This document shows, in pieces, positions 1 through 64,000 of a stretch of 64,000 bases of DNA. The stretch's first letter is position 1. Each line of letters opens with the position of its first letter. The notes beneath the pieces were generated by a model. The model saw only the letters and a program-made list of their open reading frames with translations, did no database searches and was not told where the DNA came from. This stretch comes from Candidatus Levyibacteriota bacterium. Lineage in GTDB: Bacteria; Patescibacteriota; Microgenomatia; Levybacterales; UBA12049. The DNA is taken from positions 66,209 through 130,208 of the forward strand of contig JACOXT010000003.1 of the NCBI GenBank assembly GCA_016182235.1. Direction: 5' to 3'. A program made the position numbers and the translations under genes.

Positions 1-905
1 TAATTATAGCAGATGAGATAGAAGGCGAAGCATTAGCGACTTTAGTTGTAAATAAATTAAGGGGAACATTTAACACAATCGCAATTAAAGCTCCCGGATT
101 TGGAGACAGGCGCAAGGAAATGCTTGAAGATATCGCTATTCTGACCGGCGGAGCTGTTATCTCAGAAGATACAGGGCGTAAGTTTGAAAATGTGACAATT
201 GAGGATTGCGGACGAGCAGATAAGGTGTGGGCGGATAAAGAAAATGCACGAATTATTGGCGGAAAGGGAGAAGCCGGAAAAATAAAAGCAAGAATTGCTC
301 AGACAAGACGCGCAATTGAAGAGACTACATCTGATTTTGATAAAGAGAAATTACAGGAAAGATTGGCAAAACTAGCTGGCGGAGTCGCTGTTATAAATGT
401 TGGAGCTGCGACAGAAGTTGAAATGAAAGACAGGAAAGAAAGAGTTAATGATGCAGTGTCGGCAACAAAGGCAGCTTTGGAAGAAGGTATTGTTCCGGGA
501 GGAGGAGTGTCGCTTCTTCGTGCAAGAAAGGCTCTTCTAAAACTTAAAAATAGTCTGGCGTTGGATGATGAAAAGATTGGCGTAGATATTCTTTATGTCT
601 CACTTGCAGATCCTGCAAGATGGATCGCAAAAAACGCGGGAGCTGATGAAGGATGGGTTGTGAAGCATTTGGAAGATTCAAAAATTGCCGATTATGGTTT
701 TAACGTTATGACAATGGAGTTTGGATCAATGTTGGCCTCCGGAATTGTTGATCCTGCAAAAGTAACCCGTTCTGCAGTACAAAACGCTGCAAGTATTGGA
801 ATGATGGTATTGACAACAGAAGCTCTAATTACCGATCTTCCTGAGAAAAAAGAAGCCGCAATGCCAGGAATGCCTCCAGGGGGCATGGGCGGAATGGATT
901 ACTAA
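1..905 (+). CDS. groL: Chaperonin GroEL, C-terminal part (5' end outside window)
   Basis: The frame of ORF 120..905 stays open back to base 3 ([50 protein letters not shown]...). This is textbook GroEL sequence ending in the Gly/Met tail [14 protein letters not shown]. Confidence 0.97.
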
Positions 906-918
906 TCTTCTCTTCGTC

Positions 919-948
919 ATCCTGAACTCGTTTCAGGATCTTCTTTTT
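919..948 (+). terminator. Hairpin ATCCTGAA-ctcgt-TTCAGGAT plus T-rich tract; probable groEL terminator built from a dispersed repeat
   Basis: Perfect 8-bp stem 919-926/932-939 followed by cttcttttt. The same element recurs at 18756-18776. Confidence 0.6.
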
Positions 949-974
949 GACAAAACAATTTAATATGATATAAT
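947..974 (+). promoter_or_regulatory. Sigma70-like promoter of the proB leader
   Basis: TTGACA 947-952, 16-nt spacer, extended -10 TGaTATAAT 966-974. Confidence 0.65.
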
Positions 975-980
975 CTGTTG

Positions 981-1248
981 TACAGTTTAGTTATAAAGCG
1001 TTTGAGTTTAGTTTCCTGCTAAACAAGCTGATTGCGAAAAGCAATACGGAAGCAAACCGTAAAATATAAGCAAAGCGTGTCGGCAAAGCGGAGCGCTTAC
1101 TAAATAAGAGTTATCTTGTTTAACGTTTGCTCCCCGTCATTGCGGGGATTTTTTATGGCAAGATAGCTAAAGCAAGGTGGTATCACGGGTACAGACCGTC
1201 CTTGCAAGAATCTAACATTTTGTTGGGTTTTTGTAAGGGCGGTTTTTT
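981..1248 (+). promoter_or_regulatory. T-box riboswitch leader (antiterminator/terminator switch), probably tRNA-Pro responsive
   Basis: The T-box sequence AAGGUGGUAUCACGG (1174-1188) is close to the consensus AGGGUGGUACCGCGG. Helix A1 is 1172-1177/1200-1205, the 7-nt bulge UGGUAUC is 1178-1184, and helix A2 is 1185-1188/1196-1199. A competing terminator pairs 1196-1205 with 1233-1242 and is followed by U6 at 1243-1248. A Stem III-like hairpin lies at 1132-1147. Confidence 0.8.
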
Positions 1249-1271
1249 ATCGCCTGAAAGGGGAGTTAATT

Positions 1272-2036
1272 ATGGGAAATCATCAAGAAAGAGAAATAGG
1301 ATTTCATTTAGAGCAAGAAAGGTTTGTTACCAGAAGAATGGTTGTTAAAATAGGAAGCAGCACTATAACTGGCAACACGGAGAATCTTGATGTTAATTTT
1401 ATGGAAAACATCGCCAGACAAGTCAGCTTACTATTTAATCAGGGCATAGAGGTCATGATAGTGACTTCAGGCGCTGTTATAAGTGGAAAGAGAGGTCTAG
1501 GTAGAGTTGATACAGTTCTTGATAAGCAAGTAGCTGCTCTGTATGGACAACCAGAGTTAATTAGCGAGTGGAGAAAAACTTTAAACAATAACGGAGTTAA
1601 AAAGGTGGGACAATTGTTGGTTACGGACATTGATCTTAGGAATGTCAAGACAATTTTAAGCAAATCTTTGCATTTTGGAGTAGTCGTAGTAAATGCAAAC
1701 GATCCTGTTAATAATTACGAGATGAAACAATTCTTAGTTTCTGCAGATAATGATAGATTAGCAGGATTTATTGCAAAGGAAATAGATGCTGATACGTTAC
1801 TTCTCCTAACAGACGTAGATGGAGTTTTAGATAAAAGTGGAAAAGTTATCAATAATTTCTCTACAAAAGAAGAAATAGTAATCTTTTCTGCATCAAGTCT
1901 TGGAACTGGAGGTATGTCTTCAAAAATTCAAGTCGCTCAGGAATTTATCGGAAGAGCAATTATTGCTAATGGAAGATCTGAAAATGTTTTATTAAAAGTT
2001 GCTAGGGGAGAAGAAGTTGGAACACAATTCCATTAA
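1272..2036 (+). CDS. proB: Glutamate 5-kinase (short form, no PUA domain)
   Basis: Amino-acid-kinase motifs VVKIGSSTITG, VTSGAVISGK, NANDPV, ADNDRLAGFIA, LLLLTDVDGV and GTGGMSSKIQVA are present. The SD aaaggggag lies 6 nt before ATG 1272. Confidence 0.85.
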   Translation: MGNHQEREIGFHLEQERFVTRRMVVKIGSSTITGNTENLDVNFMENIARQVSLLFNQGIEVMIVTSGAVISGKRGLGRVDTVLDKQVAALYGQPELISEWRKTLNNNGVKKVGQLLVTDIDLRNVKTILSKSLHFGVVVVNANDPVNNYEMKQFLVSADNDRLAGFIAKEIDADTLLLLTDVDGVLDKSGKVINNFSTKEEIVIFSASSLGTGGMSSKIQVAQEFIGRAIIANGRSENVLLKVARGEEVGTQFH

Positions 2037-2368
2037 AATAATTTAGTTCCTATTTTAGCGTCTCTGTCAGGACGTACCAGAACAACTTTTCCTTCCTCGT
2101 TTGCAACTCCGACTGTTAAGACTTCCGACATAAAGGGACCAATTTGTTTTGGGGGGAAATTTACAACACCCATAACCAAAATTCCTTCTAATTCTTCTTT
2201 GTTATAAAGATCAACAACTTGAACACTTGATTTCTTGATTCCAATTTCTGGACCAAAATCAATAGTCAGTTTATATGCGGGTTTTCTAGCTTCTGGAAAG
2301 TCCTCAACTTCTATAACTTTTCCAACCCTAATATCAACTTTTTCAAAATCACTATAGTTTATTTGCAT
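2033..2368 (-). CDS. Stand-alone tRNA-binding domain protein (CsaA/Trbp111-like)
   Basis: MQINYSDFEKVDIRVGKVIEVEDFPEARKPAYKLTIDFGPEIG... is the OB-fold tRNA-binding domain also found at MetRS C-termini. The MetRS in this window lacks that domain. Confidence 0.85.
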   Translation of the reverse strand: MQINYSDFEKVDIRVGKVIEVEDFPEARKPAYKLTIDFGPEIGIKKSSVQVVDLYNKEELEGILVMGVVNFPPKQIGPFMSEVLTVGVANEEGKVVLVRPDRDAKIGTKLF

Positions 2369-2375
2369 GATTAAA

Positions 2376-2384
2376 ATTATATCA
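2376..2384 (-). promoter_or_regulatory. Extended -10 (TGaTATAAT) 7 nt upstream of the csaA-like ATG; leaderless-type promoter
   Basis: The minus strand reads tgatataat-tttaatc-ATG. The -35 region falls inside the groEL-tail relic. Confidence 0.5.
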
Positions 2385-2446
2385 TGAAAAAAGATGCTGC
2401 AATGCGGGGAATGCCTCCAGGGGGCATGGGCGGAATGGACTACTAA
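2384..2446 (+). pseudogene. Displaced relic of a groEL 3' end ([20 protein letters not shown])
   Basis: By hand alignment, 63 nt align with groEL 843-905 at 56/63 identity, in the same orientation and frame, with its own TAA. Confidence 0.85.
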
Positions 2447-2451
2447 AAAGG

Positions 2452-3354
2452 TTAATTAGATGGGGCTTTCATCCTCTTTACTCTATAGCGTCTGTAGAGA
2501 ATATAGATTAGAATAACTGCCGCAATCAATGGAGAATAGACTGCGAGCCAGATGAGGGCTTCAGCTCCAATCCTTAAATTGTCCAAAAGACTTCTTACTG
2601 CATATTTAAAGACAACACCTGGACGGAATGCCTTATCTGGAGTGTAAGGAAGCGCGAGTTCATCGGTTGAAAGGTAAATTGTGATCTTTGACAACTGCGC
2701 GTTTTTCTCGATTGCCTGCTGTTGTCCCCTGAGCGCGTCAATCTGGTCTTGCAAATTAATAAGCTCTCTTTGAACAGTTAAAATATCTTGAACATTAACT
2801 GCTTTATCTAAAATATCCTCAAACTTCACCTGCGTTTTTCTCAAAGTTGCTAATCTTGCTTCTATATCAGTATATTCTTGTGTTACATCGGTACCAACTA
2901 AGTTTTCACTAGTTACTTTAACTGCCAAATTTCTAAAGTAAGAAAGTGTTTGATCTAACTTATCAGTAGGCACGCGTACGGTAATGCTTGCAAAAGGAGA
3001 CTCAGTCGGTCTTGTATAGGATGTGTAAACCATATATCCGCCGTTATCTTTTACATAGGAAAGAATTTGATCACCGGTTTGGCGTACATCCTGAACAAGA
3101 AGAGATATGTTAGATTCTTGTATTACTACTCGATTGCTGGAAACATCAAAACTCTCGATAGACTTTGATTGGGAAAATTCTGGAGCGACTCCACCAATTC
3201 CAGCTTGCGGTAGAGCTTGGGGGTAATCTATATTTTGAAGTGTTCTATATTGAGAAAAAGGAGTGATGCCATTGTTTTTGAGATAAAGATAAATTATTAC
3301 AACAAGAAGAGTGATTATTAACTTGTGTGTTTTAACCCAACTAATTAGCGCCAT
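2452..3354 (-). CDS. DUF4349-like membrane-anchored protein
   Basis: It has an N-terminal TM segment, a coiled-coil region (EARLATLRKTQVKFEDILDK...LINLQDQIDALRGQQQAIEKNAQ) and a C-terminal TM segment, which is typical DUF4349 layout. ATG 3354 is preferred over the ORF-track start 3408 because a promoter sits between them. Confidence 0.75.
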   Translation of the reverse strand: MALISWVKTHKLIITLLVVIIYLYLKNNGITPFSQYRTLQNIDYPQALPQAGIGGVAPEFSQSKSIESFDVSSNRVVIQESNISLLVQDVRQTGDQILSYVKDNGGYMVYTSYTRPTESPFASITVRVPTDKLDQTLSYFRNLAVKVTSENLVGTDVTQEYTDIEARLATLRKTQVKFEDILDKAVNVQDILTVQRELINLQDQIDALRGQQQAIEKNAQLSKITIYLSTDELALPYTPDKAFRPGVVFKYAVRSLLDNLRIGAEALIWLAVYSPLIAAVILIYILYRRYRVKRMKAPSN

Positions 3355-3361
3355 TAATCTT

Positions 3362-3390
3362 AATATAATACTGTAGTTTGTAATTTGCAA
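3362..3390 (-). promoter_or_regulatory. Promoter TTGCAA-17-TATATT, 7 nt upstream of ATG 3354
   Basis: The minus strand reads ttgcaa attacaaactacagtat tatatt aagatta ATG. Confidence 0.55.
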
Positions 3391-3428
3391 TAGCCTATAA
3401 AAGAGCATCTGTTATAATATTTTGATTG

Positions 3429-4268
3429 ATGAAAAAGGTTATGCTGCTTACTATTCCACTAGTTGTGGCGGTAATTGTTTTTTTTGCCGTCTTATTTTAT
3501 ATAAACGAAAATTCTGCAAAAGGAGCGCTAAATGTCACTTCTGAGCCCAAAAGTGAGGTCTATTTAAATAGTAAATTGGTTGGTGATACTCCGCTTTGTT
3601 TATGCGAGCCTCCTCAAATGCTTGCCATTGGAGAGTATTCTGTCAAACTTATTCCCAAAGATACAGGTTTTAAACCTTTTGAAGAGAAAATTACAATCAA
3701 TAAATCTACTCTTACATCTGTGGAGAGAATTTTTTCCAAAGAAGAGGATAGGTCTGAAGGAACCGTAGTAACCTTGTCGAGTCTACCTAACAAAAGAGAT
3801 ATTGAGATTTTGGCGGAATCAGTACCCTTAGGAGCGAATGTTTTTTTGAACAATAGTCCAATTGGCAAAACGCCACTGCTTTTGAAAAAAGTAAGCGAAG
3901 GAGACCACGATCTTAGAATTATTCAGGAAGGATTTAAAGACAAATTAATAAAAATTAATACAGCATTAGGCTATAGACTTACTTCAAGGGTTTTTTTAGG
4001 AATCAGTGATTTGGCTAATAATCTTGCAACTCCATCAGGAGAAGTTGCTTCTTCTTCGGCAAAAGTTACTCCAACAATTTTAATACTTGATACGCCTACA
4101 GGATTTTTGAGAGTTAGGGAAAGTACCTCTACAGCCTCCTTAGAGATTGGTAGGGTTCTTCCCGGAGAAACCTATGAACTTTCGGATGAGAAAAGCGGTT
4201 GGTTTGAGATACAATTTGATGATGAAAAAAAAGGTTGGATAAGCAGTCAATATGCAGAGAAGCAGTAA
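3429..4268 (+). CDS. Membrane-anchored protein with two PEGA-like domains and a C-terminal bacterial SH3-like domain
   Basis: It has an N-terminal TM segment, PEGA-like segments (SEPKSEVYLNSKLVGDTPL; VPLGANVFLNNSPIGKTPLLL) and the C-terminal segment FLRVRES...GWFEIQFDDEKKGWISSQY. An extended -10 TGtTATAAT at 3410-3418 lies 10 nt before ATG 3429. Confidence 0.7.
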   Translation: MKKVMLLTIPLVVAVIVFFAVLFYINENSAKGALNVTSEPKSEVYLNSKLVGDTPLCLCEPPQMLAIGEYSVKLIPKDTGFKPFEEKITINKSTLTSVERIFSKEEDRSEGTVVTLSSLPNKRDIEILAESVPLGANVFLNNSPIGKTPLLLKKVSEGDHDLRIIQEGFKDKLIKINTALGYRLTSRVFLGISDLANNLATPSGEVASSSAKVTPTILILDTPTGFLRVRESTSTASLEIGRVLPGETYELSDEKSGWFEIQFDDEKKGWISSQYAEKQ

Positions 4269-4270
4269 AT

Positions 4271-5215
4271 TTACGAACCTAGGAAGTAGATTATAGCAAT
4301 TACGAGAACTGCCCAGATTATAGCGGCTGTTAGGAGCGGTTTATCTGAGAGGAGTACTCTTTCCGGGCTTTCACCCTCGCGTTTCTCATAAATATCCTGC
4401 AGATAGCGCATAAGACCATAAACAACCGGGATAATTGTGATCATAAGCCACTTTCTTTGAAAAAATGCCGGAAGAAAATCTGGCAGAAGGACGCTTATTC
4501 CAAGCTTGAATCCGACTGGGTTTTCCAAAAAAGTAAAAAGCGCGTAAGAGACGAAAGTCGAAGTTGCAAATATGGACGCATAGACATCAAGGAGTCTTTC
4601 GGAATAATGTGACAATGTTTTCCTAATATCTGCTATATTTAGTGATTTATTTTGGGAAACAAGCGTTAGTTCGGATCTTCGTTTGCCAATAGCTAAGAAC
4701 AGAGAAAGTGATATGGTTGTGAGAAGTAACCAGACGGAAATATGAAATCCTCCAGCAAACTCTCCGGCGTAAACTCTTAGTATGTAGCCCGAAGCAATTG
4801 CAAGAATATCAACAACCGGAATTGCTTTTAGGACTGTTGAGTAGTAAAGCTGTATTAATAAATATATAACCGTTGACGCGAAGAATGCCGGGGTTACTGT
4901 AAAAGCTATAACTAAGGAGACAGTTGTCAGTAACACCGCAACTACCAAGGCATAAGGCACAGATAAATCTTGGTGAGCCAGTGGACGGAATCTTTTAAAG
5001 GGATGGAGTCTGTCTTTTTTTATATCAAAGATGTCGTTAACTATATATATTGCAGAGGAGAGTATGCAAAAAACAAAAAAAGCAATTAGTACTTTTTGTA
5101 AAGATGTCCAGTCAAAAAGTTCTCCTGAGAATATTATTGCGGCAAATATTGCAACATTTTTTATCCATTGCCTTGGCCTTAGAAGTTTTAAAGTATTAAA
5201 TGCTATTTTTATCAT
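4271..5215 (-). CDS. UbiA-family polyprenyl-phosphate phosphoribosyltransferase-like protein (DPPR synthase-like)
   Basis: RPRQWIKN, NDIFDIKKDRLHPFKRFRPLA (NDxxDxxxD) and a polytopic membrane profile. Confidence 0.8.
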   Translation of the reverse strand: MIKIAFNTLKLLRPRQWIKNVAIFAAIIFSGELFDWTSLQKVLIAFFVFCILSSAIYIVNDIFDIKKDRLHPFKRFRPLAHQDLSVPYALVVAVLLTTVSLVIAFTVTPAFFASTVIYLLIQLYYSTVLKAIPVVDILAIASGYILRVYAGEFAGGFHISVWLLLTTISLSLFLAIGKRRSELTLVSQNKSLNIADIRKTLSHYSERLLDVYASIFATSTFVSYALFTFLENPVGFKLGISVLLPDFLPAFFQRKWLMITIIPVVYGLMRYLQDIYEKREGESPERVLLSDKPLLTAAIIWAVLVIAIIYFLGS

Positions 5216-6266
5216 AGGTGTTTTTCAGAGCCCGATGTAAAAAGAGCAATGTTCCACCTACCAGAATTAGAAGCATTATAATCGCAAAAAGTTTGGCTTT
5301 GCTTGATAAAACTAATGCGAGCGCTCCTAATATACCAGAAACAATCCAATAAAACAATGCAATACGTCTTTGTCCCATCCCAAGACTTAAAAGTAAATGG
5401 TGAAGATGTTTTTTATCGTGCCAAAAAGGCGAGCGTCCCGCTAGAAGACGTCGAATAATTGTGAATATCCCATCGGTCATAGGTACACCCATTACTAAAA
5501 TAGCAGTTGCCAATTTTGCTCCAGAAAGAATAGATGCAGCACTTAACAAAAGATATATTGCAGTTGCCCCGTAGCCAGGGAATATTTTTGCAGGATAGAA
5601 ATTGAAAATAAGAAACCCCATAGATGCGCCTGCAATTATGAAAGAAAGAGTCGCAGTTGTTGTATTTGTTTGATCAAGAGGTGAAAATCTAAGACTTAAA
5701 ACCCCGATGATAACTGCCGATATGGCAACAATTCCAGGCATTTGTCCGTCCACTCCCTTACTCCAGTTCAACATATTCATTACCCAAACTATCCAAAGCA
5801 TTGCAAGAATATCAGAAAGAACGAAAACTTGGTGAAGTCCAAAAAAATCTAAAGGGATTTTAATTATATCTAGAAAAATCACTCCTCCAAAAGGATTGGT
5901 GATAAACGGAATACTTATTCCGCTCCCAACAACAATTCCTGACACGACTATGTTTGTAATGAAACGCGCATATGGAGAAATATCGTACTTGTCATCGATA
6001 ACGCCCACAATAAGAGCAATTAAGGATGCGACGAAAAGTGCAATCACTATTTTTGTTAACGGCAGAAGAAGAATTCCGGTTATAAAAACTCCAATAAAAA
6101 GGGGAATTCCTCCGCCCCTTGGAATGGGTTTGGAGTGGATGACCCCTGGGTGTTTATGTCGATTCGGATCATCCAGTAGTCCAACCTTTTTAATCAAGGA
6201 TATAGATATAAAAGTGACTATTGTTGTTACGAGGAAGGAGAATATAAGCGCAATTATAAAAACCAT
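5196..6266 (-). CDS. Glycosyltransferase family 4 (MraY/WecA-type polyprenyl-phosphate sugar-1-phosphate transferase)
   Basis: It carries DDKYDISP, NMLNWSKGVDGQ and a polytopic membrane profile. It is too short and divergent to call MraY itself. Confidence 0.8.
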   Translation of the reverse strand: MVFIIALIFSFLVTTIVTFISISLIKKVGLLDDPNRHKHPGVIHSKPIPRGGGIPLFIGVFITGILLLPLTKIVIALFVASLIALIVGVIDDKYDISPYARFITNIVVSGIVVGSGISIPFITNPFGGVIFLDIIKIPLDFFGLHQVFVLSDILAMLWIVWVMNMLNWSKGVDGQMPGIVAISAVIIGVLSLRFSPLDQTNTTTATLSFIIAGASMGFLIFNFYPAKIFPGYGATAIYLLLSAASILSGAKLATAILVMGVPMTDGIFTIIRRLLAGRSPFWHDKKHLHHLLLSLGMGQRRIALFYWIVSGILGALALVLSSKAKLFAIIMLLILVGGTLLFLHRALKNTYDKNSI

Positions 6267-6267
6267 A

Positions 6268-6633
6268 CTAGAGAATTAGTATAATAGTTTTCACAATGAA
6301 AAGAAAAGTAAGAATTGTAACAAGAAGAGATGTTCCCGCAAACATGCGCGACACAAGGGGAATTTTTTTGTAAACTAGAGCTGAGGCAATTAAATTTAAG
6401 ACAAAAATTGAAGTGGCTGTTAAGATAGGTACGAATATTGCTATAGTTCTCCCTAACCTTTCTTCTCCCCATGGAAGTTGGTTAAAAATTGGAACAAAAG
6501 GAGGAAGTTTTCCGTAGAAAAATAAAGTAAGTATAAGGGTAACAATTATAAGCGCTAGCGAAGTGAAGAAGCCTATATTTGTGGTTTTGTCACTCCTCAC
6601 ATCTTTAAAGAATTCTTTCATAAATTGAGGCAT
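6268..6633 (-). CDS. Small integral membrane protein, unknown function
   Basis: A 121-aa ORF with 3-4 hydrophobic helices, packed tightly within the glycosylation cluster. Confidence 0.5.
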   Translation of the reverse strand: MPQFMKEFFKDVRSDKTTNIGFFTSLALIIVTLILTLFFYGKLPPFVPIFNQLPWGEERLGRTIAIFVPILTATSIFVLNLIASALVYKKIPLVSRMFAGTSLLVTILTFLFIVKTIILIL

Positions 6634-8089
6634 TATTTATTTCTACCTTTTTGGAATAGTTTATTAATGAAAAAGGGATTGGTTTTTGATTTGACATATT
6701 TACAATAAATTTGGGCCTTGTGCTTTCCAATGCATTTTTCGTGGCAGATATGCCATCTTTATAATTTGTCATATGATAGCCAACAACATATTTTGTAAAA
6801 GGCGGAACATCTATCAATTTATACACCTGAGCATTATTGCCCCAGACAAAGACCTTGTCATTTGTCTCTACCCTTGGCTTAATAAAGAGTGCTATTTCGT
6901 AATCTGAAGGAGTATTTCTATCAAAAAACGCCTGATAACTAAAAGTACTTTTTTGGCCTATTATATAGGAAACAAAATTTGGGTAGTATAAAAATGATTT
7001 CGTAAAGCTGTAAAGTCTAAAATTTTTAATTGTAATTAGGAGTACTACAAACAAAAGTAGCAATATTATTTTTTGATATTTTTTCGCCGAGAAAATAAGG
7101 CCTACCAAAAGCGATAAACTGGGAAGTAGAACTAAAACATAATGGGTATATGGTCGTTGAGAGAAAAAGGCATTAAATAAGGAAAAAGCAAGCCAGATGA
7201 ATATAAAGATCATCGTTTTGTCTAAAACATGCCTCTTAGAGTAAATATATGTAACAGATCCTAGCAAGAGAAGGCCTTTTATAAAAAGGAGAACTGGCAA
7301 GTTCCAAATTTTGTTTCCGTAACCTACATATGGGATATTCGTAAAAAGCGTTGCGTTTAGGAAATCTAAAAATGCCCCTTTTATAAGAAAAAATATTGAA
7401 GTTATAACTATGGGAAGAAGAAATCCTGCAAAAAGAAGCTTAAACTCTTTAAAAATAGTTTTTATATTTTTAATAGAAATATGTTTTGAAATAACCAAGA
7501 AAACAAAAATTGCGGCAAAATCAAAAGTGGCAACAATCTTAACAAGAAACGCAAGGCTAAGAAGAATCCCAATAATAAAAAGTATATAGGATTTTTGGTT
7601 TGTTTCAAGAGGTTTTCTAGTCATATGGACAGTTAGAAAAGCGGCTATGATAATTGGAAGAAGCATGAAGTTTTCAGCGTTAGCAATATTTCCTTCGATA
7701 AGGGGAAGACCAAAAAGAAAAGCAAATATTGAAGTTGAAAGATAAATAGGAATATTAGAATTTTTAAAACTGTAGAAAAGTTTTTTTGCAAGAAGGAAAA
7801 AAAATATGATAGACAAAATACCAAAAGTTGAAGATAAAAGTTTTATAAGAAACAGATTGGACTGGAAGATGGAATAAATAATATATAATAATGGAGGTTT
7901 GTTGTCGAATATATCACGATATAATAACAGGCCATTATTTAGAGACATTCCCACAGCATGATATACCCCTTCGTCTCCGTACCAATAAGGTTCAAAAAGT
8001 GATGGAAATCTAAGAAGATAGAACAAGAAAGAAGTAATTATGATAAACCAAAATTCAGTGTTTTTTTCAAGCACCTTAAGGATTTTCAT
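6605..8089 (-). CDS. Polytopic membrane glycosyltransferase, GT39/GT83 (ArnT/PMT)-like
   Basis: It has the N-terminal loop EPYWYGDEGVYHAVGMSL with a DE motif, more than 10 TM helices and a soluble C-terminal domain. Confidence 0.65.
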   Translation of the reverse strand: MKILKVLEKNTEFWFIIITSFLFYLLRFPSLFEPYWYGDEGVYHAVGMSLNNGLLLYRDIFDNKPPLLYIIYSIFQSNLFLIKLLSSTFGILSIIFFFLLAKKLFYSFKNSNIPIYLSTSIFAFLFGLPLIEGNIANAENFMLLPIIIAAFLTVHMTRKPLETNQKSYILFIIGILLSLAFLVKIVATFDFAAIFVFLVISKHISIKNIKTIFKEFKLLFAGFLLPIVITSIFFLIKGAFLDFLNATLFTNIPYVGYGNKIWNLPVLLFIKGLLLLGSVTYIYSKRHVLDKTMIFIFIWLAFSLFNAFFSQRPYTHYVLVLLPSLSLLVGLIFSAKKYQKIILLLLFVVLLITIKNFRLYSFTKSFLYYPNFVSYIIGQKSTFSYQAFFDRNTPSDYEIALFIKPRVETNDKVFVWGNNAQVYKLIDVPPFTKYVVGYHMTNYKDGISATKNALESTRPKFIVNMSNQKPIPFSLINYSKKVEINNASIYERIL

Positions 8090-8095
8090 AGAGCC

Positions 8096-9589
8096 TTATA
8101 GTTTCTCCGTGACTTTATACTCAAGCTTCTTTCCGAACATTAGTCGAGTATGAGAGATTAAGGCGGGAAGAGTGGAAAGAAATAATCCAACTATCGGTAA
8201 AAATACAAATTCTAATGGAAAAAGATATTTTCTAATTTTAGACGAGGTTATATTTTTTGGTCTGTTTTGAAAGTCAATAAATATCATAGCAAGAGTTGCG
8301 ACTAGACAAAAAGTTAAGATAAGCCCAGCCAAACTTGGCAGTTTGTATCCGAGAGTGGTTCTTGAAAAAACTGGATTTATAAATGTAATTATGTTTGCGG
8401 CTACTGTTATGATAAACCAATTGACTGGCCAAAGAAAGTGGTCTAATAGTACATAAAAGAGCATCACTGTTTTTCTAAAGAACGGAACATTGGGAACAGT
8501 AAACCACCACTTAATAAATAGAGGATCGTCAGACACGCCCCATGACCATCTCTGTTCTTGATGATATTTGTTTTTTAAACTTTTCAAATAGTTTGATGAA
8601 TAAGGAGAATCCATAGATGTTCTTAGGAATATTGGTTTTGTCCACACGTTTCCATGTAACATGTAAAACGCCTTAAAAAAGATTCTGTAGTCTTCGGGAA
8701 TAACGTCTGTATCCCAGAAACCTATTTTTTTTAAGAGATTAAAAGATAAAGAATATGTGGAGTTTGATATTAGCCTGTCGCCTTGGACTAATACCGCAGT
8801 TCTCCAAAGACTGCCGAAAAAAGAGATAATTCTAATTGGGGCTGGCACACGCCAGAAATTATTATAATTTACATTTGCCGACTGCCAGAATTTATTGTAA
8901 GGAAGGGGATCATTTAAGAATTCAAAAGTGAGATATGAAAAGTATTGTCTATCGAACATAGAATCTGCATCAACAGAAGAAACAGTGGCATAATTTATAT
9001 CTATAATATTCGTTTCTACGAGTTTTTGGTAAGCCTCTTTTCCTGCATAGGCTTGGTTAGAGGATTTTCCTTTTACTTCACCAGTGATATCGGGATGAAA
9101 TGTCGCAAGAATCCCTCCAAAGATATTTTTAAACTCGTTCACTAAAATATTTGCTTTTTCTTCGGCATGGCTTTCTCTTTGTTCCATTCCCAAAACAACA
9201 AAGAGACGTTTCGTGGGAAATGTCTGAGTGGAGATAGATCGTAATGTCTCTCTAAGTTTTTGTAAATTTTCTGTATAATTTGGAATTATTATGACATGCG
9301 TAACTTTTTCAAAATTTTTGATTTTTCTTGCTTTTTCCAGCCAATTTTCTGATTCTCCCTTTCTTATTTTCCTCGAAGCAATAAAAGCGGAAATGGCAAG
9401 AGAAAAAGATTTATAGAGCCAATAAACATCAAAAAAAAGAATAAAATAAGCAACAACGAAAGGAATAATAAGAGATCCCCAAATCGGAAAAAGAATTAAA
9501 GTCCACGAAACCAACGCTGGCATCATTTCTAAAATTCTCTTTGTTTTTGTTGGATAACGCGTAAATATTTTATGGAAAAAGTTAGTCAT
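8096..9589 (-). CDS. Membrane-embedded family 2 glycosyltransferase with QxxRW motif (processive synthase-like)
   Basis: VTHVIIIPNYTE, SVDADS and HQEQRWSWG are present, with TM helices at both ends. Confidence 0.75.
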   Translation of the reverse strand: MTNFFHKIFTRYPTKTKRILEMMPALVSWTLILFPIWGSLIIPFVVAYFILFFDVYWLYKSFSLAISAFIASRKIRKGESENWLEKARKIKNFEKVTHVIIIPNYTENLQKLRETLRSISTQTFPTKRLFVVLGMEQRESHAEEKANILVNEFKNIFGGILATFHPDITGEVKGKSSNQAYAGKEAYQKLVETNIIDINYATVSSVDADSMFDRQYFSYLTFEFLNDPLPYNKFWQSANVNYNNFWRVPAPIRIISFFGSLWRTAVLVQGDRLISNSTYSLSFNLLKKIGFWDTDVIPEDYRIFFKAFYMLHGNVWTKPIFLRTSMDSPYSSNYLKSLKNKYHQEQRWSWGVSDDPLFIKWWFTVPNVPFFRKTVMLFYVLLDHFLWPVNWFIITVAANIITFINPVFSRTTLGYKLPSLAGLILTFCLVATLAMIFIDFQNRPKNITSSKIRKYLFPLEFVFLPIVGLFLSTLPALISHTRLMFGKKLEYKVTEKL

Positions 9590-10380
9590 ATCGAAAATAT
9601 CTTTTTTACATTTTTGGTTGTTTGATTTCTTAATTTGTCAAAATTTATACCTCTTAGTTTTGAGATAAATTCACCAATAATTATAACATATTCCGGCCTA
9701 TTTTTGACTCCACGCATAGGCTCAGGTGTCAAGAATGGACTGTCAGTTTCCGTTACAATTCTATCAAGGGGAGCATAAGAAACTAGCTCTTTTAGCTCAA
9801 CTGTTTCCCCTGGAGCAAGGCCACTATAAGTTATATTTCCGTCAAAGCCAATATAGAATCCAAGGTCTAACACTTTTTTGAGGGAATCCAAATCTCCTGA
9901 CATACAGTGGAACATGCCAGGGGGATTTAGGAGATATGGTTTATGATTTTCTAGTATATCGAGTATATCTTTGCCTGCGAGGCGGTTATGGATTTGCAAT
10001 GGTAATTTTAGCTTGTTGGCAAGTATAATTTGCTTTATAAATGTTTCTTTTTGAAGCTTAGGATCAACTATTGAGTTTGATTTGTATCTAAAATAATCTA
10101 TTCCTATCTCGCCAATTGCCACAACTTTTGGATTTTTCGCCAGCTTTTCAAGCTCAAGCTCCCATCCAGCCTCAAGTTTGTCCGCATGGTGGGGGTGAAC
10201 TCCAACTATTGCGTAAAGTTGGGGGTATTTTTGAGCCATCTCAACAGCTCTAAAACTTGAATCAATCTTTGTTCCTACATTAATAATTTTCGTTACCCCA
10301 GCTTTAAACGCACTCTTAATAACTTCATCGTAGTCTTTTTCAAAAGCATGAAAGTTCAAATGACAATGAACGTCAATCAT
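9586..10380 (-). CDS. tatD: TatD-family metal-dependent hydrolase
   Basis: MIDVHCHLNF..., GVHPHHA, GEIGIDY, ETDSPFLTP. Confidence 0.9.
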   Translation of the reverse strand: MIDVHCHLNFHAFEKDYDEVIKSAFKAGVTKIINVGTKIDSSFRAVEMAQKYPQLYAIVGVHPHHADKLEAGWELELEKLAKNPKVVAIGEIGIDYFRYKSNSIVDPKLQKETFIKQIILANKLKLPLQIHNRLAGKDILDILENHKPYLLNPPGMFHCMSGDLDSLKKVLDLGFYIGFDGNITYSGLAPGETVELKELVSYAPLDRIVTETDSPFLTPEPMRGVKNRPEYVIIIGEFISKLRGINFDKLRNQTTKNVKKIFSI

Positions 10381-10397
10381 AAATCCATTATATCAGC

Positions 10398-10436
10398 TTA
10401 AATTCTCGGAAATAGAGGTTTTTGGGAGCTTAGCAT
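10398..10436 (-). pseudogene. Displaced relic of the metG 3' end (MLSSQKPLFPRI*)
   Basis: Bases 10402-10428 match metG 10867-10893 at 26/27 nt. The peptide SQKPLFPRI plus stop is identical and the only differences are synonymous (cca/ccg, ata/att). Weaker homology continues to about 10470. Confidence 0.85.
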
Positions 10437-10461
10437 GAGGTCGGAAGCTACAATTTCCTCT

Positions 10462-10866
10462 TTAATCGATTAGATTTTTCTTTTTTAGATCGGCGAAAAT
10501 AATGTAATCAACGGGAGATAGTAGTTCTTTGGTCGTTGAGTCAAAAAAATCTATTTTCCCAATTTCATTACTTGCCTTGAACGTTCCTTCAAAATCTGAA
10601 GTGTAGCAAGTCATTCTAACTTTTACTCCGATTGGTTTACCGTGAGCTTGAGCTCCAAAAGTTCCGTAATGACTAATAGTTTCTGGTTTTAAATCAACTG
10701 ACAATTCCTCTTTTACTTCCCGAGTCAGTGCTTCAATATCAGATTCTTTGTTCTCTCTTTTTCCGCCAGGAATATACCATACATTTTTTCCAATACTTAG
10801 AGTAACAAGAATCTTTTTGTCTTTAATGAAAATAAATGCAAGTTTGTCTATGTATTTTTTGTTCAT
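10462..10866 (-). CDS. NUDIX hydrolase
   Basis: The Nudix box is GGKRENKESDIEALTREVKEELSV. Its ATG overlaps the metG stop (ATGA). Confidence 0.85.
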   Translation of the reverse strand: MNKKYIDKLAFIFIKDKKILVTLSIGKNVWYIPGGKRENKESDIEALTREVKEELSVDLKPETISHYGTFGAQAHGKPIGVKVRMTCYTSDFEGTFKASNEIGKIDFFDSTTKELLSPVDYIIFADLKKKNLID

Positions 10867-12284
10867 ATTCTTGGAAATAGAGGTTTTTGGGAGACAATCT
10901 TTGACTCTTTAAATTGTTCTTCAATTTTTTTTGAGGTTTCCGGAAGGAAAGGTTTTAATTCAAAGGCAATGTTAATTATATTATTAACAATTGACTGAAG
11001 AAATTGTTTTAGTTTTTCCTTTTCTTTGATTTTCCAAGGCTCCTTCTTATTGATTTGTTGATCAAGTTTTCGTATTTCGTTCCAAATATTTTCTAAAATT
11101 TCATTGAATTTAAAACCCTCAATAGCTTTTTTATAATCTTCAGAAAACTTTGGGGTAGGAGATAGCTTTAAAATTACCCTCTCGCATAGTTTCGCAACAC
11201 GAGCCACTAAATTTCCCAGTCCGTTTGCCAAATCCGCATTGTAAGTTTCTTTTAATTTTTCTTCAGAAAAGTCTCCGTCAGAAAAAGGAGAAACTTTGGC
11301 AAGTAAATAATACCTTAAGGCGTCAGCGCCATATTTTTCAATCAATGGGATTGGATCAATTACGTTCCCAGTAGTTTTTGACATTTTCTGTCCATTTACA
11401 GTTATGTATTCATGGACGAATAGTTTTTTGGGCAAGTTCAATCCAGCAGAAAGAAGAAACGCCGGCCAATATATCGCATGAAATCGAAGAATACCTTTTC
11501 CGATTACATGAAGATCCGCCGGCCACCATTTATTGTATTTTTTTTCATCTAAAGCAAATCCCACCCCAGACTGATAGATGTTTAAAGCATCAAACCAAAC
11601 ATACATTCTTTGTGTTGGATCATTTGGAACACGCACTCCCCAATTTCTTGCTCTTTCATTGGATCTTGAGATACTAATATCCTTGAGACCTTGTTTTATA
11701 AACGAAAGAGCTTCATTTTTTCTCCTATCAGGAATTATTTGAAATTCTCCAGATTTTATAATATTTTCTATTTGTTCTTGATATTTTGAGAGTTTAAAAA
11801 AATAATTTTCCTCAGAAACTTCTTCAAGTTTTTTTCCCGGATGCTCAAAGCATTCTCTATCTTTATCAAGCTCCTCTTCTCCATAAAAAAGCTCACAGCC
11901 AACGCAATAAAGTCCTTTATAGGATTGTTTGTATATATCTCCTTTTTTCAAACACAATTCCCAAAGTTTTTGCGATGATGAGTGATGCTTGGGGTCACTT
12001 CCCTTTTGCCAGACATCAAATTCAACATTCAATTTTCTAGAAAGTTCATGAAAGATGGCAGAATTCTCATCGACAAATTCCTGAATCGGTCTTTTTGCTT
12101 TCTCTGCCGCCTGAACGTTTTTAATCGCGTTCTCATCTCCGCCGCACAAAAGAAGCGTCTCGTCTCCAAGTAATCGATGATATCTTGCTATCGTATCTGA
12201 CTGCACAAATTCCAATGCATGGCCAATGTGAGGCTTTGCGTTTACATACGGAATAGCGTTTGTTATATAAAATTTATTATTCAC
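10863..12284 (-). CDS. metG: Methionine--tRNA ligase (core enzyme, no C-terminal tRNA-binding domain)
   Basis: HIGH motif (PHIGHALE), KMSKT motif (QKMSKTTGNV), 473 aa. Confidence 0.95.
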   Translation of the reverse strand: MNNKFYITNAIPYVNAKPHIGHALEFVQSDTIARYHRLLGDETLLLCGGDENAIKNVQAAEKAKRPIQEFVDENSAIFHELSRKLNVEFDVWQKGSDPKHHSSSQKLWELCLKKGDIYKQSYKGLYCVGCELFYGEEELDKDRECFEHPGKKLEEVSEENYFFKLSKYQEQIENIIKSGEFQIIPDRRKNEALSFIKQGLKDISISRSNERARNWGVRVPNDPTQRMYVWFDALNIYQSGVGFALDEKKYNKWWPADLHVIGKGILRFHAIYWPAFLLSAGLNLPKKLFVHEYITVNGQKMSKTTGNVIDPIPLIEKYGADALRYYLLAKVSPFSDGDFSEEKLKETYNADLANGLGNLVARVAKLCERVILKLSPTPKFSEDYKKAIEGFKFNEILENIWNEIRKLDQQINKKEPWKIKEKEKLKQFLQSIVNNIINIAFELKPFLPETSKKIEEQFKESKIVSQKPLFPRI

Positions 12285-12301
12285 CTCTTGATTTTATCAG
12301 A

Positions 12302-12655
12302 TTAGCGCTGTCTTATGAAGAAGACTTCGATAGTTAGAAAAAGAATAATAAGAAGAATAATAAAATAAGTTTGGGTTAGATGGAAAAAACGTAAAAGAAG
12401 GTAAGATGTTAAAAATAAAGCTATAAATAATCCTCTTCGTGAATTGTTAGATAGATAAGTAGAGAAAGAGAAAGCAAGAATAAAGATAAGAATAAAAAAG
12501 AGAAGAGGTATTGGGTATTGATTATTGAGAATTAAGTATTTTTGTGATGGGTCAAATTTTAGAATTAAGTAAAAAAGACCGGTAAATGTCAAAAGACTAA
12601 TGACTAATAGCCAAAAAGGCCTTTTCTTGCGGCGCATATATTTCAAGTTTAACAT
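12302..12655 (-). CDS. Small integral membrane protein, unknown function
   Basis: A 117-aa ORF with three long hydrophobic segments and a basic N-terminus. Confidence 0.5.
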   Translation of the reverse strand: MLNLKYMRRKKRPFWLLVISLLTFTGLFYLILKFDPSQKYLILNNQYPIPLLFFILIFILAFSFSTYLSNNSRRGLFIALFLTSYLLLRFFHLTQTYFIILLIILFLTIEVFFIRQR

Positions 12656-12675
12656 ACTTATTTTTTAATTCCTTC

Positions 12676-12890
12676 TTGATCCCGCTACAACGCTTACTTG
12701 CTTTCATGGTTTACGTCTATACCTCGCAAGAGCACATGTACGGAATCTGCGGGGTAAAGTGTGCGAAGCTCTACTTTCACCCCTTGATCACGTTTAGCCT
12801 TTGCCGTTCGCCTTTTCAGTATTATTCATACACGGCTCTCAGAGCGGCTTTGACGTGGTCTTCGCCCCAACTGCGAAGACAGTTTGGGGC
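12676..12890. other. GC-rich non-coding block with several stable hairpins; candidate structured RNA of unknown class, strand unresolved
   Basis: By eye, roughly half of this block is G+C while the flanks are AT-rich. Hairpins occur at 12751-12783 (10 bp with one bulge) and 12831-12857, and two mutually exclusive hairpins lie at 12858-12880 and 12864-12890. The only ORF here (72 aa, TTG start) has an implausible composition. Confidence 0.3.
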
Positions 12891-12927
12891 TTGACAAGTA
12901 TTAGCAGTCGTGTTATATTATTGCTAA
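12891..12927 (+). promoter_or_regulatory. hrcA promoter overlapped by a CIRCE operator
   Basis: TTGACA lies at 12891-12896 and the -10 TATATT at 12914-12919. The CIRCE is TTAGCAgTC-N9-tAtTGCTAA at 12901-12927 (consensus TTAGCACTC-N9-GAGTGCTAA). Confidence 0.8.
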
Positions 12928-12929
12928 TC

Positions 12930-13658
12930 ATGAATGATTTGACACAAAGACAAGTTGAGATCCTAAGAAGTTTAATTGAAGAATATATTGCAACAGCAGA
13001 ACCTGTTGGTTCTGAAACGCTTGAAAAAAAGTATAACCTTTCATCCTCCCCTGCGACCATAAGAAATGAGATGGTGGCGCTCACCAAGCTTGGTTATCTT
13101 AAGAAAACTCATACGTCTTCCGGCCGCGCTCCAACTCCAACTGGCATGAAATTTTATGTTAAGCAACTAATGAAAGAAAAAGATATTTCTATAACAGAGG
13201 AAACAGCGGTAAAAGAAAGTCTGTGGGATTATAGGGGCAAAGAAGAGCGTTTTCTAAGAGAAGTAACGAAATCTCTGGCCAATAAAACTAAAGCTCTTGC
13301 AATTGTTTCAACATCTGATGGGGATATTTATTGTTCGGGTTACGCAAATATCTTAGACATGCCTGAATTTTTTGATATTGATGTAACAAAGAGTTTGCTT
13401 TCAGCAATTGACGAATTCGAGGTATGCAGAAAATTTTTTGAGAATATAGATGCCGATGATGTTCAGGTGCTTTTGGGCGATGAACTGGGTCCTACTCTAC
13501 AAGGTCCGTATGGATTTGTTTTTACGCATTATAAAACTCCAATGAGGTTGACTGGCGAGGTTGGGGTTTTGGGTCCAAGCAGACTTAATTACACACAAAT
13601 TGTCCCAACTGTCAGATACTTTGGGGATCTGATTGGAAAAATTGCCAGCGGATGGTAG
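12930..13658 (+). CDS. hrcA: Heat-inducible transcription repressor HrcA (compact, 242 aa)
   Basis: It starts MNDLTQRQVEILRSLIEEYIATAEPVGSETL...SSPATIRNEM, the winged-helix N-terminus of HrcA. The ORF-track start 12801 would run through the CIRCE and promoter. Confidence 0.9.
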   Translation: MNDLTQRQVEILRSLIEEYIATAEPVGSETLEKKYNLSSSPATIRNEMVALTKLGYLKKTHTSSGRAPTPTGMKFYVKQLMKEKDISITEETAVKESLWDYRGKEERFLREVTKSLANKTKALAIVSTSDGDIYCSGYANILDMPEFFDIDVTKSLLSAIDEFEVCRKFFENIDADDVQVLLGDELGPTLQGPYGFVFTHYKTPMRLTGEVGVLGPSRLNYTQIVPTVRYFGDLIGKIASGW

Positions 13659-13709
13659 TTCGCCTGCTGGCGAAATTAAAAATTAAAAGTGGAAAATTAA
13701 AAATTAGGT

Positions 13710-14192
13710 ATGACAAAAGACGACGCAAAAATAAAAAAGGAGTCAGAGAAGACTAAAGAAGCTACGGAAGCAGAACTTTTAAAATATAAGATTGAAGAGT
13801 TAGAGAATCAGAATAAGCGTTTATTGGCGGATTATAGGAATTTGGAGAAAAGAGTAGAAAGTCAGAGGAAAGATTTGATTCTGAAAGCTAATAAACAGCT
13901 TATCTTGCAAATTCTTCCGATTTTAGATACGCTAATTTTTGCAGATAAACAGAGTAAAGGGCAGGATCAGACTTTAAATTTGATCATAAAACAATTTTTA
14001 GATATACTTAAACTTGAAGGCGTTGAAAAGATAAAAACACAGGGCGCAGATTTTGATCCGAACTTAATGGAGTGTATAGAGACAGTTGAGGGAGACGAGG
14101 GAAAAGTTATTGAAGAGACAAGGTCTGGTTATGCTTTATACGGAGAAACTCTTCGTCCTGCAGATGTTAGAATAGGAAAGAAAGGAAACTAA
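13710..14192 (+). CDS. grpE: Nucleotide exchange factor GrpE
   Basis: Coiled-coil N-terminus, [20 protein letters not shown], 160 aa, located between hrcA and dnaK. Confidence 0.93.
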
Positions 14193-14194
14193 TT

Positions 14195-16141
14195 ATGGGA
14201 AAAATTATAGGAATAGATTTAGGTACAACGAATTCGTGTGTCGCGGTAATGGAGGGAGGAAATCCCAAGGTAATTTATTCAGCAGAAGGACGTAATGTGA
14301 TCCCGTCTGTTGTGGATCCGATCTCACATGTAGTAGGAGATGTTGCTAAGCGTCAGCTTGTCCTTAAACCCAAAAGAACAATATTTTCTATAAAAAGATT
14401 AATGGGCCGTAAATTTCAGGATGCCTCAGTGCAATTTGATAAAAAATGGTTGCCTTATACAATTAAATCCGGCCGGGATGGAATGGCAGTTGTTGAGGTT
14501 GAAGGCCGGACTTTCACCCCTCAGGAAATTTCAGCACAAATTTTGCAGAAAATAAAAGGAGACGCGGAAAGCTATTTGGGTGGGAAGGTAACGCAAGCTG
14601 TTATTACTGTTCCGGCATATTTTGATGACTCACAGCGTCAAGCTACAAAACAAGCTGGAGAAATTGCGGGACTGGAGGTTCTTAGGATTATTAACGAACC
14701 AACAGCGTCAGCCCTTGCGTATGGCCTTGACAAGAAAAATGCCCATACGGTTGCGATTTATGATTTGGGAGGAGGGACATTTGACATCTCGGTTCTTGAA
14801 TTAGGGGAAGGAGTATATGAAGTAAAGTCAACAAACGGCGATACGCATTTGGGAGGAGATGATTTTGATCAAATAATTATAAATCATATTGCGGAGGAGT
14901 TCCAAAAACAGAATGGTGTGGATCTAAGACGCGATTCTCAGGCACTTCAGCGACTTAGGGAGTCAGCGGAAAAAGCAAAGATCGAACTATCAAGTTCTCA
15001 GCAAGCAGAAATTAACCAGCCTTTTATTACCCAAGGCAAAGAAGGCCCACTTCACTTGACAATGACTCTTACCCGGCCAACGCTTGAGAAATTGGTAGAT
15101 AGTCTTATTCAAAAAACCCTAAAGCCAGTTGAACAGGCGCTCAAAGACGCTAAGAAAAAAATCTCAGATATTGATGAAGTAGTTTTGGTTGGCGGAATGA
15201 CGAGGATGCCAAAAGTTATAGAAGCTGTCACAAAGTTTTTTGGCAAAGAACCTAATAAATCGGTTAATCCGGATGAAGTGGTTGCAGTTGGGGCAGCGGT
15301 TCAGGGTGGAGTTTTGGGAGGAGAAGTAAAAGATGTACTACTTCTTGACGTAACTCCTTTGACTTTGGGTTTAGAAACATTGGGCGGAGTTTCAACCCCT
15401 CTTATATCCAAAAATACAACAATACCAACTTCCAAATCCCAAGTATTTTCAACAGCTGCGGATAATCAGACGCAAGTTGAGATAAATGTTTTGCAAGGAG
15501 AGCGGCCTATGGCTCTGGATAACAAAAGCCTGGGACGGTTTATCTTAGATGGTATTCCGCCGGCGCCTCGTGGAGTCCCTCAGGTTGAAGTAACTTTTGA
15601 TATTGACGCAAGCGGAATTTTGAATGTAAAAGCCAAAGACAAGGCAACCGGAAAAGAACAAAGCATCAAGATTACTGGTTCAACCGGTCTTTCCAAAGAC
15701 GAAGTTGAAAGAATGACTAAAGAGGCAGAAGTCCATGCTCAGGAGGATCAAGAGAAAAAAGGAAAAATTGAGGCAAAAAATGCCGCAGATTCCTTAATTT
15801 TTACAGCTGAAAAATCACTAAAAGATGCTGGAGATAAAGTAGATTCAAGTCTGAAAAAAGAAGTTGAAGACAAGATTTCGGCTCTCAAATCAATTCTTGA
15901 TACTGGCACAAAAGAAGATTTGGAGGCAAAGTCAAAAGATTTATCAGATAGTCTTCAGAAAGTTGGTCAGGCAATGTATAGCTCATCGCAACAATCAGCT
16001 CCTAACTCACAACAAACAACTGGAGATGGTCAGCAAAGCGATAGCAAAGCCAGTCAAGGTCAGCAAACAGACAGTGAACCAAAAAACGAAGAGAAAAAGA
16101 AAGACAAAGAAGAACCAATCGAGGGGGAAGTGGTGAACTAA
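14195..16141 (+). CDS. dnaK: Molecular chaperone DnaK (Hsp70)
   Basis: [35 protein letters not shown], 648 aa. Confidence 0.98.
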
Positions 16142-16146
16142 CGGAG

Positions 16147-16227
16147 AGATTTAAGATATAAGATTTATGATTTATGAATTCTATATCTATTCTTAAATCT
16201 TTAATCGTAAATCATAAATCATAAATC
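16147..16227. repeat. Interleaved AT-rich inverted repeats (A-B-A'-B') between dnaK and dnaJ
   Basis: A (agatttaaga, 16147-16156) pairs with A' (16191-16200). B (gatttatgatttatga, 16162-16177) pairs perfectly with B' (16212-16227). The two stems cross. Confidence 0.7.
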
Positions 16228-16235
16228 ATGTTAGG

Positions 16236-16254
16236 GCGCGAGTGGCGCTTTTTT
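16236..16254 (+). terminator. Weak intrinsic terminator after dnaK
   Basis: GCGC-gagtg-GCGC followed by T6 (16249-16254). Confidence 0.45.
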
Positions 16255-16271
16255 AGTATAATAGGAAAACT

Positions 16272-17192
16272 ATGGCGGACAATAAAGATTATTATCAGTC
16301 TTTAGGAGTTTCAAAAACGGCAAATGCGGATGAAATAAAAAAGGCTTACAGAAAATTAGCTCTTCAATATCATCCGGATCGCAATAAATCAAAAGAAGCC
16401 GAAACCAAATTTAAAGAGGTAACAAAGGCTTACGAGGTATTGTCCGACCCTCAAAAAAAGCAGGCTTATGATCAATTTGGACATTCGGCGTTTGAACAAG
16501 GAGCGGGGCAAGGGCCATTCGGAGGGGCTGGACCATTTGGTGGAGGATTTGGCGGTGGTGGCCGAAGCGGCAGATACGGTCCATTTACCTATACCTACTC
16601 AACTTCTAGAGGAGGAGAAAATGAGGGATTTGATTTTGGGGGATTTACAGACCCCTTCGAAATATTTGAACAGTTTTTTGGAGGTCAATCGCCATTTGGC
16701 AGTCAGCGTCAAAGACGTCCTGTTTATTCGCTAACTATAGATTTTATGGAAGCTGTAAACGGAGTAACAAAACAAGTAACTATTGACGGGAAGACGCAAA
16801 CAATAAAAATCCCGGCAGGTGTTGATGATGGTTCGAGGATTCGTTTTGGAGAATATGATGTGGTTGTTGAAGTTACTCCGGATACAAGATTTCGTCGGGA
16901 GGGTTATGATGTTGTTGGGGAAAAGGAAATTTCTTTTGTGCAGGCAGCATTGGGAGATGAAGTGGAGGTTGAGACAATTCAGGGAAATGTGAAGCTTAAG
17001 ATTCCAGCAGGAACTCAGTCAGATAGTGTTATTCGACTTCGTCAAAAAGGCGTACCCCATATTCATGGCAGCGGTCGTGGGGATCACTATGTGAGAATAA
17101 AAGTCCCCGTTCCAAAACATCTCACCCGCCGCCAGAAAGATTTACTCAGGGAGTTTCAAGAAGAAGACTCTTCGAGGAAAGGATGGTTTTAA
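16272..17192 (+). CDS. dnaJ: DnaJ-family co-chaperone without the Cys-rich zinc-finger domain (class II / CbpA-like architecture)
   Basis: It has a J domain with HPD (YHPDRN), a G/F-rich linker and C-terminal beta domains, but no CxxCxGxG repeats. Confidence 0.9.
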
Positions 17193-17240
17193 GTTAATGA
17201 CATCTTGACATAAAGATGTCTTTATGCTAGTTTAATACTT

Positions 17241-17489
17241 ATGATTCGTACTACGGTAAGACTTGACGAAAATCTCTTTAAAGAAGCTCGTAAAGTGGCA
17301 ATTGATAAACGGATGGCATTTGCTGCTGTCGTACAAGAAGCGCTAAGTTTATATTTGGGCAAGCCAACCCGAGGGACAATTGCTAAAAAATTTACGAGTA
17401 ATGATTTTTTGCTTAAATTAACGGGTTATAAGCTTAAAGGGGGACCAAAAGATTTAGCCCGCAAACATGACAAGTATACGTGGGAATAA
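17241..17489 (+). CDS. VapB-type antitoxin
   Basis: MIRTTVRLDENLFKEARKVAIDKRM...VVQEALSLYL resembles the MRTTxxxDDxLxxEA VapB family. It overlaps the downstream PIN gene. Confidence 0.6.
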   Translation: MIRTTVRLDENLFKEARKVAIDKRMAFAAVVQEALSLYLGKPTRGTIAKKFTSNDFLLKLTGYKLKGGPKDLARKHDKYTWE

Positions 17490-17907
17490 TAGGGTAATTG
17501 TTGATTCAGACGCATTGATTGGATCGATCCATGAGGATGACAGTCTGCATAATCTGTGTTTGGGAGTCTCAATATATATGGCAAAAAACAGTTATGCTAC
17601 TATAGTGCCGTACCCGATAGTTCTGGAAGCTGCAACAACACTAGCGAGAGACAAAACCATAAAACGTCCTGATTTAGCATATAAATTACTTCAAGATTAT
17701 TCTTCAGTTGAAGAGAAACCTTTTTATGATTCAAATGTTGAGAGTTTAGTCGCCAAGCTTTACAATCCTAGAACTTCCAAGAGAAATAGTCCCTTTGACC
17801 ATTATGTTTTAGCTCTTGCGAAAAAAAACGATATTAAGCTTATATTCTCATTTGATTCTTTTTATAAGAAAAATGGCTTAACCCTAATGAAAGATGTAGT
17901 TGTATAA
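17467..17907 (+). CDS. PIN-domain ribonuclease toxin (VapC family)
   Basis: VIVDSDALIG carries the first acidic residue and the size is PIN-like. It is translationally coupled to the antitoxin. Confidence 0.7.
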   Translation: MTSIRGNNRVIVDSDALIGSIHEDDSLHNLCLGVSIYMAKNSYATIVPYPIVLEAATTLARDKTIKRPDLAYKLLQDYSSVEEKPFYDSNVESLVAKLYNPRTSKRNSPFDHYVLALAKKNDIKLIFSFDSFYKKNGLTLMKDVVV

Positions 17908-17925
17908 ATACTTCTACTTCGTCCG

Positions 17926-17964
17926 CCGTCGTTCTTCACAGAAGAGCTTTGGCGAGGCAAACCC
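17926..17964. repeat. GC-rich palindromic repeat (ttcttca..tgaagaa..ggcgaggcaa family)
   Basis: ccgtcgttcttcacagaagagctttggcgaggcaaaccc has a second copy at 36921-36957. Confidence 0.75.
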
Positions 17965-18068
17965 GCAAACAAAAGAGCACTTAGCATTCTAATGTTCAAA
18001 GCTAAACAACACCGGTATTGATGCTATTTGCCTCCTTGGAATTTGTTATAATATTAAGAAGTGATAGT

Positions 18069-18359
18069 ATGGGCAAAATAAATTTAGATGAAATTAAAAA
18101 TAAAGCTTTACCCATCTTAAAGGAGGCAGGGGTTACTCGGTCTGCCCTATTTGGTTCTGTTGTACGAGGTGAGGAAAGACAAGATAGTGATATTGATATG
18201 CTTGTTGATTTTCCGAGGGGAAAGGGACTTTTTGAATTTGCTGGTCTGCAATTTCAATTAGAAGATGCGCTGAAGAAAAAAGTTGATTTAGTGGAATATG
18301 AATCCTTAAATCCTCTTCTGAAAGAGCGTATTTTGACAGAGCAGGTACAAATTTTATGA
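18069..18359 (+). CDS. Nucleotidyltransferase antitoxin (MntA-type, type VII TA)
   Basis: The motif LFGSVVRGEERQDSDIDMLVDF (GSxxRG...DxD) is present. ATG 18069 is preferred over the ORF-track start 18018. Confidence 0.85.
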   Translation: MGKINLDEIKNKALPILKEAGVTRSALFGSVVRGEERQDSDIDMLVDFPRGKGLFEFAGLQFQLEDALKKKVDLVEYESLNPLLKERILTEQVQIL

Positions 18360-18700
18360 ATAAAGATGCAACAGTTTTTCTTAAGCATATTTTAGAGAGT
18401 ATTAACCTGATCGAGAAATATACGGAAAATATTACAGAAGAACAGTTTTTGCAATCTGTTGAGAAGCAAGATTTGGTGACACGGCGACTTGAAATAATTG
18501 GAGAGGCAATTCGTAATCTACCCGAGGAGTTTCGTAAAGAACATGAAGATATTGTGTGGAATAAAGCAATGGCAACACGGAATATCCTGATTCATCATTA
18601 TTTTGGTATCAACTTCAAAACTGTCTGGGATACAGTGACAATAAGTATCCCTGAGTTTAAAAAACAGATTCAAAAACTTCTTGAAGAATCAAAAGGGTAA
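18356..18700 (+). CDS. HEPN/DUF86 toxin (HepT-type)
   Basis: The Rx4H motif is RNILIHHY. There is a 4-nt overlap with the upstream nucleotidyltransferase gene. Confidence 0.85.
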   Translation: MNKDATVFLKHILESINLIEKYTENITEEQFLQSVEKQDLVTRRLEIIGEAIRNLPEEFRKEHEDIVWNKAMATRNILIHHYFGINFKTVWDTVTISIPEFKKQIQKLLEESKG

Positions 18701-18845
18701 GTTCGTGCAAACCTAAGGCTCGACCTCAAGGGTTGACGCTCGAAGACTTGTCGTCATCCTGAATTTATTTCAGGATCTTATACCTGAATAGTTAGATGTC
18801 GAAACCCGCTTCGCTGCGAGGCGAGCAAGTTCGGCATGACACGGA
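18701..18845. repeat. Cluster of three GC-rich palindromic repeat modules
   Basis: It includes tcgtcatcctgaatttatttcaggatc (18751-18777, the same family as 915-940) and atgtcgaa...ttcggcat (18796-18838). Confidence 0.7.
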
Positions 18846-19538
18846 TTACGGACTAGTAAATTGAAAGGTGGAGAGGATTTGGTCGAATGTTTGTAAATAT
18901 TGGGCATCTTTATTACCGCCATGATTTGCTTTAATTTGTATAACTTGTTGATTATTAAGTAAGAAAACTTCGATAAAATCACTTCCAAGCTCACTACCTG
19001 TAATTCTTTTTCCTTGAATCCCATTAAGATTAAAAGACTCATTTTTCTCGATCCGTACAGAACTTCCTGGATCTTCAGCAATAAGAGCAAGTTGACCTTG
19101 ACTCTTTATAAAATCTTCAAAAGATGTTGAACTTGTTTTAATAAGTCCTCTAATGGTAATAAAAAGTCCGTCATGAAGCTCTTGTCCTTGACGCTGCGTT
19201 TCACCCTTAATAGCTAAGCTAACCTCATCATCCCTTTCACTTAGATTCATTTCTAAAGGATATCTTAGGCTAAAGTTATATTGTTTATTTTCATAAGTTA
19301 TCCAATCTGTAGTTTCATCAGGAGTTGGGGAAGGGATTGTGGTTGGTACTACTGAACTTTGTTTGTTTGAGACTACTGTTTGATTTTGTTTTGTTCCCAG
19401 AATATAAGAACCTATGGTGACTAGAACAAATAGTATCCCAAGACCAATAGGGATAATTTTTGAACTGGGAGTATTATTTGAAGGCATTTGATTGTTATTA
19501 ACTTCTGGAGTCTGCGATACTTGATTTATATTGTCCAT
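18846..19538 (-). CDS. Membrane-anchored/secreted protein of the QILSTF(K/Q/R)F-tail family, unknown function
   Basis: It has a TM anchor, the linker GTKQNQTVVSNKQSSVVPT and a domain starting DWITYENKQYNFSLRYP and ending FDQILSTFQFTSP. Confidence 0.7.
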   Translation of the reverse strand: MDNINQVSQTPEVNNNQMPSNNTPSSKIIPIGLGILFVLVTIGSYILGTKQNQTVVSNKQSSVVPTTIPSPTPDETTDWITYENKQYNFSLRYPLEMNLSERDDEVSLAIKGETQRQGQELHDGLFITIRGLIKTSSTSFEDFIKSQGQLALIAEDPGSSVRIEKNESFNLNGIQGKRITGSELGSDFIEVFLLNNQQVIQIKANHGGNKDAQYLQTFDQILSTFQFTSP

Positions 19539-19594
19539 AATTAAACAATAGGGAAAGAAATAGTGAATGTCAAGGGTACCATACTATAAGATAT

Positions 19595-19623
19595 TTGTCA
19601 AGCAAAGATGAGTGGTATATACT
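19595..19623 (+). promoter_or_regulatory. Promoter TTGTCA-17-TATACT, 6 nt before ATG 19630
   Basis: Exact spacing was measured. The predicted TSS coincides with the A of the ATG. Confidence 0.6.
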
Positions 19624-19629
19624 AAATCT

Positions 19630-19947
19630 ATGCTGCCTGTTAGGTTTCTGAAGTTCTGGTATTTGGAGGCTCCAAGGGGTTTAATTGCTTATTTTGTTTC
19701 CCTGAACTCTGCCTTTCTCCATCTTTTCTCTCTTCCGCTTTTAGTCAAAACTTATTTCAGACCCTGGAAAAATGAATACAGAGAAGGCTTGGTTGGGTTT
19801 TCTGTAGGAATGGGAATTTTTATTAAGACGTTTGTCATTGCGGTTGATATTTTGCTATTTTTTCTTCTTTTATTAGCCCAAGCTCTAGTTTTTGCTGGTT
19901 TTATTCTTTGGCCGATAGTAACTGTAGCTTTTCTTTTTCAGGGATAA
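19630..19947 (+). CDS. Small membrane protein preceding the Clp-like ATPase
   Basis: MLPVRFLKFWYLEAPRGL... with two C-terminal TM helices. The ORF-track GTG 19612 lies inside the promoter. Confidence 0.55.
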   Translation: MLPVRFLKFWYLEAPRGLIAYFVSLNSAFLHLFSLPLLVKTYFRPWKNEYREGLVGFSVGMGIFIKTFVIAVDILLFFLLLLAQALVFAGFILWPIVTVAFLFQG

Positions 19948-19951
19948 ACTT

Positions 19952-22348
19952 ATGTTTGAATACGCAAGAATCTATCATTTCTACAATCTTTTATTGGTAA
20001 GGATTATTAGATTGTTCGTTTTTATATTCTTAATATTGTTTTCTATTATTCAAATAGCGACCTTATACGCAATATCTATTCTCTTTGAGCCAATTAATAT
20101 ACTTTCCCAAAATATTCCTTTATTTTTTTTGTCAATTTTTTTGATGTTTGAGATTTTCTTACGCTTTAAGATTGCAAGAGCTTCTCCCCCACTGAGTCTT
20201 AAGGATAATCAAACAAAGAAGATTTTTGACTCATTTACTTTAGAGGCATTGAGCATTTTCGTTACCTCAAAAAGCACAAAAAATATCATAAAGTCTCTTC
20301 TTAACAAATCTCAAGTTAAATTTATCTTGCAAAAAGGAGATTTTGAAGAAAAAGATATTAAACCCTTGGAAATCCCGAAAGAATCTTTGGCAAAATATGC
20401 ATTTGAAACTGCGAAAAATTTGAATGGAAAATTCGTCACGACCATGGATTTAATTACATCCTATCTTTTATTGACAGAATATCAGACTAATCTTTTGTTC
20501 AATAAGAAGCTCAAGAAAGAAGAGCTTGTCAATATTCTTTTTTGGGCAAGAAATTCTTTTAAAAGTGAGGAAGAAATTAAGCCAATAAGATTTGAATTTT
20601 GGGGCGAGGGAATTGGGGAGTCATGGGTTTATGGCTGGACAGTTGAGACGCAAAAATACATGGTTGATATTGCATCTGAAGCGCTGGCTAAAAAGCCACT
20701 CCTAATAGGTAGAGAGCAAGAATACAAGAAAGTTGTAGAAGCGCTTAGTAATTATAAATCTGTAGTTTTGGTAGGTGAACCTGGAAGCGGGAAAAATACT
20801 CTTGTTGAATCTCTGGTTTTCGAAAGCTTTATGGGCAATTTGAGAGGAAATTTGTATCACAAGAGATTTTACCAGCTTTTGGTTGATACTCTTCTTGCTG
20901 GAACTCAGAATCAAGGAGAACTTCAGGAACGCTTGGACGATGTTATTGCAGAAATCAGTCATTCAATAAACATTATTATTTACATTCCTAATTTCGAAAG
21001 TATTATGGGTTCTTCAACTTTTAATACAGACCTTTCAGGAGTACTTATTCCGTATCTTCAAAAAGGAAAAATTCAATTCATTGCAAGTGTCACGCCTTCT
21101 TCTTACAAAAGATTTATAGAGCCAAAACACACATTAACAAATCTTCTTACAAGTGTTCATTTTGAAGAGCCTGATAAAAAAGACGCGCTCCAAATGCTTT
21201 TTATGAAAACTCCAGCAATTGAGGCAAAACATAAAGTGTCAATCTCGTATAAGGGAGTTTTGACAGCAAATGATTTCTCTTCCAAGTATTTGCCAAATAC
21301 AGTTATGCCGGGACGAGGAGTCACTCTTCTTGAGGATACTGCAAATAAAGTTGTGCTGTCAGGAAGAAAAATTGTTGAAGAAGAAGATGTGATTTCTGAG
21401 ATTGAGGAAAAAACAAAAGTTGCTATTGGAAAACCAAAAGAAAAAGAGAAGAGTTTACTTTTGCATCTTGAGGATGAGCTTCATAAATATATTATTAATC
21501 AAAAAGAAGCAGTTTTTGAGATTTCAGAGGCTTTAAGAAGGCTGCGCGCCGGCCTTACAACAAAAGAAAAACCAATTTCTTTTCTTTTTTTAGGCCCAAC
21601 CGGAGTTGGCAAGACAGAGACGGCAAAAGCGCTATCTAAGGTTTATTTTGGGCAAGAAAGTCAGATGGTTAGGTTTGACATGAGCGAATTTGGAGAAAGC
21701 GGAAGCGTTAATCGTTTCTTGGGAGAAGAAGGAGAAGGACTTACCGATATGGTTTTTGACCATCCTTTTTCACTAGTACTTCTTGATGAATTTGAGAAAT
21801 CAAATCCAAAAATTATTGATCTTTTTTTACAAGTTTTGGATGATGGAAGACTCACTGATATTAAGGGAAAAACAATCTCTTTCGTAGACACTATTATTAT
21901 TGCGACATCTAATGCAGCTTCTGAATATATTAGAGAAGAGGTAAATAAGGGCACACAAATTGACAAAAATTTCCAAAAGAATTTACTTAATTTCTTACAA
22001 GAGAAAGGAATTTTTAGGCCTGAGATGCTAAATAGATTTGATGGCGTTATCGTTTTTAAGCCCTTGGGAGAAAAAGAGGTAGGACAAATTATTAAGCTTT
22101 TGCTAAAGGAACTTTCAGATAAGCTTTTAGAAAAAGATATAATGGTTAATTTTGATCAAAAAATAATTGAGAAGATTTCAAAGGAAGGGTTTGATGAGGA
22201 ATTCGGCGCTCGTCCCTTGCGCCGCTTTATACAGGACAGCATAGAAGATCAGATAGCAAAGATGTTATTGAAAGATGAGATAAAAAGAGGAGATAAAATC
22301 AATTTGTCCGTTGATGGAGCTGGCAACTTTCAGATCATAAAAATATGA
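19952..22348 (+). CDS. Clp/Hsp100-family AAA+ ATPase with N-terminal transmembrane region and degenerate first nucleotide-binding domain
   Basis: The N-terminal ~75 aa are hydrophobic. NBD1 has Walker A GEPGSGKN (N instead of T/S) and no DE Walker B (IIYIPNFES). NBD2 is intact (GPTGVGKTETAKAL, LVLLDEFEKS, GARPLRRFIQ). Confidence 0.85.
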   Translation: MFEYARIYHFYNLLLVRIIRLFVFIFLILFSIIQIATLYAISILFEPINILSQNIPLFFLSIFLMFEIFLRFKIARASPPLSLKDNQTKKIFDSFTLEALSIFVTSKSTKNIIKSLLNKSQVKFILQKGDFEEKDIKPLEIPKESLAKYAFETAKNLNGKFVTTMDLITSYLLLTEYQTNLLFNKKLKKEELVNILFWARNSFKSEEEIKPIRFEFWGEGIGESWVYGWTVETQKYMVDIASEALAKKPLLIGREQEYKKVVEALSNYKSVVLVGEPGSGKNTLVESLVFESFMGNLRGNLYHKRFYQLLVDTLLAGTQNQGELQERLDDVIAEISHSINIIIYIPNFESIMGSSTFNTDLSGVLIPYLQKGKIQFIASVTPSSYKRFIEPKHTLTNLLTSVHFEEPDKKDALQMLFMKTPAIEAKHKVSISYKGVLTANDFSSKYLPNTVMPGRGVTLLEDTANKVVLSGRKIVEEEDVISEIEEKTKVAIGKPKEKEKSLLLHLEDELHKYIINQKEAVFEISEALRRLRAGLTTKEKPISFLFLGPTGVGKTETAKALSKVYFGQESQMVRFDMSEFGESGSVNRFLGEEGEGLTDMVFDHPFSLVLLDEFEKSNPKIIDLFLQVLDDGRLTDIKGKTISFVDTIIIATSNAASEYIREEVNKGTQIDKNFQKNLLNFLQEKGIFRPEMLNRFDGVIVFKPLGEKEVGQIIKLLLKELSDKLLEKDIMVNFDQKIIEKISKEGFDEEFGARPLRRFIQDSIEDQIAKMLLKDEIKRGDKINLSVDGAGNFQIIKI

Positions 22349-22752
22349 ATGAGAAAGTAAGCGGATATTCTTTGCTTCTTGTTGGACTTTTGATCATGAT
22401 TTTTTGCGTTGTGAATGTATTTATGGTTTTCACCAACAAAGCAAAGCCTTTTCAAGTTTTTAATACTGAATCCAACAGCAAGTCTGAGAGCTCTTTAAAT
22501 ATCAACGATCTTCTTAAGCAAATTCAAAGCGGCAACCAAAATGCTTTTGACCAATCCATCCAACAGCCCAATATTGATATTCTCCCTGCCGAAGTTTTAA
22601 ATCAAAGTCTTAATCTGACTACCCATTTTTTCTTGATGAGTTTTATACTGGGTTTTGGATATAAATTGGCAAGTCTTGGAACCCAATTAATTCGCCCAAT
22701 CAATGTAAAACTTAAATCAAATCTCGATCCCTCCACAAACAAAGTCAATTAA
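22345..22752 (+). CDS. Small membrane protein, unknown function
   Basis: 135 aa with TM helices at both ends, overlapping the Clp-like stop by 4 nt. Confidence 0.5.
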   Translation: MNEKVSGYSLLLVGLLIMIFCVVNVFMVFTNKAKPFQVFNTESNSKSESSLNINDLLKQIQSGNQNAFDQSIQQPNIDILPAEVLNQSLNLTTHFFLMSFILGFGYKLASLGTQLIRPINVKLKSNLDPSTNKVN

Positions 22753-22757
22753 AACGC

Positions 22758-22786
22758 TTGACAGAATTTGTTTGATTTAGGATAAT
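22758..22786 (+). promoter_or_regulatory. Promoter TTGACA-17-GATAAT, 6 nt before ATG 22793
   Basis: Exact spacing was measured from the sequence. Confidence 0.6.
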
Positions 22787-22792
22787 GAAGAT

Positions 22793-23473
22793 ATGGATAG
22801 TCAAACTCAAGGACAGCAATCTGCCAATACCGATATTTCTTCCCAGTCGACCAATTCTAACCAGTGGTTAAGAACATTGGGCATTGGGTTTGGAATAGTA
22901 TCTTTTGGAATCGCCATTGGAGTTATTGGATATCTATTAGGAACAAAACAAAATCAAACTGTAGTCCAAAACCAACAAAGCTCAGTAGTTCCAACTCTAT
23001 CTCAACCTTCCCCAACTGCTATTGACGAAACCGCAAACTGGAAGACATATACCGACGACAAATATAGTTTCCAATTTAAATATCCATCTGAATGGGTAAT
23101 TGCTTCAAAATTGGATAACGCTCTGGAAGGTGTTGCTAGATACATTGCATTAACAGATCCTTTGTTATCTGAGTCTGCTTCGCTAGTTTTTTCTATTCAG
23201 ATAAAACCAAATTCATCTTATTCTAATGAGCTTACGAAAACAAAAGCAGATATAGGAGCGAGTGAAGAGCATAACATTGTTATATCTGGTATTGACGGTA
23301 AGAAATACTCTACGGTTGGAGAAGCAACAGGTCCTGGTCCAGATAAACTTTCATCATATGTCTTGCCATTGAATGGAGGTTCTTTTCTAATCACTATTGC
23401 TCCAGAGCAGGAAAACAAAAATTATACCGCTACAATAGACCAAATCCTCTCTACCTTCAAATTTGTTGATTAA
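22793..23473 (+). CDS. QILSTF-tail family paralog
   Basis: TM anchor, GTKQNQTVVQNQQSSVVPT, ANWKTYTDDKYSFQFKYPSEW, ending IDQILSTFKFVD. Confidence 0.7.
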   Translation: MDSQTQGQQSANTDISSQSTNSNQWLRTLGIGFGIVSFGIAIGVIGYLLGTKQNQTVVQNQQSSVVPTLSQPSPTAIDETANWKTYTDDKYSFQFKYPSEWVIASKLDNALEGVARYIALTDPLLSESASLVFSIQIKPNSSYSNELTKTKADIGASEEHNIVISGIDGKKYSTVGEATGPGPDKLSSYVLPLNGGSFLITIAPEQENKNYTATIDQILSTFKFVD

Positions 23474-23482
23474 TTAAAAGTA

Positions 23483-23719
23483 CTATTTTTTATAGACCTC
23501 ATCATGGGTGCCGATGTCAGTAAAAATCTCAGAATTTCTTTTAAACTCTAATTTTTGATAATATTCCGATTTCCACTTAGCGGATGCGCCACGACACCAA
23601 GATTGCGCAAATAGACGCTTTTTTAACTTGTTTGGTTTAATAACATCTTTTGTTTTACGGTATGCCATATAAAGATTATACATGAACGGCGATAACAGAT
23701 TCAGATTCAAATTCATCAC
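23483..23719 (-). CDS. Small ORF; the C-terminus (DIGTHDEVYKK) resembles RelE/ParE-type toxin ends, possibly a fragment
   Basis: The evidence is the ORF plus a weak C-terminal motif resemblance. No partner antitoxin is present. Confidence 0.3.
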   Translation of the reverse strand: MMNLNLNLLSPFMYNLYMAYRKTKDVIKPNKLKKRLFAQSWCRGASAKWKSEYYQKLEFKRNSEIFTDIGTHDEVYKK

Positions 23720-23727
23720 TCCTTGAT

Positions 23728-23810
23728 GTCATTGCGAGCGAAGCGAAGCAAGCTCTTGCTATTTGGGATTGCTTCGTCTCCTTCGGCAAGCTCAGGATCC
23801 TCGCAATGAC
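23728..23810. repeat. Long GC-rich palindromic repeat (gtcattgcgag ... ctcgcaatgac)
   Basis: It has 11-bp terminal inverted arms and an inner hairpin gaagcaa/ttgcttc. Confidence 0.75.
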
Positions 23811-23821
23811 ATTTATTCGTG

Positions 23822-23850
23822 TTGAATAGGAAGGCTGAACCTGGTATACT
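23822..23850 (+). promoter_or_regulatory. nusA promoter TTGAAT-17-TATACT, 10 nt before ATG 23861
   Basis: It lies inside the ORF-track N-terminal extension, which starts at 23819. Confidence 0.6.
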
Positions 23851-23860
23851 TAGAAACACT

Positions 23861-25018
23861 ATGCCGGCAGTTCAAAGAAGCGAATTTTTGTTAGCTCTAA
23901 ATCAAGTCGCCAACGAGCGCGGCGTTGATGTTGAAGTGGTTTTAGATACAGTTAAAAATGCAATCCTAGCCGCCTACAAAAAGGATCACCCTGATATAGA
24001 AATTGAGGAATTCACTACGACTTTGGATAAAAATACCGGAGAAGCTAAAATTTCACACAACAGTAAAGACGTTACTCCTCCTGGTTTTGGAAGGATTGCC
24101 GCTCAGACCGCAAGACAAGTAATACTTCAAAAAATTAGAGAAAAAGAAAAAGAAGCAATAATTGCCGATTATAAGCTGAGGATTGGTACTATTGTAAACG
24201 GCATGATCTTACGATTTGCCGGACCAAATATTATTGTTGATGTCGGGAAAACAGAAGCATTGATGCCGTCTCAAGAGCAGATTCCAAACGAAAAATATCA
24301 TTTGAATCAAAGGCTAGCCGTGTATATTCTAGAAATTAGAGAGGGACTGAAAGGAGAGGATATAATAGTATCAAGGTCTAGTAATGGGCTTTTGGAAGGA
24401 TTATTTAAAAGGGAGGTTCCGGAGGTTAGTAAAGGAAATGTCGTTATCAAAAATATCGCAAGGGAGCCTGGCGCAAGAAGTAAAGTAGCTGTATATTCAA
24501 ATCAATCAGGAATTGATCCTGTTGGAAGCTGTGTCGGACAAAGAGGAGTAAGAGTTCAGGCTATAATAGCCGAGTTTGGAGGACTTGAAAAAATAGACAT
24601 TATTCAATGGCATGAAAATATTAAAGATTATATTGCCCAATCCCTGTCTCCCGCTAAGAATGTAAGAGTTGAGATTGAAAAAGAGGAAGACTCGAAGAGC
24701 CCGGGGCAAGAAAAGACTGCTCATGTATTTGTTCCAAGTACGGAATTATCGCTTGCAATTGGCAGAGAAGGACAAAACGTTCGTCTAGCTTCTAGATTAA
24801 CAGGTTATAGAATTGAGATAGAAGAAGAGATAAAAGAGGAAAAACCTTTAGCTACCGAAGAACAGTCCCGCGAAGCGGGATCTGGCTCCGCCAGAAAAAC
24901 AGAGGAAGCACAGAGGGTTAAGGATGCAGGTAAAGTTAGCGATAAAGCGATTACAGAAAAAGAAGAAGTAAGCTCTAAAGTTGAAGCTAAACCAGTTGAG
25001 AAAAAAAAGAAGAAATAA
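23861..25018 (+). CDS. nusA: Transcription termination/antitermination factor NusA
   Basis: MPAVQRSEFLLALNQVANERGVD... has S1 and KH regions and an acidic/lysine-rich tail. Confidence 0.93.
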   Translation: MPAVQRSEFLLALNQVANERGVDVEVVLDTVKNAILAAYKKDHPDIEIEEFTTTLDKNTGEAKISHNSKDVTPPGFGRIAAQTARQVILQKIREKEKEAIIADYKLRIGTIVNGMILRFAGPNIIVDVGKTEALMPSQEQIPNEKYHLNQRLAVYILEIREGLKGEDIIVSRSSNGLLEGLFKREVPEVSKGNVVIKNIAREPGARSKVAVYSNQSGIDPVGSCVGQRGVRVQAIIAEFGGLEKIDIIQWHENIKDYIAQSLSPAKNVRVEIEKEEDSKSPGQEKTAHVFVPSTELSLAIGREGQNVRLASRLTGYRIEIEEEIKEEKPLATEEQSREAGSGSARKTEEAQRVKDAGKVSDKAITEKEEVSSKVEAKPVEKKKKK

Positions 25019-25127
25019 TTTGAAATTTTCAATTTGAAATTTGAAATCAAATATAAATTTTAAAATTTAAAACCATTTAAAATTCATTGAAAATTAAAAA
25101 TTTTAAATTTAAAATTAATCGTATGTT

Positions 25128-26624
25128 ATGGCAAATAAAAAAGTTCATAAGCAATCCTCAAAAGAATCTGTAAATTATCCGCCTGTAGTCGCTGTTTTGG
25201 GTCACGTAGATCATGGAAAAACAACCCTTCTTGATGCTATTCGTAAAACCGATGTTGTGACAAGAGAGCATGGGGGCATAACACAAGGGATCGGAGCATC
25301 AAGTATCGAGATCGCCGTTGAAGGAAAAAAAAGAAAAATTACTTTTATTGACACGCCTGGACACGAAGCTTTCTCGCTTATGCGAGGACGCGGAACGCAG
25401 GCGGGAGATTTAGGTCTTTTAGTGGTTTCATCTATTGATGGAGTAATGCCTCAGACAAGAGATAGTATAAAGCTTCTTAAAGAGGGAAAGATACCTTTTA
25501 TTGTTGTTTTGACCAAGATTGACCTTCCTGAAAAAAATGAGGATAAAGTTAAACGGCAATTATTAAAAGAAGAAGTATTGCTTGAGGGATATGGAGGAGA
25601 CGTTCCATATATTGCTGTTTCTGCAAAAGAAAATATAAACATTAAGGAGCTTCTTGAATTGATTCTTCTAGTCTTCGATATGGGCGGGACAAAAGATCTT
25701 TCGGAAAAAGGACAATTTAAAGCTATTGTTATTGAATCAAGATTGGATCAAAAAGCAGGCCCTAGGGCAACGATTGTTATCAAAAACGGAAGTTTGTCCA
25801 TAAGAGATGAAATAATTTGCAACTCATTGATTGCGCGCGTAAGGACAATTATAAATGATAAGGGACAGCACTTAAATACAGCAAAACTTGGGGAAGCGGT
25901 CGAAGTTTTAGGATTTGAAAAAGTACCTCCAATTGGAGAGATTGTGACCAAAAAAGGCGCTGAGGTCGCCCACGATCCCGCTAAGCAAGATGTAGGCTCC
26001 CCGCGCCCTCTTGAAATTCCTCCAGATTTTTTAGCTCCAAAAGAAGAACCTAAGCTTTCAGTAATTCTTTGTGCGGATAATTTGGGGTCTTTGGAGGCAA
26101 TTTCCAAAGCAATACCCCAAGAAATAAGTATTGTTCTTCAAAAAACAGGAGACATCTCATCGGCTGATATTTTGTTAGCAAAAACGATGAATGCAATTGT
26201 ATTGGGATTTAATATAAAGATTAAGCCAGAGATTTTAAAATTTGCGAGCCAAGAGAAAGTTCTGGTAAAAAATTATAGGATTATTTATGAATTAATAGAT
26301 GAAATAAAGGACGTTTTGAAAGGCAAGGAATTGGCTCTAGAAGAGGAGATCTATGGTAAGGCAAAGATTATAGCTTCCTTCCCATTTGAGAAAACGAAGG
26401 TTTTGGGAATCAAAGTCTTGGAAGGAAGAGTGGCTCGCGGAGACAAAGTAAGACTTATAAGCCGATCAAGAGATAAGGATGTAATTATTGGGGAAGCAGT
26501 TGTTAGCTCTTTAAGAGTTGGAAAAAACTCAGTTTCCAAGGTCGAAGAAGGACATGAAGGAGGCATACTTCTCTCCCCTTTCCTTGACTTTACTATAGGA
26601 GATATGTTAATATGCCATAGCTAA
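25128..26624 (+). CDS. infB: Translation initiation factor IF-2 (short form starting at the G domain)
   Basis: PPVVAVLGHVDHGKTTLLD, DTPGHEAF, TKIDL, 498 aa. Confidence 0.95.
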   Translation: MANKKVHKQSSKESVNYPPVVAVLGHVDHGKTTLLDAIRKTDVVTREHGGITQGIGASSIEIAVEGKKRKITFIDTPGHEAFSLMRGRGTQAGDLGLLVVSSIDGVMPQTRDSIKLLKEGKIPFIVVLTKIDLPEKNEDKVKRQLLKEEVLLEGYGGDVPYIAVSAKENINIKELLELILLVFDMGGTKDLSEKGQFKAIVIESRLDQKAGPRATIVIKNGSLSIRDEIICNSLIARVRTIINDKGQHLNTAKLGEAVEVLGFEKVPPIGEIVTKKGAEVAHDPAKQDVGSPRPLEIPPDFLAPKEEPKLSVILCADNLGSLEAISKAIPQEISIVLQKTGDISSADILLAKTMNAIVLGFNIKIKPEILKFASQEKVLVKNYRIIYELIDEIKDVLKGKELALEEEIYGKAKIIASFPFEKTKVLGIKVLEGRVARGDKVRLISRSRDKDVIIGEAVVSSLRVGKNSVSKVEEGHEGGILLSPFLDFTIGDMLICHS

Positions 26625-26629
26625 TCTGT

Positions 26630-27586
26630 ATGGATAATTTAACGATAACTAAGCTCAAGGCGCTAATAGACGAGAACGCCAACATCGGAATAGCCGTAGG
26701 CAAAAACCCCGGCATAGACGAGATGGGGGCAGCTTTGGCTTTATACTTAGCCTTGAGTCAAGAAGGCAAAAAGGTGACAATTGCTTCTCCGTCTGAACCA
26801 ATTGTTAAAGTTTCTTCTCTTGTTGGAATAGATAAGGTAAAGAAAGGCTTCGACCAAGATCAGGGAGATTTAACGGTTTCTTTTCCTTATAAAGAGGGAG
26901 AAATAGAAAAGATTTCTTATACTCTTGAGGATGGAAAATTAAATATCTTGGTTAAGGCTTCAGAGCTGGGTTTGTCTTTTGATGAAAATAATATACTCTA
27001 TTCTAGAGGAGGAGGAGCACCAAAGCTAGTTTTTGTAGTTGGAACTCCGAGAGTATCAGATTTAGGAAGGGTTTTTAGTCCGCAAGCGCTCAAAGATTCA
27101 ACAATAGTAAATATAGATTATAGGGAGAATAATCAAGGTTTTGGAGATCTAGTTCTAGTTAGTAAAAATTTATCTTCAGTCTCGGAGATGATAGCAAGCC
27201 TTATTGTTTCCATGGGTCTTAAAATAGATATGGATGTTGCTTCAAACTTAATGTCCGGAATAATTATGGCAACAGATAACTTCCAAAGCGCAAAGACAAG
27301 TCCTCTTTCATTTGAAATGGCGGCTTTCCTTATGAAAAAAGGCGCTACAAGACAAGCTCCTGATATAAATAAAAAGCCAGAGATTCTTCAGGGAGATGAG
27401 GCATATTCATTCTTTGCTCCTCCAAAACAACCCAAAAACGATGATCAAAAAGCAACCGCCTTTGCCAAAAAGGCCATAGAGCCGAAGGATGCCGCCTTTG
27501 CCAAAGATTCGAGCGAGCCAACGGAAGACAATCCTCCGGATGACTGGCTCGCACCAAAAATCTACAAAGGCTCAACTACAATATAA
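26630..27586 (+). CDS. DHH/NrnA-like protein with degenerate catalytic motifs
   Basis: Layout and spacing resemble DHH phosphoesterases (IGIAVGKNPGIDEMGAALAL...; IVNIDYRENN; GIIMATDNF). However, the DxD and DHH positions read GID and DYR. Confidence 0.55.
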   Translation: MDNLTITKLKALIDENANIGIAVGKNPGIDEMGAALALYLALSQEGKKVTIASPSEPIVKVSSLVGIDKVKKGFDQDQGDLTVSFPYKEGEIEKISYTLEDGKLNILVKASELGLSFDENNILYSRGGGAPKLVFVVGTPRVSDLGRVFSPQALKDSTIVNIDYRENNQGFGDLVLVSKNLSSVSEMIASLIVSMGLKIDMDVASNLMSGIIMATDNFQSAKTSPLSFEMAAFLMKKGATRQAPDINKKPEILQGDEAYSFFAPPKQPKNDDQKATAFAKKAIEPKDAAFAKDSSEPTEDNPPDDWLAPKIYKGSTTI

Positions 27587-27593
27587 TTAACCA

Positions 27594-27622
27594 TTGAAAG
27601 GCTTTTAATAAACTGCTATAAT
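27594..27622 (+). promoter_or_regulatory. Promoter TTGAAA-17-TATAAT about 120 nt upstream of rpsO
   Basis: Exact spacing was measured. The downstream leader is AT-rich and repeat-laden. Confidence 0.6.
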
Positions 27623-27628
27623 ATAAAT

Positions 27629-27740
27629 AATTAATTTTCAATTCGAAATTTTCAATTTTCAATGAAGCTTCAAATTTAAATTTTAAAAAATTAAGTTTTC
27701 ATTTCAAATCTTAAATTGAAAATTTTAAATTATTTAAGGT
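27629..27740 (+). promoter_or_regulatory. Long rpsO 5' leader (candidate S15 autoregulatory element)
   Basis: About 110 nt lie between the predicted TSS and ATG 27741, with ttttcaat/attgaaaa-type inverted repeats. Most neighbouring genes have almost no leader. Confidence 0.3.
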
Positions 27741-28010
27741 ATGCCGCTTAGTCCGACTCAGAAAAAACAGGTTATAAAAGAGTATCAAACAACAGACGGT
27801 GATACTGGAAGCCCAGAGGTTCAGATTGCGCTTTTAACAAAAAGAATTGATAGATTGACACAGCATTTGAAAGACCATATTCACGATATGCATAGCCGCC
27901 GGGGGCTTTTATCAATGATAGCCAAAAGAAGAAGACATATTAACTATTTAGAGGAAGTGGATAAAAAGCGTTCTTCAGTAATTGAAAAAAAGATAGGACT
28001 TAAAAAATAA
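27741..28010 (+). CDS. rpsO: 30S ribosomal protein S15
   Basis: GDTGSPEVQIALLTKRIDRLTQHLKDHIHDMHSRRGLL. Confidence 0.97.
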   Translation: MPLSPTQKKQVIKEYQTTDGDTGSPEVQIALLTKRIDRLTQHLKDHIHDMHSRRGLLSMIAKRRRHINYLEEVDKKRSSVIEKKIGLKK

Positions 28011-28016
28011 CCCATA

Positions 28017-30095
28017 ATGACTAATAGCAAAAAAAATACAGCGAATTTACAAATAAATGGTAAAACCTTAACTCTAGAAATAGGAGAACTGGCTCTTCAG
28101 GCAACGTCTTCTATATTGGCAAGGCTAGGAGATACGATGGTCTTGGTAACAGTGGTTGAGGGAGAAGAAAGAAAAGATATTGATTATTTTCCTCTTACTG
28201 TCGAATATGTAGAAAGGTTATACGCTGGAGGGAGAATCAAGGGTTCAAGATGGGTAAAAAGAGAGGGCAGGCCATCAGACGATTCTATTCTCATAGCGCG
28301 TCTTATAGACCGTTCAATAAGACCGCTTTTTCCAAAAGAATTTAAAAAAGAAGTACAAATCATTGTGACGGTTCTTTCTGTAGACGGAGAAAATTCTCCA
28401 GACGTTCTTTCGATTGTTGCAACAAGCGCCGCACTTGCAGTTTCAAGAATTCCCTGGTATGGGCCAGTCGGAGCAGTAAGAATAGGTTATGTTAAAGAAA
28501 AAGACCACGCAACTGAATCAGGGCATGAATTTTTAATAAATCATGGGGCGGGAGAATCCGAGCTATCGGATTTAGATTTAGTCATAACGCAATTAAAAGA
28601 TAAAACTTTGATGATAGAGGCGGAAGGACTACAAGTCTCTGAAGAAATAGTTCTTAAGGCAATTGAAAGAGCGCAGGTAGAGAATAACAAAATTATTAAT
28701 TTTATAGAAGATTTTGCAAAGAAAAATGGCGCGAAGAAAGAGACTGTAACGCCCAATTCTGAGTTTGCTAATCTTTTGACAAGACTTGAAAAGTCATACA
28801 AAGATGAGATCGTCGCGCTTGTTAAAAATAGAGTTGATAAAGAGTCGGGCGGAGATTCGTCTGATTTGATCGATAAAATTATTCAAGAGGAAAAAATTTC
28901 AGATCCGGAATTTTCCATTGCCTCTAAGGAAGTTGCCAAAGCAGTTGAGTATATTCTTTTTAAGCATATAAGGGAGAATACCTTGAAAAAAGGAATAAGA
29001 CCGGATGGAAGAAAAATAGATGAGATTCGGCCAATTTCTGCAAAAGTAGGAGTGCTCCCTAGAACTCATGGGTCTGCAATTTTTCAAAGAGGAGATACGC
29101 AGGCTTTGACGGTTGCGACATTGGGTTCGCCTCGTCTTGAACAGTTGATTGAGTCAGCGGAAGGAGAAGAATCCAAAAGATACATTCATCATTATTCAAT
29201 GCCTCCATATTCAGTTGGGGAAACAGGAAGGATAGGCGTGCCGTCAAGACGCGAGATTGGACATGGGGCCCTAGCAGAAAAAGCGCTTTTGGCTGTTATC
29301 CCAAAACAGGAAGAATTCCCCTATACGATTCGAGTTGTTTCAGAAATTCTTTCTTCCAATGGTTCAACTTCCATGGCTTCGACTTGCGGATCAACTCTTG
29401 CTCTAATGGACGCTGGGGTTCCAATCAAAAAACCTGTTTCGGGAATAGCGATGGGAATGGTTTCAAATGGAGATAAATATGTGATTTTAACTGATATTTT
29501 AGGCCTTGAGGATTTTTCTGGAGACATGGATTTTAAAGTTGCGGGAACAGATACAGGAGTTACAGCAATTCAACTGGATGTTAAGATTTTAGGATTAAAT
29601 ATTGTCCAAATTAAAGAGGTTTTTGAGAGAGCAAAAAAGGCAAGAGACTTTATTTTGGAAAAGATGCAGGGAGTTATTAAAGAGTCTCGTAAAGATGTTT
29701 CAACGTTTGCTCCAAAGATAGAGCAAATACAAGTTCCGGTTGACAAAATAGGAGAGGTGATTGGTCCCGGGGGACGCGTAATTAAGAATATAATTGCCCA
29801 AACAGGCGCAACTGTTGATGTTGAAGATGATGGAAAGGTAACTATTTCTGGAACATCGGAAGAATCTGTTTCAAAGGCTCTTGAGTGGGTAAAAGGTATT
29901 ACCAAAGAAGTAACAGTTGGGGAGACTTTTGAGGGGGAGGTCAAAAGAATCCTTCCGTTTGGAGCATTCATAGAATTTTTGCCCGGAAAAGAAGGAATGG
30001 TTCATGTTTCTCAGATGTCAACGGGATTTGTCAGGAATCCTATGGATGTTGTCTCAATTGGCAAAAAAGTTAAAGTTAAGGTTATTGAAATCTAA
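28017..30095 (+). CDS. pnp: Polyribonucleotide nucleotidyltransferase (PNPase), S1 domain cut short at ...VKVKVIEI*
   Basis: It has two RNase PH domains, a KH domain and an S1 domain (GETFEGEVKRILPFGAFIEF...). It lacks the usual terminal D..GRI.LS strand, which is found displaced at 31800-31853. Confidence 0.95.
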   Translation: MTNSKKNTANLQINGKTLTLEIGELALQATSSILARLGDTMVLVTVVEGEERKDIDYFPLTVEYVERLYAGGRIKGSRWVKREGRPSDDSILIARLIDRSIRPLFPKEFKKEVQIIVTVLSVDGENSPDVLSIVATSAALAVSRIPWYGPVGAVRIGYVKEKDHATESGHEFLINHGAGESELSDLDLVITQLKDKTLMIEAEGLQVSEEIVLKAIERAQVENNKIINFIEDFAKKNGAKKETVTPNSEFANLLTRLEKSYKDEIVALVKNRVDKESGGDSSDLIDKIIQEEKISDPEFSIASKEVAKAVEYILFKHIRENTLKKGIRPDGRKIDEIRPISAKVGVLPRTHGSAIFQRGDTQALTVATLGSPRLEQLIESAEGEESKRYIHHYSMPPYSVGETGRIGVPSRREIGHGALAEKALLAVIPKQEEFPYTIRVVSEILSSNGSTSMASTCGSTLALMDAGVPIKKPVSGIAMGMVSNGDKYVILTDILGLEDFSGDMDFKVAGTDTGVTAIQLDVKILGLNIVQIKEVFERAKKARDFILEKMQGVIKESRKDVSTFAPKIEQIQVPVDKIGEVIGPGGRVIKNIIAQTGATVDVEDDGKVTISGTSEESVSKALEWVKGITKEVTVGETFEGEVKRILPFGAFIEFLPGKEGMVHVSQMSTGFVRNPMDVVSIGKKVKVKVIEI

Positions 30096-30158
30096 TCCCC
30101 GTTTCCGAAAGCCCCATTATTGACAAATAATCTCATGGTAGGATAACATACGAGAATT

Positions 30159-30908
30159 ATGTTAGAAGAATGGATCAGAATACAACATGTAAAAGGTAAC
30201 AGGGATGGTGGTGAAATGGGATCCACCCTTCTTAAACTCTATGGCGACGAACCTTTTCCTTATCCTCTAACTCAAGCTGCCCCCGAAGGAACTCCGCAGG
30301 ATATACTCGGCCATGCAATTTCGGAATACAAGAAAGGACATCTTACCCCAGAGTTAGTTGATGCAACTTGGCAGACAATCTGGAAAACATGGGGAGAAAG
30401 AATTAATCATACTTTTCAAGTCCCATCTTGTGATCGAACCCCAGAAGAATTAGGAGGGCTTGCAGGAAAAAATAGAGCAGTTCTTTTAGTGCCAGATGAG
30501 ATATATACGAAAGAAGGTTTAGTTCTTATTGGAAAAATGTTTCCTAAAATACAAGGCTGGACTAAAAGCGAAAATGTTAAAGTTAAAGACAATAACGGAG
30601 GTTCTATAGACATAGAGATGGACATAGATTCTCCTAATAGGAATACCAGTGAAGATAAAGCAAGGAATATTTTTATAAGGGAAAGACGCAGAGTACAAAG
30701 ATTTGCAACCTATATTGTTGGTTCCCAATTCAGTCAACTTTTGACTGGTCGTTATTTAGATGAGGGATCTACATGGTCTCGTTGTTTTGATTCTGTTAGT
30801 GGCGGCTTTGCTGTTGCTAAGTTCGAGTCGGATGGTCGATTGAAAGTCGCGCGGCTAAGTGTCCATCCGAGTTTAGGGTATCGTTCCGAGGGAGTAAAGG
30901 AAGCTTAG
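30159..30908 (+). CDS. Hypothetical protein, 249 aa, no recognisable motif; visibly GC-richer than its neighbours
   Basis: A long ORF with its own promoter-like signal (TTGACA 30120-30125, GATAAC 30142-30147). It sits inside the block that interrupts pnp. Confidence 0.6.
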   Translation: MLEEWIRIQHVKGNRDGGEMGSTLLKLYGDEPFPYPLTQAAPEGTPQDILGHAISEYKKGHLTPELVDATWQTIWKTWGERINHTFQVPSCDRTPEELGGLAGKNRAVLLVPDEIYTKEGLVLIGKMFPKIQGWTKSENVKVKDNNGGSIDIEMDIDSPNRNTSEDKARNIFIRERRRVQRFATYIVGSQFSQLLTGRYLDEGSTWSRCFDSVSGGFAVAKFESDGRLKVARLSVHPSLGYRSEGVKEA

Positions 30909-31034
30909 TCTTTTGATCCTTTGATCTTCTTTGCGTCTTTGAACTTTCCGTTTTTTTGATGGAGTAAATAATGAAAGTAGGTTAATGTTCTCAAGAGAAC
31001 TTCTTTTGAGACTCCGAAATTATTGTGGTGTGAG

Positions 31035-31758
31035 CTTCCCACATGGAATGTGGGAGCACGAGGTAAATCATTAATCTTCTTCTGGATCTATAAGTAATTT
31101 ATGAATAACAGAATCTTCGACTTCGGTTTCTTCCACAAATGACTGGTAACTTAAATTGGGGTTAGTTTTTGAGAAATAAGACAATATGAATTCTGTGTTG
31201 CAGAAAGGATGCTCGTCTTCATGCAGGTAATATTTATAGGAAGAATAAGAACGAAGATTACTGTTGCTAAGCTTTAAGGGATTGCGATGGATATATTTTG
31301 AAACTTGCAGTAAATATTCATCATTTTCTATAATCTTGGCTTTAAATGTTCCTTGGAAAAGTGGCCCAATACGTTCATGTTTTGTATTAAAATATCTGGT
31401 ATAGCTATTTGCAAACTTCCTTAAAAAATTCGTTATTCCATCATCTACGTTTTGCTTTAGTAGAAAATGAAAATGGTTAGGCATTAGGCAGTAAGAATAA
31501 ATCTCTACCAAATCAATTTGATTTTCGATCTTTTTAGCTTTTTCTATTCCCCTTTTAAAGTCTGAAAGCTTTGCTGGTAGCGGAGTTTTGTGATAGAAAT
31601 CCATAGTCAATAAAAACTGTTGATAGTCGCGTTTATTAATAAAAATATTTCTTTTTTCTACGCCTCGATTATAAATATGATAATAGTTACCGGTAGTAAA
31701 ATAAGGATTAGTCACTGTCTAATGATAAATATTCGTGCTCCCACTTGTCAAGTGGGAG
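31035..31758. mobile_element. IS200/IS605-family or REP-associated (RAYT-like) Y1 transposase unit flanked by inverted hairpins
   Basis: The left hairpin is ttcccacat-gga-atgtgggag + cacga (31036-31061). The right hairpin is tcgtg + ctcccactt-gtc-aagtgggag (31733-31758). A third, weaker copy lies at 31897-31913. Confidence 0.75.
31071..31715 (-). CDS. Y1 (HUH) transposase, IS200-like / REP-associated tyrosine transposase family
   Basis: YHIYNRGVEKRNIF, the HUH motif in MPNHFHFLL, GPLFQGTFKAK, and the catalytic Tyr region SKYIHRNPLK. The start codon is GTG. Confidence 0.85.
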   Translation of the reverse strand: MTNPYFTTGNYYHIYNRGVEKRNIFINKRDYQQFLLTMDFYHKTPLPAKLSDFKRGIEKAKKIENQIDLVEIYSYCLMPNHFHFLLKQNVDDGITNFLRKFANSYTRYFNTKHERIGPLFQGTFKAKIIENDEYLLQVSKYIHRNPLKLSNSNLRSYSSYKYYLHEDEHPFCNTEFILSYFSKTNPNLSYQSFVEETEVEDSVIHKLLIDPEED

Positions 31759-31799
31759 ATCACAAGAGGGAGATCCGGAGATCCACACACAATTTACTA

Positions 31800-31853
31800 T
31801 GGATAAAGTTGTCTACGCAAGAAGCCTTGAGCAGATTAAACACCTGGCTCTAG
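31800..31853 (+). pseudogene. Displaced 3' end of pnp (WIKLSTQEALSRLNTWL*)
   Basis: IKLSTQEAL matches the canonical PNPase S1 terminal strand (GRIxLSxKEA). It is on the same strand and in the same phase (mod 3) as pnp, directly after the inserted block. Confidence 0.6.
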
Positions 31854-31916
31854 AAGAGTAAAGATAAGTATAAAAAAGGAGAAGTGTCAGCCTAATCACC
31901 TCGAAGGTGGGAGCGA

Positions 31917-31946
31917 TTGTGAAATTTAGGAGTTTTGTAGTATTAT
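31917..31946 (+). promoter_or_regulatory. Promoter TTGTGA-18-TATTAT, 6 nt before ATG 31953
   Basis: Spacing was measured from the sequence. Confidence 0.5.
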
Positions 31947-31952
31947 AGTCTT

Positions 31953-33017
31953 ATGGATGTTAGTCTTCCGCTTGAGACTCAAATAGAAAAACTCGTTGAA
32001 AAAGCAAAGGAAGCTCAGTTGCCCCAAGATTTACTGGAAAAGATAGAAGAAGAGATAAATCTTTTGAAAGCAAGCCTTAAAGGAGGATCCTCCTCTAGCG
32101 GATCATTTATGGAGTTTGAGAGTATTGTAAATTATATAAATTGGGTTACATCCGTGCCCTTTAACAAAGAGACAAAAGATATATTGGACCTTGAGCTTGC
32201 CAAAAAGGTATTGGATAAAAATCATCATGGTTTGTCAAACGTTAAAAATGTGATTTTGGAATATTTATCTTCTATTATTTTGAATGTAAGAAGTGGAGGG
32301 AATAACGCTAGGGCTCCTATTCTTTGTCTTGTCGGACTTGTTGGGACTGGAAAAACTACTCTTGGGTATTCAATTGCTGAGAGCATGGGCAGAAATTTTG
32401 AAAGAATACCGTTTGGAGGAATGGGTGATGCGAGTGACCTTCGCGGAAAATCAAGGGCAGTGTCTGATGCAACTCCTGGAATATTAATAAAAAGCATAAT
32501 CCATGCTCAAAGCAAAAATTGCGTAATACTTCTTGATGAACTGGATAGGGTAACAGAGGAAGGCAAAAAAGATATTATGGGAGTTCTAGTTGAACTTTTG
32601 GACCCCGAACAAAACAAGTCATATGTGGATCATTACATAGATTATCCTTTTGATTTATCTAAGATTTTGTTTGTCGCAACTGCAAATAATACGACAGGTA
32701 TTGCGACAGCTGTTTTAGATAGACTTCAGCTGATTCAGATGCCATCTTACACGGATGAGGAAAAAATAGTTATCGCAAGAAATTATTTACTAACAAAAAT
32801 TCGTAGTGAAGCAGGGTTATCCGAATCCCAATTGTCTATCAACGAAGATGTTTGGCCTGGAATTATTCGTCCTTTGGGTTATGATTCGGGAATCCGAAGT
32901 CTTCAGCGTACAATAGAAGGTATATGCAGAAAAGTAGCAAGGATGATCGTTGAGGGGAAAATACAATCAGTTAACGTGACTACTCAAAATGTCAAAGAAT
33001 TCCTGCCAACTGAGTAA
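31953..33017 (+). CDS. Lon-like AAA+ module only (no N-terminal LON domain, no protease domain)
   Basis: HHGLSNVKNVILEYLS, Walker A GLVGTGKTTLGYSIA, Walker B VILLDELDRV, SGIRSLQRTIEGICRK. The protein ends after the lid helix, at 354 aa. Confidence 0.8.
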   Translation: MDVSLPLETQIEKLVEKAKEAQLPQDLLEKIEEEINLLKASLKGGSSSSGSFMEFESIVNYINWVTSVPFNKETKDILDLELAKKVLDKNHHGLSNVKNVILEYLSSIILNVRSGGNNARAPILCLVGLVGTGKTTLGYSIAESMGRNFERIPFGGMGDASDLRGKSRAVSDATPGILIKSIIHAQSKNCVILLDELDRVTEEGKKDIMGVLVELLDPEQNKSYVDHYIDYPFDLSKILFVATANNTTGIATAVLDRLQLIQMPSYTDEEKIVIARNYLLTKIRSEAGLSESQLSINEDVWPGIIRPLGYDSGIRSLQRTIEGICRKVARMIVEGKIQSVNVTTQNVKEFLPTE

Positions 33018-33063
33018 GTTGACATAGGTCTTAGGTCAATTAGAAATTAGTAATTAGAAATTT

Positions 33064-34740
33064 ATGAATACTGTTTCTTTCGTCCCCCTCGGTGGTATTG
33101 GTGATGTTACCAAAAATATGTATTTGTATGAATATAATAATCAAATACTTATCGTTGATTGCGGGTTGGGTTTTGCGGATGAAACAATGCTTGGAGTTGA
33201 TCTTTTGCTTCCTGACATTTCATATTTACTTAAAGTGTGTCAGCCGTTTGGCAAATCAAAGAAAAGAATTGCAGGAATGGTTCTAACGCATGGACACGAG
33301 GATCATATTGGAGCGCTTCCTTTTATCTTGCCTCAATTGCCAAAATTTCCAATATTTGGGACAGTTTTTACTGCAGCTTTGGCTAACGCAAAACTTGCCG
33401 AATTTGGAGTAGAAGGACGAGTTGAAGAAGTAAAGTTTGGAGACTCATTAAGAAAAATTGGAGATTTTGAAGTTGATTTTATAAGAGTTACGCATTCAAT
33501 ACCTGATACAAGTCATGTTTTCATTAGAACCCCTTTGGGAAGTTTCTATCATGGATCGGATTTTAAATTCGACGAGACTCCCTATGATGGCAAAAAAACA
33601 GATTTTGCGAAGATATCAAAAGTGGCGAAGTCTCAAGTTTTATGTATGATGTCTGATTGTTTGGGGTCTGAAAGAAAAGGAAGAAGTCAGTCAGAAATAA
33701 CACTTTTGGACAGTTTCTTAAGGGAGATGAAGGAATGTAGGGGGAAATTTATTGCTACTACTTATTCCTCAAATATCTCAAGACTCAATCAGATTATAGA
33801 GGCGTCTGAACAATCGGGTAGAAAAGTATGTTTCATAGGCAGATCTTTAATAAGAACAAAAGAAGTTGCTAAGCGTTTGGAATATATGACAATTGGGAAG
33901 AATCTGGAAATCAAGATAGAAAATATTGGAAGCTATAGCGATGATAAGCTCACTCTTATAGTAGCAGGCAGTCAAGGTCAGGAAAATTCCGCGATGTCTA
34001 GGATTGCGAGTGGAGAGCATAAGGAAGTTAGACTAAGCGAAAATGATATAGTTGTTTTTTCCGCAGACCCGATTCCGGGAAACGAAACTTCGATTTACGA
34101 GCTGATTGATGCAATTGCCAAGAAAGGAATTAAAGTATTTTATTCTGCAATGGGTGCGCAGTTTCATGTATCCGGACACGGATCGCTGGATGAGCTTTCT
34201 CAACTTGTACACTTAGTAAAACCCAAGAATATTATTCCCATTGGCGGATCTTACAGGCACATGTTTGCGTATAGAGATATGACAGAAAAGTTAGGATACA
34301 AAAAAAGCGATTCCTTGCTTATCGAAGACGGACAAGAAATTATTTTTTCTAAAGAGGGCGTTAAGTATGGCAAAACAATACCTGTCAAAAAAGTATACGT
34401 TGATGAGATATCTGGAGAGGCAATAGAACATTTTATTTTAAGGGATAGGCAAAAGCTTTCTGAAGGAGGGATTGCTGTAATTCTTGTAGAGGTTGATTCT
34501 AATAACGGTCAGCTTGTTGGCAAGCCGGATATTATCATGAGAGGATTGTCAGTATCTTTTGATATTGGCCGTTTGAATTCAAAACTCTTTATGGATTTCA
34601 GGAAAGCGTTGCTTTCTAGAAAAGGCAGGGTTATAAATTGGATTTATGTAAGGAAGTTAATAGGAGAGCTGGCGGAACGAAGAATCTTCAAAGAACTCCA
34701 CCGCCGTCCCCTCGTTCTACCGGTTGTGATTGAGGTATAA
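33064..34740 (+). CDS. rnj: Ribonuclease J
   Basis: Metallo-beta-lactamase motif LTHGHEDHIGALP, beta-CASP and C-terminal domains, 558 aa. Confidence 0.92.
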   Translation: MNTVSFVPLGGIGDVTKNMYLYEYNNQILIVDCGLGFADETMLGVDLLLPDISYLLKVCQPFGKSKKRIAGMVLTHGHEDHIGALPFILPQLPKFPIFGTVFTAALANAKLAEFGVEGRVEEVKFGDSLRKIGDFEVDFIRVTHSIPDTSHVFIRTPLGSFYHGSDFKFDETPYDGKKTDFAKISKVAKSQVLCMMSDCLGSERKGRSQSEITLLDSFLREMKECRGKFIATTYSSNISRLNQIIEASEQSGRKVCFIGRSLIRTKEVAKRLEYMTIGKNLEIKIENIGSYSDDKLTLIVAGSQGQENSAMSRIASGEHKEVRLSENDIVVFSADPIPGNETSIYELIDAIAKKGIKVFYSAMGAQFHVSGHGSLDELSQLVHLVKPKNIIPIGGSYRHMFAYRDMTEKLGYKKSDSLLIEDGQEIIFSKEGVKYGKTIPVKKVYVDEISGEAIEHFILRDRQKLSEGGIAVILVEVDSNNGQLVGKPDIIMRGLSVSFDIGRLNSKLFMDFRKALLSRKGRVINWIYVRKLIGELAERRIFKELHRRPLVLPVVIEV

Positions 34741-34777
34741 GATTATTCCAAAAACCCCAGTAGCAGAGCTTCGCTCG

Positions 34778-35815
34778 CTACGGGGTGAACCGGAACGTGG
34801 AGAGAATTTGGTCAAGCAACCCTCCATCATCAAGGCTTCCTTCGACATCGTTAATGATCAAAAATGCTGATTTCGAGTGTAGGGGAATTACAACTGTTTT
34901 GCCTTCGTTAATCCCAGAAAAGAGAGTAAACACAATAGCTTTTTTACCGCCAACAACAATCTTTCTGATTCCTTCCTCTGCCACTTCCTGAAGTAAGGGA
35001 TTTGCAAATTCCTCCAGCGTGAGATTAAGAGGATTTTTCTCGATGTCGAACTTTAGCAGCAGATGCTCAACGCCATCATTATCTTTCCATCTAAATAACA
35101 CAGATGAACTAGAATTTGTTTTTAAAAAATATTCTGGATATTTCACCTCAAACCCGTACTCCTCGTTGCGGTAGGTTTGCCAATTTGAAGTATAACCCTC
35201 ACTAATATCAAATTGAGGATCGGATGGTGTTTTTTCTGCTTGTTTAGTTTGCAATGAATTTATAAGTGATTGTGTTTCCGAAGGAAGCGGACCGGCAATA
35301 ATAGAATTAAATGCGGAATAGAAAATATAAAAATTTAAAGCTAGAGTTAACAACAATACAAATAGTGCAAGTGGCCATTGATTTTTACGAACAGTAAGTA
35401 TTGATCCTGTTGCTTTGTCGTGCCAACCTTGCTTTTTGGGATCTTTGATAATTGCCACAAACCCCAGACCAAATAGGAGGAATGCGAATTGGTATCCTAT
35501 GGTATGGCGAAAAAGACTTCTTTTTAGACTTAATAAATTGCCATTTTCATCAGTAACCCTAAGTCCCACCAATAGTTTGCCAATTGTTCCTCCAAACCAA
35601 TGAGTAAAGTAAGTTATATATAGTATAGTTAAAACAAAATAGGGCATAACCCATACAATTAAGAGTAAAAATAAATTCTTCACTAATTCCGACAAATTTC
35701 CGCTTGTTCCCGTATACCAGAAAAGAGTGCTAAACGGCAATAAAAGAATAGCGTTATCAGTAATTTGTGCCAAGAGACGCAATCTGTATCCCGCAAACTT
35801 TCTACTCTCCATCAT
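34778..35815 (-). CDS. RDD-family membrane domain fused to a C-terminal QILSTF-tail domain
   Basis: FAGYRLRLLAQITDNAILLL... is RDD-like. The C-terminal part is SNWQTYRNEEYGFEVKYPEYF ... LDQILSTFRFTP. ATG 35815 avoids the 100-nt overlap implied by the ORF-track start 35929. Confidence 0.7.
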   Translation of the reverse strand: MMESRKFAGYRLRLLAQITDNAILLLPFSTLFWYTGTSGNLSELVKNLFLLLIVWVMPYFVLTILYITYFTHWFGGTIGKLLVGLRVTDENGNLLSLKRSLFRHTIGYQFAFLLFGLGFVAIIKDPKKQGWHDKATGSILTVRKNQWPLALFVLLLTLALNFYIFYSAFNSIIAGPLPSETQSLINSLQTKQAEKTPSDPQFDISEGYTSNWQTYRNEEYGFEVKYPEYFLKTNSSSSVLFRWKDNDGVEHLLLKFDIEKNPLNLTLEEFANPLLQEVAEEGIRKIVVGGKKAIVFTLFSGINEGKTVVIPLHSKSAFLIINDVEGSLDDGGLLDQILSTFRFTP

Positions 35816-35828
35816 AGTTCGAATTCCT

Positions 35829-36875
35829 CTACTCAGACCCTGAACTTGTCGAAGGGTCATATTTTCCTCGTATATTGTTATACGCGATACTCCAAACAGT
35901 TGCCTTGAAAGCATTAAGAATTCCTCCAAGAAGTATCATTGCTATAATCATGGGGATAACAAGAATTGCTCCGATTACAAATAGTCCGATACCAAGTGAT
36001 TGGTTTTGTCCAGATGTTAACATTCCTCCAAAAATAATCCCTATAATAATTAATACTGGAATGGCTAGTATGAACATACTTAGAATTATATTGACAAGAC
36101 CAAGGAGAATCATTGCCCAGGTTTTTTTCCTTGCAATTTTATAACCCCTAAAAAGTGATTCTTTACCTGATTTTTTCTCTAGAACTACAATACGACTAGC
36201 CCAAATTTCAGAGAGAAGATAGTAGATGGATCCATATAATACTACGCCAAAAGTTATTATAGACAAAAGACCAAGCAGTATTTTTACTATTGTAGTGGGG
36301 ATTATAATTGTTATAAAAATTATAATACTTATGGTTAGAAAGCCGACTGCCAACACTAATGGCGGAACAGTTTGAAGCCATGCCAAAGATTTGGTATGGG
36401 AAAATGCTTTTTCTGATGAATCTCGAATATTAGGAATTCCGTTTAAAATGCTTGTTTGAACACCCTCAAGAAGTAAGCCTGTTGACCACGCTTTACTTAT
36501 AATACCAATAATTATAGCTAAGATAAAAACTGTAATAATTTCAATTGCTAAAATAATATAGAAATAAAAAGGAACAGAGGAAAACAAATTGGACAAAAGC
36601 TCCAAAACCTGTGAGTCAGATGCGCCCAATACTTGTGTTAGTCCTCCCGATGCGATTTCTCCCGGAAAAGATTGAAAATTTTCCTTGACATCTTTTATTT
36701 TATCTGAATTGAAATTGAATGGAAGATTAAAGTTAAAAGACAACGAAGCTCCTGAGGCCAGCCCGAATATCCACAAAACTTTATATTTTTTGATTATATT
36801 CCAAGCTTGGTTATATAACTTTCCTATTTCCCAATCTGGCAACTTATTGTCCATTGCGGTAATCTTTCTATTCAT
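35829..36875 (-). CDS. Polytopic membrane protein, unknown function
   Basis: 348 aa with 6 or more TM helices. The C-terminal codons (DPSTSSGSE*) are supplied by a GC-rich repeat. Confidence 0.55.
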   Translation of the reverse strand: MNRKITAMDNKLPDWEIGKLYNQAWNIIKKYKVLWIFGLASGASLSFNFNLPFNFNSDKIKDVKENFQSFPGEIASGGLTQVLGASDSQVLELLSNLFSSVPFYFYIILAIEIITVFILAIIIGIISKAWSTGLLLEGVQTSILNGIPNIRDSSEKAFSHTKSLAWLQTVPPLVLAVGFLTISIIIFITIIIPTTIVKILLGLLSIITFGVVLYGSIYYLLSEIWASRIVVLEKKSGKESLFRGYKIARKKTWAMILLGLVNIILSMFILAIPVLIIIGIIFGGMLTSGQNQSLGIGLFVIGAILVIPMIIAMILLGGILNAFKATVWSIAYNNIRGKYDPSTSSGSE

Positions 36876-36920
36876 GATAGACTGAAATTAGTTAGCTTGT
36901 CAATTGACAAGAAGACCCGA

Positions 36921-36957
36921 CTCCGTTCTTCATTGAAGAACTTCGGCGAGGCAAGGG
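36921..36957. repeat. GC-rich palindromic repeat, second copy of the 17926-17964 family
   Basis: ctccgttcttcattgaagaacttcggcgaggcaaggg. Confidence 0.75.
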
Positions 36958-36974
36958 GGGGTGATTTTGTGAAT

Positions 36975-37412
36975 ATGAATTATGCGGGGGCAGGAGCGCG
37001 TTTCTTGGCAGCAATTATAGATGGTTTGATCTTGTTAGTAATTAATTCGATATTCGGTTTTGTATTAGGGGGTAACAATCAATCGCCATTAAGTTATTTG
37101 TTAAGTCTTGGTGTGAGTATTGGCTACTGGGTCTTTTATCAAGCATCTCAAGGGCAAACTATTGGGAAAAAAGTAATGAGAATAAAAGTTGTTGACGCTT
37201 CCGGCAACAAACCAACTGTAATGACATTTTTCTTGCGAGAGATAATCGGTAAATTAGTTTCAGCAATTATTTTATTCATTGGATACCTAATGATTCTTTG
37301 GGATGCAAAAAAGCAAGGACTTCACGATAAAATCGCGGGAACTGTGGTTGTCAGAGTAACAGACGTATCGGCCAAAAGTCCTGTAGCTAATACAAATAAT
37401 GTAGCGTCTTGA
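36975..37412 (+). CDS. RDD-family membrane protein
   Basis: MNYAGAGARFLAAIIDGLILLVINSIFG..., WDAKKQGLHDKIAGTVV. The ORF-track TTG start 36897 reads through the repeat. Confidence 0.75.
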   Translation: MNYAGAGARFLAAIIDGLILLVINSIFGFVLGGNNQSPLSYLLSLGVSIGYWVFYQASQGQTIGKKVMRIKVVDASGNKPTVMTFFLREIIGKLVSAIILFIGYLMILWDAKKQGLHDKIAGTVVVRVTDVSAKSPVANTNNVAS

Positions 37413-37431
37413 TGATATTGAAATATCGTGC

Positions 37432-37460
37432 TTGATAGCTATTTTCTAAATGTATATAAT
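37432..37460 (+). promoter_or_regulatory. ftsK promoter TTGATA-17-TATAAT, 11 nt before ATG 37472
   Basis: Exact spacing was measured. Confidence 0.6.
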
Positions 37461-37471
37461 AAGAATCTGCC

Positions 37472-39577
37472 ATGGCACGAAGATATCGTCATAGAAGTAA
37501 ATTTAAATTCAAGCTTAAAAAGGGTACAGTTTATTCTATTTTCTCATTTGGTTTTATTGTTTTGGGAATAATTCTTCTTTTGTCTTTTACAAAAAATGGC
37601 AATAATTTTATTTTGATAAACAGTCTTTTAGAGAGAAATTTTGGAAATACTGCTTTATTTTTTCCGTTTGTTTTAATATTTTTTGGATTTTTATTTCTAA
37701 GACTTCGGATTTTCTTATCCAAAGCAAATATATCTATTGGGTTTTTAGTTTTTTTTCTATCACTGGGTGCTCTACTTAGGGCGGGGCAAGTTGGAAAAGA
37801 GCTATATGGTGTTATCTCTGAGATCCTAACGGATTTTGGAGCGATAGTAGTCTATTTTGCGGGAGTATTTGTTGGTTTGATTGTATTTTTTAATACATCG
37901 GTTGATGAGATAGTTGAATTTGTCAACCTGATATTCAGGAATATTTATAGACTTTTTCCAACAAAGCTCTTTGATTTTTTTAAGAGCAAGAGCACATCCT
38001 TTAGCGAAAAACAGATGACAATAAAAGGCGGCAAAACAATCCCAAACCTTTCCGGTGGGCGATCTCAAATAAATGCTCCGATAATTAACAAGAGCTCTCC
38101 TCTTCTTTCTGATAAATTAGTTAGCAATCCCTTGGTTAAATCAGGGCTTTGGGAATATCCTCCTTATTCTCTTTTGTCAGAAGGATCATCGCATAAGGCC
38201 GATCGCGGCGACATAAAAAGAGTCGCAAGTATTATAGAAAAAACATTACAAAGCTTTTCTATCGGAGCCAAGGTTGTTGAAGTTAATCTAGGGCCTGCTG
38301 TTACTCAATATGCCTTAGAGATTGCGCTTGGAACAAAAGTTTCCAAAATTACTTCTTTGTCCAATGATTTGGCTCTTGCAACTGAAGCACCAACCGGACA
38401 AATTAGAATTGAGGCTCCAATTCCCGGAAGAAATCTAGTTGGAATCGAGATCCCAAATAGAAGTTTGGAAGTGGTAACTTTGAAGACTATGCTTGAGTCC
38501 AATGTGATGAATAAGAATAAGTCCAAACTTACTGTTTCTTTGGGGCTTGATGTCAGCGGAGATCCAGTTGTTGCGGATATTGCTAAGATGCCTCACGTCT
38601 TGATCGCTGGGACAACAGGTTCCGGAAAGTCCGTTTTAATCAATTCTTTTATATCTTCACTTCTTTTTAGAGCTAGTCCTTCAGAAGTAAAACTCATTCT
38701 TATTGATCCAAAAAGAGTAGAGTTGACCGGATACAATGGGATACCTCACCTCATGACGCCGGTAATAGTTGAGGTTGAAAAAATTTTGGCCAGCCTTAAG
38801 TGGGCAATGGATGAGATGGACAGACGCTATACAACATTCGCAGAGCGTGGAGTTAGAAACATTGATTCATTTAATGAACTTGCAGGTTTCCAGTCGCTTC
38901 CCTATATTGTTATTCTTATAGATGAACTTGCCGATTTGATGGCTTTTGCTCCTGTTGAGGTAGAGGATGCTATCGCCCGCTTAGCTCAGATGGCAAGGGC
39001 AACAGGAATACATCTTGTCGTCTCAACACAGCGTCCGTCAGTTGATGTAATAACAGGACTAATTAAGGCGAATATTCCTTGTAGAATTGCTTTTAATGTT
39101 TCATCGATGGTTGATTCAAGGGTAATTATAGATGTTCCGGGAGCAGAAAAACTACTAGGACGGGGAGATATGCTTTATATCCCGCCAGACCAAGCAAAGC
39201 CGACTCGTATTCAAGGGGCATTTGTTTCAGAAAAAGAAGTGAGAGGACTTGTAGATTTTCTAAAAACCAAAAATCCTCCTGTTGAATACACAGAAGAAGT
39301 TATTTCAAAACCTCTAATTGTAAAGAAATTAGCCGGATCATTGGGAGCAAATGGAAAAGACGCTCTTTTTGAGGAAGCGATAAGAATTGTTTGTCAATAT
39401 GATCGTGCGTCAGCATCACTTCTTCAAAGAAGACTGTCAATAGGCTATTCAAGAGCCGCAAGAATTTTGGATCAATTGGAGGAAACAGGAGTAGTGGGGC
39501 ACGCTGAAGGGTCAAAACCCCGTGATGTATTGGCAAAAAATGCTGATGAGATTATAAATAACTTAAATCAACAGTAA
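37472..39577 (+). CDS. ftsK: DNA translocase FtsK
   Basis: N-terminal TM helices, Walker A GTTGSGKSV, LIDELADLM, and a gamma-domain-like C-terminus (LLQRRLSIGYSRAARILDQLE). Confidence 0.93.
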   Translation: MARRYRHRSKFKFKLKKGTVYSIFSFGFIVLGIILLLSFTKNGNNFILINSLLERNFGNTALFFPFVLIFFGFLFLRLRIFLSKANISIGFLVFFLSLGALLRAGQVGKELYGVISEILTDFGAIVVYFAGVFVGLIVFFNTSVDEIVEFVNLIFRNIYRLFPTKLFDFFKSKSTSFSEKQMTIKGGKTIPNLSGGRSQINAPIINKSSPLLSDKLVSNPLVKSGLWEYPPYSLLSEGSSHKADRGDIKRVASIIEKTLQSFSIGAKVVEVNLGPAVTQYALEIALGTKVSKITSLSNDLALATEAPTGQIRIEAPIPGRNLVGIEIPNRSLEVVTLKTMLESNVMNKNKSKLTVSLGLDVSGDPVVADIAKMPHVLIAGTTGSGKSVLINSFISSLLFRASPSEVKLILIDPKRVELTGYNGIPHLMTPVIVEVEKILASLKWAMDEMDRRYTTFAERGVRNIDSFNELAGFQSLPYIVILIDELADLMAFAPVEVEDAIARLAQMARATGIHLVVSTQRPSVDVITGLIKANIPCRIAFNVSSMVDSRVIIDVPGAEKLLGRGDMLYIPPDQAKPTRIQGAFVSEKEVRGLVDFLKTKNPPVEYTEEVISKPLIVKKLAGSLGANGKDALFEEAIRIVCQYDRASASLLQRRLSIGYSRAARILDQLEETGVVGHAEGSKPRDVLAKNADEIINNLNQQ

Positions 39578-39583
39578 AAAACA

Positions 39584-40216
39584 ATGATACGGGTTGGGCA
39601 AAGATTGCAAGATGAAAGAGTAAGACGCGGCTTAACTCTTGATGAAGTTTCCAAGACATTAAAGATCAAATATTTTTTTTTGTCAGCTTTAGAGGAGGGA
39701 AACTATAAAGAGTTGCCGTCCGGTACCCATGCTTATGGATTTGTCAGGAACTACGCAAAGCTTCTTGGACTTGCGGAAAATGAAATACTTGCTCTTTTTA
39801 AAAGAGAATATGATGAAGAGAAATTCCATAAAGTTCTGCCAGAAGGGCTAGTGAGAAAAGATTTTCCTATTCATCGAATTAGATTTGGGCAAACTTTTAA
39901 GATTGTTATTCTAATTTTTTTAGTTTTTCTGGGGTACATATTTTTCCAGTATAGATATGCAATTTTTAATCCTCCCCTTGATGTTTCTTCTCCAGAGGAG
40001 AATTCTATTGTCTCCTCCCAAACGATTTTAGTTATTGGAAAGACAGACCCAAACTCAAGCGTTTTCATTAACGATGATATTGTATCAATAGATAAAGAGG
40101 GGAATTTCAAAAAAAGTGTTAATGTGTTTCCCGGAAAAGCAAGAATTGTGATTAAGGCGGTTAATAAATTTAAAAAAGAAACGGTTATTGAACGCAATAT
40201 AGAAGTTAAACCCTAG
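39584..40216 (+). CDS. RodZ-like protein (XRE-type HTH, one TM helix, extracytoplasmic domain)
   Basis: VGQRLQDERVRRGLTLDEVSKTLKIKYFFLSALEEGNY, HAYGFVRNYAKLLGL. Confidence 0.7.
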   Translation: MIRVGQRLQDERVRRGLTLDEVSKTLKIKYFFLSALEEGNYKELPSGTHAYGFVRNYAKLLGLAENEILALFKREYDEEKFHKVLPEGLVRKDFPIHRIRFGQTFKIVILIFLVFLGYIFFQYRYAIFNPPLDVSSPEENSIVSSQTILVIGKTDPNSSVFINDDIVSIDKEGNFKKSVNVFPGKARIVIKAVNKFKKETVIERNIEVKP

Positions 40217-40303
40217 GTGCCAATAGAAATCCACATCCCAGGTGTACAGTATACCCTCTTGTTGAGCTTGACTTTTTCATTCATCGGTGAAATAGTGTAA
40301 ATA

Positions 40304-40921
40304 ATGAGTCTTCCACAATCACTAACAACTCCGACACGTTTTTCAAAATACCTTGCGATTCTTGTTTTTGTTACACTTCCTTTTATTGGTTTTTTGCTTG
40401 GTGTTCGCTATCAGGAAGTATTCATGCAATCAGAAAAAATGCAAGAAGAAAGCAACCTTCTAATCGAACGTACCCCCACCCCTACACCTTTAGCAATACC
40501 AACAGTTGACCCTTCAGTAACAGCAAATTGGAAGACATATTCGGGTAAATATTTTTCTTTTAAATATCCATCTACGTGGATAGAGCAAGCAGGACCTAAG
40601 GATGGAGAGGAGGATATAGGATTTAGAATATCACCTAATGCAGTATTTGGAGCATCTTATTATATAAATGAGAGTTATGAGCAAGGAATAAGGGATTTTG
40701 AGGATCGCAAATCAAGTAAGCTAAAAATTGATGCAAGAGAAGCTACAAGATTTGAATTAACAGATGCCCCAAGCGTACTACCATCTGGCTATTCAATAAT
40801 TTCGTTTGTTGTTAAAGGACTTGGAAATACAAGCTACTCAATAGGCTTCAATGGTGACAGAAAAGATATTGAAGATCAATTAATAACCCAAATCCTCTCC
40901 ACCTTTCAATTCTCAAACTGA
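40304..40921 (+). CDS. QILSTF-tail family paralog
   Basis: TM anchor, TANWKTYSGKYFSFKYPSTW, ending ITQILSTFQFSN. Confidence 0.7.
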   Translation: MSLPQSLTTPTRFSKYLAILVFVTLPFIGFLLGVRYQEVFMQSEKMQEESNLLIERTPTPTPLAIPTVDPSVTANWKTYSGKYFSFKYPSTWIEQAGPKDGEEDIGFRISPNAVFGASYYINESYEQGIRDFEDRKSSKLKIDAREATRFELTDAPSVLPSGYSIISFVVKGLGNTSYSIGFNGDRKDIEDQLITQILSTFQFSN

Positions 40922-40948
40922 TCCCGCGAAGCCTTGGCGAAGTGGGAC
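40922..40948. repeat. GC-rich palindromic repeat fragment (tcccgcgaagccttggcgaagtgggac)
   Basis: It is related to the ggcgaggcaa family and sits directly after a stop codon. Confidence 0.5.
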
Positions 40949-41130
40949 AAATTCACTGATTAATAAATCCAAATACAAAATTACAAATCTCAAATAAATC
41001 TCTCAATCTCCAAATATCTAAATTCAAAACGTTTTTAATTTTTGTCATTTGATATTGTTTCGAGTTTCGATATTCGTGCTTAGAATTTTTTCTAACCTGT
41101 CTTGACGTCTTTTGTTATGGTAGTTTCCAA

Positions 41131-41159
41131 TTGACATGAGATATTTGTTAATGATATCT
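41131..41159 (+). promoter_or_regulatory. Promoter TTGACA-17-ATATCT, 7 nt before ATG 41167
   Basis: Spacing was measured. The -10 is weak. Confidence 0.45.
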
Positions 41160-41166
41160 TTAATTT

Positions 41167-41660
41167 ATGATAGATTCTGCTCAGACAATTTTGTTTGTCG
41201 TGATAGTTGCTTTGACTATTCTCCTTTTGGTTTTGGGAGTCCAGGTATTTTTTATTCTTCGGGATCTTCGAAAAACAGTTTCCAAAGCAAATAAAGTTCT
41301 GGATAATACCAATGTAATAACACAGTCGGTTTCTTCTCCTATTTCTTCTTTGTCCTCAATAGCGATGGGAATTAAGACTGGATCTTCAGTTATAAATCGG
41401 GCGCCCTGATCGGTGCGGGCATCGTTTTTTTGCTCGGTACAAAGAAGGGCAAAAGATTATTAAAGGCAATTTCGGAAGAAGGAATAGGAAATATTTCTAG
41501 TATCCTTGACAAGGAAGAAAAGTTTGATGATGCATATGAGGATGAAAAGGTCGAAAAGGTAATGCCGCAAAGAAGCGCAGCAACTGAAGATGTAAATACC
41601 AATGAAGTAAAACCTAGAGTTAGAAGATTTTTTAGAGGAATTACAAAAAGACTAAATTAA
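41167..41660 (+). pseudogene. DUF948/YtxH-like membrane protein split by a frameshift near 41395-41410
   Basis: ORF1 ends ...GSSVINRAP*. The next frame reads, without a start codon, GALIGAGIVFLLGTKKGKRLLKAISEEG (a YtxH-type helix) and continues into ORF 41430..41660. Confidence 0.5.
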
Positions 41661-41673
41661 CTCTTAAAACTTT

Positions 41674-42630
41674 CTACAAGCCAAATATTTTGATGTTTTC
41701 ATTGTGTTCCGTCAAGGTTCTGGCATATCGAATGGTTTTATTTTTATCGTGAAGGTAGTATAAGTAGTTTGTATCTGAAGGGTTTGCTGCTGCACGAAGC
41801 GCCTCAAGTCCGGGATTTGATATCGGTCCAGGCGGCAATCCGATATTTATATAAGTATTGTAATTAGATAAAACACTTTTATATTCTTCTGTCGTAACAG
41901 GTTCCCACCATTTATTGTTTGACGCATTTTTTCCTTTGGCATATTGAATAGTGGCGTCAACTTGTAGCGCCATTCCTGCATTCAATCTATTCATTAGTAT
42001 GCCTGCGATAATTGGTTTTTCTTCATCTGTAATTGCTTCCCGTTCGATTAGAGAGGCAAGAATTACTATCTCTTTCTGGTTTAACTTAGCGTTGAGTATA
42101 TTAAGAGTGGAATATTTTTGTTCGAAATTTCCCCGTAACTGATTTAAAACCATTTCAATATCCGCGTTTTTTGGAATAAGATATGTGTCTGGAAAAAGAT
42201 AGCCCTCATTTATCATAAGAATATTTTGCCAGGAATCATTATAAGTCGGGATTTCTTTTTTTAGAACTTCTGCGATTTCCTCCGCTCTTTTTCCCTCGGG
42301 AATTGTTACCCATATGTCTAGAGTTCCGTGAGTCAAATTCAACGCGATTTCTTCCGTAGTCATTTTGGGTGAAAGCCTAAAATCTCCAGCCTGAATATCT
42401 TTATCAAGACCAAATTGTTTTATGAGTAGGAAAAAAATAATTCGGCTTCTGATAAGCCCTTTTTCTTTAAGATTATTTGCAATTTCGCGAACTCCATCGC
42501 CTTTTTTAACGACAAAGATTACAGATTTTTCGCTTGTAGGGTCTGGAGGACGCTTCCCATTTTCCCACCAGACAACTCCTGATATCACAGAGGCAATTAG
42601 AATTGAAATTAAAATAATTAATTTTTTCAT
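41674..42630 (-). CDS. mltG: Endolytic murein transglycosylase MltG (YceG-like)
   Basis: N-terminal TM, FRLSPKMTTEEI, VTIPEGKRAEEIA, LASLIEREA, YNTYINIGLPPGPISNPG. Confidence 0.9.
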   Translation of the reverse strand: MKKLIILISILIASVISGVVWWENGKRPPDPTSEKSVIFVVKKGDGVREIANNLKEKGLIRSRIIFFLLIKQFGLDKDIQAGDFRLSPKMTTEEIALNLTHGTLDIWVTIPEGKRAEEIAEVLKKEIPTYNDSWQNILMINEGYLFPDTYLIPKNADIEMVLNQLRGNFEQKYSTLNILNAKLNQKEIVILASLIEREAITDEEKPIIAGILMNRLNAGMALQVDATIQYAKGKNASNNKWWEPVTTEEYKSVLSNYNTYINIGLPPGPISNPGLEALRAAANPSDTNYLYYLHDKNKTIRYARTLTEHNENIKIFGL

Positions 42631-42639
42631 ATTGAAGGA

Positions 42640-43941
42640 TCATGACAATTTGAATATCGCATGATCTTCTAATCTTTTTTTTGCTTCGTTTAGATTATAC
42701 GAGTTTTGACTATAGAGCGTACAAAGAAGTTCTCCTTTTTCGACATTTTCCCCTAGCTTTTTTTCTAAATATATACCTGCCCCTTTTTGCTCGGGCGCAC
42801 CTAAGGCTTTTGCAATAATTGTAATATTGGAACTGTTAATATTTGTAATTTTTGACTTTTTTTGTGCATGAAGTCTAAATATAAATTTACCCGGTTTTAA
42901 ATCTTCACTGTCTAGATTTGGGTTTCCTTCCTGAACACGTATTATTTCTTGCATTTTTTTGAAGGCGAAACCATTTTTTAGGATATAGGTTGCCCATCCA
43001 AAAGAATTACCAAAGTTTTTTCTGACATATTCCTTAAGTTTTTTTGGAGAGTCATTAAGACAAAGCTCTAATAGGTTTCCTGCCAGATTTATACTTCTAA
43101 TCTCAAGATCCAAAGGGCGATTGTGTTTTTGCTGAAGAACTCTTATAGCTTCTCGTGTTTCAAGAATAGGACCGATACCTCGACCTGCCGGCTCGTTGGT
43201 TCTATGAATCAGAACACGAATTTTTATATTAAATTTTTTAGCTATATATTCAAACTTTCTCTTTAATATCTCAACGTCTTCCAGCTTATGAACTTTTACG
43301 GTTTTTCCATAAGGAAGATCTATAACTACATGGTTAGATCCAAATGCAATTTTCTTGGCCATAATAGACACTATGATTTTATCGAAGCTTTCAAACAAAA
43401 GAGGTTTTTCGACTATTATAATCGCATCGTCAGCCGGAGCAATATTAAAAGCTCCCCCCCAAACAATACATCCATTTGTTTTTTTTACTATTTCATAAAT
43501 TTTTTCTTTTGAAAATTTGACTTTAGCAAGTGTTTCCATATCATCTGCAGTTCCCGATGGAGTAGTTATCGCGCGAGAAGAGCTTTTTGGAATACAAAAA
43601 CCGGCCGCGGCAACAATTGGAACAACAACAAGGGTAGTCCTTGTGCCGGGCACTCCTCCTATGGAATGCTTATCAGCAACAATTCCTTTAAATTCAAGTT
43701 TCTCGCCTGTCTCAACCATTGCCTTGGTAAGATAATAAAGCTCCTGGCTGGAGAATCCATTTGAATAGCCGGACGCTGCAAAGTAAGTAGTTATAATATT
43801 CCCAAGCTTCTCTTTGGCTATTTGGTCCATGATGGAATATATTTCTTTATAATTCAGCCTTTTACCAATTAGCTTTTTTCTAATAGCGATTAATGCTTTT
43901 TGGGTATTAATATGCTCTAAATTTACTTTTTTTTCTTCCAT
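42640..43941 (-). CDS. Thymidine/AMP phosphorylase family protein (glycosyl transferase family 3)
   Basis: ADKHSIGGVPGTRTTL, TTPSGTADDME, 433 aa. Confidence 0.85.
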   Translation of the reverse strand: MEEKKVNLEHINTQKALIAIRKKLIGKRLNYKEIYSIMDQIAKEKLGNIITTYFAASGYSNGFSSQELYYLTKAMVETGEKLEFKGIVADKHSIGGVPGTRTTLVVVPIVAAAGFCIPKSSSRAITTPSGTADDMETLAKVKFSKEKIYEIVKKTNGCIVWGGAFNIAPADDAIIIVEKPLLFESFDKIIVSIMAKKIAFGSNHVVIDLPYGKTVKVHKLEDVEILKRKFEYIAKKFNIKIRVLIHRTNEPAGRGIGPILETREAIRVLQQKHNRPLDLEIRSINLAGNLLELCLNDSPKKLKEYVRKNFGNSFGWATYILKNGFAFKKMQEIIRVQEGNPNLDSEDLKPGKFIFRLHAQKKSKITNINSSNITIIAKALGAPEQKGAGIYLEKKLGENVEKGELLCTLYSQNSYNLNEAKKRLEDHAIFKLS

Positions 43942-44083
43942 AATTATCCTTTTATCTGTTTTAAGGCGATCGAAACCATGCTTTTTATGGTGGTGAGAAT
44001 AAAGTAAAATGAGATATTAATATTGCGATAGATAGCTGGCCAGATTTTTATCAAGAATGCCCTTAAGTTTTGCTTTTCCATAT

Positions 44084-44734
44084 TTAAATTATTTTTTCAA
44101 ATCTTGCTTTTACAATAAGTCTTTTCCAAATGGTTCCCGGAGGCGTACATGTGACTAAAGTGATATAAGAGTTATTATAATTTTGTTCAAGTAATGATGT
44201 ATCCGAAGCATCAATAACACGGCTTTGGAAAACTTTATATAAATAGACGGAGTTACCAACTGTAGCATATATTTTATCTCCATTTTTGAGCTTATGGATA
44301 TTTGTAAATATTGTTTTGTAGTTTTTGTTATTGAAAAATTGAGGCAGAGTAGAATGTCCAAATATCAAAGAATTACCAGTTTTCCCGGGGATATTATACT
44401 TCCCATAATTTACTAAATGTTTTGTGGTATTGGTGTCGACAGTCGATACCACGGCGTTTTCAATATTTACCCGGGGAATAGAGAGAAAGTATTTTGATAT
44501 TTCAGATTGGCTTTTGGGAAAATGACTCTCAAGGTTTGTAGTCGTATTTATTTTTGGAGTAGGATTGATAATATCTTGCGTCTCAAAAGGTTGAAAATAA
44601 ATATACCATAAGACAATCGGAAGAAAAAAATAAATAATCGAAGTTAATCCTGTTACAATAAATAACACGCTCAAAATTCGAAGGCATTTTCTAGAACTAT
44701 TCTTTAATTTCTTAGAATAAAAGTGTTTAACCAT
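44084..44734 (-). CDS. Sortase-family transpeptidase
   Basis: N-terminal TM, LIFGHSTL (His), ITLVTCTPPGT (TLxTC Cys), downstream Arg. Confidence 0.85.
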   Translation of the reverse strand: MVKHFYSKKLKNSSRKCLRILSVLFIVTGLTSIIYFFLPIVLWYIYFQPFETQDIINPTPKINTTTNLESHFPKSQSEISKYFLSIPRVNIENAVVSTVDTNTTKHLVNYGKYNIPGKTGNSLIFGHSTLPQFFNNKNYKTIFTNIHKLKNGDKIYATVGNSVYLYKVFQSRVIDASDTSLLEQNYNNSYITLVTCTPPGTIWKRLIVKARFEKII

Positions 44735-46901
44735 TGATTTCAGTTACAATTTTTATATTCTTTTCCAATAATGGAAGCTTTTTTGGTAAAAATGGAAGAT
44801 TTGGTGTAAATACGATGTCAACATTTGATACCTGAGATAGCTTATAAAGAAGATCCTCCGTTTTTGTGAATGAGGTTCCTTTTATTTCTTTTTTTAGCTT
44901 ATTTTCGTCTATTTTTGGTAGAAGCAATCCTTTAATAGTAAGTTCTGCTTCAATCTCCTCGTCATTTTTCTGTTCTATATTTTTAACATTTGCCTTAACA
45001 TTATTATAATCTATTTTTTGATCTTTTGGTAGATCTTTTTCTAAAAGAGGACGACCTACGACTATTAGATCGTCTTTTTTGTATAAGATGCCTTTGTATT
45101 CAACTGATCCTTTTAGTGTAAGTTTGTCAACCTCGTCTCCAACTTTTGCGTCCATAGTTTCATCTACGAGATTAGATGAAATAAAAACTGGCAAGAGAAG
45201 CCTATCTTTACTAAGTTCCTTTGATAACTCTTCCATTGCTTTTCTTTCTAATTGATTTGGAAGATCGATCTTTAATTTATTGCTATCTTTTTCCGATACA
45301 ACAGTAACTTCTTTTTTTGTTCCTCCCGAGAATGGATTATCATTTTTTGCAACAAGATCTGCAATCTCAAATGATCCCACATTAAATTTAGTGCCCGAGG
45401 GGAGATTATACTCTTTACCAATATCCTGAGAGGTTACATTAACTGTTTCTTTTTCGGGATTTACTACTTCATCTGCTGAGTGTGACGCCACAGCCTTAAT
45501 GGTAATAGATTTGTCTAGAGTAAATTCCAGATTATTAGGAGATTTTATGACAGAACCCTCTTCTAAAGTTTTACTTTGGCTAAGACTATTAAATATTGTG
45601 ACTGCTCCTTTTGCTTTGGTGCCAATTTCTTTTTTGCCTGTAGTTTGTATTGATACAGATCCATTTTCCGAGATTGTCACGAGCTCGCCATTTATGATAT
45701 TTTTACCAGGATCAGAAGGAGATGTCGTAGAGAATAAAATTTTTTGATCCTTTTCTATTATGTTGGGCTCCAAACTTATTACGATTGTTGCTTTAACAAA
45801 TAAAAAATAAGAAGCGATAACTCCTAGAATTAAAAGAATAATCGTAGGTATCAAAAGAGTTACTCTGCCTTTTGGGAACTTTATTTTTTTTGTGGATCTT
45901 AACAATTTTCCTAAGCCAATCGTTAATGAGGTCAAAAACTGGTTTGCGGTTTTTTCTTTTGCGGGTTCTTTTGGAATAGATTCTAATTTTTCGTTCTTCA
46001 CTTCCTTTGACGAAGACATTTTTGCAATATCCTGGTCTTTGACGAAGCCAAAATCCTCTGTTGAAAAACTCGCTTTCTGATCCCCGTCTTTACTCACTTT
46101 TTCTTCTATGTTTTGTGTATGCTCTTTGGAGGACATATCTTCTTCCAACATCTCAAACCCCATTTGGATTGTTACTCCAGAAAGTACGGATTTTGCATCG
46201 AATCCCTCCGGAAGACTCGTTATTTGAGGAAGATGAAGAAATGGCAGACTTTTACTGAAACTATGCCCTATAAATTCTTGACTTAGATCTTCTTTGCCGT
46301 TGAATATAATAATTCTTGAAGGTAAGACTTCAGATGTTTGAAAATATTTTAGTAGCGTATCAACAGTAAAGGGAATGGAATTGTGGATTTCTGAGGTTTT
46401 TGTTTCGATAATTTTTCCTCCTTTAATTAAAGTAATAGTTACATTTTTTTTGTTGACTTCTACGAGTATTGCTGAGAGGGGAGCGCCTTCTTCTTTTTGA
46501 AGAAGATGAGCTATTGCTTGGGAGATTACCAGAAAACCAATTGGTGTAAGCTCCAACTCTTCGCACGCCTTTTTTAATTTTATAAGATACTCTTTTTTTA
46601 TTTGGTTGTTTTGCGTCCAATCTTCCTTGACTCCAAAAATTGTTTGATGCGTCTCAATATTCTCAGGTAAAGATGATTCGGCTTGAGATATTGCCTTATC
46701 CAATACTTCTAGAAATTCGTCTAAATCGGCGTCTTCGATCGACTCTGAAAAATAAACTTGCTCCTGCCCAATTATTTTGACTTTATTTTCGCTTTCTTGA
46801 AAAATTACGGCATTTACTTTCTCTTGTCTTAGAATTAGAACCAAAAAATAGCGTGTTTCGACTTTCTTCTTAAGTTGTGGCAAAAATGGCAGCTTAATCA
46901 T
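44727..46901 (-). CDS. Large (724 aa) single-pass membrane protein, unknown function; the N-terminal third is weakly FtsA/PilM-like
   Basis: It is a long ORF with one central TM helix (VTLLIPTIILLILGVIASYFLFV). It overlaps the sortase start by 8 nt, and alaS ends 2 nt upstream. Confidence 0.6.
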   Translation of the reverse strand: MIKLPFLPQLKKKVETRYFLVLILRQEKVNAVIFQESENKVKIIGQEQVYFSESIEDADLDEFLEVLDKAISQAESSLPENIETHQTIFGVKEDWTQNNQIKKEYLIKLKKACEELELTPIGFLVISQAIAHLLQKEEGAPLSAILVEVNKKNVTITLIKGGKIIETKTSEIHNSIPFTVDTLLKYFQTSEVLPSRIIIFNGKEDLSQEFIGHSFSKSLPFLHLPQITSLPEGFDAKSVLSGVTIQMGFEMLEEDMSSKEHTQNIEEKVSKDGDQKASFSTEDFGFVKDQDIAKMSSSKEVKNEKLESIPKEPAKEKTANQFLTSLTIGLGKLLRSTKKIKFPKGRVTLLIPTIILLILGVIASYFLFVKATIVISLEPNIIEKDQKILFSTTSPSDPGKNIINGELVTISENGSVSIQTTGKKEIGTKAKGAVTIFNSLSQSKTLEEGSVIKSPNNLEFTLDKSITIKAVASHSADEVVNPEKETVNVTSQDIGKEYNLPSGTKFNVGSFEIADLVAKNDNPFSGGTKKEVTVVSEKDSNKLKIDLPNQLERKAMEELSKELSKDRLLLPVFISSNLVDETMDAKVGDEVDKLTLKGSVEYKGILYKKDDLIVVGRPLLEKDLPKDQKIDYNNVKANVKNIEQKNDEEIEAELTIKGLLLPKIDENKLKKEIKGTSFTKTEDLLYKLSQVSNVDIVFTPNLPFLPKKLPLLEKNIKIVTEING

Positions 46902-46903
46902 AC

Positions 46904-48709
46904 TTAGCTTACTTTTGAGTATATTCTTCTTTTTCCTTGACCGATATTTTCTTGCTTTATTATAGTAAACTTTTTTAGTTTCGATGTAAACTCAACATGA
47001 GGTCCACCGCAAAACTCTTTTGAATAGTTACCGATAAAATAAACTTTTACTTTATCTCCATACTTTTCGTCGAACAAACCAATTGCCCCAAGTTTTTTAG
47101 CTTTTTTTAATGGCAACATTTCAAAATGCACGGGCAGATTTTCAAGAATCTTTTTATTAACAATTTCTTCAACTTTTTTTAACTCGTCCAAAGTAAGACT
47201 ATTGTCATAATTAAAATCAAATCTTATTCTCTCAGTCGTAATATTTGATCCTGTTTGATGAACTCTATTTCCTAAAACATCCCTTATTGCCTGATGTAAT
47301 AAATGCGTTGCAGTGTGGCCCATAATTGTTTTTTCAGAGTGATCTGCCAAACCCCCAGCGAATTTCTTAGATGCTCCTTTTCTTGAAACCCTTTGATGTT
47401 TTTTCATTTTTTCCGCGAATTTTTGTTCATCAAAAACATAACCTAAGTTTTTTATTTGAGTAGGAGACAGACCGTGAGAGGAGTATAGGAAAAAGGCATC
47501 ATCGGAGTCTATTTCAACCTGGCCTTTCAACTCATCGCCTATTTTATACTTATCTTTAATAAACCTTTGAGCACGCGTAAGTACAAATCTATAGTTATTG
47601 GTTTCTTCCAAAATTGTGTTGATTATTCTTTGGGAATCTTTTTCTAATTGAGGATCTGTATCTTTGTGGTTCTCAATAATTGATTCACTTATTGCGCGTG
47701 TCGGAACCATCATGTTTTCGAATCCTCTTATTACGTTAATATTATCCAGCGCTCTACGAATGAGCCTTCGTAATATATAACCGTGTTCTTTATTGGAAGG
47801 CAAAACACCACTTTCTACGATAAATACTGAAGCAGCCATGTGATCAGCTATGATTCTCATCTCTTTTTTATTTTCCTGATACCTCTTGTACGTGATTTTT
47901 TCTATTGCTTTAATAATAGGAGCAAACAAGCTTGTCTGAAAAACATCCTGTTGGTTTTCAACTGCAGCCAGAAGCCTTTCCACTCCTGCCCCATGATCAA
48001 CGTTTTTTTGGGGAAGTTTTCTAAAGCTCCCGTCTTTTTCTTTTTGATATTCCATAAAAACACTATTAACTATTTCCATAAAGCGTCCGCATTGGCAGTT
48101 GGGGTGGCACTGTCTGCCGAATTTTGCATCATGAAGAGTATCAAATAAATAAAATATTTCGCTGTCTGGTCCACCAGGTTCACCAGGCGGCATATTGTCT
48201 GGTTCTCCAGCCCTAGACCACCAGTTCTTGGTATCGTAAAAAAATATTCTTTCTTTTGGATTTAAACCTTCTTTTGTAAAAATATCAATCCATAATTTTT
48301 CTGATTCTCTATCTTTTGCAATGTCTTTATATCCTTTGAAAACCGTTGCGTAAAGCTTATGAGAAGGAATTCCTAACTCTTTAGTGATAAATTCAAAAAT
48401 CCAGGGGATTTGTTCTTTCTTAAAATAATCTCCCAGACTCCAATTCCCAAGCATTCTGAAAAAAGTTGTATGTCTGTTATCGCCTATTTCTTCAATATCC
48501 TGGGCTCTAAAAGAATTTTGAACATTTACCAAACGTTTTCCTTGGGGGTGTGGTTCGCCCAAAAGATAGGCAACTAAAGGTTGCATACCGCTACTTGTAA
48601 AAAGAGTTGTCGGATCATTCTCTGGCACTAAAGGCGCATTAGAAATTCTCTTATGATTCCTTTTTTCAAAAAAAGAAATATATTTTTTAATAATTTCCTG
48701 TGCAGTCAT
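46904..48709 (-). CDS. alaS: Alanine--tRNA ligase (short form without C-terminal DHHA1 domain)
   Basis: It has a class II core (FTSSGMQP, RHTTFFRMLGNWS) and editing-domain motifs (HTATHLLHQAIR, CGGPHV). The SD aaggag precedes the ATG. Confidence 0.93.
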   Translation of the reverse strand: MTAQEIIKKYISFFEKRNHKRISNAPLVPENDPTTLFTSSGMQPLVAYLLGEPHPQGKRLVNVQNSFRAQDIEEIGDNRHTTFFRMLGNWSLGDYFKKEQIPWIFEFITKELGIPSHKLYATVFKGYKDIAKDRESEKLWIDIFTKEGLNPKERIFFYDTKNWWSRAGEPDNMPPGEPGGPDSEIFYLFDTLHDAKFGRQCHPNCQCGRFMEIVNSVFMEYQKEKDGSFRKLPQKNVDHGAGVERLLAAVENQQDVFQTSLFAPIIKAIEKITYKRYQENKKEMRIIADHMAASVFIVESGVLPSNKEHGYILRRLIRRALDNINVIRGFENMMVPTRAISESIIENHKDTDPQLEKDSQRIINTILEETNNYRFVLTRAQRFIKDKYKIGDELKGQVEIDSDDAFFLYSSHGLSPTQIKNLGYVFDEQKFAEKMKKHQRVSRKGASKKFAGGLADHSEKTIMGHTATHLLHQAIRDVLGNRVHQTGSNITTERIRFDFNYDNSLTLDELKKVEEIVNKKILENLPVHFEMLPLKKAKKLGAIGLFDEKYGDKVKVYFIGNYSKEFCGGPHVEFTSKLKKFTIIKQENIGQGKRRIYSKVS

Positions 48710-48745
48710 CTCCTTACATTATATCACGCTCAAATAAACATGCGC

Positions 48746-48774
48746 TTGAATTTATAATTTTTGTCTAGTATACT
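48746..48774 (+). promoter_or_regulatory. Promoter TTGAAT-17-TATACT, 10 nt before ATG 48785
   Basis: Exact spacing was measured. Confidence 0.6.
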
Positions 48775-48784
48775 CGTTTAGCTT

Positions 48785-49366
48785 ATGTCGAAGGCAGAAA
48801 TATATCCTGGATTTCAAGATAGAGAAACTAGAACTGGGGAGAAAGGCGCATTTGAAAATGGACAAAGGTTGGATGTTGTTGGCAGGAAGCTAAAGGTAGG
48901 AGAGAAAGCTCCTGATTTCAGTCTTCTCAAAGTTGACCCAGGAAGTGACGAGACGGCATTGGTAAGTCTTTCTCAAATGCCTGATAAATATTTGCTCTAT
49001 CTGGTTAATTCCTTTGGTACGCCGGTGTGTGCCTCTGAGGCAAGACAATGTGAAGATATTTCAAAGACCCTCAGGGACAATGGCGACGTTATTCCGATCT
49101 TTGGAGTAAGTAATGATGACCCTTCATTTTTGCGGGACTGGATGAAAGAAGATGGAATAACTAACCCAATTCTTTCTGTTCCTAAAGACAATAATTTTGG
49201 TCCAAACTACGGAGTTCTAATTCCAGCATATGATGGTCAGCTTCAACGTTCACTTTTTGGAATTGTGAGTGGTAAGTTGGTTTATACAGAATATGTATAC
49301 GATCAGGGTGAATTGCTCCCAAATTTCGTAGCTGCAGTTAGGGCTATCTTCATGGAGCAAGCTTAA
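48785..49366 (+). CDS. tpx: Thiol peroxidase (Tpx-like atypical 2-Cys peroxiredoxin)
   Basis: VGEKAPDFSL, NSFGTPVCASE (the S.DTPVC position), a second Cys in QCEDIS, and QRSLFGIV. Confidence 0.7.
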   Translation: MSKAEIYPGFQDRETRTGEKGAFENGQRLDVVGRKLKVGEKAPDFSLLKVDPGSDETALVSLSQMPDKYLLYLVNSFGTPVCASEARQCEDISKTLRDNGDVIPIFGVSNDDPSFLRDWMKEDGITNPILSVPKDNNFGPNYGVLIPAYDGQLQRSLFGIVSGKLVYTEYVYDQGELLPNFVAAVRAIFMEQA

Positions 49367-49561
49367 TTTCGTAGAGGACGTTAGAGATATTAGAGTGGAT
49401 AAGAAAAGAATAATTGCCAAGCTAGTCCATCTTATAGGTGGCCGCATGCCGCACTAATTTATCCAAAGTATGCCGCTATGTAGCGTTATACTTTAAGCGG
49501 TAAATAAGGCGCAGGAATATAAGTTTTAGATCATGTGATAAAATATTTTTGGAGAGGTTTT

Positions 49562-49831
49562 ATGAATGTTAATCAAACTTTAGATGCGCTAGCAATGGAT
49601 TTAAAAAGAGTTGCGCAGGGATATTATAGTGGGTCAGAAGTAATGGCTAGTCGCTTTGTGCAAGAAGCTTTTGTAAGGAAAGAGGAATTAAGAAATTCTA
49701 AACTCAAGCCTTATCTTAGAAAGTTACTTTCAAAAATGGATGAGGTTTTTAAAGAAAAAGATCATAAGAAACTTGCAGAAGATGCTCTGATGTATAGTAC
49801 TCTTTTCCAAAACGCAAGTCTCAAGAAATAG
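49562..49831 (+). CDS. Small helical hypothetical protein (89 aa)
   Basis: An ORF with SD ggagagg upstream of ATG 49562. No motif was recognised. Confidence 0.45.
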   Translation: MNVNQTLDALAMDLKRVAQGYYSGSEVMASRFVQEAFVRKEELRNSKLKPYLRKLLSKMDEVFKEKDHKKLAEDALMYSTLFQNASLKK

Positions 49832-49868
49832 TCTGACGCATGGAGGGGTCGCCTTACTTTGGGGACTT

Positions 49869-49900
49869 AATACTTAAATAATATATATTATTTAAGTATT
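49869..49900. terminator. Perfect 32-bp AT-rich palindrome (bidirectional terminator candidate)
   Basis: The sequence is aatacttaaataatat|atattatttaagtatt. It lies between the convergent 49562 gene and the ancestral nth end. Confidence 0.55.
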
Positions 49901-49964
49901 TTGGTAATATAATTTCTAAGCGGGCAATTTAAGTGCCTGCAGTGGCCGGGGCAGAAGTTGCGGC
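49888..49964 (-). pseudogene. Displaced relic of an nth 3' end (SRNFCPGHCRHLNCPLRNYITKILK*)
   Basis: By hand alignment, 49905-49964 aligns with nth 50747-50806 at 46/60 nt. The frame is kept, and CPGHCRHLNCPLRNYI matches CPAHCKHSNCPLRNYI. Confidence 0.8.
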
Positions 49965-50018
49965 TATTGGTGAAATCGAATACGGAATAAGGATAGGTAT
50001 GGTACAATATAAAAACTT

Positions 50019-50216
50019 ATGAGAAAGATTAGCGTAAATAAAATTATAAAAAACCAGAATAAATATGTTGTTTTAACAAAAGATAAATCAGATATTTTAG
50101 TATCAGGCGCTTCAATTCAGGAGGTTGAAAAAAAGCTAAGTAAGCTAAGCATAAAAGACGTTGTTATAACCTACATCCCGCCGGTAAATAAGTATCTTTC
50201 TCCGCTATGTCGGTAA
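50019..50216 (+). CDS. Small protein (65 aa) upstream of and overlapping the aspartic-protease-like gene
   Basis: An ORF whose ATG lies 10 nt after an extended -10 TGgTACAAT (50000-50008). No motif was recognised with confidence. Confidence 0.5.
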   Translation: MRKISVNKIIKNQNKYVVLTKDKSDILVSGASIQEVEKKLSKLSIKDVVITYIPPVNKYLSPLCR

Positions 50217-50632
50217 TAAGATTTGACTATACGCCTGAAGTTTTTATTAATCCCAAAACTCAAAAAGTTGACTACATTTATAGACCGCTTGTGGATGTTA
50301 GACTTTCTTATAAGCATAATTTTGGTAAAAATATTATTTCATGTTTGCTTGATTCGGGTGCGGATAAAAATTTATTTCCAGCAAGTTGGGGTGAATCTGT
50401 TGGGATAAACATAAAGAAAGGTGAGTCAGTTCGCCATTATGGAATTGGCGCCAATGATTTGATTGCCTATAGACATAAAGTAATGTTGTATATTGGTTCG
50501 TTTTCTTTTGAAGCATATTCTGATTTTAGTTTTGAGCAAAGTTTTCCACTTCTTGGCAGAGAGGGTTTTTTCAAATACTTCAAGGAAATTGTTTTTAATG
50601 AAAAAGGAAGATTTGTAAATCTTAAATATTAA
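50207..50632 (+). CDS. Retropepsin-like (clan AA) aspartic protease family protein
   Basis: The signature LLDSGADKNLFP (D-S-G-A) sits in a 141-aa protein, the size of single-lobe retropepsin-like proteins. Confidence 0.65.
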   Translation: MSVIRFDYTPEVFINPKTQKVDYIYRPLVDVRLSYKHNFGKNIISCLLDSGADKNLFPASWGESVGINIKKGESVRHYGIGANDLIAYRHKVMLYIGSFSFEAYSDFSFEQSFPLLGREGFFKYFKEIVFNEKGRFVNLKY

Positions 50633-50738
50633 ACGAAGCATTTCATCTACTTGGAGGTAGATCCTCGATTATATATTTTCTATAGTACAAGAAGATTCCG
50701 ATACGGGATCGGTGTAGATAAAAGTGAAAGGTAAAAAA

Positions 50739-51359
50739 TTATCTTTTAATATAATTTCTCAGTGGGCAATTGGAGTGTTTACAGTGAGCTGGACAATAGG
50801 TGCGGCCGTAAGCGATCATTCTATTTGTAAAATCAAACCACTCCTCACGCGGTAAAATTTTCATCAAGTCTTGTTCGATTTTCTCTGGATTTTTGTTATT
50901 TGTAAGTCCAAACAAGCGAGAAAGCCGTGTAGCATGAGTATCAACTGCAATACCTTCAGTTATTCCATATAAATTTCCCAAAATAATATTTGCTGTTTTT
51001 CTGCCCACTCCCGGCAGTTTGGTTAGCTCGTTCATTGTTCTTGGAATTTGACCCTTGTATTTTTCATCAATTATTCTCGCAGTTTCTTTTATAAATTTTG
51101 CTTTTTGCCGAAATAGTCCAAGTTGACTTAAATCTTTTTCAAGTTCGCTTAAATTTATGTTTTTATAGTTCTTAATTTCTTTATATTTCTCAAAAAGTTT
51201 TTCAGTTACCTCGTTTACTTTTTTGTCCGTATTTCTAGCTGATAAAATGACTGTAGTTAAAAGCTCAAAAGGAGTTGTGTAATTAAGAATTGTTTTAGAG
51301 TTAGGAAACAATTCTTTTAAAATCTTCAAAATTTCTTCTATTTCTTGTTTTTGACTCAT
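50739..51359 (-). CDS. nth: Endonuclease III
   Basis: HhH-GPD (LTKLPGVGRKTANIILG), VDTHATRLS and a C-terminal Cys cluster CPAHCKHSNC. ATG 51359 is preferred because TGtTATAAT lies 7 nt upstream of it. Confidence 0.9.
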   Translation of the reverse strand: MSQKQEIEEILKILKELFPNSKTILNYTTPFELLTTVILSARNTDKKVNEVTEKLFEKYKEIKNYKNINLSELEKDLSQLGLFRQKAKFIKETARIIDEKYKGQIPRTMNELTKLPGVGRKTANIILGNLYGITEGIAVDTHATRLSRLFGLTNNKNPEKIEQDLMKILPREEWFDFTNRMIAYGRTYCPAHCKHSNCPLRNYIKR

Positions 51360-51366
51360 ATCAGGC

Positions 51367-51375
51367 ATTATAACA
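51367..51375 (-). promoter_or_regulatory. Extended -10 TGtTATAAT, 7 nt before nth ATG 51359
   Basis: The minus strand reads tgttataat-gcctgat-ATG. Confidence 0.55.
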
Positions 51376-51504
51376 TTTGACCCCTTGACATTATAGAGCG
51401 ATATGTGATATAAGAATAACACTCTATAAATATATAAAGAAAAACAATAAGGCTAGTGTTGCCTTTGTTTTTTTGTTGGTAGAGAGACTACGACATATTC
51501 TCAA

Positions 51505-54500
51505 ATGCCAAAGACTGATAACAAAACTGACTCTTTCAGAATCAACTGGGGGAAAGAATATCCCTTTTTACCAAAACTAGATCTTCTTGCCATACAGAAA
51601 AATTCATATAAGTGGTTCATCGAAGAGGGAATCGGCGAAATTCTTAAAGAAATATCTCCTATAGATGATTTTACGGAAAAAAATTGGAGACTGGAGCTTA
51701 AAAGCTATAGAATTGGTAAGCCCGCTATCTCTCCAGAAATTGCCCTTTCAAAGGGTCTAATTTATGACGCCCCGTTATATGTAAAAGCGATTCTTATTAA
51801 TAAAAAAACAAATGGGACAATTAGTCAGGAAGTTTTTTTGGGCGATATTCCCCAAATGACAGAAAGAGGAACCTTCATTATAAATGGAGTTGAGCGTACG
51901 GTGGTTAATCAGCTTGTTCGTTCTCCCGGGGTCTTTTTTACAGCAATTCAAGATAATGTTACTGGCAAAAAATTATATACAGGAGAAATAAGACCTATTC
52001 ATGGATCATGGCTTGAGTTTTCAACTACAAGGTACGAGACGATAACGGTTAAGATAGACAGAAGAAGAAAATTTTTGGCAACGACCTTTTTAAGGGCTAT
52101 TGGAATTTCAACCAATGAAGAAATAAGTGAAGTTTTTAAGAAGCTTGAGATAGAGAATGGCACTTCTTTTATAGAGAATACTTTACAAAAAGATGAAACT
52201 GGAAATTCGAAGGATGCCGTAGTTGAGATATTCAAAAAAATGCATCCTGGAGAGCCAATTGTTTTTGAAAAGGTAAAAGAAAATTTCGACGGCTTGTTCT
52301 TTAACGCTCGCCGCTATGACTTGGGTAAGGTTGGTAGATATAAAATAAATAAAAAGCTCAAAGATTTTCCAGGCTTCTCTATGTCATTGGAGCACACTCT
52401 AACTAGGGGAGATGTCTTAGGAACAATAAGCTATTTAATAAAACTGGCTCAAGGATATGATGGAGTTGACGATATTGACAGTCTTGCCCATAGGCGGGTT
52501 AGGAGGGTTGGAGAATTGGTTGCCACAACAGCATTTAGAGTCGGAGCATTAAGACTCGAACGCAGCATCAAAGAAAGAATGAGTCTTATTCAGCCAGACG
52601 TGCCCCCCTCGATAGGCAGCCTTATAAATGCAAAGCCGATCATGGCCTCAATTAATGAATTTTTTAGAACATCTCAGCTTTCAACAATATTAGATCAGAC
52701 AAATCCACTTTCTGAGATTGACAATTTGAACAGGTTAACCGTGATGGGAACAGGCGGTATTAGTCGAGAAAGAGCAGCTTTCTCAATAAGAGATATTAAT
52801 AGCTCTCAATACGGAAGAATATGCCCAATTAGAAGCCCAGAAGGACCAAATATTGGATTAGTTACTTACTTGGCACTTTATTCTAAGATAAATGAATACG
52901 GATTTTTGGAAAGTCCTTATAGAAAAGTAGTTAAAATTAAAAAAGGAAATGATATTTTTGTTAAAGCAACAAATGAAATTATTTATTTGAGTGTGGATGA
53001 CGAAAGGCAATATCATATTACTCATGCGGGAGTATTGTCAAACGATACCATAAATGGCGATCGCGTTCCAGTTAGATATCAAGGTGGATTCAAAGAAGTA
53101 GAGAAAGAAAAAGTTGATTTTGTTGATGTTGTCCCAAGGCAGGTTGTAGGGACATCCGCATCTCTTATTCCATTTGTTTCCCATGATGAAACAAATAGGG
53201 CTCTCATGGGTACTCACATGCAGTGTCAGGCAGTGCCTCTTGTTGCCCCAGCTAGTCCGGTGGTTGGTACAGATATGGAGAAAGTAATTGCCTCAGTTAT
53301 GGGTAGAATAATTAGAGCCCCATTCGATGGAAAGATAATATACGCTGACGCTAATAAGGTAACAATAAAAGGCAGCAAGAAGGACGAAGAAGAAACATAC
53401 GACATAGAGTCATTTAAAAGAACATCGCAGGCAACATCTTATACGCAAAAAACCATGGTTGTCGAGGGACAGAAAGTTAAAAAAGGAGATATTTTGGTTG
53501 ATGGACCCTCTTCAGATAAAGGTGAATTGGCGCTTGGGCAAAATTTATTAATTGCTTATGCTTCTTTAGATGGTTTGGGATACGAAGACGCAGTTGTTGT
53601 TTCGGACAGACTTGTTCGTGAAAATGTTCTTTCATCGATTCATATTGAAAAACATGAGGCATCGGTAGTTGAGACTAAGCTTGGTCCGGAAGAAACCACG
53701 AGAGACATTCCAAACATTTCCGAGGAAGATCTAGCCAATCTTGATGAGGAAGGAATAATTGTTGTAGGAAGTGATGTTGTTCCGGGAGATATACTTGTTG
53801 GCAAGATAGCTCCAAAAGGAGAAACAGAGTTAACAGCCGAAGAGAGACTTCTTCGAGCAATTTTTGGAGAGCAGGCAAGAGAAGTAAGAGATACTTCCTT
53901 AAGGATGCCGCATGGTGAACGGGGAACAGTTATAAGTGTTCAAGTATTGGATAGAAGAAAAGGAGATGAACTCGAGCCTGGAACTTTGAGAAAAATTATT
54001 ATTGAAGTCGCACAATTTAGGCATGTTGTGGTTGGAGATAAGCTTGCAGGCAGACATGGAAATAAAGGAGTAATTTCTAAGATCTTGCCTGTTGCGGATA
54101 TGCCTTGTCTTGCAGATGGCACGCCGATTGATATAGTAATATCTCCCATAAGCGTATTGGCGCGAATGAACTTAGGCCAGCTACTTGAAGCACATCTTGG
54201 ATGGGCGTGTTCAAAGTTGAATAAAAAAGTGGGAATTCCTGTCTTTGAAGAGATTGGTGAGGAAAGAATTGTCGCATCTCTTAGGATGGCTAATCTTCCA
54301 CACGATGGCAAGACAGTTTTATATGATGGTAGGACTGGAGAGCCTTATGAAAATCCAGTCGTTGTTGGAATAGAGTATATTATGAAGCTTATCCATATGG
54401 TTGAAGATAAAACCCACGCAAGAAGTACTGGTCCTTATTCTTTGGTTACTCAGCAGCCGCTTGGAGGCAAAGCACAAATGGGAGGACAGCGTTTGGGAGA

Positions 54501-54867
54501 AATGGAAGTTTGGGCGCTTGATGCGCACAGAGCAAGGTATACTCTTCAGGAAATGCTGACGATAAAGTCAGATGACGTAGTAGGGAGAGCTAAAGCATTT
54601 GAGGCAATTGTTAAAGGAATAGATATTCCAACACCAAGAGTGCCTGAATCGTTTAAAGTCTTGATAAAAGAGCTTGCTTCTTTGGGTCTAAATGTAACTC
54701 CTATTGGGGCAACAATTGCTAAAGAGTTGTCCCCTGCTACTCTCGGTGAGGGAACGGCCGAGAAGAAAATTGAAGAAAAAGTAGAAAAGGATGTCTTGGA
54801 GATGCAAAAGGAGCTGAGTGCATCAGAGGTAGATGTTTCAAAAGGAGACAAAATTAATATAACCTAA
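51505..54867 (+). CDS. rpoB: DNA-directed RNA polymerase subunit beta
   Basis: 1120 aa, with GTFIINGVERTVVNQL, NLNRLTVMGTGG and GRHGNKGVISKI. Confidence 0.98.
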   Translation: MPKTDNKTDSFRINWGKEYPFLPKLDLLAIQKNSYKWFIEEGIGEILKEISPIDDFTEKNWRLELKSYRIGKPAISPEIALSKGLIYDAPLYVKAILINKKTNGTISQEVFLGDIPQMTERGTFIINGVERTVVNQLVRSPGVFFTAIQDNVTGKKLYTGEIRPIHGSWLEFSTTRYETITVKIDRRRKFLATTFLRAIGISTNEEISEVFKKLEIENGTSFIENTLQKDETGNSKDAVVEIFKKMHPGEPIVFEKVKENFDGLFFNARRYDLGKVGRYKINKKLKDFPGFSMSLEHTLTRGDVLGTISYLIKLAQGYDGVDDIDSLAHRRVRRVGELVATTAFRVGALRLERSIKERMSLIQPDVPPSIGSLINAKPIMASINEFFRTSQLSTILDQTNPLSEIDNLNRLTVMGTGGISRERAAFSIRDINSSQYGRICPIRSPEGPNIGLVTYLALYSKINEYGFLESPYRKVVKIKKGNDIFVKATNEIIYLSVDDERQYHITHAGVLSNDTINGDRVPVRYQGGFKEVEKEKVDFVDVVPRQVVGTSASLIPFVSHDETNRALMGTHMQCQAVPLVAPASPVVGTDMEKVIASVMGRIIRAPFDGKIIYADANKVTIKGSKKDEEETYDIESFKRTSQATSYTQKTMVVEGQKVKKGDILVDGPSSDKGELALGQNLLIAYASLDGLGYEDAVVVSDRLVRENVLSSIHIEKHEASVVETKLGPEETTRDIPNISEEDLANLDEEGIIVVGSDVVPGDILVGKIAPKGETELTAEERLLRAIFGEQAREVRDTSLRMPHGERGTVISVQVLDRRKGDELEPGTLRKIIIEVAQFRHVVVGDKLAGRHGNKGVISKILPVADMPCLADGTPIDIVISPISVLARMNLGQLLEAHLGWACSKLNKKVGIPVFEEIGEERIVASLRMANLPHDGKTVLYDGRTGEPYENPVVVGIEYIMKLIHMVEDKTHARSTGPYSLVTQQPLGGKAQMGGQRLGEMEVWALDAHRARYTLQEMLTIKSDDVVGRAKAFEAIVKGIDIPTPRVPESFKVLIKELASLGLNVTPIGATIAKELSPATLGEGTAEKKIEEKVEKDVLEMQKELSASEVDVSKGDKINIT

Positions 54868-54873
54868 CTTATT

Positions 54874-57800
54874 ATGATTAATAATATTGACAAAAAAATG
54901 AAGGATATCACAATCTTGGACTTTAAGGCGCTAAAGATTTCATTGGCCTCACCCCAGGATGTATTGGCGTGGTCTTATGGAGAAGTAACTAAACCAGAAA
55001 CCATTAATTATCGAACGTTACGACCCGAAAAAGATGGTCTTTTCGACGAAAGAATTTTTGGCCCAACAAAAGATTGGGAATGTTACTGCGGTAAATACAA
55101 AAGGATTAGGTATAAAGGAATAGTTTGCGACAAGTGCGGAGTTGAGGTAACCCTTTCAAGAGTTAGGCGCGAGCGAATGGGGCATATAACGCTTGCCGCA
55201 CCGGTTGCGCACGTTTGGTTTTTTAAGGGATCATCTTCTCCTTTGTCTTTACTTCTAGATATGTCTCAAAAGAATCTCGAGTCTGTAATTTATTACGCTT
55301 CTTACTTGGTTATTGGCATCGATGAGGAGAAAAAAAGTGAGGCAATGGACACATTCTCTAAATATATAGACAAGAAGAAGCAAAGCCTAAAGGGAGACAT
55401 ACAGGAAGAGGAAAAAAAAGTAAATTTGGAAATTAATAAAAAGAAAAAAGACGGAAGTACCGCCAAAAACCTGCAAAAAGGACTAATCGAGCAGGAACTG
55501 GAACTTATAAAAAGGCAGAAGATGGCAATACTCTCTGAAAGATTGGCAGAGGAAAATAGAAAATTAGATGAGATTTTTGAAGCACTTTCTAAGCTTTTGA
55601 AAAGTTTGGTTGTAGGTACGGTACTTTCCGAGGACGAATACCTTAAGATTTTGGAATACGATATTCCTGTCTTTTTTACAATTAAAACGGGAGCAGAAGG
55701 CCTTTTAGAATTATTGGAGAAAATTGATATAGCCTCACTAATATCATCTCTTAGAAAGGAAGTTTCAAAAGCTAAGGGACAAAAGTATCTTAAGCTAATT
55801 AAAAGGTTAAGGTTAATTGAATCTATTCGAAAAGCAGATATCTTGCCAACCTATATGTTGCTGTCAAATCTTCCTGTTATTCCCCCAGATCTCCGACCCA
55901 TGGTTCAGCTTGCGGGGGGAAGGTTTGCCACATCGGACTTGAACGATCTATATAGGAGGGTTATAAATAGAAATAATAGATTAAAGCACCTAATTTTACT
56001 TGGTGCCCCTCAGATAATTCTTAAAAATGAAAGAAGAATGCTTCAAGAAGCAGTAGATTCTTTGATCGATATCTCTCAACGCGGAAGCCAGATAACTTCG
56101 ACTCCTCTTCGTTCCTTATCTGACATGCTTCGTGGAAAACAGGGAAGATTTAGACAAAACCTTTTAGGTAAAAGAGTAGATTACTCAGGTCGTTCTGTGA
56201 TCGTTGTCGGTCCTCAACTTAATTTGTCGCAGTGCGGACTTCCGAAAGAAATGGCCTTAGAAATGTTTAAGCCTTTTGTTCTTCGGGAGGTAATTGTAAG
56301 AGGATTTTCTCCAAACATAAAGTCTGCTAAAAGATTTATTGAAAAGCGTCCACCTGAGGTTTTCGATATCTTGGAGGAAATAACCAAAAACCACCCAGTT
56401 TTACTAAATAGGGCTCCAACCTTACATAAGTTGGGTATTCAATCTTTTTACCCCATTTTAATTGAGGGATCTGCGATTGCCTTACATCCTTGTGTTTGCG
56501 CGGGTTATAACGCGGATTTTGATGGAGATCAGATGGCTGTCCATATCCCCTTATCCAAAAAAGCTCAGGAAGAAGCCATAAATCTTATGATGCCAAGGCA
56601 TAATCTATTAAAACCAGCTGATGGAGGAGCGATTACTCTTCCCAATAAAGAAATGGCCGTTGGAATATATTATTTAACAAGCATAGATGATGGTTTAAGA
56701 AAAGAAGATCTTCCTACATTTAGAGACATGAATTCGGCTTTATTGGCATATGATATTAAATCCGTAAAGCTTAGAGAGCCAATACAAGTTAGAATTAATG
56801 ATCAAAATGAACAAACTTCAGTTGGCAGAATTTTATTAAACAAAGCTTTGCCCGAAGCTTTTGGATTTATCAATAAGCCTGTCAATGCCTCTGGAATCAA
56901 AGAAATCGTAACAGAAGCAATTGGAAAAAGCAGTCCCGAAGAAGTAGAGTCTTTAATTGACTCGATTAAAACTCTTGGATTCTACGGAGCAACTATTTCA
57001 GGAATTTCGGTTTCTCTTTTTGATAACGAGATGATTAGTCAGAGAAAGAGTTTTATAGAAGAAGCTGACAGAAAGGCGTCCGAAATAGAAACCAATTATC
57101 AAAAGGGACTCATAACTGAAGAAGAGAGAAAAAGACTGGTAAATGATATTTGGTTAAACGCTACAGATAAAGTAGCAGATCTTACTTGGGATAACCTAAA
57201 GTCTACAAATGTCATAAAAATTATTATAGATTCTGAGGGAGCAAGAGCAGGCAAGGAGCAGTTGAAACAACTATCGGCTATGAAAGGATTAATACTTGAT
57301 CCTTTAGGAAAAATAGTTGAGTTACCGATAAAATCTAATTTCAGGGAAGGATTGTCAATATTTGAATACGTCGTTTCTGCTAGGGGCTCTAGAAAAGGAT
57401 TAACAGATTCTGCTTTAAAGACTGCAAATGCAGGATATTTGACAAGGCGTCTAGTTGATGCGTCTCACGATGTAATCATAAAAAAGGAAGATTGCGGAAC
57501 TAAGGAAGGAATTCCGGTGAGTGCTACCGAAAAGGATAGGATGACCCCATTTAGAGAGCGAATTCTAGGTAGGGTCCTTGCTGAGAAAGTTGTCTCTAAA
57601 AAGACCAAGAAAGTTATTCTGAAGGAAAATGAGGAAGTAACGGAAGAAGTCGCAAGAAAGATTATAGATAACGATGTTAGCAACGTAGTTGTAAGATCGG
57701 CTATTACCTGTAAGCTTGAGTATGGGATTTGCGCTACGTGTTATGGTTGGGACTTTAGTACAAGAAGAAGGGTAGAGCTTGGTGTGCCTGTTGGAGTAAT

Positions 57801-58587
57801 TGCCGCTCAATCAATTGGAGAGCCGGGTACTCAGTTGACAATGAGAGTTAGGCATTTTGGCGGGGTTGTTATGTCAGACGTTACTCAAGGATTGCCAAGG
57901 GTTGAAGAGCTTTTTGAAATGAGATCTCCAAAAGCTCTTTCTCCAATTGCTGAATTCTTAGGCAAGGTAAAAATCGAGACGACTAATGAGGGTTATCTTT
58001 TAAATTTAAAAAGCACTAAAATTAAGCCTGCTGTGGAGAGAGAGTATTTTCTACCTCTAACAGCGACATTAAATGTTGGAGATGGAGATATTATTGCTCC
58101 GGGAACTCAGCTTGCTCAAGGATACGTTGATCCAAAGGAATTACTTAAAATTAAAGGACTCGTCGATGCTCAGCGTTATATCATACTCGAGGCTCAGAAG
58201 GTTTATGAATCACAAGGAATTGCAATTAATGATAAACATTTTGAGGTAGTTTTACGCAAAATGTCTGATAAGGTTTTGATTGAGACGGTTGGAGATACTT
58301 CTCTTATTCCGGGAGCCTTTATAACAAAGACGAGGTTTGAAGACATAAATGTAGAGATATTGTCCCAAGGAGGCGAGCCAGCTACCGCGAGGCAAACGAT
58401 ACTCGGAATTACAAAATCAGCTCTTTATTCCGATTCTTGGCTTTCTGCTTCTTCTTTCCAAGAAACAACTAGGGTTTTGACAGAGGCGGCTTTAGAGGGA
58501 CGAGAAGATTGGTTAATAGGACTTAAAGAAAATGTAATTATAGGACGGCTTATTCCAGTTGAAGGTAAACCCCAAGATGGAGTATAA
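54874..58587 (+). CDS. rpoC: DNA-directed RNA polymerase subunit beta'
   Basis: 1237 aa, with the zinc motif CYCGKYKRIRYKGIVCDKCG, NADFDGDQMAVH and RRLVDASHD. Confidence 0.98.
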   Translation: MINNIDKKMKDITILDFKALKISLASPQDVLAWSYGEVTKPETINYRTLRPEKDGLFDERIFGPTKDWECYCGKYKRIRYKGIVCDKCGVEVTLSRVRRERMGHITLAAPVAHVWFFKGSSSPLSLLLDMSQKNLESVIYYASYLVIGIDEEKKSEAMDTFSKYIDKKKQSLKGDIQEEEKKVNLEINKKKKDGSTAKNLQKGLIEQELELIKRQKMAILSERLAEENRKLDEIFEALSKLLKSLVVGTVLSEDEYLKILEYDIPVFFTIKTGAEGLLELLEKIDIASLISSLRKEVSKAKGQKYLKLIKRLRLIESIRKADILPTYMLLSNLPVIPPDLRPMVQLAGGRFATSDLNDLYRRVINRNNRLKHLILLGAPQIILKNERRMLQEAVDSLIDISQRGSQITSTPLRSLSDMLRGKQGRFRQNLLGKRVDYSGRSVIVVGPQLNLSQCGLPKEMALEMFKPFVLREVIVRGFSPNIKSAKRFIEKRPPEVFDILEEITKNHPVLLNRAPTLHKLGIQSFYPILIEGSAIALHPCVCAGYNADFDGDQMAVHIPLSKKAQEEAINLMMPRHNLLKPADGGAITLPNKEMAVGIYYLTSIDDGLRKEDLPTFRDMNSALLAYDIKSVKLREPIQVRINDQNEQTSVGRILLNKALPEAFGFINKPVNASGIKEIVTEAIGKSSPEEVESLIDSIKTLGFYGATISGISVSLFDNEMISQRKSFIEEADRKASEIETNYQKGLITEEERKRLVNDIWLNATDKVADLTWDNLKSTNVIKIIIDSEGARAGKEQLKQLSAMKGLILDPLGKIVELPIKSNFREGLSIFEYVVSARGSRKGLTDSALKTANAGYLTRRLVDASHDVIIKKEDCGTKEGIPVSATEKDRMTPFRERILGRVLAEKVVSKKTKKVILKENEEVTEEVARKIIDNDVSNVVVRSAITCKLEYGICATCYGWDFSTRRRVELGVPVGVIAAQSIGEPGTQLTMRVRHFGGVVMSDVTQGLPRVEELFEMRSPKALSPIAEFLGKVKIETTNEGYLLNLKSTKIKPAVEREYFLPLTATLNVGDGDIIAPGTQLAQGYVDPKELLKIKGLVDAQRYIILEAQKVYESQGIAINDKHFEVVLRKMSDKVLIETVGDTSLIPGAFITKTRFEDINVEILSQGGEPATARQTILGITKSALYSDSWLSASSFQETTRVLTEAALEGREDWLIGLKENVIIGRLIPVEGKPQDGV

Positions 58588-58593
58588 TACGTT

Positions 58594-58666
58594 AATAAAT
58601 ACCAATAATCCAATAAGCAAATAAACAAATGAATTGGATTATTTGAAATTTGAATATTGGTTTATT
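58594..58666 (+). terminator. Long imperfect AT-rich hairpin between rpoC and rpsL
   Basis: aataatccaat (58604-58614) pairs with attggattatt (58633-58643). The outer arms are aataaatacc/ggtttatt. There is no clear T-run. Confidence 0.35.
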
Positions 58667-58683
58667 ACGACTGAAAGGAGTCT

Positions 58684-59175
58684 ATGCCGACTTTATCGCA
58701 ACTTTCCAGAAGAGGTAGATCTAGAAAAATAAAAAAGAGTAGATCCGGAGCTTTAAGAAGGCTTTTTAACGCGAAGGACAGAATATACAAAAATATAGTA
58801 GCTCCTCAAAAGCGGGGAGTAGTTACACTTGTCAAGACAATGACTCCCAAAAAACCAAACTCAGCACTTAGAAAAGTTGCTCGCGTTAAGCTCTCGAATA
58901 AAATGGAAGTTACAGCATACATCCAAGGTATAGGACATTCTCTTTCCGAACATGGGATAGTTCTTGTTCGCGGAGGAAGAGTTAAAGATTTGCCAGGAGT
59001 AAAATATCATATTGTTCGGGGAAAACTTGATCTTTTGGGAGTCGAAGGAAGAAAAAAGGGAAGGAGCAAATACGGAGCAAAGAAAGGTCAAGCAGGTAGT
59101 TCGCCGAGGGTGGTAGCGGGAACTGCTCCAAACGCAACTTCCGCAAAACCAGCAGCACCGGCGGCTGCTAGTTAA
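58684..59175 (+). CDS. rpsL: 30S ribosomal protein S12 with an internal insertion and an Ala/Pro-rich C-terminal extension
   Basis: [36 protein letters not shown], 163 aa. The SD aaaggag is present. Confidence 0.95.
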
Positions 59176-59208
59176 AAGTTAATTTTGATCGAACGAAAGT
59201 GAGCGATT

Positions 59209-59682
59209 ATGAGACATAAACAGGCACAAAAAAGGGAAATAGAAGGAGACGTAATCTACAAAAATAAATTAGTCTCAAAGTTTATTAACTATTTAATGCG
59301 TGACGGTAAGAAAACTGTAGCTCAAAAAGTGCTATATGGGTCTTTTGATCTCCTAAGTCAAAAAAATCAGGATCCAATTTCTGTTTTTGAGAAAGCCATT
59401 CAAAATGTCGGACCAAGACAGGAAGTGAAGGCAAAAAGAGTAGGGGGAGCATCCTACCAAATACCCATGGAAGTGAGGGGAGAAAGAAAAGTTTCTTTGG
59501 CGATAAGATGGATTGTTGATGCGGCAAGGCGTCGTTCAAATAAAGATTTTCACATATTCGAAGAAAAATTAGCAGCCGAACTTACAGACGCTTCAAATGA
59601 TCAAGGCGAAGCAATTAAGAAAAGAGATACAGCGCTTCGAATGGCGCAGGCGAATCGAGCATTTAGTCACTTTAAATGGTAA
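59209..59682 (+). CDS. rpsG: 30S ribosomal protein S7
   Basis: LVSKFINYLMRDGKKTVAQKV, QIPMEVRGERK, ending MAQANRAFSHFKW*. Confidence 0.96.
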   Translation: MRHKQAQKREIEGDVIYKNKLVSKFINYLMRDGKKTVAQKVLYGSFDLLSQKNQDPISVFEKAIQNVGPRQEVKAKRVGGASYQIPMEVRGERKVSLAIRWIVDAARRRSNKDFHIFEEKLAAELTDASNDQGEAIKKRDTALRMAQANRAFSHFKW

Positions 59683-59770
59683 TCTAATGCTCGATGAAGT
59701 CTCTCTGAAACCGCTCCATGAGCCGTATTCGAATAGAATTGAAAAGGCGAATGGTAAGGTTAATGGGACA

Positions 59771-59800
59771 AATCGCGCCTTCTCCCACTTCAAATGGTAA
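59771..59800 (+). pseudogene. Displaced relic of an rpsG 3' end (NRAFSHFKW*)
   Basis: Nine codons plus the stop encode the same peptide as rpsG 59653-59682. Five codons differ and all five changes are synonymous. Confidence 0.7.
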
Positions 59801-59806
59801 ATTTTT

Positions 59807-60333
59807 CTACTGAAGGTCAATCCCGAGGATTTTGTCACCGATCTCGATTTTTTCGACAACATCCACACCTTTTATTACAATACCAAAGTTAGTATATTCA
59901 TAAATGGTTTGGAATTAAATTCAACCGGCACATTCCCTCCTCCAGTGCCATTGCCATCTGGATCTCCTCCCTGAATTACCCAATCCTCTACTCTATGGAA
60001 AATAAGATTATTGTAAAATCCGCTTTTGGCTTTTTGTATAAAATTAGAAACAGTATTTGGCGCATCGGTAACGTAAAGAGATAACTCAATATCTCCTTTT
60101 GAGGTTTTAATTATTGCAGTATTAGCGTTAGTTTGAGAATTTTGCATTGTTTGGGAGGATGTTGGGGATGGAGTAAGATTTACTGTCTGGACAGGAGATG
60201 GCGAGGGCGTTAATGGAGCAACATTTAGTGTTTCTTCAACAGCAGGATTTTGTTTGGTTATATTGTTATTGATCATATAGACAACAAATAATCCAAGACC
60301 AATCAAAACACAAAATATTATAACTTTCTCCAT
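59807..60333 (-). pseudogene. Cyclophilin-type peptidyl-prolyl isomerase, disrupted (internal deletion plus frameshift)
   Basis: ORF 59875..60333 carries NFIQKAKSGFYNNLIFHRVEDWVIQGGDPDGNGTGG and then stops. The expected C-terminus YTNFGIVIKGVDVVEKIEIGDKILGIDLQ* is in another frame (to 59807). About 35-45 aa of the core (the RG..AMA...SQFFI region) are missing. Confidence 0.7.
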
Positions 60334-60427
60334 GTTTACTATCTTATCATAATTTATCTTCAGGTGAAGCCTTATTTAATAAAAATCAAGCCTATCGTTA
60401 TGATAATACGTATCATTAGAGTGATGA

Positions 60428-60694
60428 TTAAAAAGGTTTCTTTTTGATTCTTTTTTGCTCTTTGTATTTCTTTCTTTGATAAACCCAGCTACTTCCTTTT
60501 GAATTTGGTATTTTTGCCGACACATCTTCTATCTTCTGCCAGAATTTATCTTTCTTTTCATCTGAAAGAATTTTTTCAACCATCTTCTTATATCCCTCAC
60601 CTGAATATTTAAGATTTAAACTTACTCCAGCAATAGTACCAGGGGTAACCCTTAGAATTTTTCCGATGGACAGGTAGTTCTTGATTATTACCAA
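60428..60694 (-). CDS. TrpR/YerC-like HTH fragment with lysine-rich tail (probably truncated)
   Basis: PGTIAGVSLNLKYSGEGY resembles the TATISRV..CLNYG..GY end of YerC/TrpR-like proteins. The N-terminal helices are absent, and the start is TTG. Confidence 0.4.
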   Translation of the reverse strand: MVIIKNYLSIGKILRVTPGTIAGVSLNLKYSGEGYKKMVEKILSDEKKDKFWQKIEDVSAKIPNSKGSSWVYQRKKYKEQKRIKKKPF

Positions 60695-60820
60695 AATCCT
60701 GAAAGAAAGGAAAATAAAATTACTAGATTATTTGTTAAGCCGCTCAACGGAACATGGCAGCGCGATCTTGCTGAATTCGATACTAGTACAGAAGAGGGAA
60801 AAGTTGCGCTAAATGAATAT

Positions 60821-61429
60821 TTGGCAAAGGTTACAGAAGATACACTGGTACAAGAATTTGTTCCTCACGAGAAATGGTTGCGATACATGCGTTACCAAAA
60901 TAATAAAGACCATGTGTATGTTGCATGTTTTGAGTTTACAGAGGATGAATCTCCCACAAGCAAACGGGTAAATATACCTTACTTTGGAAGAAAAATACGA
61001 CATAGAGCTGCAGGAGTAAATCTAAACGAGCTTCTTACTAGCGTTTTTAATACTTCCGTAAGACCTTTGAGCAACAATGACAATAAATTGGGGAATCTCA
61101 ATAGGTTTATGGATGAATTTTCGACAGCATTAGAAGATAAATTGGGAGGCGCAGTTTCTTTATTGAGCGTTGATCTTGGAGTCTCTAATATGGAGCAATT
61201 AGGAGGAGAGTATGATTTTGAAAGAATCAAGAATTCTGTCGCATTTTTTGAAACACAGACATTTCCTCAATCCTGGGCACACAATAGACTTCTTATCTTT
61301 CCCTATCCTGTTAAAACTTATATTCATTTCTGGAAAGCGTTTATGCAAGAGCATGGAAAGGATATGGTTGCTAGAGCAATAACTCTGAAAAAATCCATGA
61401 GTCAAAAAGCAAGAAACATCATAGAATAG
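60821..61429 (+). CDS. Hypothetical protein (at least 202 aa), start uncertain
   Basis: The frame is open from about 60655 with no ATG before the TTG at 60821, so it may be a 5'-truncated gene remnant. No motif was recognised. Confidence 0.4.
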   Translation: MAKVTEDTLVQEFVPHEKWLRYMRYQNNKDHVYVACFEFTEDESPTSKRVNIPYFGRKIRHRAAGVNLNELLTSVFNTSVRPLSNNDNKLGNLNRFMDEFSTALEDKLGGAVSLLSVDLGVSNMEQLGGEYDFERIKNSVAFFETQTFPQSWAHNRLLIFPYPVKTYIHFWKAFMQEHGKDMVARAITLKKSMSQKARNIIE

Positions 61430-61498
61430 AGATGGAAAGTATGGTATACTAGTTACAATCTCAAATTTCAAAGCTTAAATCTCAAAACTGACCCTTAG

Positions 61499-61563
61499 GT
61501 CATCCTGAAGAAGCTACGCGACTGAAGGATCTCGTGAGATTCTTCGCTTAAGCTCAGAATGAC
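61499..61563. repeat. GC-rich palindromic repeat (gtcatcctgaag...cagaatgac) nested in a long AT-rich inverted repeat
   Basis: The terminal arms are gtcat/atgac. The outer AT-rich arms are 61455-61492 and 61572-61607. Confidence 0.65.
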
Positions 61564-61616
61564 AATTTCTTGTCAGATTTGATATTTGAGTTCTAAGATT
61601 TGAGTTTATTTTTATT

Positions 61617-63731
61617 ATGGCTGAAAATAGAAGAGCAACAGAACTAGATAAAATTAGAAATATAGGCATTATTGCTCATATTGACGCCGGCAAGACCACG
61701 ACTACTGAGCGTATTTTGTATTACACTGGCAAGACCTACAAAATCGGTGATATTGATGAAGGGACAACGGTAATGGACTGGATGGAAGAAGAAAGAAAAA
61801 GGGGTATTACAATTGTTTCGGCCGCAACTACAACTTATTGGAAGGATCACAGAATAAATATTATTGATACTCCTGGGCACGTTGATTTTACAGCAGAGGT
61901 AGAGAGGTCTCTTAGAGTTTTGGATGGAGGAATAACTGTTTTGGACGCGGAAGAGGGCGTGCAGTCGCAGTCTGAGACTGTCTGGAGGCAGGCAGATAAA
62001 TATAAAGTGCCGAGGATTTGTTTCGTCAATAAAATGGATAAAGTTGGCGCAGACTTTTTTGCGACTGTAAAAAGCATAGAAGACAGACTTGGCGCAAATC
62101 CCGCGATTATGGTTTTACCAATCGGAGTTGAGTCGACCTTTAAGGGGATTTATGATCTTTTGAATAGAAAATCTATTATTTGGTCTGGCGAGGAGCTTGG
62201 AGCAAAGTTTACAGAGGGAGACGAAGTTCCGCAGGGTTTGAAAGATAAGATCGAAGAGTATAGAAGTAAATTAGTTGAAAAAATAGCGGAGACAGACGAC
62301 GCGCTTCTAGAAAAATATCTCGCGAATGAGACGCCAACGGTTGAGGAGTTAAAAAAAGCCTTAAGGAAAGCAGTTATCGGATATAAGCTTGTTCCTATTT
62401 TTGCCGGATCATCTTTAAGAAATAAAGGGGTTCAGCCTCTTTTGGACGGGGTCGTAGATTATCTTCCTTCCCCGGTTGACTTAGGATCTGTCAAAGGAAT
62501 TAATCCAAAAACAAATGCGGAAGAAATAAGGAAACTTACTCCGGAAGAACCTATGTCCGGCCTTGTTTTCAAGATCCAAAATGATCCTCATGTGGGAAAG
62601 CTGACCTACTTTAGAATTTACTCCGGAAAAATATCTTCGGGATCTTATTCCTACAATAGCACAAAAAATAAACAGGAGCGTATCGGGAGACTTCTTTTGA
62701 TGCATTCAAATCAAAGAGAAGAGATAAAAGAAGGATCTACAGGGGAGATTGTTGCTATAGTCGGGCTTAAGGAGAGCGGAACAGGAGATACGCTATGCGA
62801 TGCGTCAAAGCCAATTATTCTTGAAAAAATTTCTTTTCCAGATCCTGTCATATCTTTGGCAATTGAACCTAAGACAAAATCTGATCAGGAAAAACTTGGT
62901 TACGCGTTAAAACGTCTTATGGATGAGGATCCAACTTTTCATGTAAAGACTAACCATGAAACAGGCCAAACTATTATCTCGGGCGTTGGTGAGCTTCAGC
63001 TTGAAGTAAAGGTAAATACGATGAAAAGCGATTTTGGGGTTGATGCCAGCGTTGGTGATCCTCAGGTAGCTTACAAAGAAACTATTGGTAAAACTGCGGA
63101 AGGAGAGGGGAAATATATAAGGCAATCCGGGGGTCGGGGACAATATGGACATTGTTTTTTGAGAGTTGAACCTAAGCCTCGAGGAGAGGGATTTGAGTTT
63201 GTAAATGCGATTAAAGGCGGAGCAATACCTTCGGAATTTGTGACTTCAATTGAAAAGGGAGTTCGCGAAACAATGGAAAATGGGATACTTCTTGGATATC
63301 CAATGGTTGATATGACTGTCACCGTTTATGACGGATCCTACCATGAAGTTGATTCTTCGGATATTGCTTTTAAAATTGCAGCTTCTCAGGCTTTGCAAGC
63401 AGCCACTAAAAAAGCAGGTTTAACGCTTTTGGAACCAATTATGAAAGTTGAAGTAACAACGCCAAGTGAATTTATGGGGGATGTTATTGGAGATTTGTCT
63501 TCAAAAAGAGCGCAAATCTCTGAAACTCAAGAAAGAAGCAGGGCAACTATTATTCTGGCCTTAGCACCTCTTGCTGAGCTCTCAGGGTACGCGACTACAC
63601 TTCGTTCCATGTCCAAAGGAAGAGCGTCGTACTATATGGAGCCTTCTCATTATGAAGAAGTGCCGAAAAATATCTTGGAACAAATGCTAGCCAAATCCAC
63701 ATTCACAGGACGAGTTTCTGCACAACAATAA
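61617..63731 (+). CDS. fusA: Elongation factor G
   Basis: IRNIGIIAHIDAGKTTTTERILYYTG, DTPGHVDF, NKMDK, 704 aa. Confidence 0.98.
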   Translation: MAENRRATELDKIRNIGIIAHIDAGKTTTTERILYYTGKTYKIGDIDEGTTVMDWMEEERKRGITIVSAATTTYWKDHRINIIDTPGHVDFTAEVERSLRVLDGGITVLDAEEGVQSQSETVWRQADKYKVPRICFVNKMDKVGADFFATVKSIEDRLGANPAIMVLPIGVESTFKGIYDLLNRKSIIWSGEELGAKFTEGDEVPQGLKDKIEEYRSKLVEKIAETDDALLEKYLANETPTVEELKKALRKAVIGYKLVPIFAGSSLRNKGVQPLLDGVVDYLPSPVDLGSVKGINPKTNAEEIRKLTPEEPMSGLVFKIQNDPHVGKLTYFRIYSGKISSGSYSYNSTKNKQERIGRLLLMHSNQREEIKEGSTGEIVAIVGLKESGTGDTLCDASKPIILEKISFPDPVISLAIEPKTKSDQEKLGYALKRLMDEDPTFHVKTNHETGQTIISGVGELQLEVKVNTMKSDFGVDASVGDPQVAYKETIGKTAEGEGKYIRQSGGRGQYGHCFLRVEPKPRGEGFEFVNAIKGGAIPSEFVTSIEKGVRETMENGILLGYPMVDMTVTVYDGSYHEVDSSDIAFKIAASQALQAATKKAGLTLLEPIMKVEVTTPSEFMGDVIGDLSSKRAQISETQERSRATIILALAPLAELSGYATTLRSMSKGRASYYMEPSHYEEVPKNILEQMLAKSTFTGRVSAQQ

Positions 63732-63785
63732 GAGTAATGAGAAGAAAATCGACGAACTATACCAAGACAAAGTTAATTTATCTAT

Positions 63786-64000
63786 TTACTTGTCTATAAT
63801 TTTAAAACTTGAAAGCATATATTTAATATCTTCTTCATATCTTTGTTTATCAGTTCCAACTGCAGATGTTGCAATAGTATAAACTTCGTTATTAAGTTTG
63901 ATATGATAAAAGTCAGTAGTTCCGTATTCAAGTTTATGAAGTGTCACGAATAGTAATTGCCCTACTTGTTTCTCTATAAAAATATTCTTTTGGCCACTGA
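63786..64000 (-). CDS. 3' part of a gene running off the window; tail ...DIKYMLSSFKIIDK* resembles the QILSTF-tail family
   Basis: The minus-strand frame is open from 64000 to the TAA at 63786-63788. This ORF is not in the ORF track because it is partial. Confidence 0.4.
   Translation of the reverse strand, partial: SGQKNIFIEKQVGQLLFVTLHKLEYGTTDFYHIKLNNEVYTIATSAVGTDKQRYEEDIKYMLSSFKIIDK

Follow-up and report, generated by a model that had tools for sequence, protein, structure and literature searches.

Why should the end of metG occur twice, once at the end of the gene and once, out of any gene, immediately before tatD? The window in which this occurs is the whole stretch of DNA analysed here, 64,000 nt of the Candidatus Levyibacteriota bacterium assembly GCA_016182235.1 (contig JACOXT010000003.1, positions 66,209–130,208). 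The locus is encoded entirely on the minus strand and comprises, in this order, metG, a Nudix hydrolase gene sharing an ATGA overlap with metG, a 33-nt spacer, the second copy of the metG end (hereafter the relic), 17 nt and tatD; hrcA, grpE and dnaK lie on one side, tatD and glycosyltransferase genes on the other, and PMT is also nearby. The metG gene (10863–12284, minus strand) encodes a short-form methionyl-tRNA synthetase (MetRS) of 473 residues (Pfam tRNA-synt_1g, E = 5e-98), and its open reading frame bears out the end VSQKPLFPRI plus stop at 10863 given in an earlier note on this DNA. Comparison of the sequences places the active copy of the repeat, comprising the last nine metG codons and TGA, at 10863–10893 (minus strand), and the non-coding relic, encoding SQKPLFPRI and TAA, at 10398–10428 (minus strand), with 28 of 31 nt matching. 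We favour, at a probability of roughly 0.6, the reading that the relic is the displaced native end of metG, and that a Nudix-bearing segment with a replacement end recombined into the end of the gene.

The repeat itself was confirmed. Positions 10402–10428 and 10867–10893 are identical at 26 of 27 nt with a spacing of 465 nt, and local alignment of the relic with the active copy gives a score of 49 (null maximum 27) over a length of at most 27 nt. When the comparison takes in the stop codons, the two copies agree at each of the first 21 nt (CTCCCAAAAACCTCTATTTCC), and the relic frame reads SSQKPLFPRI followed by a stop. The differences are exactly those listed in the earlier note, namely CCA to CCG, ATA to ATT and TGA to TAA; all are silent and all lie within the 3′ 10 nt. 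The weaker similarity claimed further upstream (10447–10470 versus 10893–10915) did not survive: the local alignment ends at 27 nt and a metG-tail profile covers 33 nt, positions 10462–10470 are the stop and last two codons of the Nudix gene, and positions 10429–10461 have their homologue in the spacer that follows Nudix in relic-free relatives.

The possibility that the repeat is no scar, and reflects instead a fortuitous resemblance, a dispersed repeat, double selection of a functional motif such as a promoter or operator, or an assembly artefact, is scarcely credible and was largely refuted by shuffled sequences, by a search of 760 kb of related loci and by the metG-tail profile search. Some similarity between tails is expected, PLFPRI being a conserved MetRS motif, and the relic sits where the -35 region of a promoter-like motif before tatD (TGATATAAT) would be. 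Against this, a 27-mer search with up to three mismatches finds only two sites in the 64 kb, with 0.00 expected in 100 shuffles, and the core occurs in the 760 kb at metG ends and relics only, which rules out a dispersed repeat; the relic keeps its reading frame, its stop codon and its distance to the next gene, and relatives with TATAAT before tatD lack the relic. Three independent assemblies agree. Two separate per-run Logan assemblies of the same strain (L055 and L056) contain the two copies in identical form, and the repeat is probably shorter than usual assembly k-mers, so that an assembly artefact is unlikely.

The surroundings of the relic are those of a metG end in other genomes. It directly precedes tatD (9586–10380, minus strand), which encodes a TatD-family hydrolase of 264 residues (Pfam TatD_DNase, E = 1.8e-76; synteny), and the metG–tatD adjacency described as widespread in the earlier note is seen both in outgroups and in a Levybacteria MAG: metG abuts tatD, with a gap of 5–75 nt, in L004, L008 (the Levybacteria MAG), L010, L012, L013, L015 and L019. 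Neither a lack of this adjacency among relatives nor a dispersed repeat, which together would have told against the original proposal, was found. The spacing of stop, 17 nt and ATG between relic and tatD compares with 15 nt in L004 and 18 nt in L008, where the two genes adjoin directly. The relic is matched by the metG-tail nhmmer profile (33 nt, E = 0.0033), and its ATT TAA ending also occurs in L002, whose metG has no Nudix gene after it. The identification of the relic as the former metG end, still beside its original downstream neighbour tatD, is supported. Between them lies TGATATAAT (10387–10395, minus strand), an extended -10-like motif read from the sequence as a candidate tatD promoter; it ends 6 nt before the tatD ATG, any -35 region would fall inside the relic, and the relic may have a part in the promoter. 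TATAAT-like motifs occupy the same position before tatD in L049, L005, L140 and L001. A consensus promoter scan requiring both hexamers gave no match in the region upstream of tatD, and no known RNA, terminator or canonical promoter was found in 10250–11000.

The gene that separates the two copies (10462–10866, minus strand) encodes a 134-residue Nudix hydrolase with an intact Nudix box (GX5EX7REUXEEXGU, present as GGKRENKESDIEALTREVKEEL) and a PF00293 match above the cut-off (E = 3.5e-9). PDB and NCBIfam searches for a specific function returned generic MutT-like matches only, and no equivalog reached its cut-off. The Nudix ATG and the metG TGA overlap as ATGA at 10863–10866; this overlap is generated by the final 10 nt of the active copy (AAGAATATGA), which are identical to the L049 type. 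The spacer that follows (AAGAGGAAATTGTAGCTTCCGACCTCATGCTAAG; 10429–10461, minus strand) is homologous to those after the Nudix gene in L049, L142, L143 and L137, and accompanies the gene in relatives. It does not come from metG: by eye the spacer suggests an earlier metG relic that has since decayed, but the nhmmer profile does not match it. In other Patescibacteria, none of the Nudix homologues with 66% identity or less is encoded beside metG or tatD, in support of the proposal that the gene is an insertion. A comparison of base composition with the neighbouring sequence, suggested as a check, gave no anomaly, the GC content of the Nudix segment (0.34–0.36) being the same as that of its surroundings. 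No integrase, transposase or recombinase was found in or near the 465-nt unit (ORF list and Pfam), in which the Nudix gene is the only ORF, and no terminal inverted repeats were found at the insert ends (10429/10872). Carriage by a phage or other mobile element was considered and rejected: a degenerate pattern of the core has no match among the viral contigs of IMG/VR, where the Nudix gene has only remote Nudix-box matches. That the ATGA coupling is conserved across about ten lineages suggests that MetRS and the Nudix protein may be functionally linked, and one could speculate that the latter removes dinucleoside polyphosphates made by MetRS.

Comparison with L049 reveals that the Nudix segment has a history different from that of its flanks. 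A recombinant tract at 10469–10892 (minus strand; breakpoint scan, sliding identity and dS) is 89.6% identical between the window and L049, against 72.3% outside it. The best two-breakpoint segment runs from 10892 to 10469 (maximum chi-square 58.7; null maximum 20.2), and its left edge lies 1 nt from the edge of the repeat. The dS between window and L049 is 0.45 for the Nudix gene, against 2.19 for metG, 1.86 for tatD and 2.27 for GT497, so that the comparison of the gene with its flanks advised in the earlier note yields 0.45 against 1.9–2.3; third-position identity is 79% for Nudix and approximately 52% for metG and tatD. Codon constraint does not account for the low Nudix dS, because L001, which is about as close as L049 in metG (79% amino acid identity to the window, with 76% for L049) and closer in hrcA (88% against 77%), has a Nudix gene only 71% identical to that of the window, with a dS of approximately 2. 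At the repeat edge, synonymous differences affect 7 of 10 codons upstream and 3 of 24 downstream (Fisher p = 0.002, for a boundary picked post hoc). The tract takes in the last codons of metG, which therefore ends in insert-borne sequence; with the start of the tract at the left edge of the repeat and the low Nudix dS, this supports the earlier suggestion that the insertion brought a replacement metG end.

Other pairs of lineages also have younger Nudix than metG divergences, with dS of 0.40 and 1.35 for L137–L143, 0.48 and saturation for L139–L143, and 0.69 and 1.90 for L137–L139, respectively. In pairs other than window–L049 the rise in identity begins at the conserved PFLPET...PLFPRI block, 83–95 nt ahead of the Nudix start codon, and the exact coincidence of breakpoint and repeat edge is thus specific to the window–L049 comparison; a breakpoint at the repeat edge as a general rule is ruled out. 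In the Nudix tree, L001 and P0011 group together (100% bootstrap) apart from the window and L049. Deeper nodes have bootstrap values of 26–50%, and dS was for this reason preferred over the topology.

In the reading that we favour, the native metG 3′ end, comprising the last nine codons and the stop, would be the copy at 10398–10428, still joined to tatD and its promoter-like motif, and a segment of approximately 440–465 nt would have recombined into the metG end. This segment would have comprised the last few metG codons, shaped to overlap a start codon (…AAGAATATGA), the 134-residue Nudix gene and the 33-nt spacer. Since it recombined into the metG end, metG would now terminate in imported sequence, and the old end would have been pushed 465 nt downstream to become a non-coding direct repeat. 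The conserved …PLFPRI end, as the only well-conserved DNA in this fast-evolving part of metG, may have acted as the homology patch. No recombinase lies in or next to the segment, which points to host recombination on DNA imported from related Levybacteria; natural competence has been reported for Patescibacteria, as has their retention of genes for homologous recombination (PMC12455944). The most likely route would be a single crossover between the metG end and a Nudix fragment in circularised or tandem form, within the 21–31 nt that the two have in common, the geometry of which leads to duplication of the homology. One-sided homologous recombination with illegitimate joining would be an alternative route, and later gene conversion is also possible. 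The repeat, the synteny, the recombinant tract with its start at the repeat edge and the relics of other lineages are direct observations; the direction, with the tail of metG imported and the relic resident, is inferred, as are the crossover and its timing.

Several considerations weigh against this reading. The identical 21 nt carry CCTCTA, like the tails of L001 and L145 (CCTCT) and unlike the CCCCTT of L049; both copies consequently look resident-like, and a simple crossover could account for this only if heteroduplex repair took place or the donor is unsampled. For RecA-type recombination, 21–31 nt of homology is about the minimum length. The argument from coincident boundaries is weakened in that breakpoints may fall in the conserved tail as the sole conserved DNA nearby.

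When the second copy arose can be approached through the relatives, the closest of which are at 77% identity in tatD and 80% in metG. A metG–Nudix pair with the same ATGA overlap is common to about ten deeply diverged Levybacteria lineages, and the first Nudix insertion is accordingly ancient. The metG–tatD interval holds nothing in L004 and L008, the Nudix gene in the window, L049 and L147, Nudix with an acetyltransferase gene in L140, a 239-residue ORF with Nudix and GH57 in L145, and a TrpR-like gene in L003; a TrpR-like gene also follows Nudix in L137 and L144, the contigs of which end before any tatD. Relics of the metG end occur downstream of the Nudix gene in L141 (48 nt, E = 0.0011; approximately 60 nt by eye) and L143 (31 nt, E = 0.014; approximately 40 nt by eye), with upstream junctions that differ among these and the window. 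In L142, a TrpR-like gene is followed by a fragment reading SQKSLFPRL and stop, which immediately precedes Nudix. No relic was found in L049, L145 or L147, though all three carry the Nudix gene; in L049, the closest relative, Nudix is followed by the same spacer, yet the relic is lacking, which counts against our preferred reading. A look-up of the exact MetRS for a Nudix-less contig returned only a Nudix-bearing one, among the few contigs that exist of this strain; a recent insertion would be expected to leave relatives that lack Nudix and in which …CCGAGAATTTAAGCTGATATAATGG immediately follows the metG body.

The age of the metG–Nudix pairing means that the near-perfect repeat cannot date from the first insertion: the stretch identical at 21 of 21 positions requires an event after it, one that is not directly observable, and this event is a later re-insertion or exchange, or gene conversion. 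A re-insertion, as in our preferred reading, would place the scar later than the original metG–Nudix fusion of the clade. Gene conversion is the basis of a rather unlikely alternative, in which the relic dates from the original insertion and a short conversion tract from the active end overwrote its first 21–22 nt, the last 10 nt (CCG AGA ATT TAA) keeping the old state. All three differences do lie in the 3′ 10 nt, the CCTCTA of the identical 21 nt is unique to the tail of this lineage and absent from other tails and relics, the L143 relic follows the same spacer with the same AGAATTTAA ending and differs from that of the window at 4 of 31 positions, and the L141 and L142 copies have CCG AGA as in the window relic. 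However, conversion depends on homology, which would be expected to have decayed in a neutral relic so old, with dS above 1.8 in the flanks; the relics are absent from L049, L145 and L147; their lengths (31–33, 31–40 and 48–60 nt) and upstream junctions vary in a way more easily explained by independent events; and the start of the recombinant tract at the repeat edge is left unexplained.

The variability of the region between Nudix and tatD, which holds a REP-like hairpin, the TrpR-like gene, GH57 or the acetyltransferase in different lineages, invites an account from the opposite side, which we regard as distinctly unlikely. A fragment with metG–tatD adjacency, donated by a close relative, would have recombined in tatD or GT497 and been joined illegitimately behind the Nudix spacer, displacing the previous content of the Nudix–tatD interval, with the relic (31 nt of the donor metG end) as a passenger. 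Ordinary homology-facilitated illegitimate recombination would suffice (PMC3240628), no duplication geometry being needed; random fragment ends suit the varying relic lengths, and the relic keeps the native layout of stop, 17 nt and ATG. Yet the donor metG end would have to match 21 nt and then differ at 3 of the next 10, no close relative without the Nudix gene is present among the sampled genomes, and the boundary of the Nudix tract at the left repeat copy would be fortuitous, or the conserved tail merely a crossover hot spot.

Duplicated gene ends are not confined to metG. When the 5 kb downstream of each gene was scanned for a copy of its last 60 nt, two further cases of the same architecture, at groEL and nth, were detected, making three (groEL, metG and nth) among the 54 ORFs of the 64-kb window. 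Their sequences are unrelated, so that one specific recombinase cannot explain all three, and this bears on whether the 21–31-nt core is att-like, with core, Nudix and spacer forming a miniature integrative element served by a recombinase encoded elsewhere. Direct repeats do flank a discrete unit whose history is unlike that of its flanks, the insertion restores the end of its target gene, as e14 does at icd (PMC13626634), and the core fragment of L142 stands directly upstream of Nudix, apart from the metG body. Such a site-specific cassette is nevertheless very improbable, because no recombinase lies in or near the unit, junctions and relic lengths vary by lineage, a second core is missing beside the Nudix gene of L049, L145 and L147, and the core together with this Nudix gene is absent from viral contigs.

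The three duplicated ends and the repeated recent coalescence of the Nudix cassette are the main support for a broader proposal, which we put forward tentatively and hold to be doubtful, that duplicated 3′ ends of conserved genes are the footprint of a general, recombinase-free mode of gene gain in Levybacteria and other CPR bacteria. Imported fragments that start in the end of a conserved housekeeping gene would integrate by a single crossover over 20–90 nt of homology, bringing a replacement end and leaving the native one as a relic; repeat-flanked cassettes, here core, Nudix and spacer, could then be released as circles by looping out and integrate again in other lineages, using the same landing pad. 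The metG locus would show at base resolution how a gene can be added beside an essential one, leaving the latter unbroken and using no mobile-element machinery, in an ultra-small bacterium that probably depends on transformation. If three duplicated ends are typical, they would provide a simple alignment-free marker of recent gene gain in CPR MAGs and could help to map the landing pads of accessory-gene turnover.

Among known systems, insertion of a transposon, IS or MITE is ruled out: there are no inverted repeats at 10429/10872 and no transposase, and the 21–31-nt repeat is a gene end, not a duplication of 2–14 bp. The minimal mobile element (MME), described in 2007, consists of variable cassettes between conserved genes without mobility genes (PMC3787668). 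The metG–tatD site resembles it in holding different whole-gene cassettes between the same flanks in related lineages, with neither mobility genes nor terminal repeats, and in the incongruent history of the cassette; exchange at MMEs is ascribed to transformation and homologous recombination in the conserved flanks, as may apply here. Classical MME exchange, however, is by double crossover and duplicates no flanking gene end, whereas the metG–Nudix crossover is confined to the last 10–30 codons of metG, and its other junction lies outside any conserved gene and yields a direct repeat.

In natural transformation, homology-facilitated illegitimate recombination combines one homologous anchor with one non-homologous joint (PMC3240628). 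It likewise places foreign DNA beside a conserved gene without any element-encoded function. In experiments the anchors are hundreds of bp long and the usual outcomes are deletions of recipient DNA; at metG, the effective homology may be as short as 21–90 nt, and recipient sequence is kept and duplicated. Genomic islands at the 3′ ends of tRNA and tmRNA genes are bounded by attL/attR direct repeats, carry tyrosine or serine integrases and are kilobases long. They share with the metG insert the use of a conserved gene end as landing site and the partial copy at the distal junction, and differ from it in their RNA target gene, their integrases and their size.

The closest likeness is in E. coli K-12, where the cryptic prophage e14 and phage 21 insert in the icd 3′ end and the pseudogene fragment icdC is left on the distal side (PMC13626634, which cites Hill et al. 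1989). As in e14/icd, a conserved housekeeping gene has received the inserted DNA within its 3′ end and now finishes in sequence from the element, with mainly synonymous differences; its displaced native end persists as a non-coding direct repeat beyond the insert, and a functional chimeric gene would be regained if the DNA between the repeats were deleted. Direct repeats of the target end and an insert-borne gene end are thus common to both; an integrase, and a junction that is the same in independent insertions, are not. The e14 element is 15 kb long, with integrase, excisionase and a fixed att core, whereas the metG–Nudix insert is approximately 440–465 nt, with one gene and no recombinase, its repeat is 21–31 nt with relic lengths that vary by lineage, and the same type of scar is found at two other genes of the window. 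The metG end would accordingly represent a known type of scar, here in an integrase-free and miniature form.

The 3' end of metG carries a real and well-explained recombination scar, in which a Nudix gene lies between two copies of the metG end. The metG gene (10863–12284, minus strand; Pfam tRNA-synt_1g, E = 5e-98) ends in ...VSQKPLFPRI and a stop codon, whose TGA overlaps the ATG of a 134-aa Nudix gene (10462–10866, minus; Pfam NUDIX, E = 3.5e-9) as ATGA at 10863–10866. A non-coding copy of the metG end, the relic (10398–10428), stands in front of tatD (9586–10380, minus; Pfam TatD_DNase, E = 1.8e-76), and a 33-nt spacer (10429–10461) follows the Nudix gene. Positions 10402–10428 and 10867–10893 are identical at 26 of 27 nt; with the stop codons counted, the two copies match at 28 of 31 nt, the leading 21 nt being identical, and differ at three silent sites (CCA/CCG, ATA/ATT and TGA/TAA). 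The silent repeat and the overlapping start, both described in the earlier note, are confirmed. The weaker similarity proposed there to continue upstream (10447–10470 versus 10893–10915) finds no support: local alignment of the metG tail with downstream DNA ends at 27 nt, an nhmmer profile of 14 metG tails aligns just 33 nt at the relic, 10462–10470 is part of the Nudix ORF, and 10429–10461 is homologous to the post-Nudix spacer of relatives that have no relic. The 27-mer, with up to three mismatches, occurs at these two sites only in the whole window and at none in 100 shuffles, which excludes both a chance origin and a dispersed repeat. Both copies are also present in L055 and L056, per-run assemblies produced independently for the same strain, making an assembly artefact unlikely to the point of exclusion. 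The GC content is unremarkable, with no anomaly. The window belongs to a Candidatus Levybacteria (Patescibacteria) MAG.

A methionyl-tRNA synthetase (MetRS) scan of representative genomes yielded 48 loci. The metG gene adjoins tatD with a gap of 5–75 nt in seven of them (L004, L008 from a Levybacteria MAG, L010, L012, L013, L015 and L019), and further loci have gaps of 0.1–1.6 kb; the adjacency is widespread, as had been claimed. The relic retains the spacing of the direct-adjacency genomes (stop, 17 nt, tatD ATG; 15 nt in L004 and 18 nt in L008) and ends in ATT TAA as in L002, where no Nudix gene follows metG. The active end, ATA TGA, is the source of the overlapping Nudix start. Nudix homologues of at most 66% identity occur in other Patescibacteria, none adjoining metG or tatD. 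Given this widespread adjacency and the distant homologues elsewhere, the Nudix gene is a derived insertion into an ancestral metG–tatD junction. Two bases after the relic stop lies TGATATAAT (10387–10395), ending 6 nt before the tatD ATG, and TATAAT-like motifs also occur upstream of tatD in relatives. The relic would fill the upstream promoter region of tatD; a two-hexamer promoter scan found nothing, and relatives do without a relic.

The insertion is neither private to the window lineage nor recent. The same ATGA-joined pair is present in L049–L054/L057 (Nudix identity to the window protein 90%; L049 is the closest relative), L143 (86%), L137/L138 (85%), L139 (84%), L144 (82%), L141 (79%), L140 (74%) and L147 (71%), and a more divergent Nudix allele, with a junction of another form, is present in L001 and L145. 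Retention of the overlap in about ten lineages suggests possible translational coupling; in the window, ATGA also joins tatD to a 497-aa glycosyltransferase-like ORF, GT497 (8096–9589; overlap 9586–9589). The Nudix gene is followed directly by tatD in the window, L049 and L147, by a TrpR-like gene in L137, L144 and probably L139, by an acetyltransferase gene and then tatD in L140, by a glycoside-hydrolase or phosphorylase-like gene and then tatD in L001 and L145, and by a membrane protein gene in L141. This lineage-specific content marks the metG–tatD interval as a cassette hot spot.

Near-perfect palindromes, TTCGATGATTCGAATCATCGAAG or TTTAATGATTTAAATCATTAAAG (approximately 3000–3025 in L137, 545–575 in L144, 2470–2495 in L139, 1355–1380 in L141 and 375–400 in L142), lie upstream of the relatives' TrpR/YerC-like genes after Nudix; in L141 and L142 they also border the Nudix gene or the relic. 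They look like operators, and the window has none of this type. Several Levybacteria TatD proteins (among P0130, P0138, P0168, P0211, P0215 and P0219) contain in-frame inserts of 20–30 aa at one shared position (for example, HPEFISESRSRNKFGMTGK and RHPGAPSFDGAIGSPSRDSIASLQNDN), which look like translated REP-like repeat elements within coding sequence; the window TatD has no such insert.

The Nudix segment has a history separate from its flanks, a comparison that the earlier note had proposed. Between the window and L049, NG86 dS is 0.45 for Nudix, 2.19 for metG, 1.86 for tatD and 2.27 for GT497, and third-position identity is 79% for Nudix versus approximately 52% for metG and tatD. Codon constraint is ruled out as the cause by L001, whose metG is about as similar to that of the window as is that of L049 (79% versus 76%) and whose hrcA is more so (88% versus 77%), with Nudix at 71% identity and a dS of about 2. 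Other pairs agree in Nudix versus metG dS (L137–L143, 0.40 versus 1.35; L139–L143, 0.48 versus saturated; L137–L139, 0.69 versus 1.90). In the window–L049 alignment, a two-breakpoint maximum chi-square scan delimits a high-identity segment at 10892–10469 (89.6% identity inside, 72.3% outside; chi-square 58.7, column-shuffle maximum 20.2), with its left edge 1 base from that of the repeat. Among identical-residue codons, synonymous differences number 7 of 10 just upstream of this edge and 3 of 24 downstream (Fisher p = 0.002, for a boundary picked post hoc). In other pairs, identity climbs from 83–95 nt before the Nudix ATG, at the start of the conserved PFLPET...PLFPRI block; the conserved metG tail may be a preferred crossover site, so the coincidence of edges carries less weight.

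Searched against DNA downstream of metG genes, the metG-tail profile gave three significant matches: L141 (48 nt, E = 0.0011, reading KITFQPLLFPRR and stop), the window (33 nt, E = 0.0033) and L143 (31 nt, E = 0.014, SSQKPLFPRI and stop, with the end AGAATTTAA as in the window relic). In L142, a fragment reading SQKSLFPRL and stop lies immediately upstream of Nudix, preceded by a TrpR-like gene instead of a metG body. No metG-end relic was found in L049, L145 or L147; L049 has the window-type spacer and then a REP-like hairpin. Short REP-like palindromes stand at gene ends: ATCCTGAACTCGTTTCAGGAT lies directly 3' of groEL in the window (919–939), and GAGATTGCTTCGC...CTCGCAATGAC follows the Nudix spacer in L049 (~4460–4495) and at the L142 3' end, where the window has the relic. 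The relics of L143 and L141 resemble an SQKPLFPRI-type tail lost from their own metG genes, and only in the window does the relic resemble its own metG tail.

These data support the original reading of the locus, in which the imported unit would consist of the Nudix gene and its spacer together with the final metG codons, leaving the displaced native metG end as the relic. Given the age of the metG–Nudix fusion, a later event is required to explain the 21/21 identity seen in the window lineage. We prefer re-insertion or exchange of the cassette, with one crossover in the short stretch of shared metG end, a geometry that would duplicate the homology and would explain why both tract boundaries fall at repeat copies. 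Partial overwriting of an ancient relic by gene conversion, to which the lineage-specific CCTCTA common to both window copies and the relic-type 3' end common to the window, L143, L141 and L142 point, is a rather unlikely alternative. Import on the tatD side from a Nudix-less close relative, with 31 nt of metG end as passenger, is more doubtful still. Relatives in the collections are no closer than 77–80%, and every recorded contig encoding this MetRS carries Nudix, so these three versions are not separable here. A site-specific cassette is highly improbable, as the locus has no recombinase, relic length and upstream junctions vary between lineages, and viral or mobile homologues are lacking (in IMG/VR, the repeated metG-end core is absent and Nudix-box matches are remote only).

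Copies of the last 63 nt of all 54 window ORFs of at least 100 aa were sought in the 4 kb downstream, and three cases exceeded a z of 9: metG, groEL and nth. The last 61 nt of groEL (845–905, stop at 905) recur 1480 nt away at 2386–2446 (plus strand; 56/61, stop kept), in the same architecture as metG/Nudix. This copy falls between genes, flanked by a tRNA_bind ORF (2033–2368, minus) and a DUF4349 ORF (2452–3408, minus), and the interval also holds an amino-acid kinase (AA_kinase) ORF (1272–2036). Upstream of the kinase gene lie (947–1242, plus) a perfect TTGACA-16-TGnTATAAT promoter (947–974), terminator-like hairpins (1131–1148 and 1196–1242) and a sub-threshold T-box leader match (992–1206, containing AAGGUGGUAUCACGG; 30.4 bits, where the gathering score is 93; E = 4e-5 in a 421-nt search), which may be a divergent CPR T-box. 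The tail of nth (endonuclease III, HhH-GPD; 50739–51422, minus) is copied 794 nt away at 49905–49964 (46/60, ...CPGHCRHLNCPLRNYI...), the gene ending in ...YGRTYCPAHCKHSNCPLRNYIKR and the copy in ...FDFTNSRNFCPGHCRHLNCPLRNYITKILK, each with a stop (relic frame ~49888–49989, minus). Two small plus-strand ORFs lie between, at 50019–50216 (weak DUF5678 match) and 50207–50632 (DSGA motif, no Pfam match). The nth duplication is older than the other two. Each of the three repeats terminates at the stop codon or close to it, and each relic adjoins the following gene; this favours a general process, independent of sequence, over the action of a single specific recombinase. An AT-rich motif, AATTTTCAATTYGAAATTT...AAATTTTAAAA, is repeated 3' of genes in two intergenic stretches (25017–25065 and 27626–27688). 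The 64 kb contain no tRNA genes and no Rfam families at gathering score.

Homology-facilitated illegitimate recombination (PMC3240628), combined with natural competence, which Patescibacteria are reported to have (PMC12455944), would be a plausible host-encoded route. In architecture the scar matches e14 or phage 21 at icd, with its icdC fragment (PMC13626634), although the metG/Nudix unit lacks an integrase and is smaller by a factor of 30. The behaviour of the metG–tatD locus resembles that of a minimal mobile element in Neisseria (PMC3787668), but it has a duplication, whereas double-crossover exchange yields none. The kind of scar is already known; its integrase-free miniature form is new.

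Follow-up and report, generated by a model that had tools for sequence, protein, structure and literature searches.

Genes and features of the nth locus

The window, i.e. the whole stretch of 64,000 nucleotides that was analysed, comes from a groundwater Levybacterium. It contains a gene for endonuclease III (nth) whose product matches the Pfam family HhH-GPD (1.8e-21) and is 100% identical to the NCBI 'endonuclease III' entry P0035. Downstream of nth lie a cassette of two small overlapping genes, a short orphan fragment that resembles the nth 3' end (referred to as the relic), a palindrome, and a gene of 89 aa (Table 1).

Table 1. Features of the nth locus, with positions in the window.
Feature	Position	Strand	Remarks
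Left-flank gene, 89 aa	49562..49831	+	Convergent to nth, conserved; marks the resident left flank
Palindrome, 32 bp, perfect, AT-rich	49869..49900	.	Candidate bidirectional terminator; identical to its reverse complement; overlaps the stop and the final codons of the relic frame
Stop-proximal end of the relic, TKILK*	49888..49905	-	From the ORF list, codon coordinates; AT-rich
Orphan nth C-terminal relic, VFDFTN-SRNFCPGHCRHLNCPLRNYI	49906..49983	-	5-codon in-frame gap relative to live nth
GC3-saturated relic core, RNFCPGHCRH, 10 codons	49933..49962	-	Third positions G/C in 10/10
13-nt identical run, TAATATAATTTCT	49905..49917 = 50747-50759	.	Stop-proximal repeat edge; candidate crossover site
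Extended -10 promoter, TGGTACAAT	50000..50008	+	Start of homology between cassette copies
ORF65, DUF5678-like, 65 aa; putative antitoxin/regulator	50019..50216	+	
ORF141, retropepsin-like aspartic protease; putative toxin/effector	50207..50632	+	
Hairpin ATCTAC-ttggag-GTAGAT, followed by a T-rich stretch	50645..50662	+	Candidate cassette terminator; read from the sequence
Terminator-like hairpin, CCGATCCCGTATCGG	50698..50712	-	Just 3' of live nth; from a terminator scan
Live nth, endonuclease III, 206 aa	50739..51359	-	Divergent from rpoB
Live counterpart of the relic, FDFTNRMIAYGRTYCPAHCKHSNCPLRNYI	50748..50837	-	

The window derives from a metagenome-assembled genome, the samples of which contain several coexisting Levybacteria. 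Two Levybacterial strains occurring together might thus have been joined at the nth tail by an assembly or binning artefact. A contig assembled independently by Logan from an SRA run matches the window base for base over 49871-52284 (2414/2414), which rules out an assembly chimera for the nth/cassette region. Moreover, repeats of 77% identity would not be merged by an assembler, and the cassette-at-nth architecture was assembled three times, in L118, L119 and L120. L001 and L119 come from groundwater runs, an example being SRR12113430. An artefact therefore deserves next to no credence.

No Pfam family was found for the 89-aa flank gene. Its counterpart is kept in L117, where a 95-aa gene with 75% aa identity lies convergent downstream of nth. 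The adjoining palindrome, described in an earlier note on this DNA as perfect and as resembling an original bidirectional terminator shared with the convergent gene, is indeed a perfect 32-mer. It folds as a 14-bp hairpin on both strands (z of -3.7 and -4.1), which together with the convergent orthologue in L117 supports the proposed role. The palindrome is missing from the other fetched loci save L001, which represents the same organism. The 20-nt hairpin motif 3' of the live nth also occurs 3' of nth in L111 and L112, both without this cassette. A function of this motif as general attachment site was discarded since it is present at nth loci only and not at other cassette loci. No RNA gene was detected in repeats or spacer by Rfam matches at gathering thresholds (whole window; L012, L045, L075 and L078).

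A discrete cassette encoding a retropepsin-like protein

Both small genes exist as previously described. They overlap by 10 nt and possess their own extended -10 promoter, which reads TGnTAtAAT in homologous cassettes. In an alignment of cassette copies, conservation begins at TATGnTAtAAT and stops at the stop codon of ORF141, with nothing conserved upstream. As homology is limited to this block, the cassette is a discrete unit, which spans 0.64 kb from the extended -10 promoter through the ORF141 stop codon. No second copy was found within the window.

ORF65 matches Pfam DUF5678 (PF18929) with E = 0.0075 and 16.5 bits, which is below the gathering cut-off of 23.2. The same family is matched by three of 15 homologues, the best being P0169 (E = 1e-7). 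The C-terminal tail of ORF65, YIPPVxKYLSPLCR, is conserved. A fold search with the AF2 model of ORF65 (pLDDT 79.5) returned no PDB match and no known antitoxin fold, and a literature search on DUF5678 yielded nothing relevant. The AF2 model of ORF141 (pLDDT 93) gave as best Foldseek matches Rickettsia APRc, the HIV, EIAV and XMRV proteases and Ddi1 (E 3e-5 to 1e-3). In 34 ORF141 homologues, residues D49, G51, G79, G117 and R118 show no variation, and S50 and A52 almost none. The motifs D49-S-G-A, G79-I-G and G117-R fit the clan AA retropepsin pattern, i.e. D-[ST]-G-A, the flap G-x-G and G-R-[DNE]. Fold and motifs (D-S-G-A, G-I-G and G-R) are thus like those of bacterial retropepsin-like proteases such as Rickettsia APRc (PDB 5c9f). 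The match of ORF141 to Pfam Asp_protease_2 reached only E = 0.028, and that to PDC-M08B of PADLOC was weak. Pfam, NCBIfam and PADLOC scans and the fold search detected no recombinase, transposase or integrase in the cassette, and there is no site-specific recombinase between 49562 and rpoB.

The cassette has the layout of a toxin-antitoxin module, as its two small genes overlap, run in the same direction, possess a promoter of their own and are distributed patchily over dozens of contexts. In L118, L121 and L124, the protease gene is deleted or truncated and the small gene is kept. Overlapping genes, own promoter, patchiness and decay of the protease gene with survival of the small one are features shared with type II toxin-antitoxin systems; the lack of any known antitoxin fold in ORF65 sets the cassette apart from them. 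Neither cassette protein falls into a recognised toxin or antitoxin family or fold, and no toxin-antitoxin family with a retropepsin toxin is known to be established; a literature search for such a family yielded only an archaeal CRISPR survey. Judged from its sequence, the cassette is probably a toxin-antitoxin-like or defence module.

The relic stems from a diverged, functional nth allele

Alignment of the relic (49905-49964) with the live nth tail gave the 46 identical positions in 60 nt stated in the earlier note. The local alignment score was 51, as compared to 18.4 ± 2.4 (maximum 26) in 300 shuffles, and a repeat search independently recovered the same pair (family D4). Both tail peptides quoted earlier match the ORF list, and all three cysteines are kept in the relic. 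While the plus-strand match is real, the minus-strand codons occupy 49906-49965, one base off the position originally given. Past an in-frame gap of five codons, similarity resumes in the VFDFTN block and extends the Nth-like span to 49906-49983, inside a 39-codon open frame (49888..50007, minus strand).

The relic was scored against 119 Levybacterial Nth proteins, as the earlier note had suggested. Its nth frame reached a mean score of 94.6; shuffled relic peptides gave 23.7 ± 2.8 and the other five frames 19-24, so that the relic does resemble Nth proteins better than random frames. It was also matched, at E = 5e-9, by an HMM of 86 Nth tails. The relic carries the Cys-x3-Cys-x4-Cys pattern of Levybacterial Nth (Cys-x3-Cys-x4-Cys-Pro-Leu), with similarity confined to one frame; the G of its CP[G]HC is absent among the 120 Nth homologues listed.

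Comparison of relic and live tail yielded a pS of 0.77-0.83 and a pN of 0.13-0.14 (26-27 aligned codons). Synonymous differences numbered 12-12.5 and non-synonymous ones 8.5-9, with 19% synonymous expected (p about 1e-4). In a frame control, this synonymous pattern without stop codons was seen in the nth frame only, and the relic has neither a stop codon nor a frameshift in 26 codons. As the differences are mostly synonymous, the two tails are nth alleles that diverged under purifying selection while both were functional. The relic is thus a genuine Nth C-terminal remnant from a functional, diverged nth, as had been proposed, and two diverged alleles of functional origin flank the cassette. 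To call the nth tail 'duplicated', as was done before, is misleading because the tails are different alleles that were not made on the spot. They also differ in their surroundings: the relic end TKILK* is not homologous to the live nth end KR*, and the 3' flank is the palindrome in one case and the hairpin motif in the other. The live nth has its end restored, and the diverged in-frame orphan end lies at the opposite junction. The live nth tail diverges from its relatives as much as the rest of the gene does.

These data bear on a true insertion with long target duplication, by which about 95 nt of the resident tail would have been duplicated in place and the spare copy would then have decayed. 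This mode is described for restriction-modification cassettes (PMC2853133). Near-identical repeats at some cassette loci (97/98 at L023, 59/60, 51/52 and 25/26) speak for it, and a 61-nt groEL tail repeat of 92% identity elsewhere in the window, at 845-905 and 2386-2446, fits as well. For the nth tail we judge it improbable. Neutral decay predicts that pN rises with pS, contrary to the values above and to the intact frame; drift in a genome of 37% GC would lower the GC content of the relic, whose core is G/C at 10/10 third positions; and the copies bear different 3' flanks. Duplication in place with subsequent decay was therefore rejected on pS/pN, the frame control and the relic composition.

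The nth site in other genomes

Synteny of rpoB and nth is conserved in L117 and L118. L117 and L113, which belong to other species, have this synteny together with a single nth tail, no relic and no cassette. In L118, a second Levybacterium, a cassette of the same subfamily occupies the same nth site and is accompanied by an Nth relic of its own, which scored 51.6 (16-21 in the other frames). The relic/live boundary of L118 is marked by an exact 14-nt block (P = 0.01) whose sequence differs from the 13-nt run of the window, the latter taken alone not being significant (P = 0.29). Homology to L118 includes the first ~45 nt past the ORF141 stop.

Between the window and L118, pS was 0.33-0.56 for the cassette, 0.80 for nth and 0.67 for rpoB, and the live nth tails showed no raised similarity toward their 3' ends. 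The lower pS of the cassette and the lack of a 3' gradient indicate that the cassette moved and that the live tail did not travel along with it. As the two relics are only about 60% identical (hand count), their common descent is not established. No same-species empty site, circular junction or tandem array was seen.

Cassettes and flanking repeats at other loci

The survey comprised 57 distinct cassette loci, from CPR bacteria plus a few archaea, and 138 control positions. Direct repeats (24-98 nt, 71-99% identity) flank the cassette at 15 of the 57 loci and none of the controls; the repeat in the window measures 60-95 nt at 77% identity. Repeats thus recur at many targets, and they derive from locus-specific gene ends, e.g. 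a cyclophilin tail, a Clp-like tail, a comM-like head and a RibD_C head. Several of these pairs also display a synonymous bias. The L019 relic is identical at 40/44 positions to the live allele of another genome and at 31/44 to its own. At L021, cyclophilin-tail relics bracket the cassette with no cyclophilin gene adjoining. At about three quarters of the cassette loci, no repeat was detected. Flanking repeats were likewise not found at five other small gene pairs in the fetched loci (Phd/ParE-type, TumE/MJ0235, DUF2283 and a second 67+150-aa pair), this sample being too small to generalise.

The question raised in the earlier note, whether the cassette is always next to an nth tail, was answered in the negative. 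The nearest cassette relatives occupy other loci, some of them without any repeat. The L002 copy (65% identical) lies between rpsJ and rplC in antisense orientation and lacks an S10-tail repeat (score 18, shuffles 19.7), and the L109 and L110 cassettes (79-82%) reside at non-nth loci without repeats. With the Nth-tail HMM, no nth relic was found to have been carried along to non-nth cassette loci.

A DNA transposon or insertion sequence was rejected on the grounds that there is no transposase, no conserved ends and no fixed repeat length (24-98 nt). Site-specific integration by an integrase or Xer protein acting in trans would make the cassette a cis-mobilisable remnant and the nth tail its att site. 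Such a process leads to the same architecture, with a restored gene end and an orphan end opposite, and the short identical blocks (13 nt here, 14 nt in L118) and a Phage_integrase gene adjoining the distant homologue L011 would be in line with it. We consider it very improbable nonetheless. The unit encodes no recombinase; repeats at different loci share no common sequence; the present data largely show no shared core; neither terminal inverted repeats nor conserved element ends exist outside the -10-to-stop block; and the hairpin motif 3' of nth is missing from other cassette loci.

Composition and origin of the relic

A comparison of GC3 between the whole relic and the genome (0.615 versus 0.29) was downgraded because live nth tails are themselves GC3-rich (0.39-0.52 versus 0.29 for the genome), and a like-for-like comparison over 10 codons was used instead. 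GC3 amounts to 10/10 in the relic core and to 25/50 for the same 10 codons in five live Levybacterial tails (P = 0.001). The core of the L118 relic shows 7/8, and both cores pooled show 17/18 versus 25/50 in live tails (P = 7e-5); given the GC3 enrichment of live tails, the argument depends on these 18 codons. From the stop-proximal end up to codon L26, the third positions of the window relic turn AT-rich (2/9 GC). On account of its GC3 the core appears to have been imported with the cassette, and the relic looks like a chimera of this imported core and a resident stop-proximal end plus palindrome. The end TKILK* would then represent the original extreme C-terminus of the resident nth. Alternatively, a G-rich element upstream of the promoter could be under selection and account for the GC-rich core. 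At other repeat-bearing loci, GC3 asymmetry followed no consistent pattern.

That the whole relic is the displaced original tail of the resident is doubtful in view of the core GC3 (10/10 versus 25/50) and the similar bias of the L118 relic. Displacement could occur by homology-facilitated illegitimate recombination, which is known from competent bacteria and has been put forward to explain orphan 3' ends (PMC5361080, PMC3240628). Linear DNA bearing the cassette along with a segment of a donor nth (tail and 3' flank included) would use the nth body as homologous anchor, and the far cassette end would be joined illegitimately inside the resident tail, which is pushed aside as with the orphan ends of Rhs, CDI and T6SS loci. 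Displacement also accounts for two alleles of functional origin and for a relic still contiguous with the resident flank, and a spacing of 18 nt, like that in a native operon, separates the L016 and L044 relics from the adjoining gene. It is, however, at odds with several observations. The relic cores in two low-GC genomes (GC3 17/18) are unlike five live tails. The live tail has diverged like the gene body, without a 3' gradient between the window and L118 despite their closer cassettes. The exact 14-nt block at the relic/live boundary of L118 is left unexplained, the L019 relic resembles a foreign allele, and the L021 relics have no cognate gene. We therefore regard displacement as unlikely.

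A model for cassette insertion at nth

In Campbell-type insertion-duplication, non-replicating DNA integrates through one region of homology. It is familiar from laboratory use and from plasmids with long identical homology. Such integration predicts an insert bracketed by two hybrid copies of the homology, each half donor and half recipient. We propose, with somewhat less than even confidence, that Campbell-type (ends-in) recombination between a cassette-borne copy of an nth tail and the resident tail put the cassette beside nth. The cassette would have arrived as DNA that also bore a short nth-tail copy from another lineage, possibly in circular form, and host recombination between this copy and the resident nth tail would have inserted it. 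A single Campbell-type or 'ends-in' crossover may have taken place at a short identical stretch near ...RNYI. On the left side, the product would consist of the resident flank, the palindrome and the resident extreme end, fused to the imported tail core (the orphan relic). On the right side, the cassette and an imported 3' spacer would be followed by the intact resident nth, each tail copy thereby having an imported half.

The present case would differ from Campbell integration in the laboratory in being natural, in being repeated across lineages and in involving about 100 nt at 77% identity. Recombination over such a stretch should be very inefficient, which counts against the model. In addition, a second route to new sites must exist, as many loci have no repeats and the nearest cassette relatives are located at non-nth loci. 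In a more general form, which we put forward only tentatively, a recombinase-less cassette may use a fragment of a housekeeping gene end as portable homology arm and so re-insert at the same terminus in diverged CPR lineages, each event leaving a chimeric orphan tail and an intact target gene.

Comparison with known systems

Some integrative elements insert at gene 3' ends and bring a replacement end along, e.g. phage 21 and e14 in icd and ICESt1/CIME in fda. As with these and with tRNA-targeting elements, the target gene at nth is kept intact by an element-borne end, and a diverged in-frame orphan lies at the other junction. Those elements, however, encode or borrow an integrase and have a defined att core, whereas the 0.64-kb unit has no recombinase and its loci have no core in common. 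Islands targeting tRNA genes are discussed in PMC2853133.

Among known systems, restriction-modification gene complexes come nearest, for which 'insertion with long target duplication' has been described (Nobusato et al. 2000, Gene 259:99; Furuta, Abe and Kobayashi 2010, PMC2853133; reviewed in PMC3874152). Common to both are an 'addiction-type' selfish cassette without transposase or integrase, long direct repeats of a local target, which in the restriction-modification cases measure tens to hundreds of bp and often overlap a gene 3' end, and a target that is single-copy in cassette-free genomes (here L117 and L113, from other species). The published cases stem mostly from naturally transformable bacteria (PMC2853133, PMC3874152). 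In restriction-modification cases, however, the two repeats hardly differ from one another or from the empty site, whereas here (77%) and at several other loci they are diverged alleles with a signature of purifying selection, one copy of which looks imported. Here, CPR bacteria serve as hosts, and the cargo pairs a DUF5678-like with a retropepsin-like protein instead of a restriction-modification system. For those cassettes, the authors hypothesised a life cycle of invasion, amplification via repeats, release and re-invasion (PMC2853133, PMC3874152).

Effector-immunity arrays of the Rhs, CDI and T6SS kinds contain orphan 3' ends that have been attributed to homology-facilitated illegitimate recombination (PMC5361080, citing de Vries and Wackernagel 2002 and Prudhomme et al. 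2002 for the process). There, too, a displaced 3' end of other ancestry lies beyond newly gained small genes, and the mechanism proposed involves one homologous anchor and one illegitimate junction. The variable 3' end of those arrays, however, is functional cargo (a toxin tip), and the orphan keeps its immunity gene. At nth, a housekeeping gene for DNA repair is targeted by a convergent cargo that bears no relation to it, and the composition points to an imported orphan core.

Implications

CPR bacteria have tiny genomes with few recognisable transposons, and the routes by which they gain genes are accordingly poorly understood. The repeats which bracket the cassette at about one quarter of its sites are often two different alleles and not fresh duplicates. 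For annotation, orphaned tails or heads whose dN/dS, taken against the neighbouring copy, lies well below 1 would provide a signature of recent horizontal insertion. The DUF5678 plus retropepsin-like pair represents an uncharacterised candidate toxin-antitoxin or defence system, as predicted from its sequence. If cassettes do carry portable homology arms, addiction or defence cassettes would spread through host recombination alone; this would explain how they come to lie at the ends of essential genes without breaking them, and why short in-frame 'ghost' gene ends occur in intergenic DNA. The nth locus would then provide the first sequence-level trace of the 'release and re-invasion' hitherto hypothesised for mobile cassettes of the restriction-modification or toxin-antitoxin type, and ultra-small genomes, which are largely without classical mobile elements, would have in this process a general means of acquiring genes.

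Organization of the nth region

The window derives from a Candidatus Levybacteria metagenome-assembled genome (GC 36.9%), and nth relatives were found at a protein identity of 81% at most. Features of the region are listed in the table.

Features of the nth region and degraded protease genes at related loci
Feature	Position	Strand	Remarks
Conserved 89-aa gene	49562..49831	+	no Pfam family
Perfect 32-bp palindrome	49869-49900
Open 39-codon frame (relic)	49888..50007	-	residues 9-34, VFDFTNSRNFCPGHCRHLNCPLRNYI
Extended -10 box	50000-50008		TGGTACAAT
ORF65	50019..50216
ORF141	50207..50632		10-nt overlap with ORF65
Spacer ORF141 to nth, 106 nt			opposed hairpins at 50645-50662 (+) and 50698-50712 (-)
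Live nth	50739..51359	-	divergent from rpoB
Protease gene, L118	2607-2745		254-nt internal deletion
Protease gene, L121	4189-4398		69-aa truncation
Protease gene, L124	4189-4398		69-aa truncation

The 89-aa protein weakly matches an internal part of a PADLOC model for a Type II restriction enzyme (E = 1.2e-5), and in relatives the orthologous gene adjoins a DUF5674 gene. Beyond the 3' end of nth (50696-50715, -) is a hairpin motif, ACACCGATCCCRTATCGGAA, which recurs at locus L111 (2836-2852). There the usual nth stop is missing, the reading frame runs through the motif as ...CPLNHFVVSTPIPYRKPI..., and the next genes are an 88-aa plus DUF2283 pair. A near-identical C-terminal extension, ...VVS[TI]P[IN]PYRN[PS]IDD..., is known here from protein alone in Nth proteins P0058, P0103, P0130 and P0140; P0042 belongs with the same observation. 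In L117, a relative with rpoB-nth synteny, the spacer from nth to the next gene (4625-4990) lacks the cassette and contains a 47-aa antisense ORF and three copies of a ~25-nt motif (ggttcRRagctMaaC...ccgggg-like), which may represent another type of small repeat element using this hotspot.

The relic is the tail of a once functional nth allele

The similarity between the relic and the live nth tail (46/60 nt) described in the earlier note gave a local alignment score of 51 versus 18.4 ± 2.4 for shuffles, and an independent repeat search of the window recovered the same pair. Against 119 Levybacterial Nth proteins the relic frame reached a mean score of 94.6, versus 19-24 for the other five frames; shuffled relic peptides scored 23.7 ± 2.8, and an Nth-tail HMM detected the relic with E = 5e-9. 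The similarity runs beyond the stretch originally delimited (49905-49964) as far as an FDFTN block, which lies past a 5-codon in-frame gap. Since a Logan assembly contig matches 49871-52284 at 100%, this region is not an assembly chimera.

Over 26-27 aligned codons, relic and live tail show 12-12.5 synonymous and 8.5-9 non-synonymous differences (pS 0.77-0.83, pN 0.13-0.14; binomial p = 1.4e-4). In the 60-nt repeat, whose bounds were set by nucleotide identity alone, many synonymous differences (8.5/14) without stops occur only in the nth frame. A spare copy drifting neutrally is expected to accumulate non-synonymous changes at the same pace as synonymous ones; with a live dN/dS near 0.1 assumed, such a scenario would need a change of about 7% in the relic versus about 70% at synonymous sites of the live gene. 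Because pS greatly exceeds pN, and in the nth frame only, the two tails diverged as parts of working genes, in agreement with the proposal that the relic once belonged to a functional, diverged nth. A duplication made in place is rejected on the same pS and pN values, the frame control and the relic's composition.

The cassette and its proteins

Nucleotide homology between cassette copies extends from the -10 box to the ORF141 stop codon, so the moving unit is about 0.64 kb long. At several loci this stop codon overlaps the stop of a convergent target gene or opens the flanking repeat (L016, 4417-4420; L070, 1730-1732), and the 3' boundary of the unit is therefore the stop codon, to the base. 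A scan of the encoded proteins revealed no recombinase in the cassette.

ORF141 has 34 detected homologues with invariant D49, G51, G79 and G117-R118 and nearly invariant S50 and A52. Its AlphaFold model (pLDDT 93) matches the folds of Rickettsia APRc, retroviral proteases and Ddi1. Pfam matches of both ORFs were sub-threshold only (Asp_protease_2, RVP, DUF5678); one ORF65 homologue matches DUF5678 with E = 1e-7. The ORF65 model comprises a small alpha/beta domain and a conserved floppy C-terminal tail, and a fold search against the PDB returned no match. Conservation is highest in the C-terminal 14 residues, YIPPVxKYLSPLCR (50171-50216), which are poorly ordered in the model and whose coding sequence overlaps the ORF141 start; this tail might inhibit the protease or serve as its pseudo-substrate.

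L118, L121 and L124 all retain an intact small DUF5678-like gene next to a degraded protease gene. The L121 and L124 cassettes sit in islands with many further toxin-antitoxin pairs, e.g. Phd/YefM-ParE and TumE/MJ0235. PADLOC gave a weak match to the candidate system PDC-M08B. Protease decay and patchy distribution suggest a putative function as toxin-antitoxin-like or defence module.

Cassettes at nth and at other loci

In L118, from a different Levybacterial genome that was assembled three times, a cassette of the same subfamily is found at the corresponding position, between nth and the adjoining gene (ORF65 83-84% identical). Directly upstream of its -10 box lies its own Nth relic, YFPAHRAHTECPLKMLIQA* (score 51.6 versus 16-21 in other frames), which shares with its live tail an exact 14-nt block (P = 0.01 for such a run) followed by 14/29 identity (hand count). 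Between the window and L118, pS is 0.33-0.56 for the cassette, 0.80 for nth and 0.67 for rpoB, and the live nth tails show no raised similarity at their 3' ends. The cassette is therefore younger than the host split, and the live tail was not brought along.

Homologous loci from genomes (22) and metagenomes (74) were fetched, plus contigs of individual homologues. They showed no fixed association of the cassette with nth, a link the earlier note had raised: the nearest relatives of this cassette lie elsewhere. In another Levybacterium (L002, 4370-5436; GCA_016182425, JACPGP010000030) a 65%-identical copy with a 56-aa hydrophobic ORF lies antisense between rpsJ (S10) and rplC (L3), splitting the normally contiguous S10 ribosomal-protein operon; no flanking repeat was found there.

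At 15 of the 57 distinct loci whose flanks were adequate, direct repeats tightly bracket the cassette (24-98 nt, 71-99% identity); none of 138 random control positions on the same contigs reached their score. These repeats are locus-specific gene ends (cyclophilin tail, Clp-like ATPase tail, comM-like head, RibD_C head), and several pairs show a synonymous bias like that of the window. The orphan copy at L019 matches the live allele of a different genome at 40/44 positions versus 31/44 for its own, the two host genes being 53-85% identical. At L021 the cassette lies between cyclophilin-tail relics, and no cyclophilin gene adjoins it. At L045 (337-479 and 1142-1236) the repeat is present in three copies of 90-98% identity, two partly overlapping in tandem upstream and one downstream, which could be a trace of amplification through repeats. 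About three quarters of the cassette loci lack repeats; thus either new sites are entered by another route or repeats erode.

Mode of insertion

GC3 of the whole relic is 0.615 (genome, 0.29). As live nth tails are themselves enriched (0.39-0.52), a like-for-like comparison of the ten codons R..H was used: third positions are G/C in 10/10 codons of the window relic and 7/8 of the L118 relic, versus 25/50 in five live tails (pooled P = 7e-5). Toward its stop codon the window relic is AT-rich (2/9). With this switch the relic looks chimeric, its composition pointing to a GC-rich core that belongs to the cassette and, fused to the palindrome, a stop-proximal end (TKILK*) of resident origin. Selection on some G-rich element upstream of the promoter, not ancestry, might instead underlie the GC3 bias; the core would still go with the cassette.

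The best fit, which is tentative, is a Campbell-type (ends-in) crossover, in which a cassette-borne nth-tail copy would recombine with the resident tail to leave two hybrid copies. It is favoured because it explains why both alleles derive from functional genes and why composition changes within the relic; it also covers the exact block at the L118 junction, insertion at one target in two lineages, the relics of foreign alleles found elsewhere and the absent recombinase. The main rival, which we consider doubtful, is displacement of the resident tail by homology-facilitated illegitimate recombination, a mechanism put forward to explain orphan 3' ends of T6SS and Rhs arrays (PMC5361080); the layout fits, but the relic composition conflicts with it and the live nth has no 3' similarity gradient. 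An integrase acting in trans is unlikely, given that repeats at different loci share no core. Searches for a same-species empty site, a circular junction and a donor allele found none.

The nearest described phenomenon is the 'insertion with long target duplication' of restriction-modification cassettes, mostly in competent bacteria, for which release and re-invasion were hypothesised without evidence (PMC2853133). The nth case has cargo of the same type, and its repeats are likewise long and variable, but they are not near-identical, and the case is therefore counted as a new variant rather than a member. Elsewhere in the window, the terminal 61 nt of groEL, stop codon included (845-905), recur 1.48 kb downstream (2386-2446; 56/61 identity, score 97 versus 18.8 for shuffles). 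The interval contains a hairpin, a promoter (TTGACA/TATAAT), a leader of ~300 nt and two genes, AA_kinase (1272..2036, +) and tRNA_bind (2033..2368, -). Thus the DUF5678 cassette is not the only insert in this genome that a gene-tail repeat brackets.
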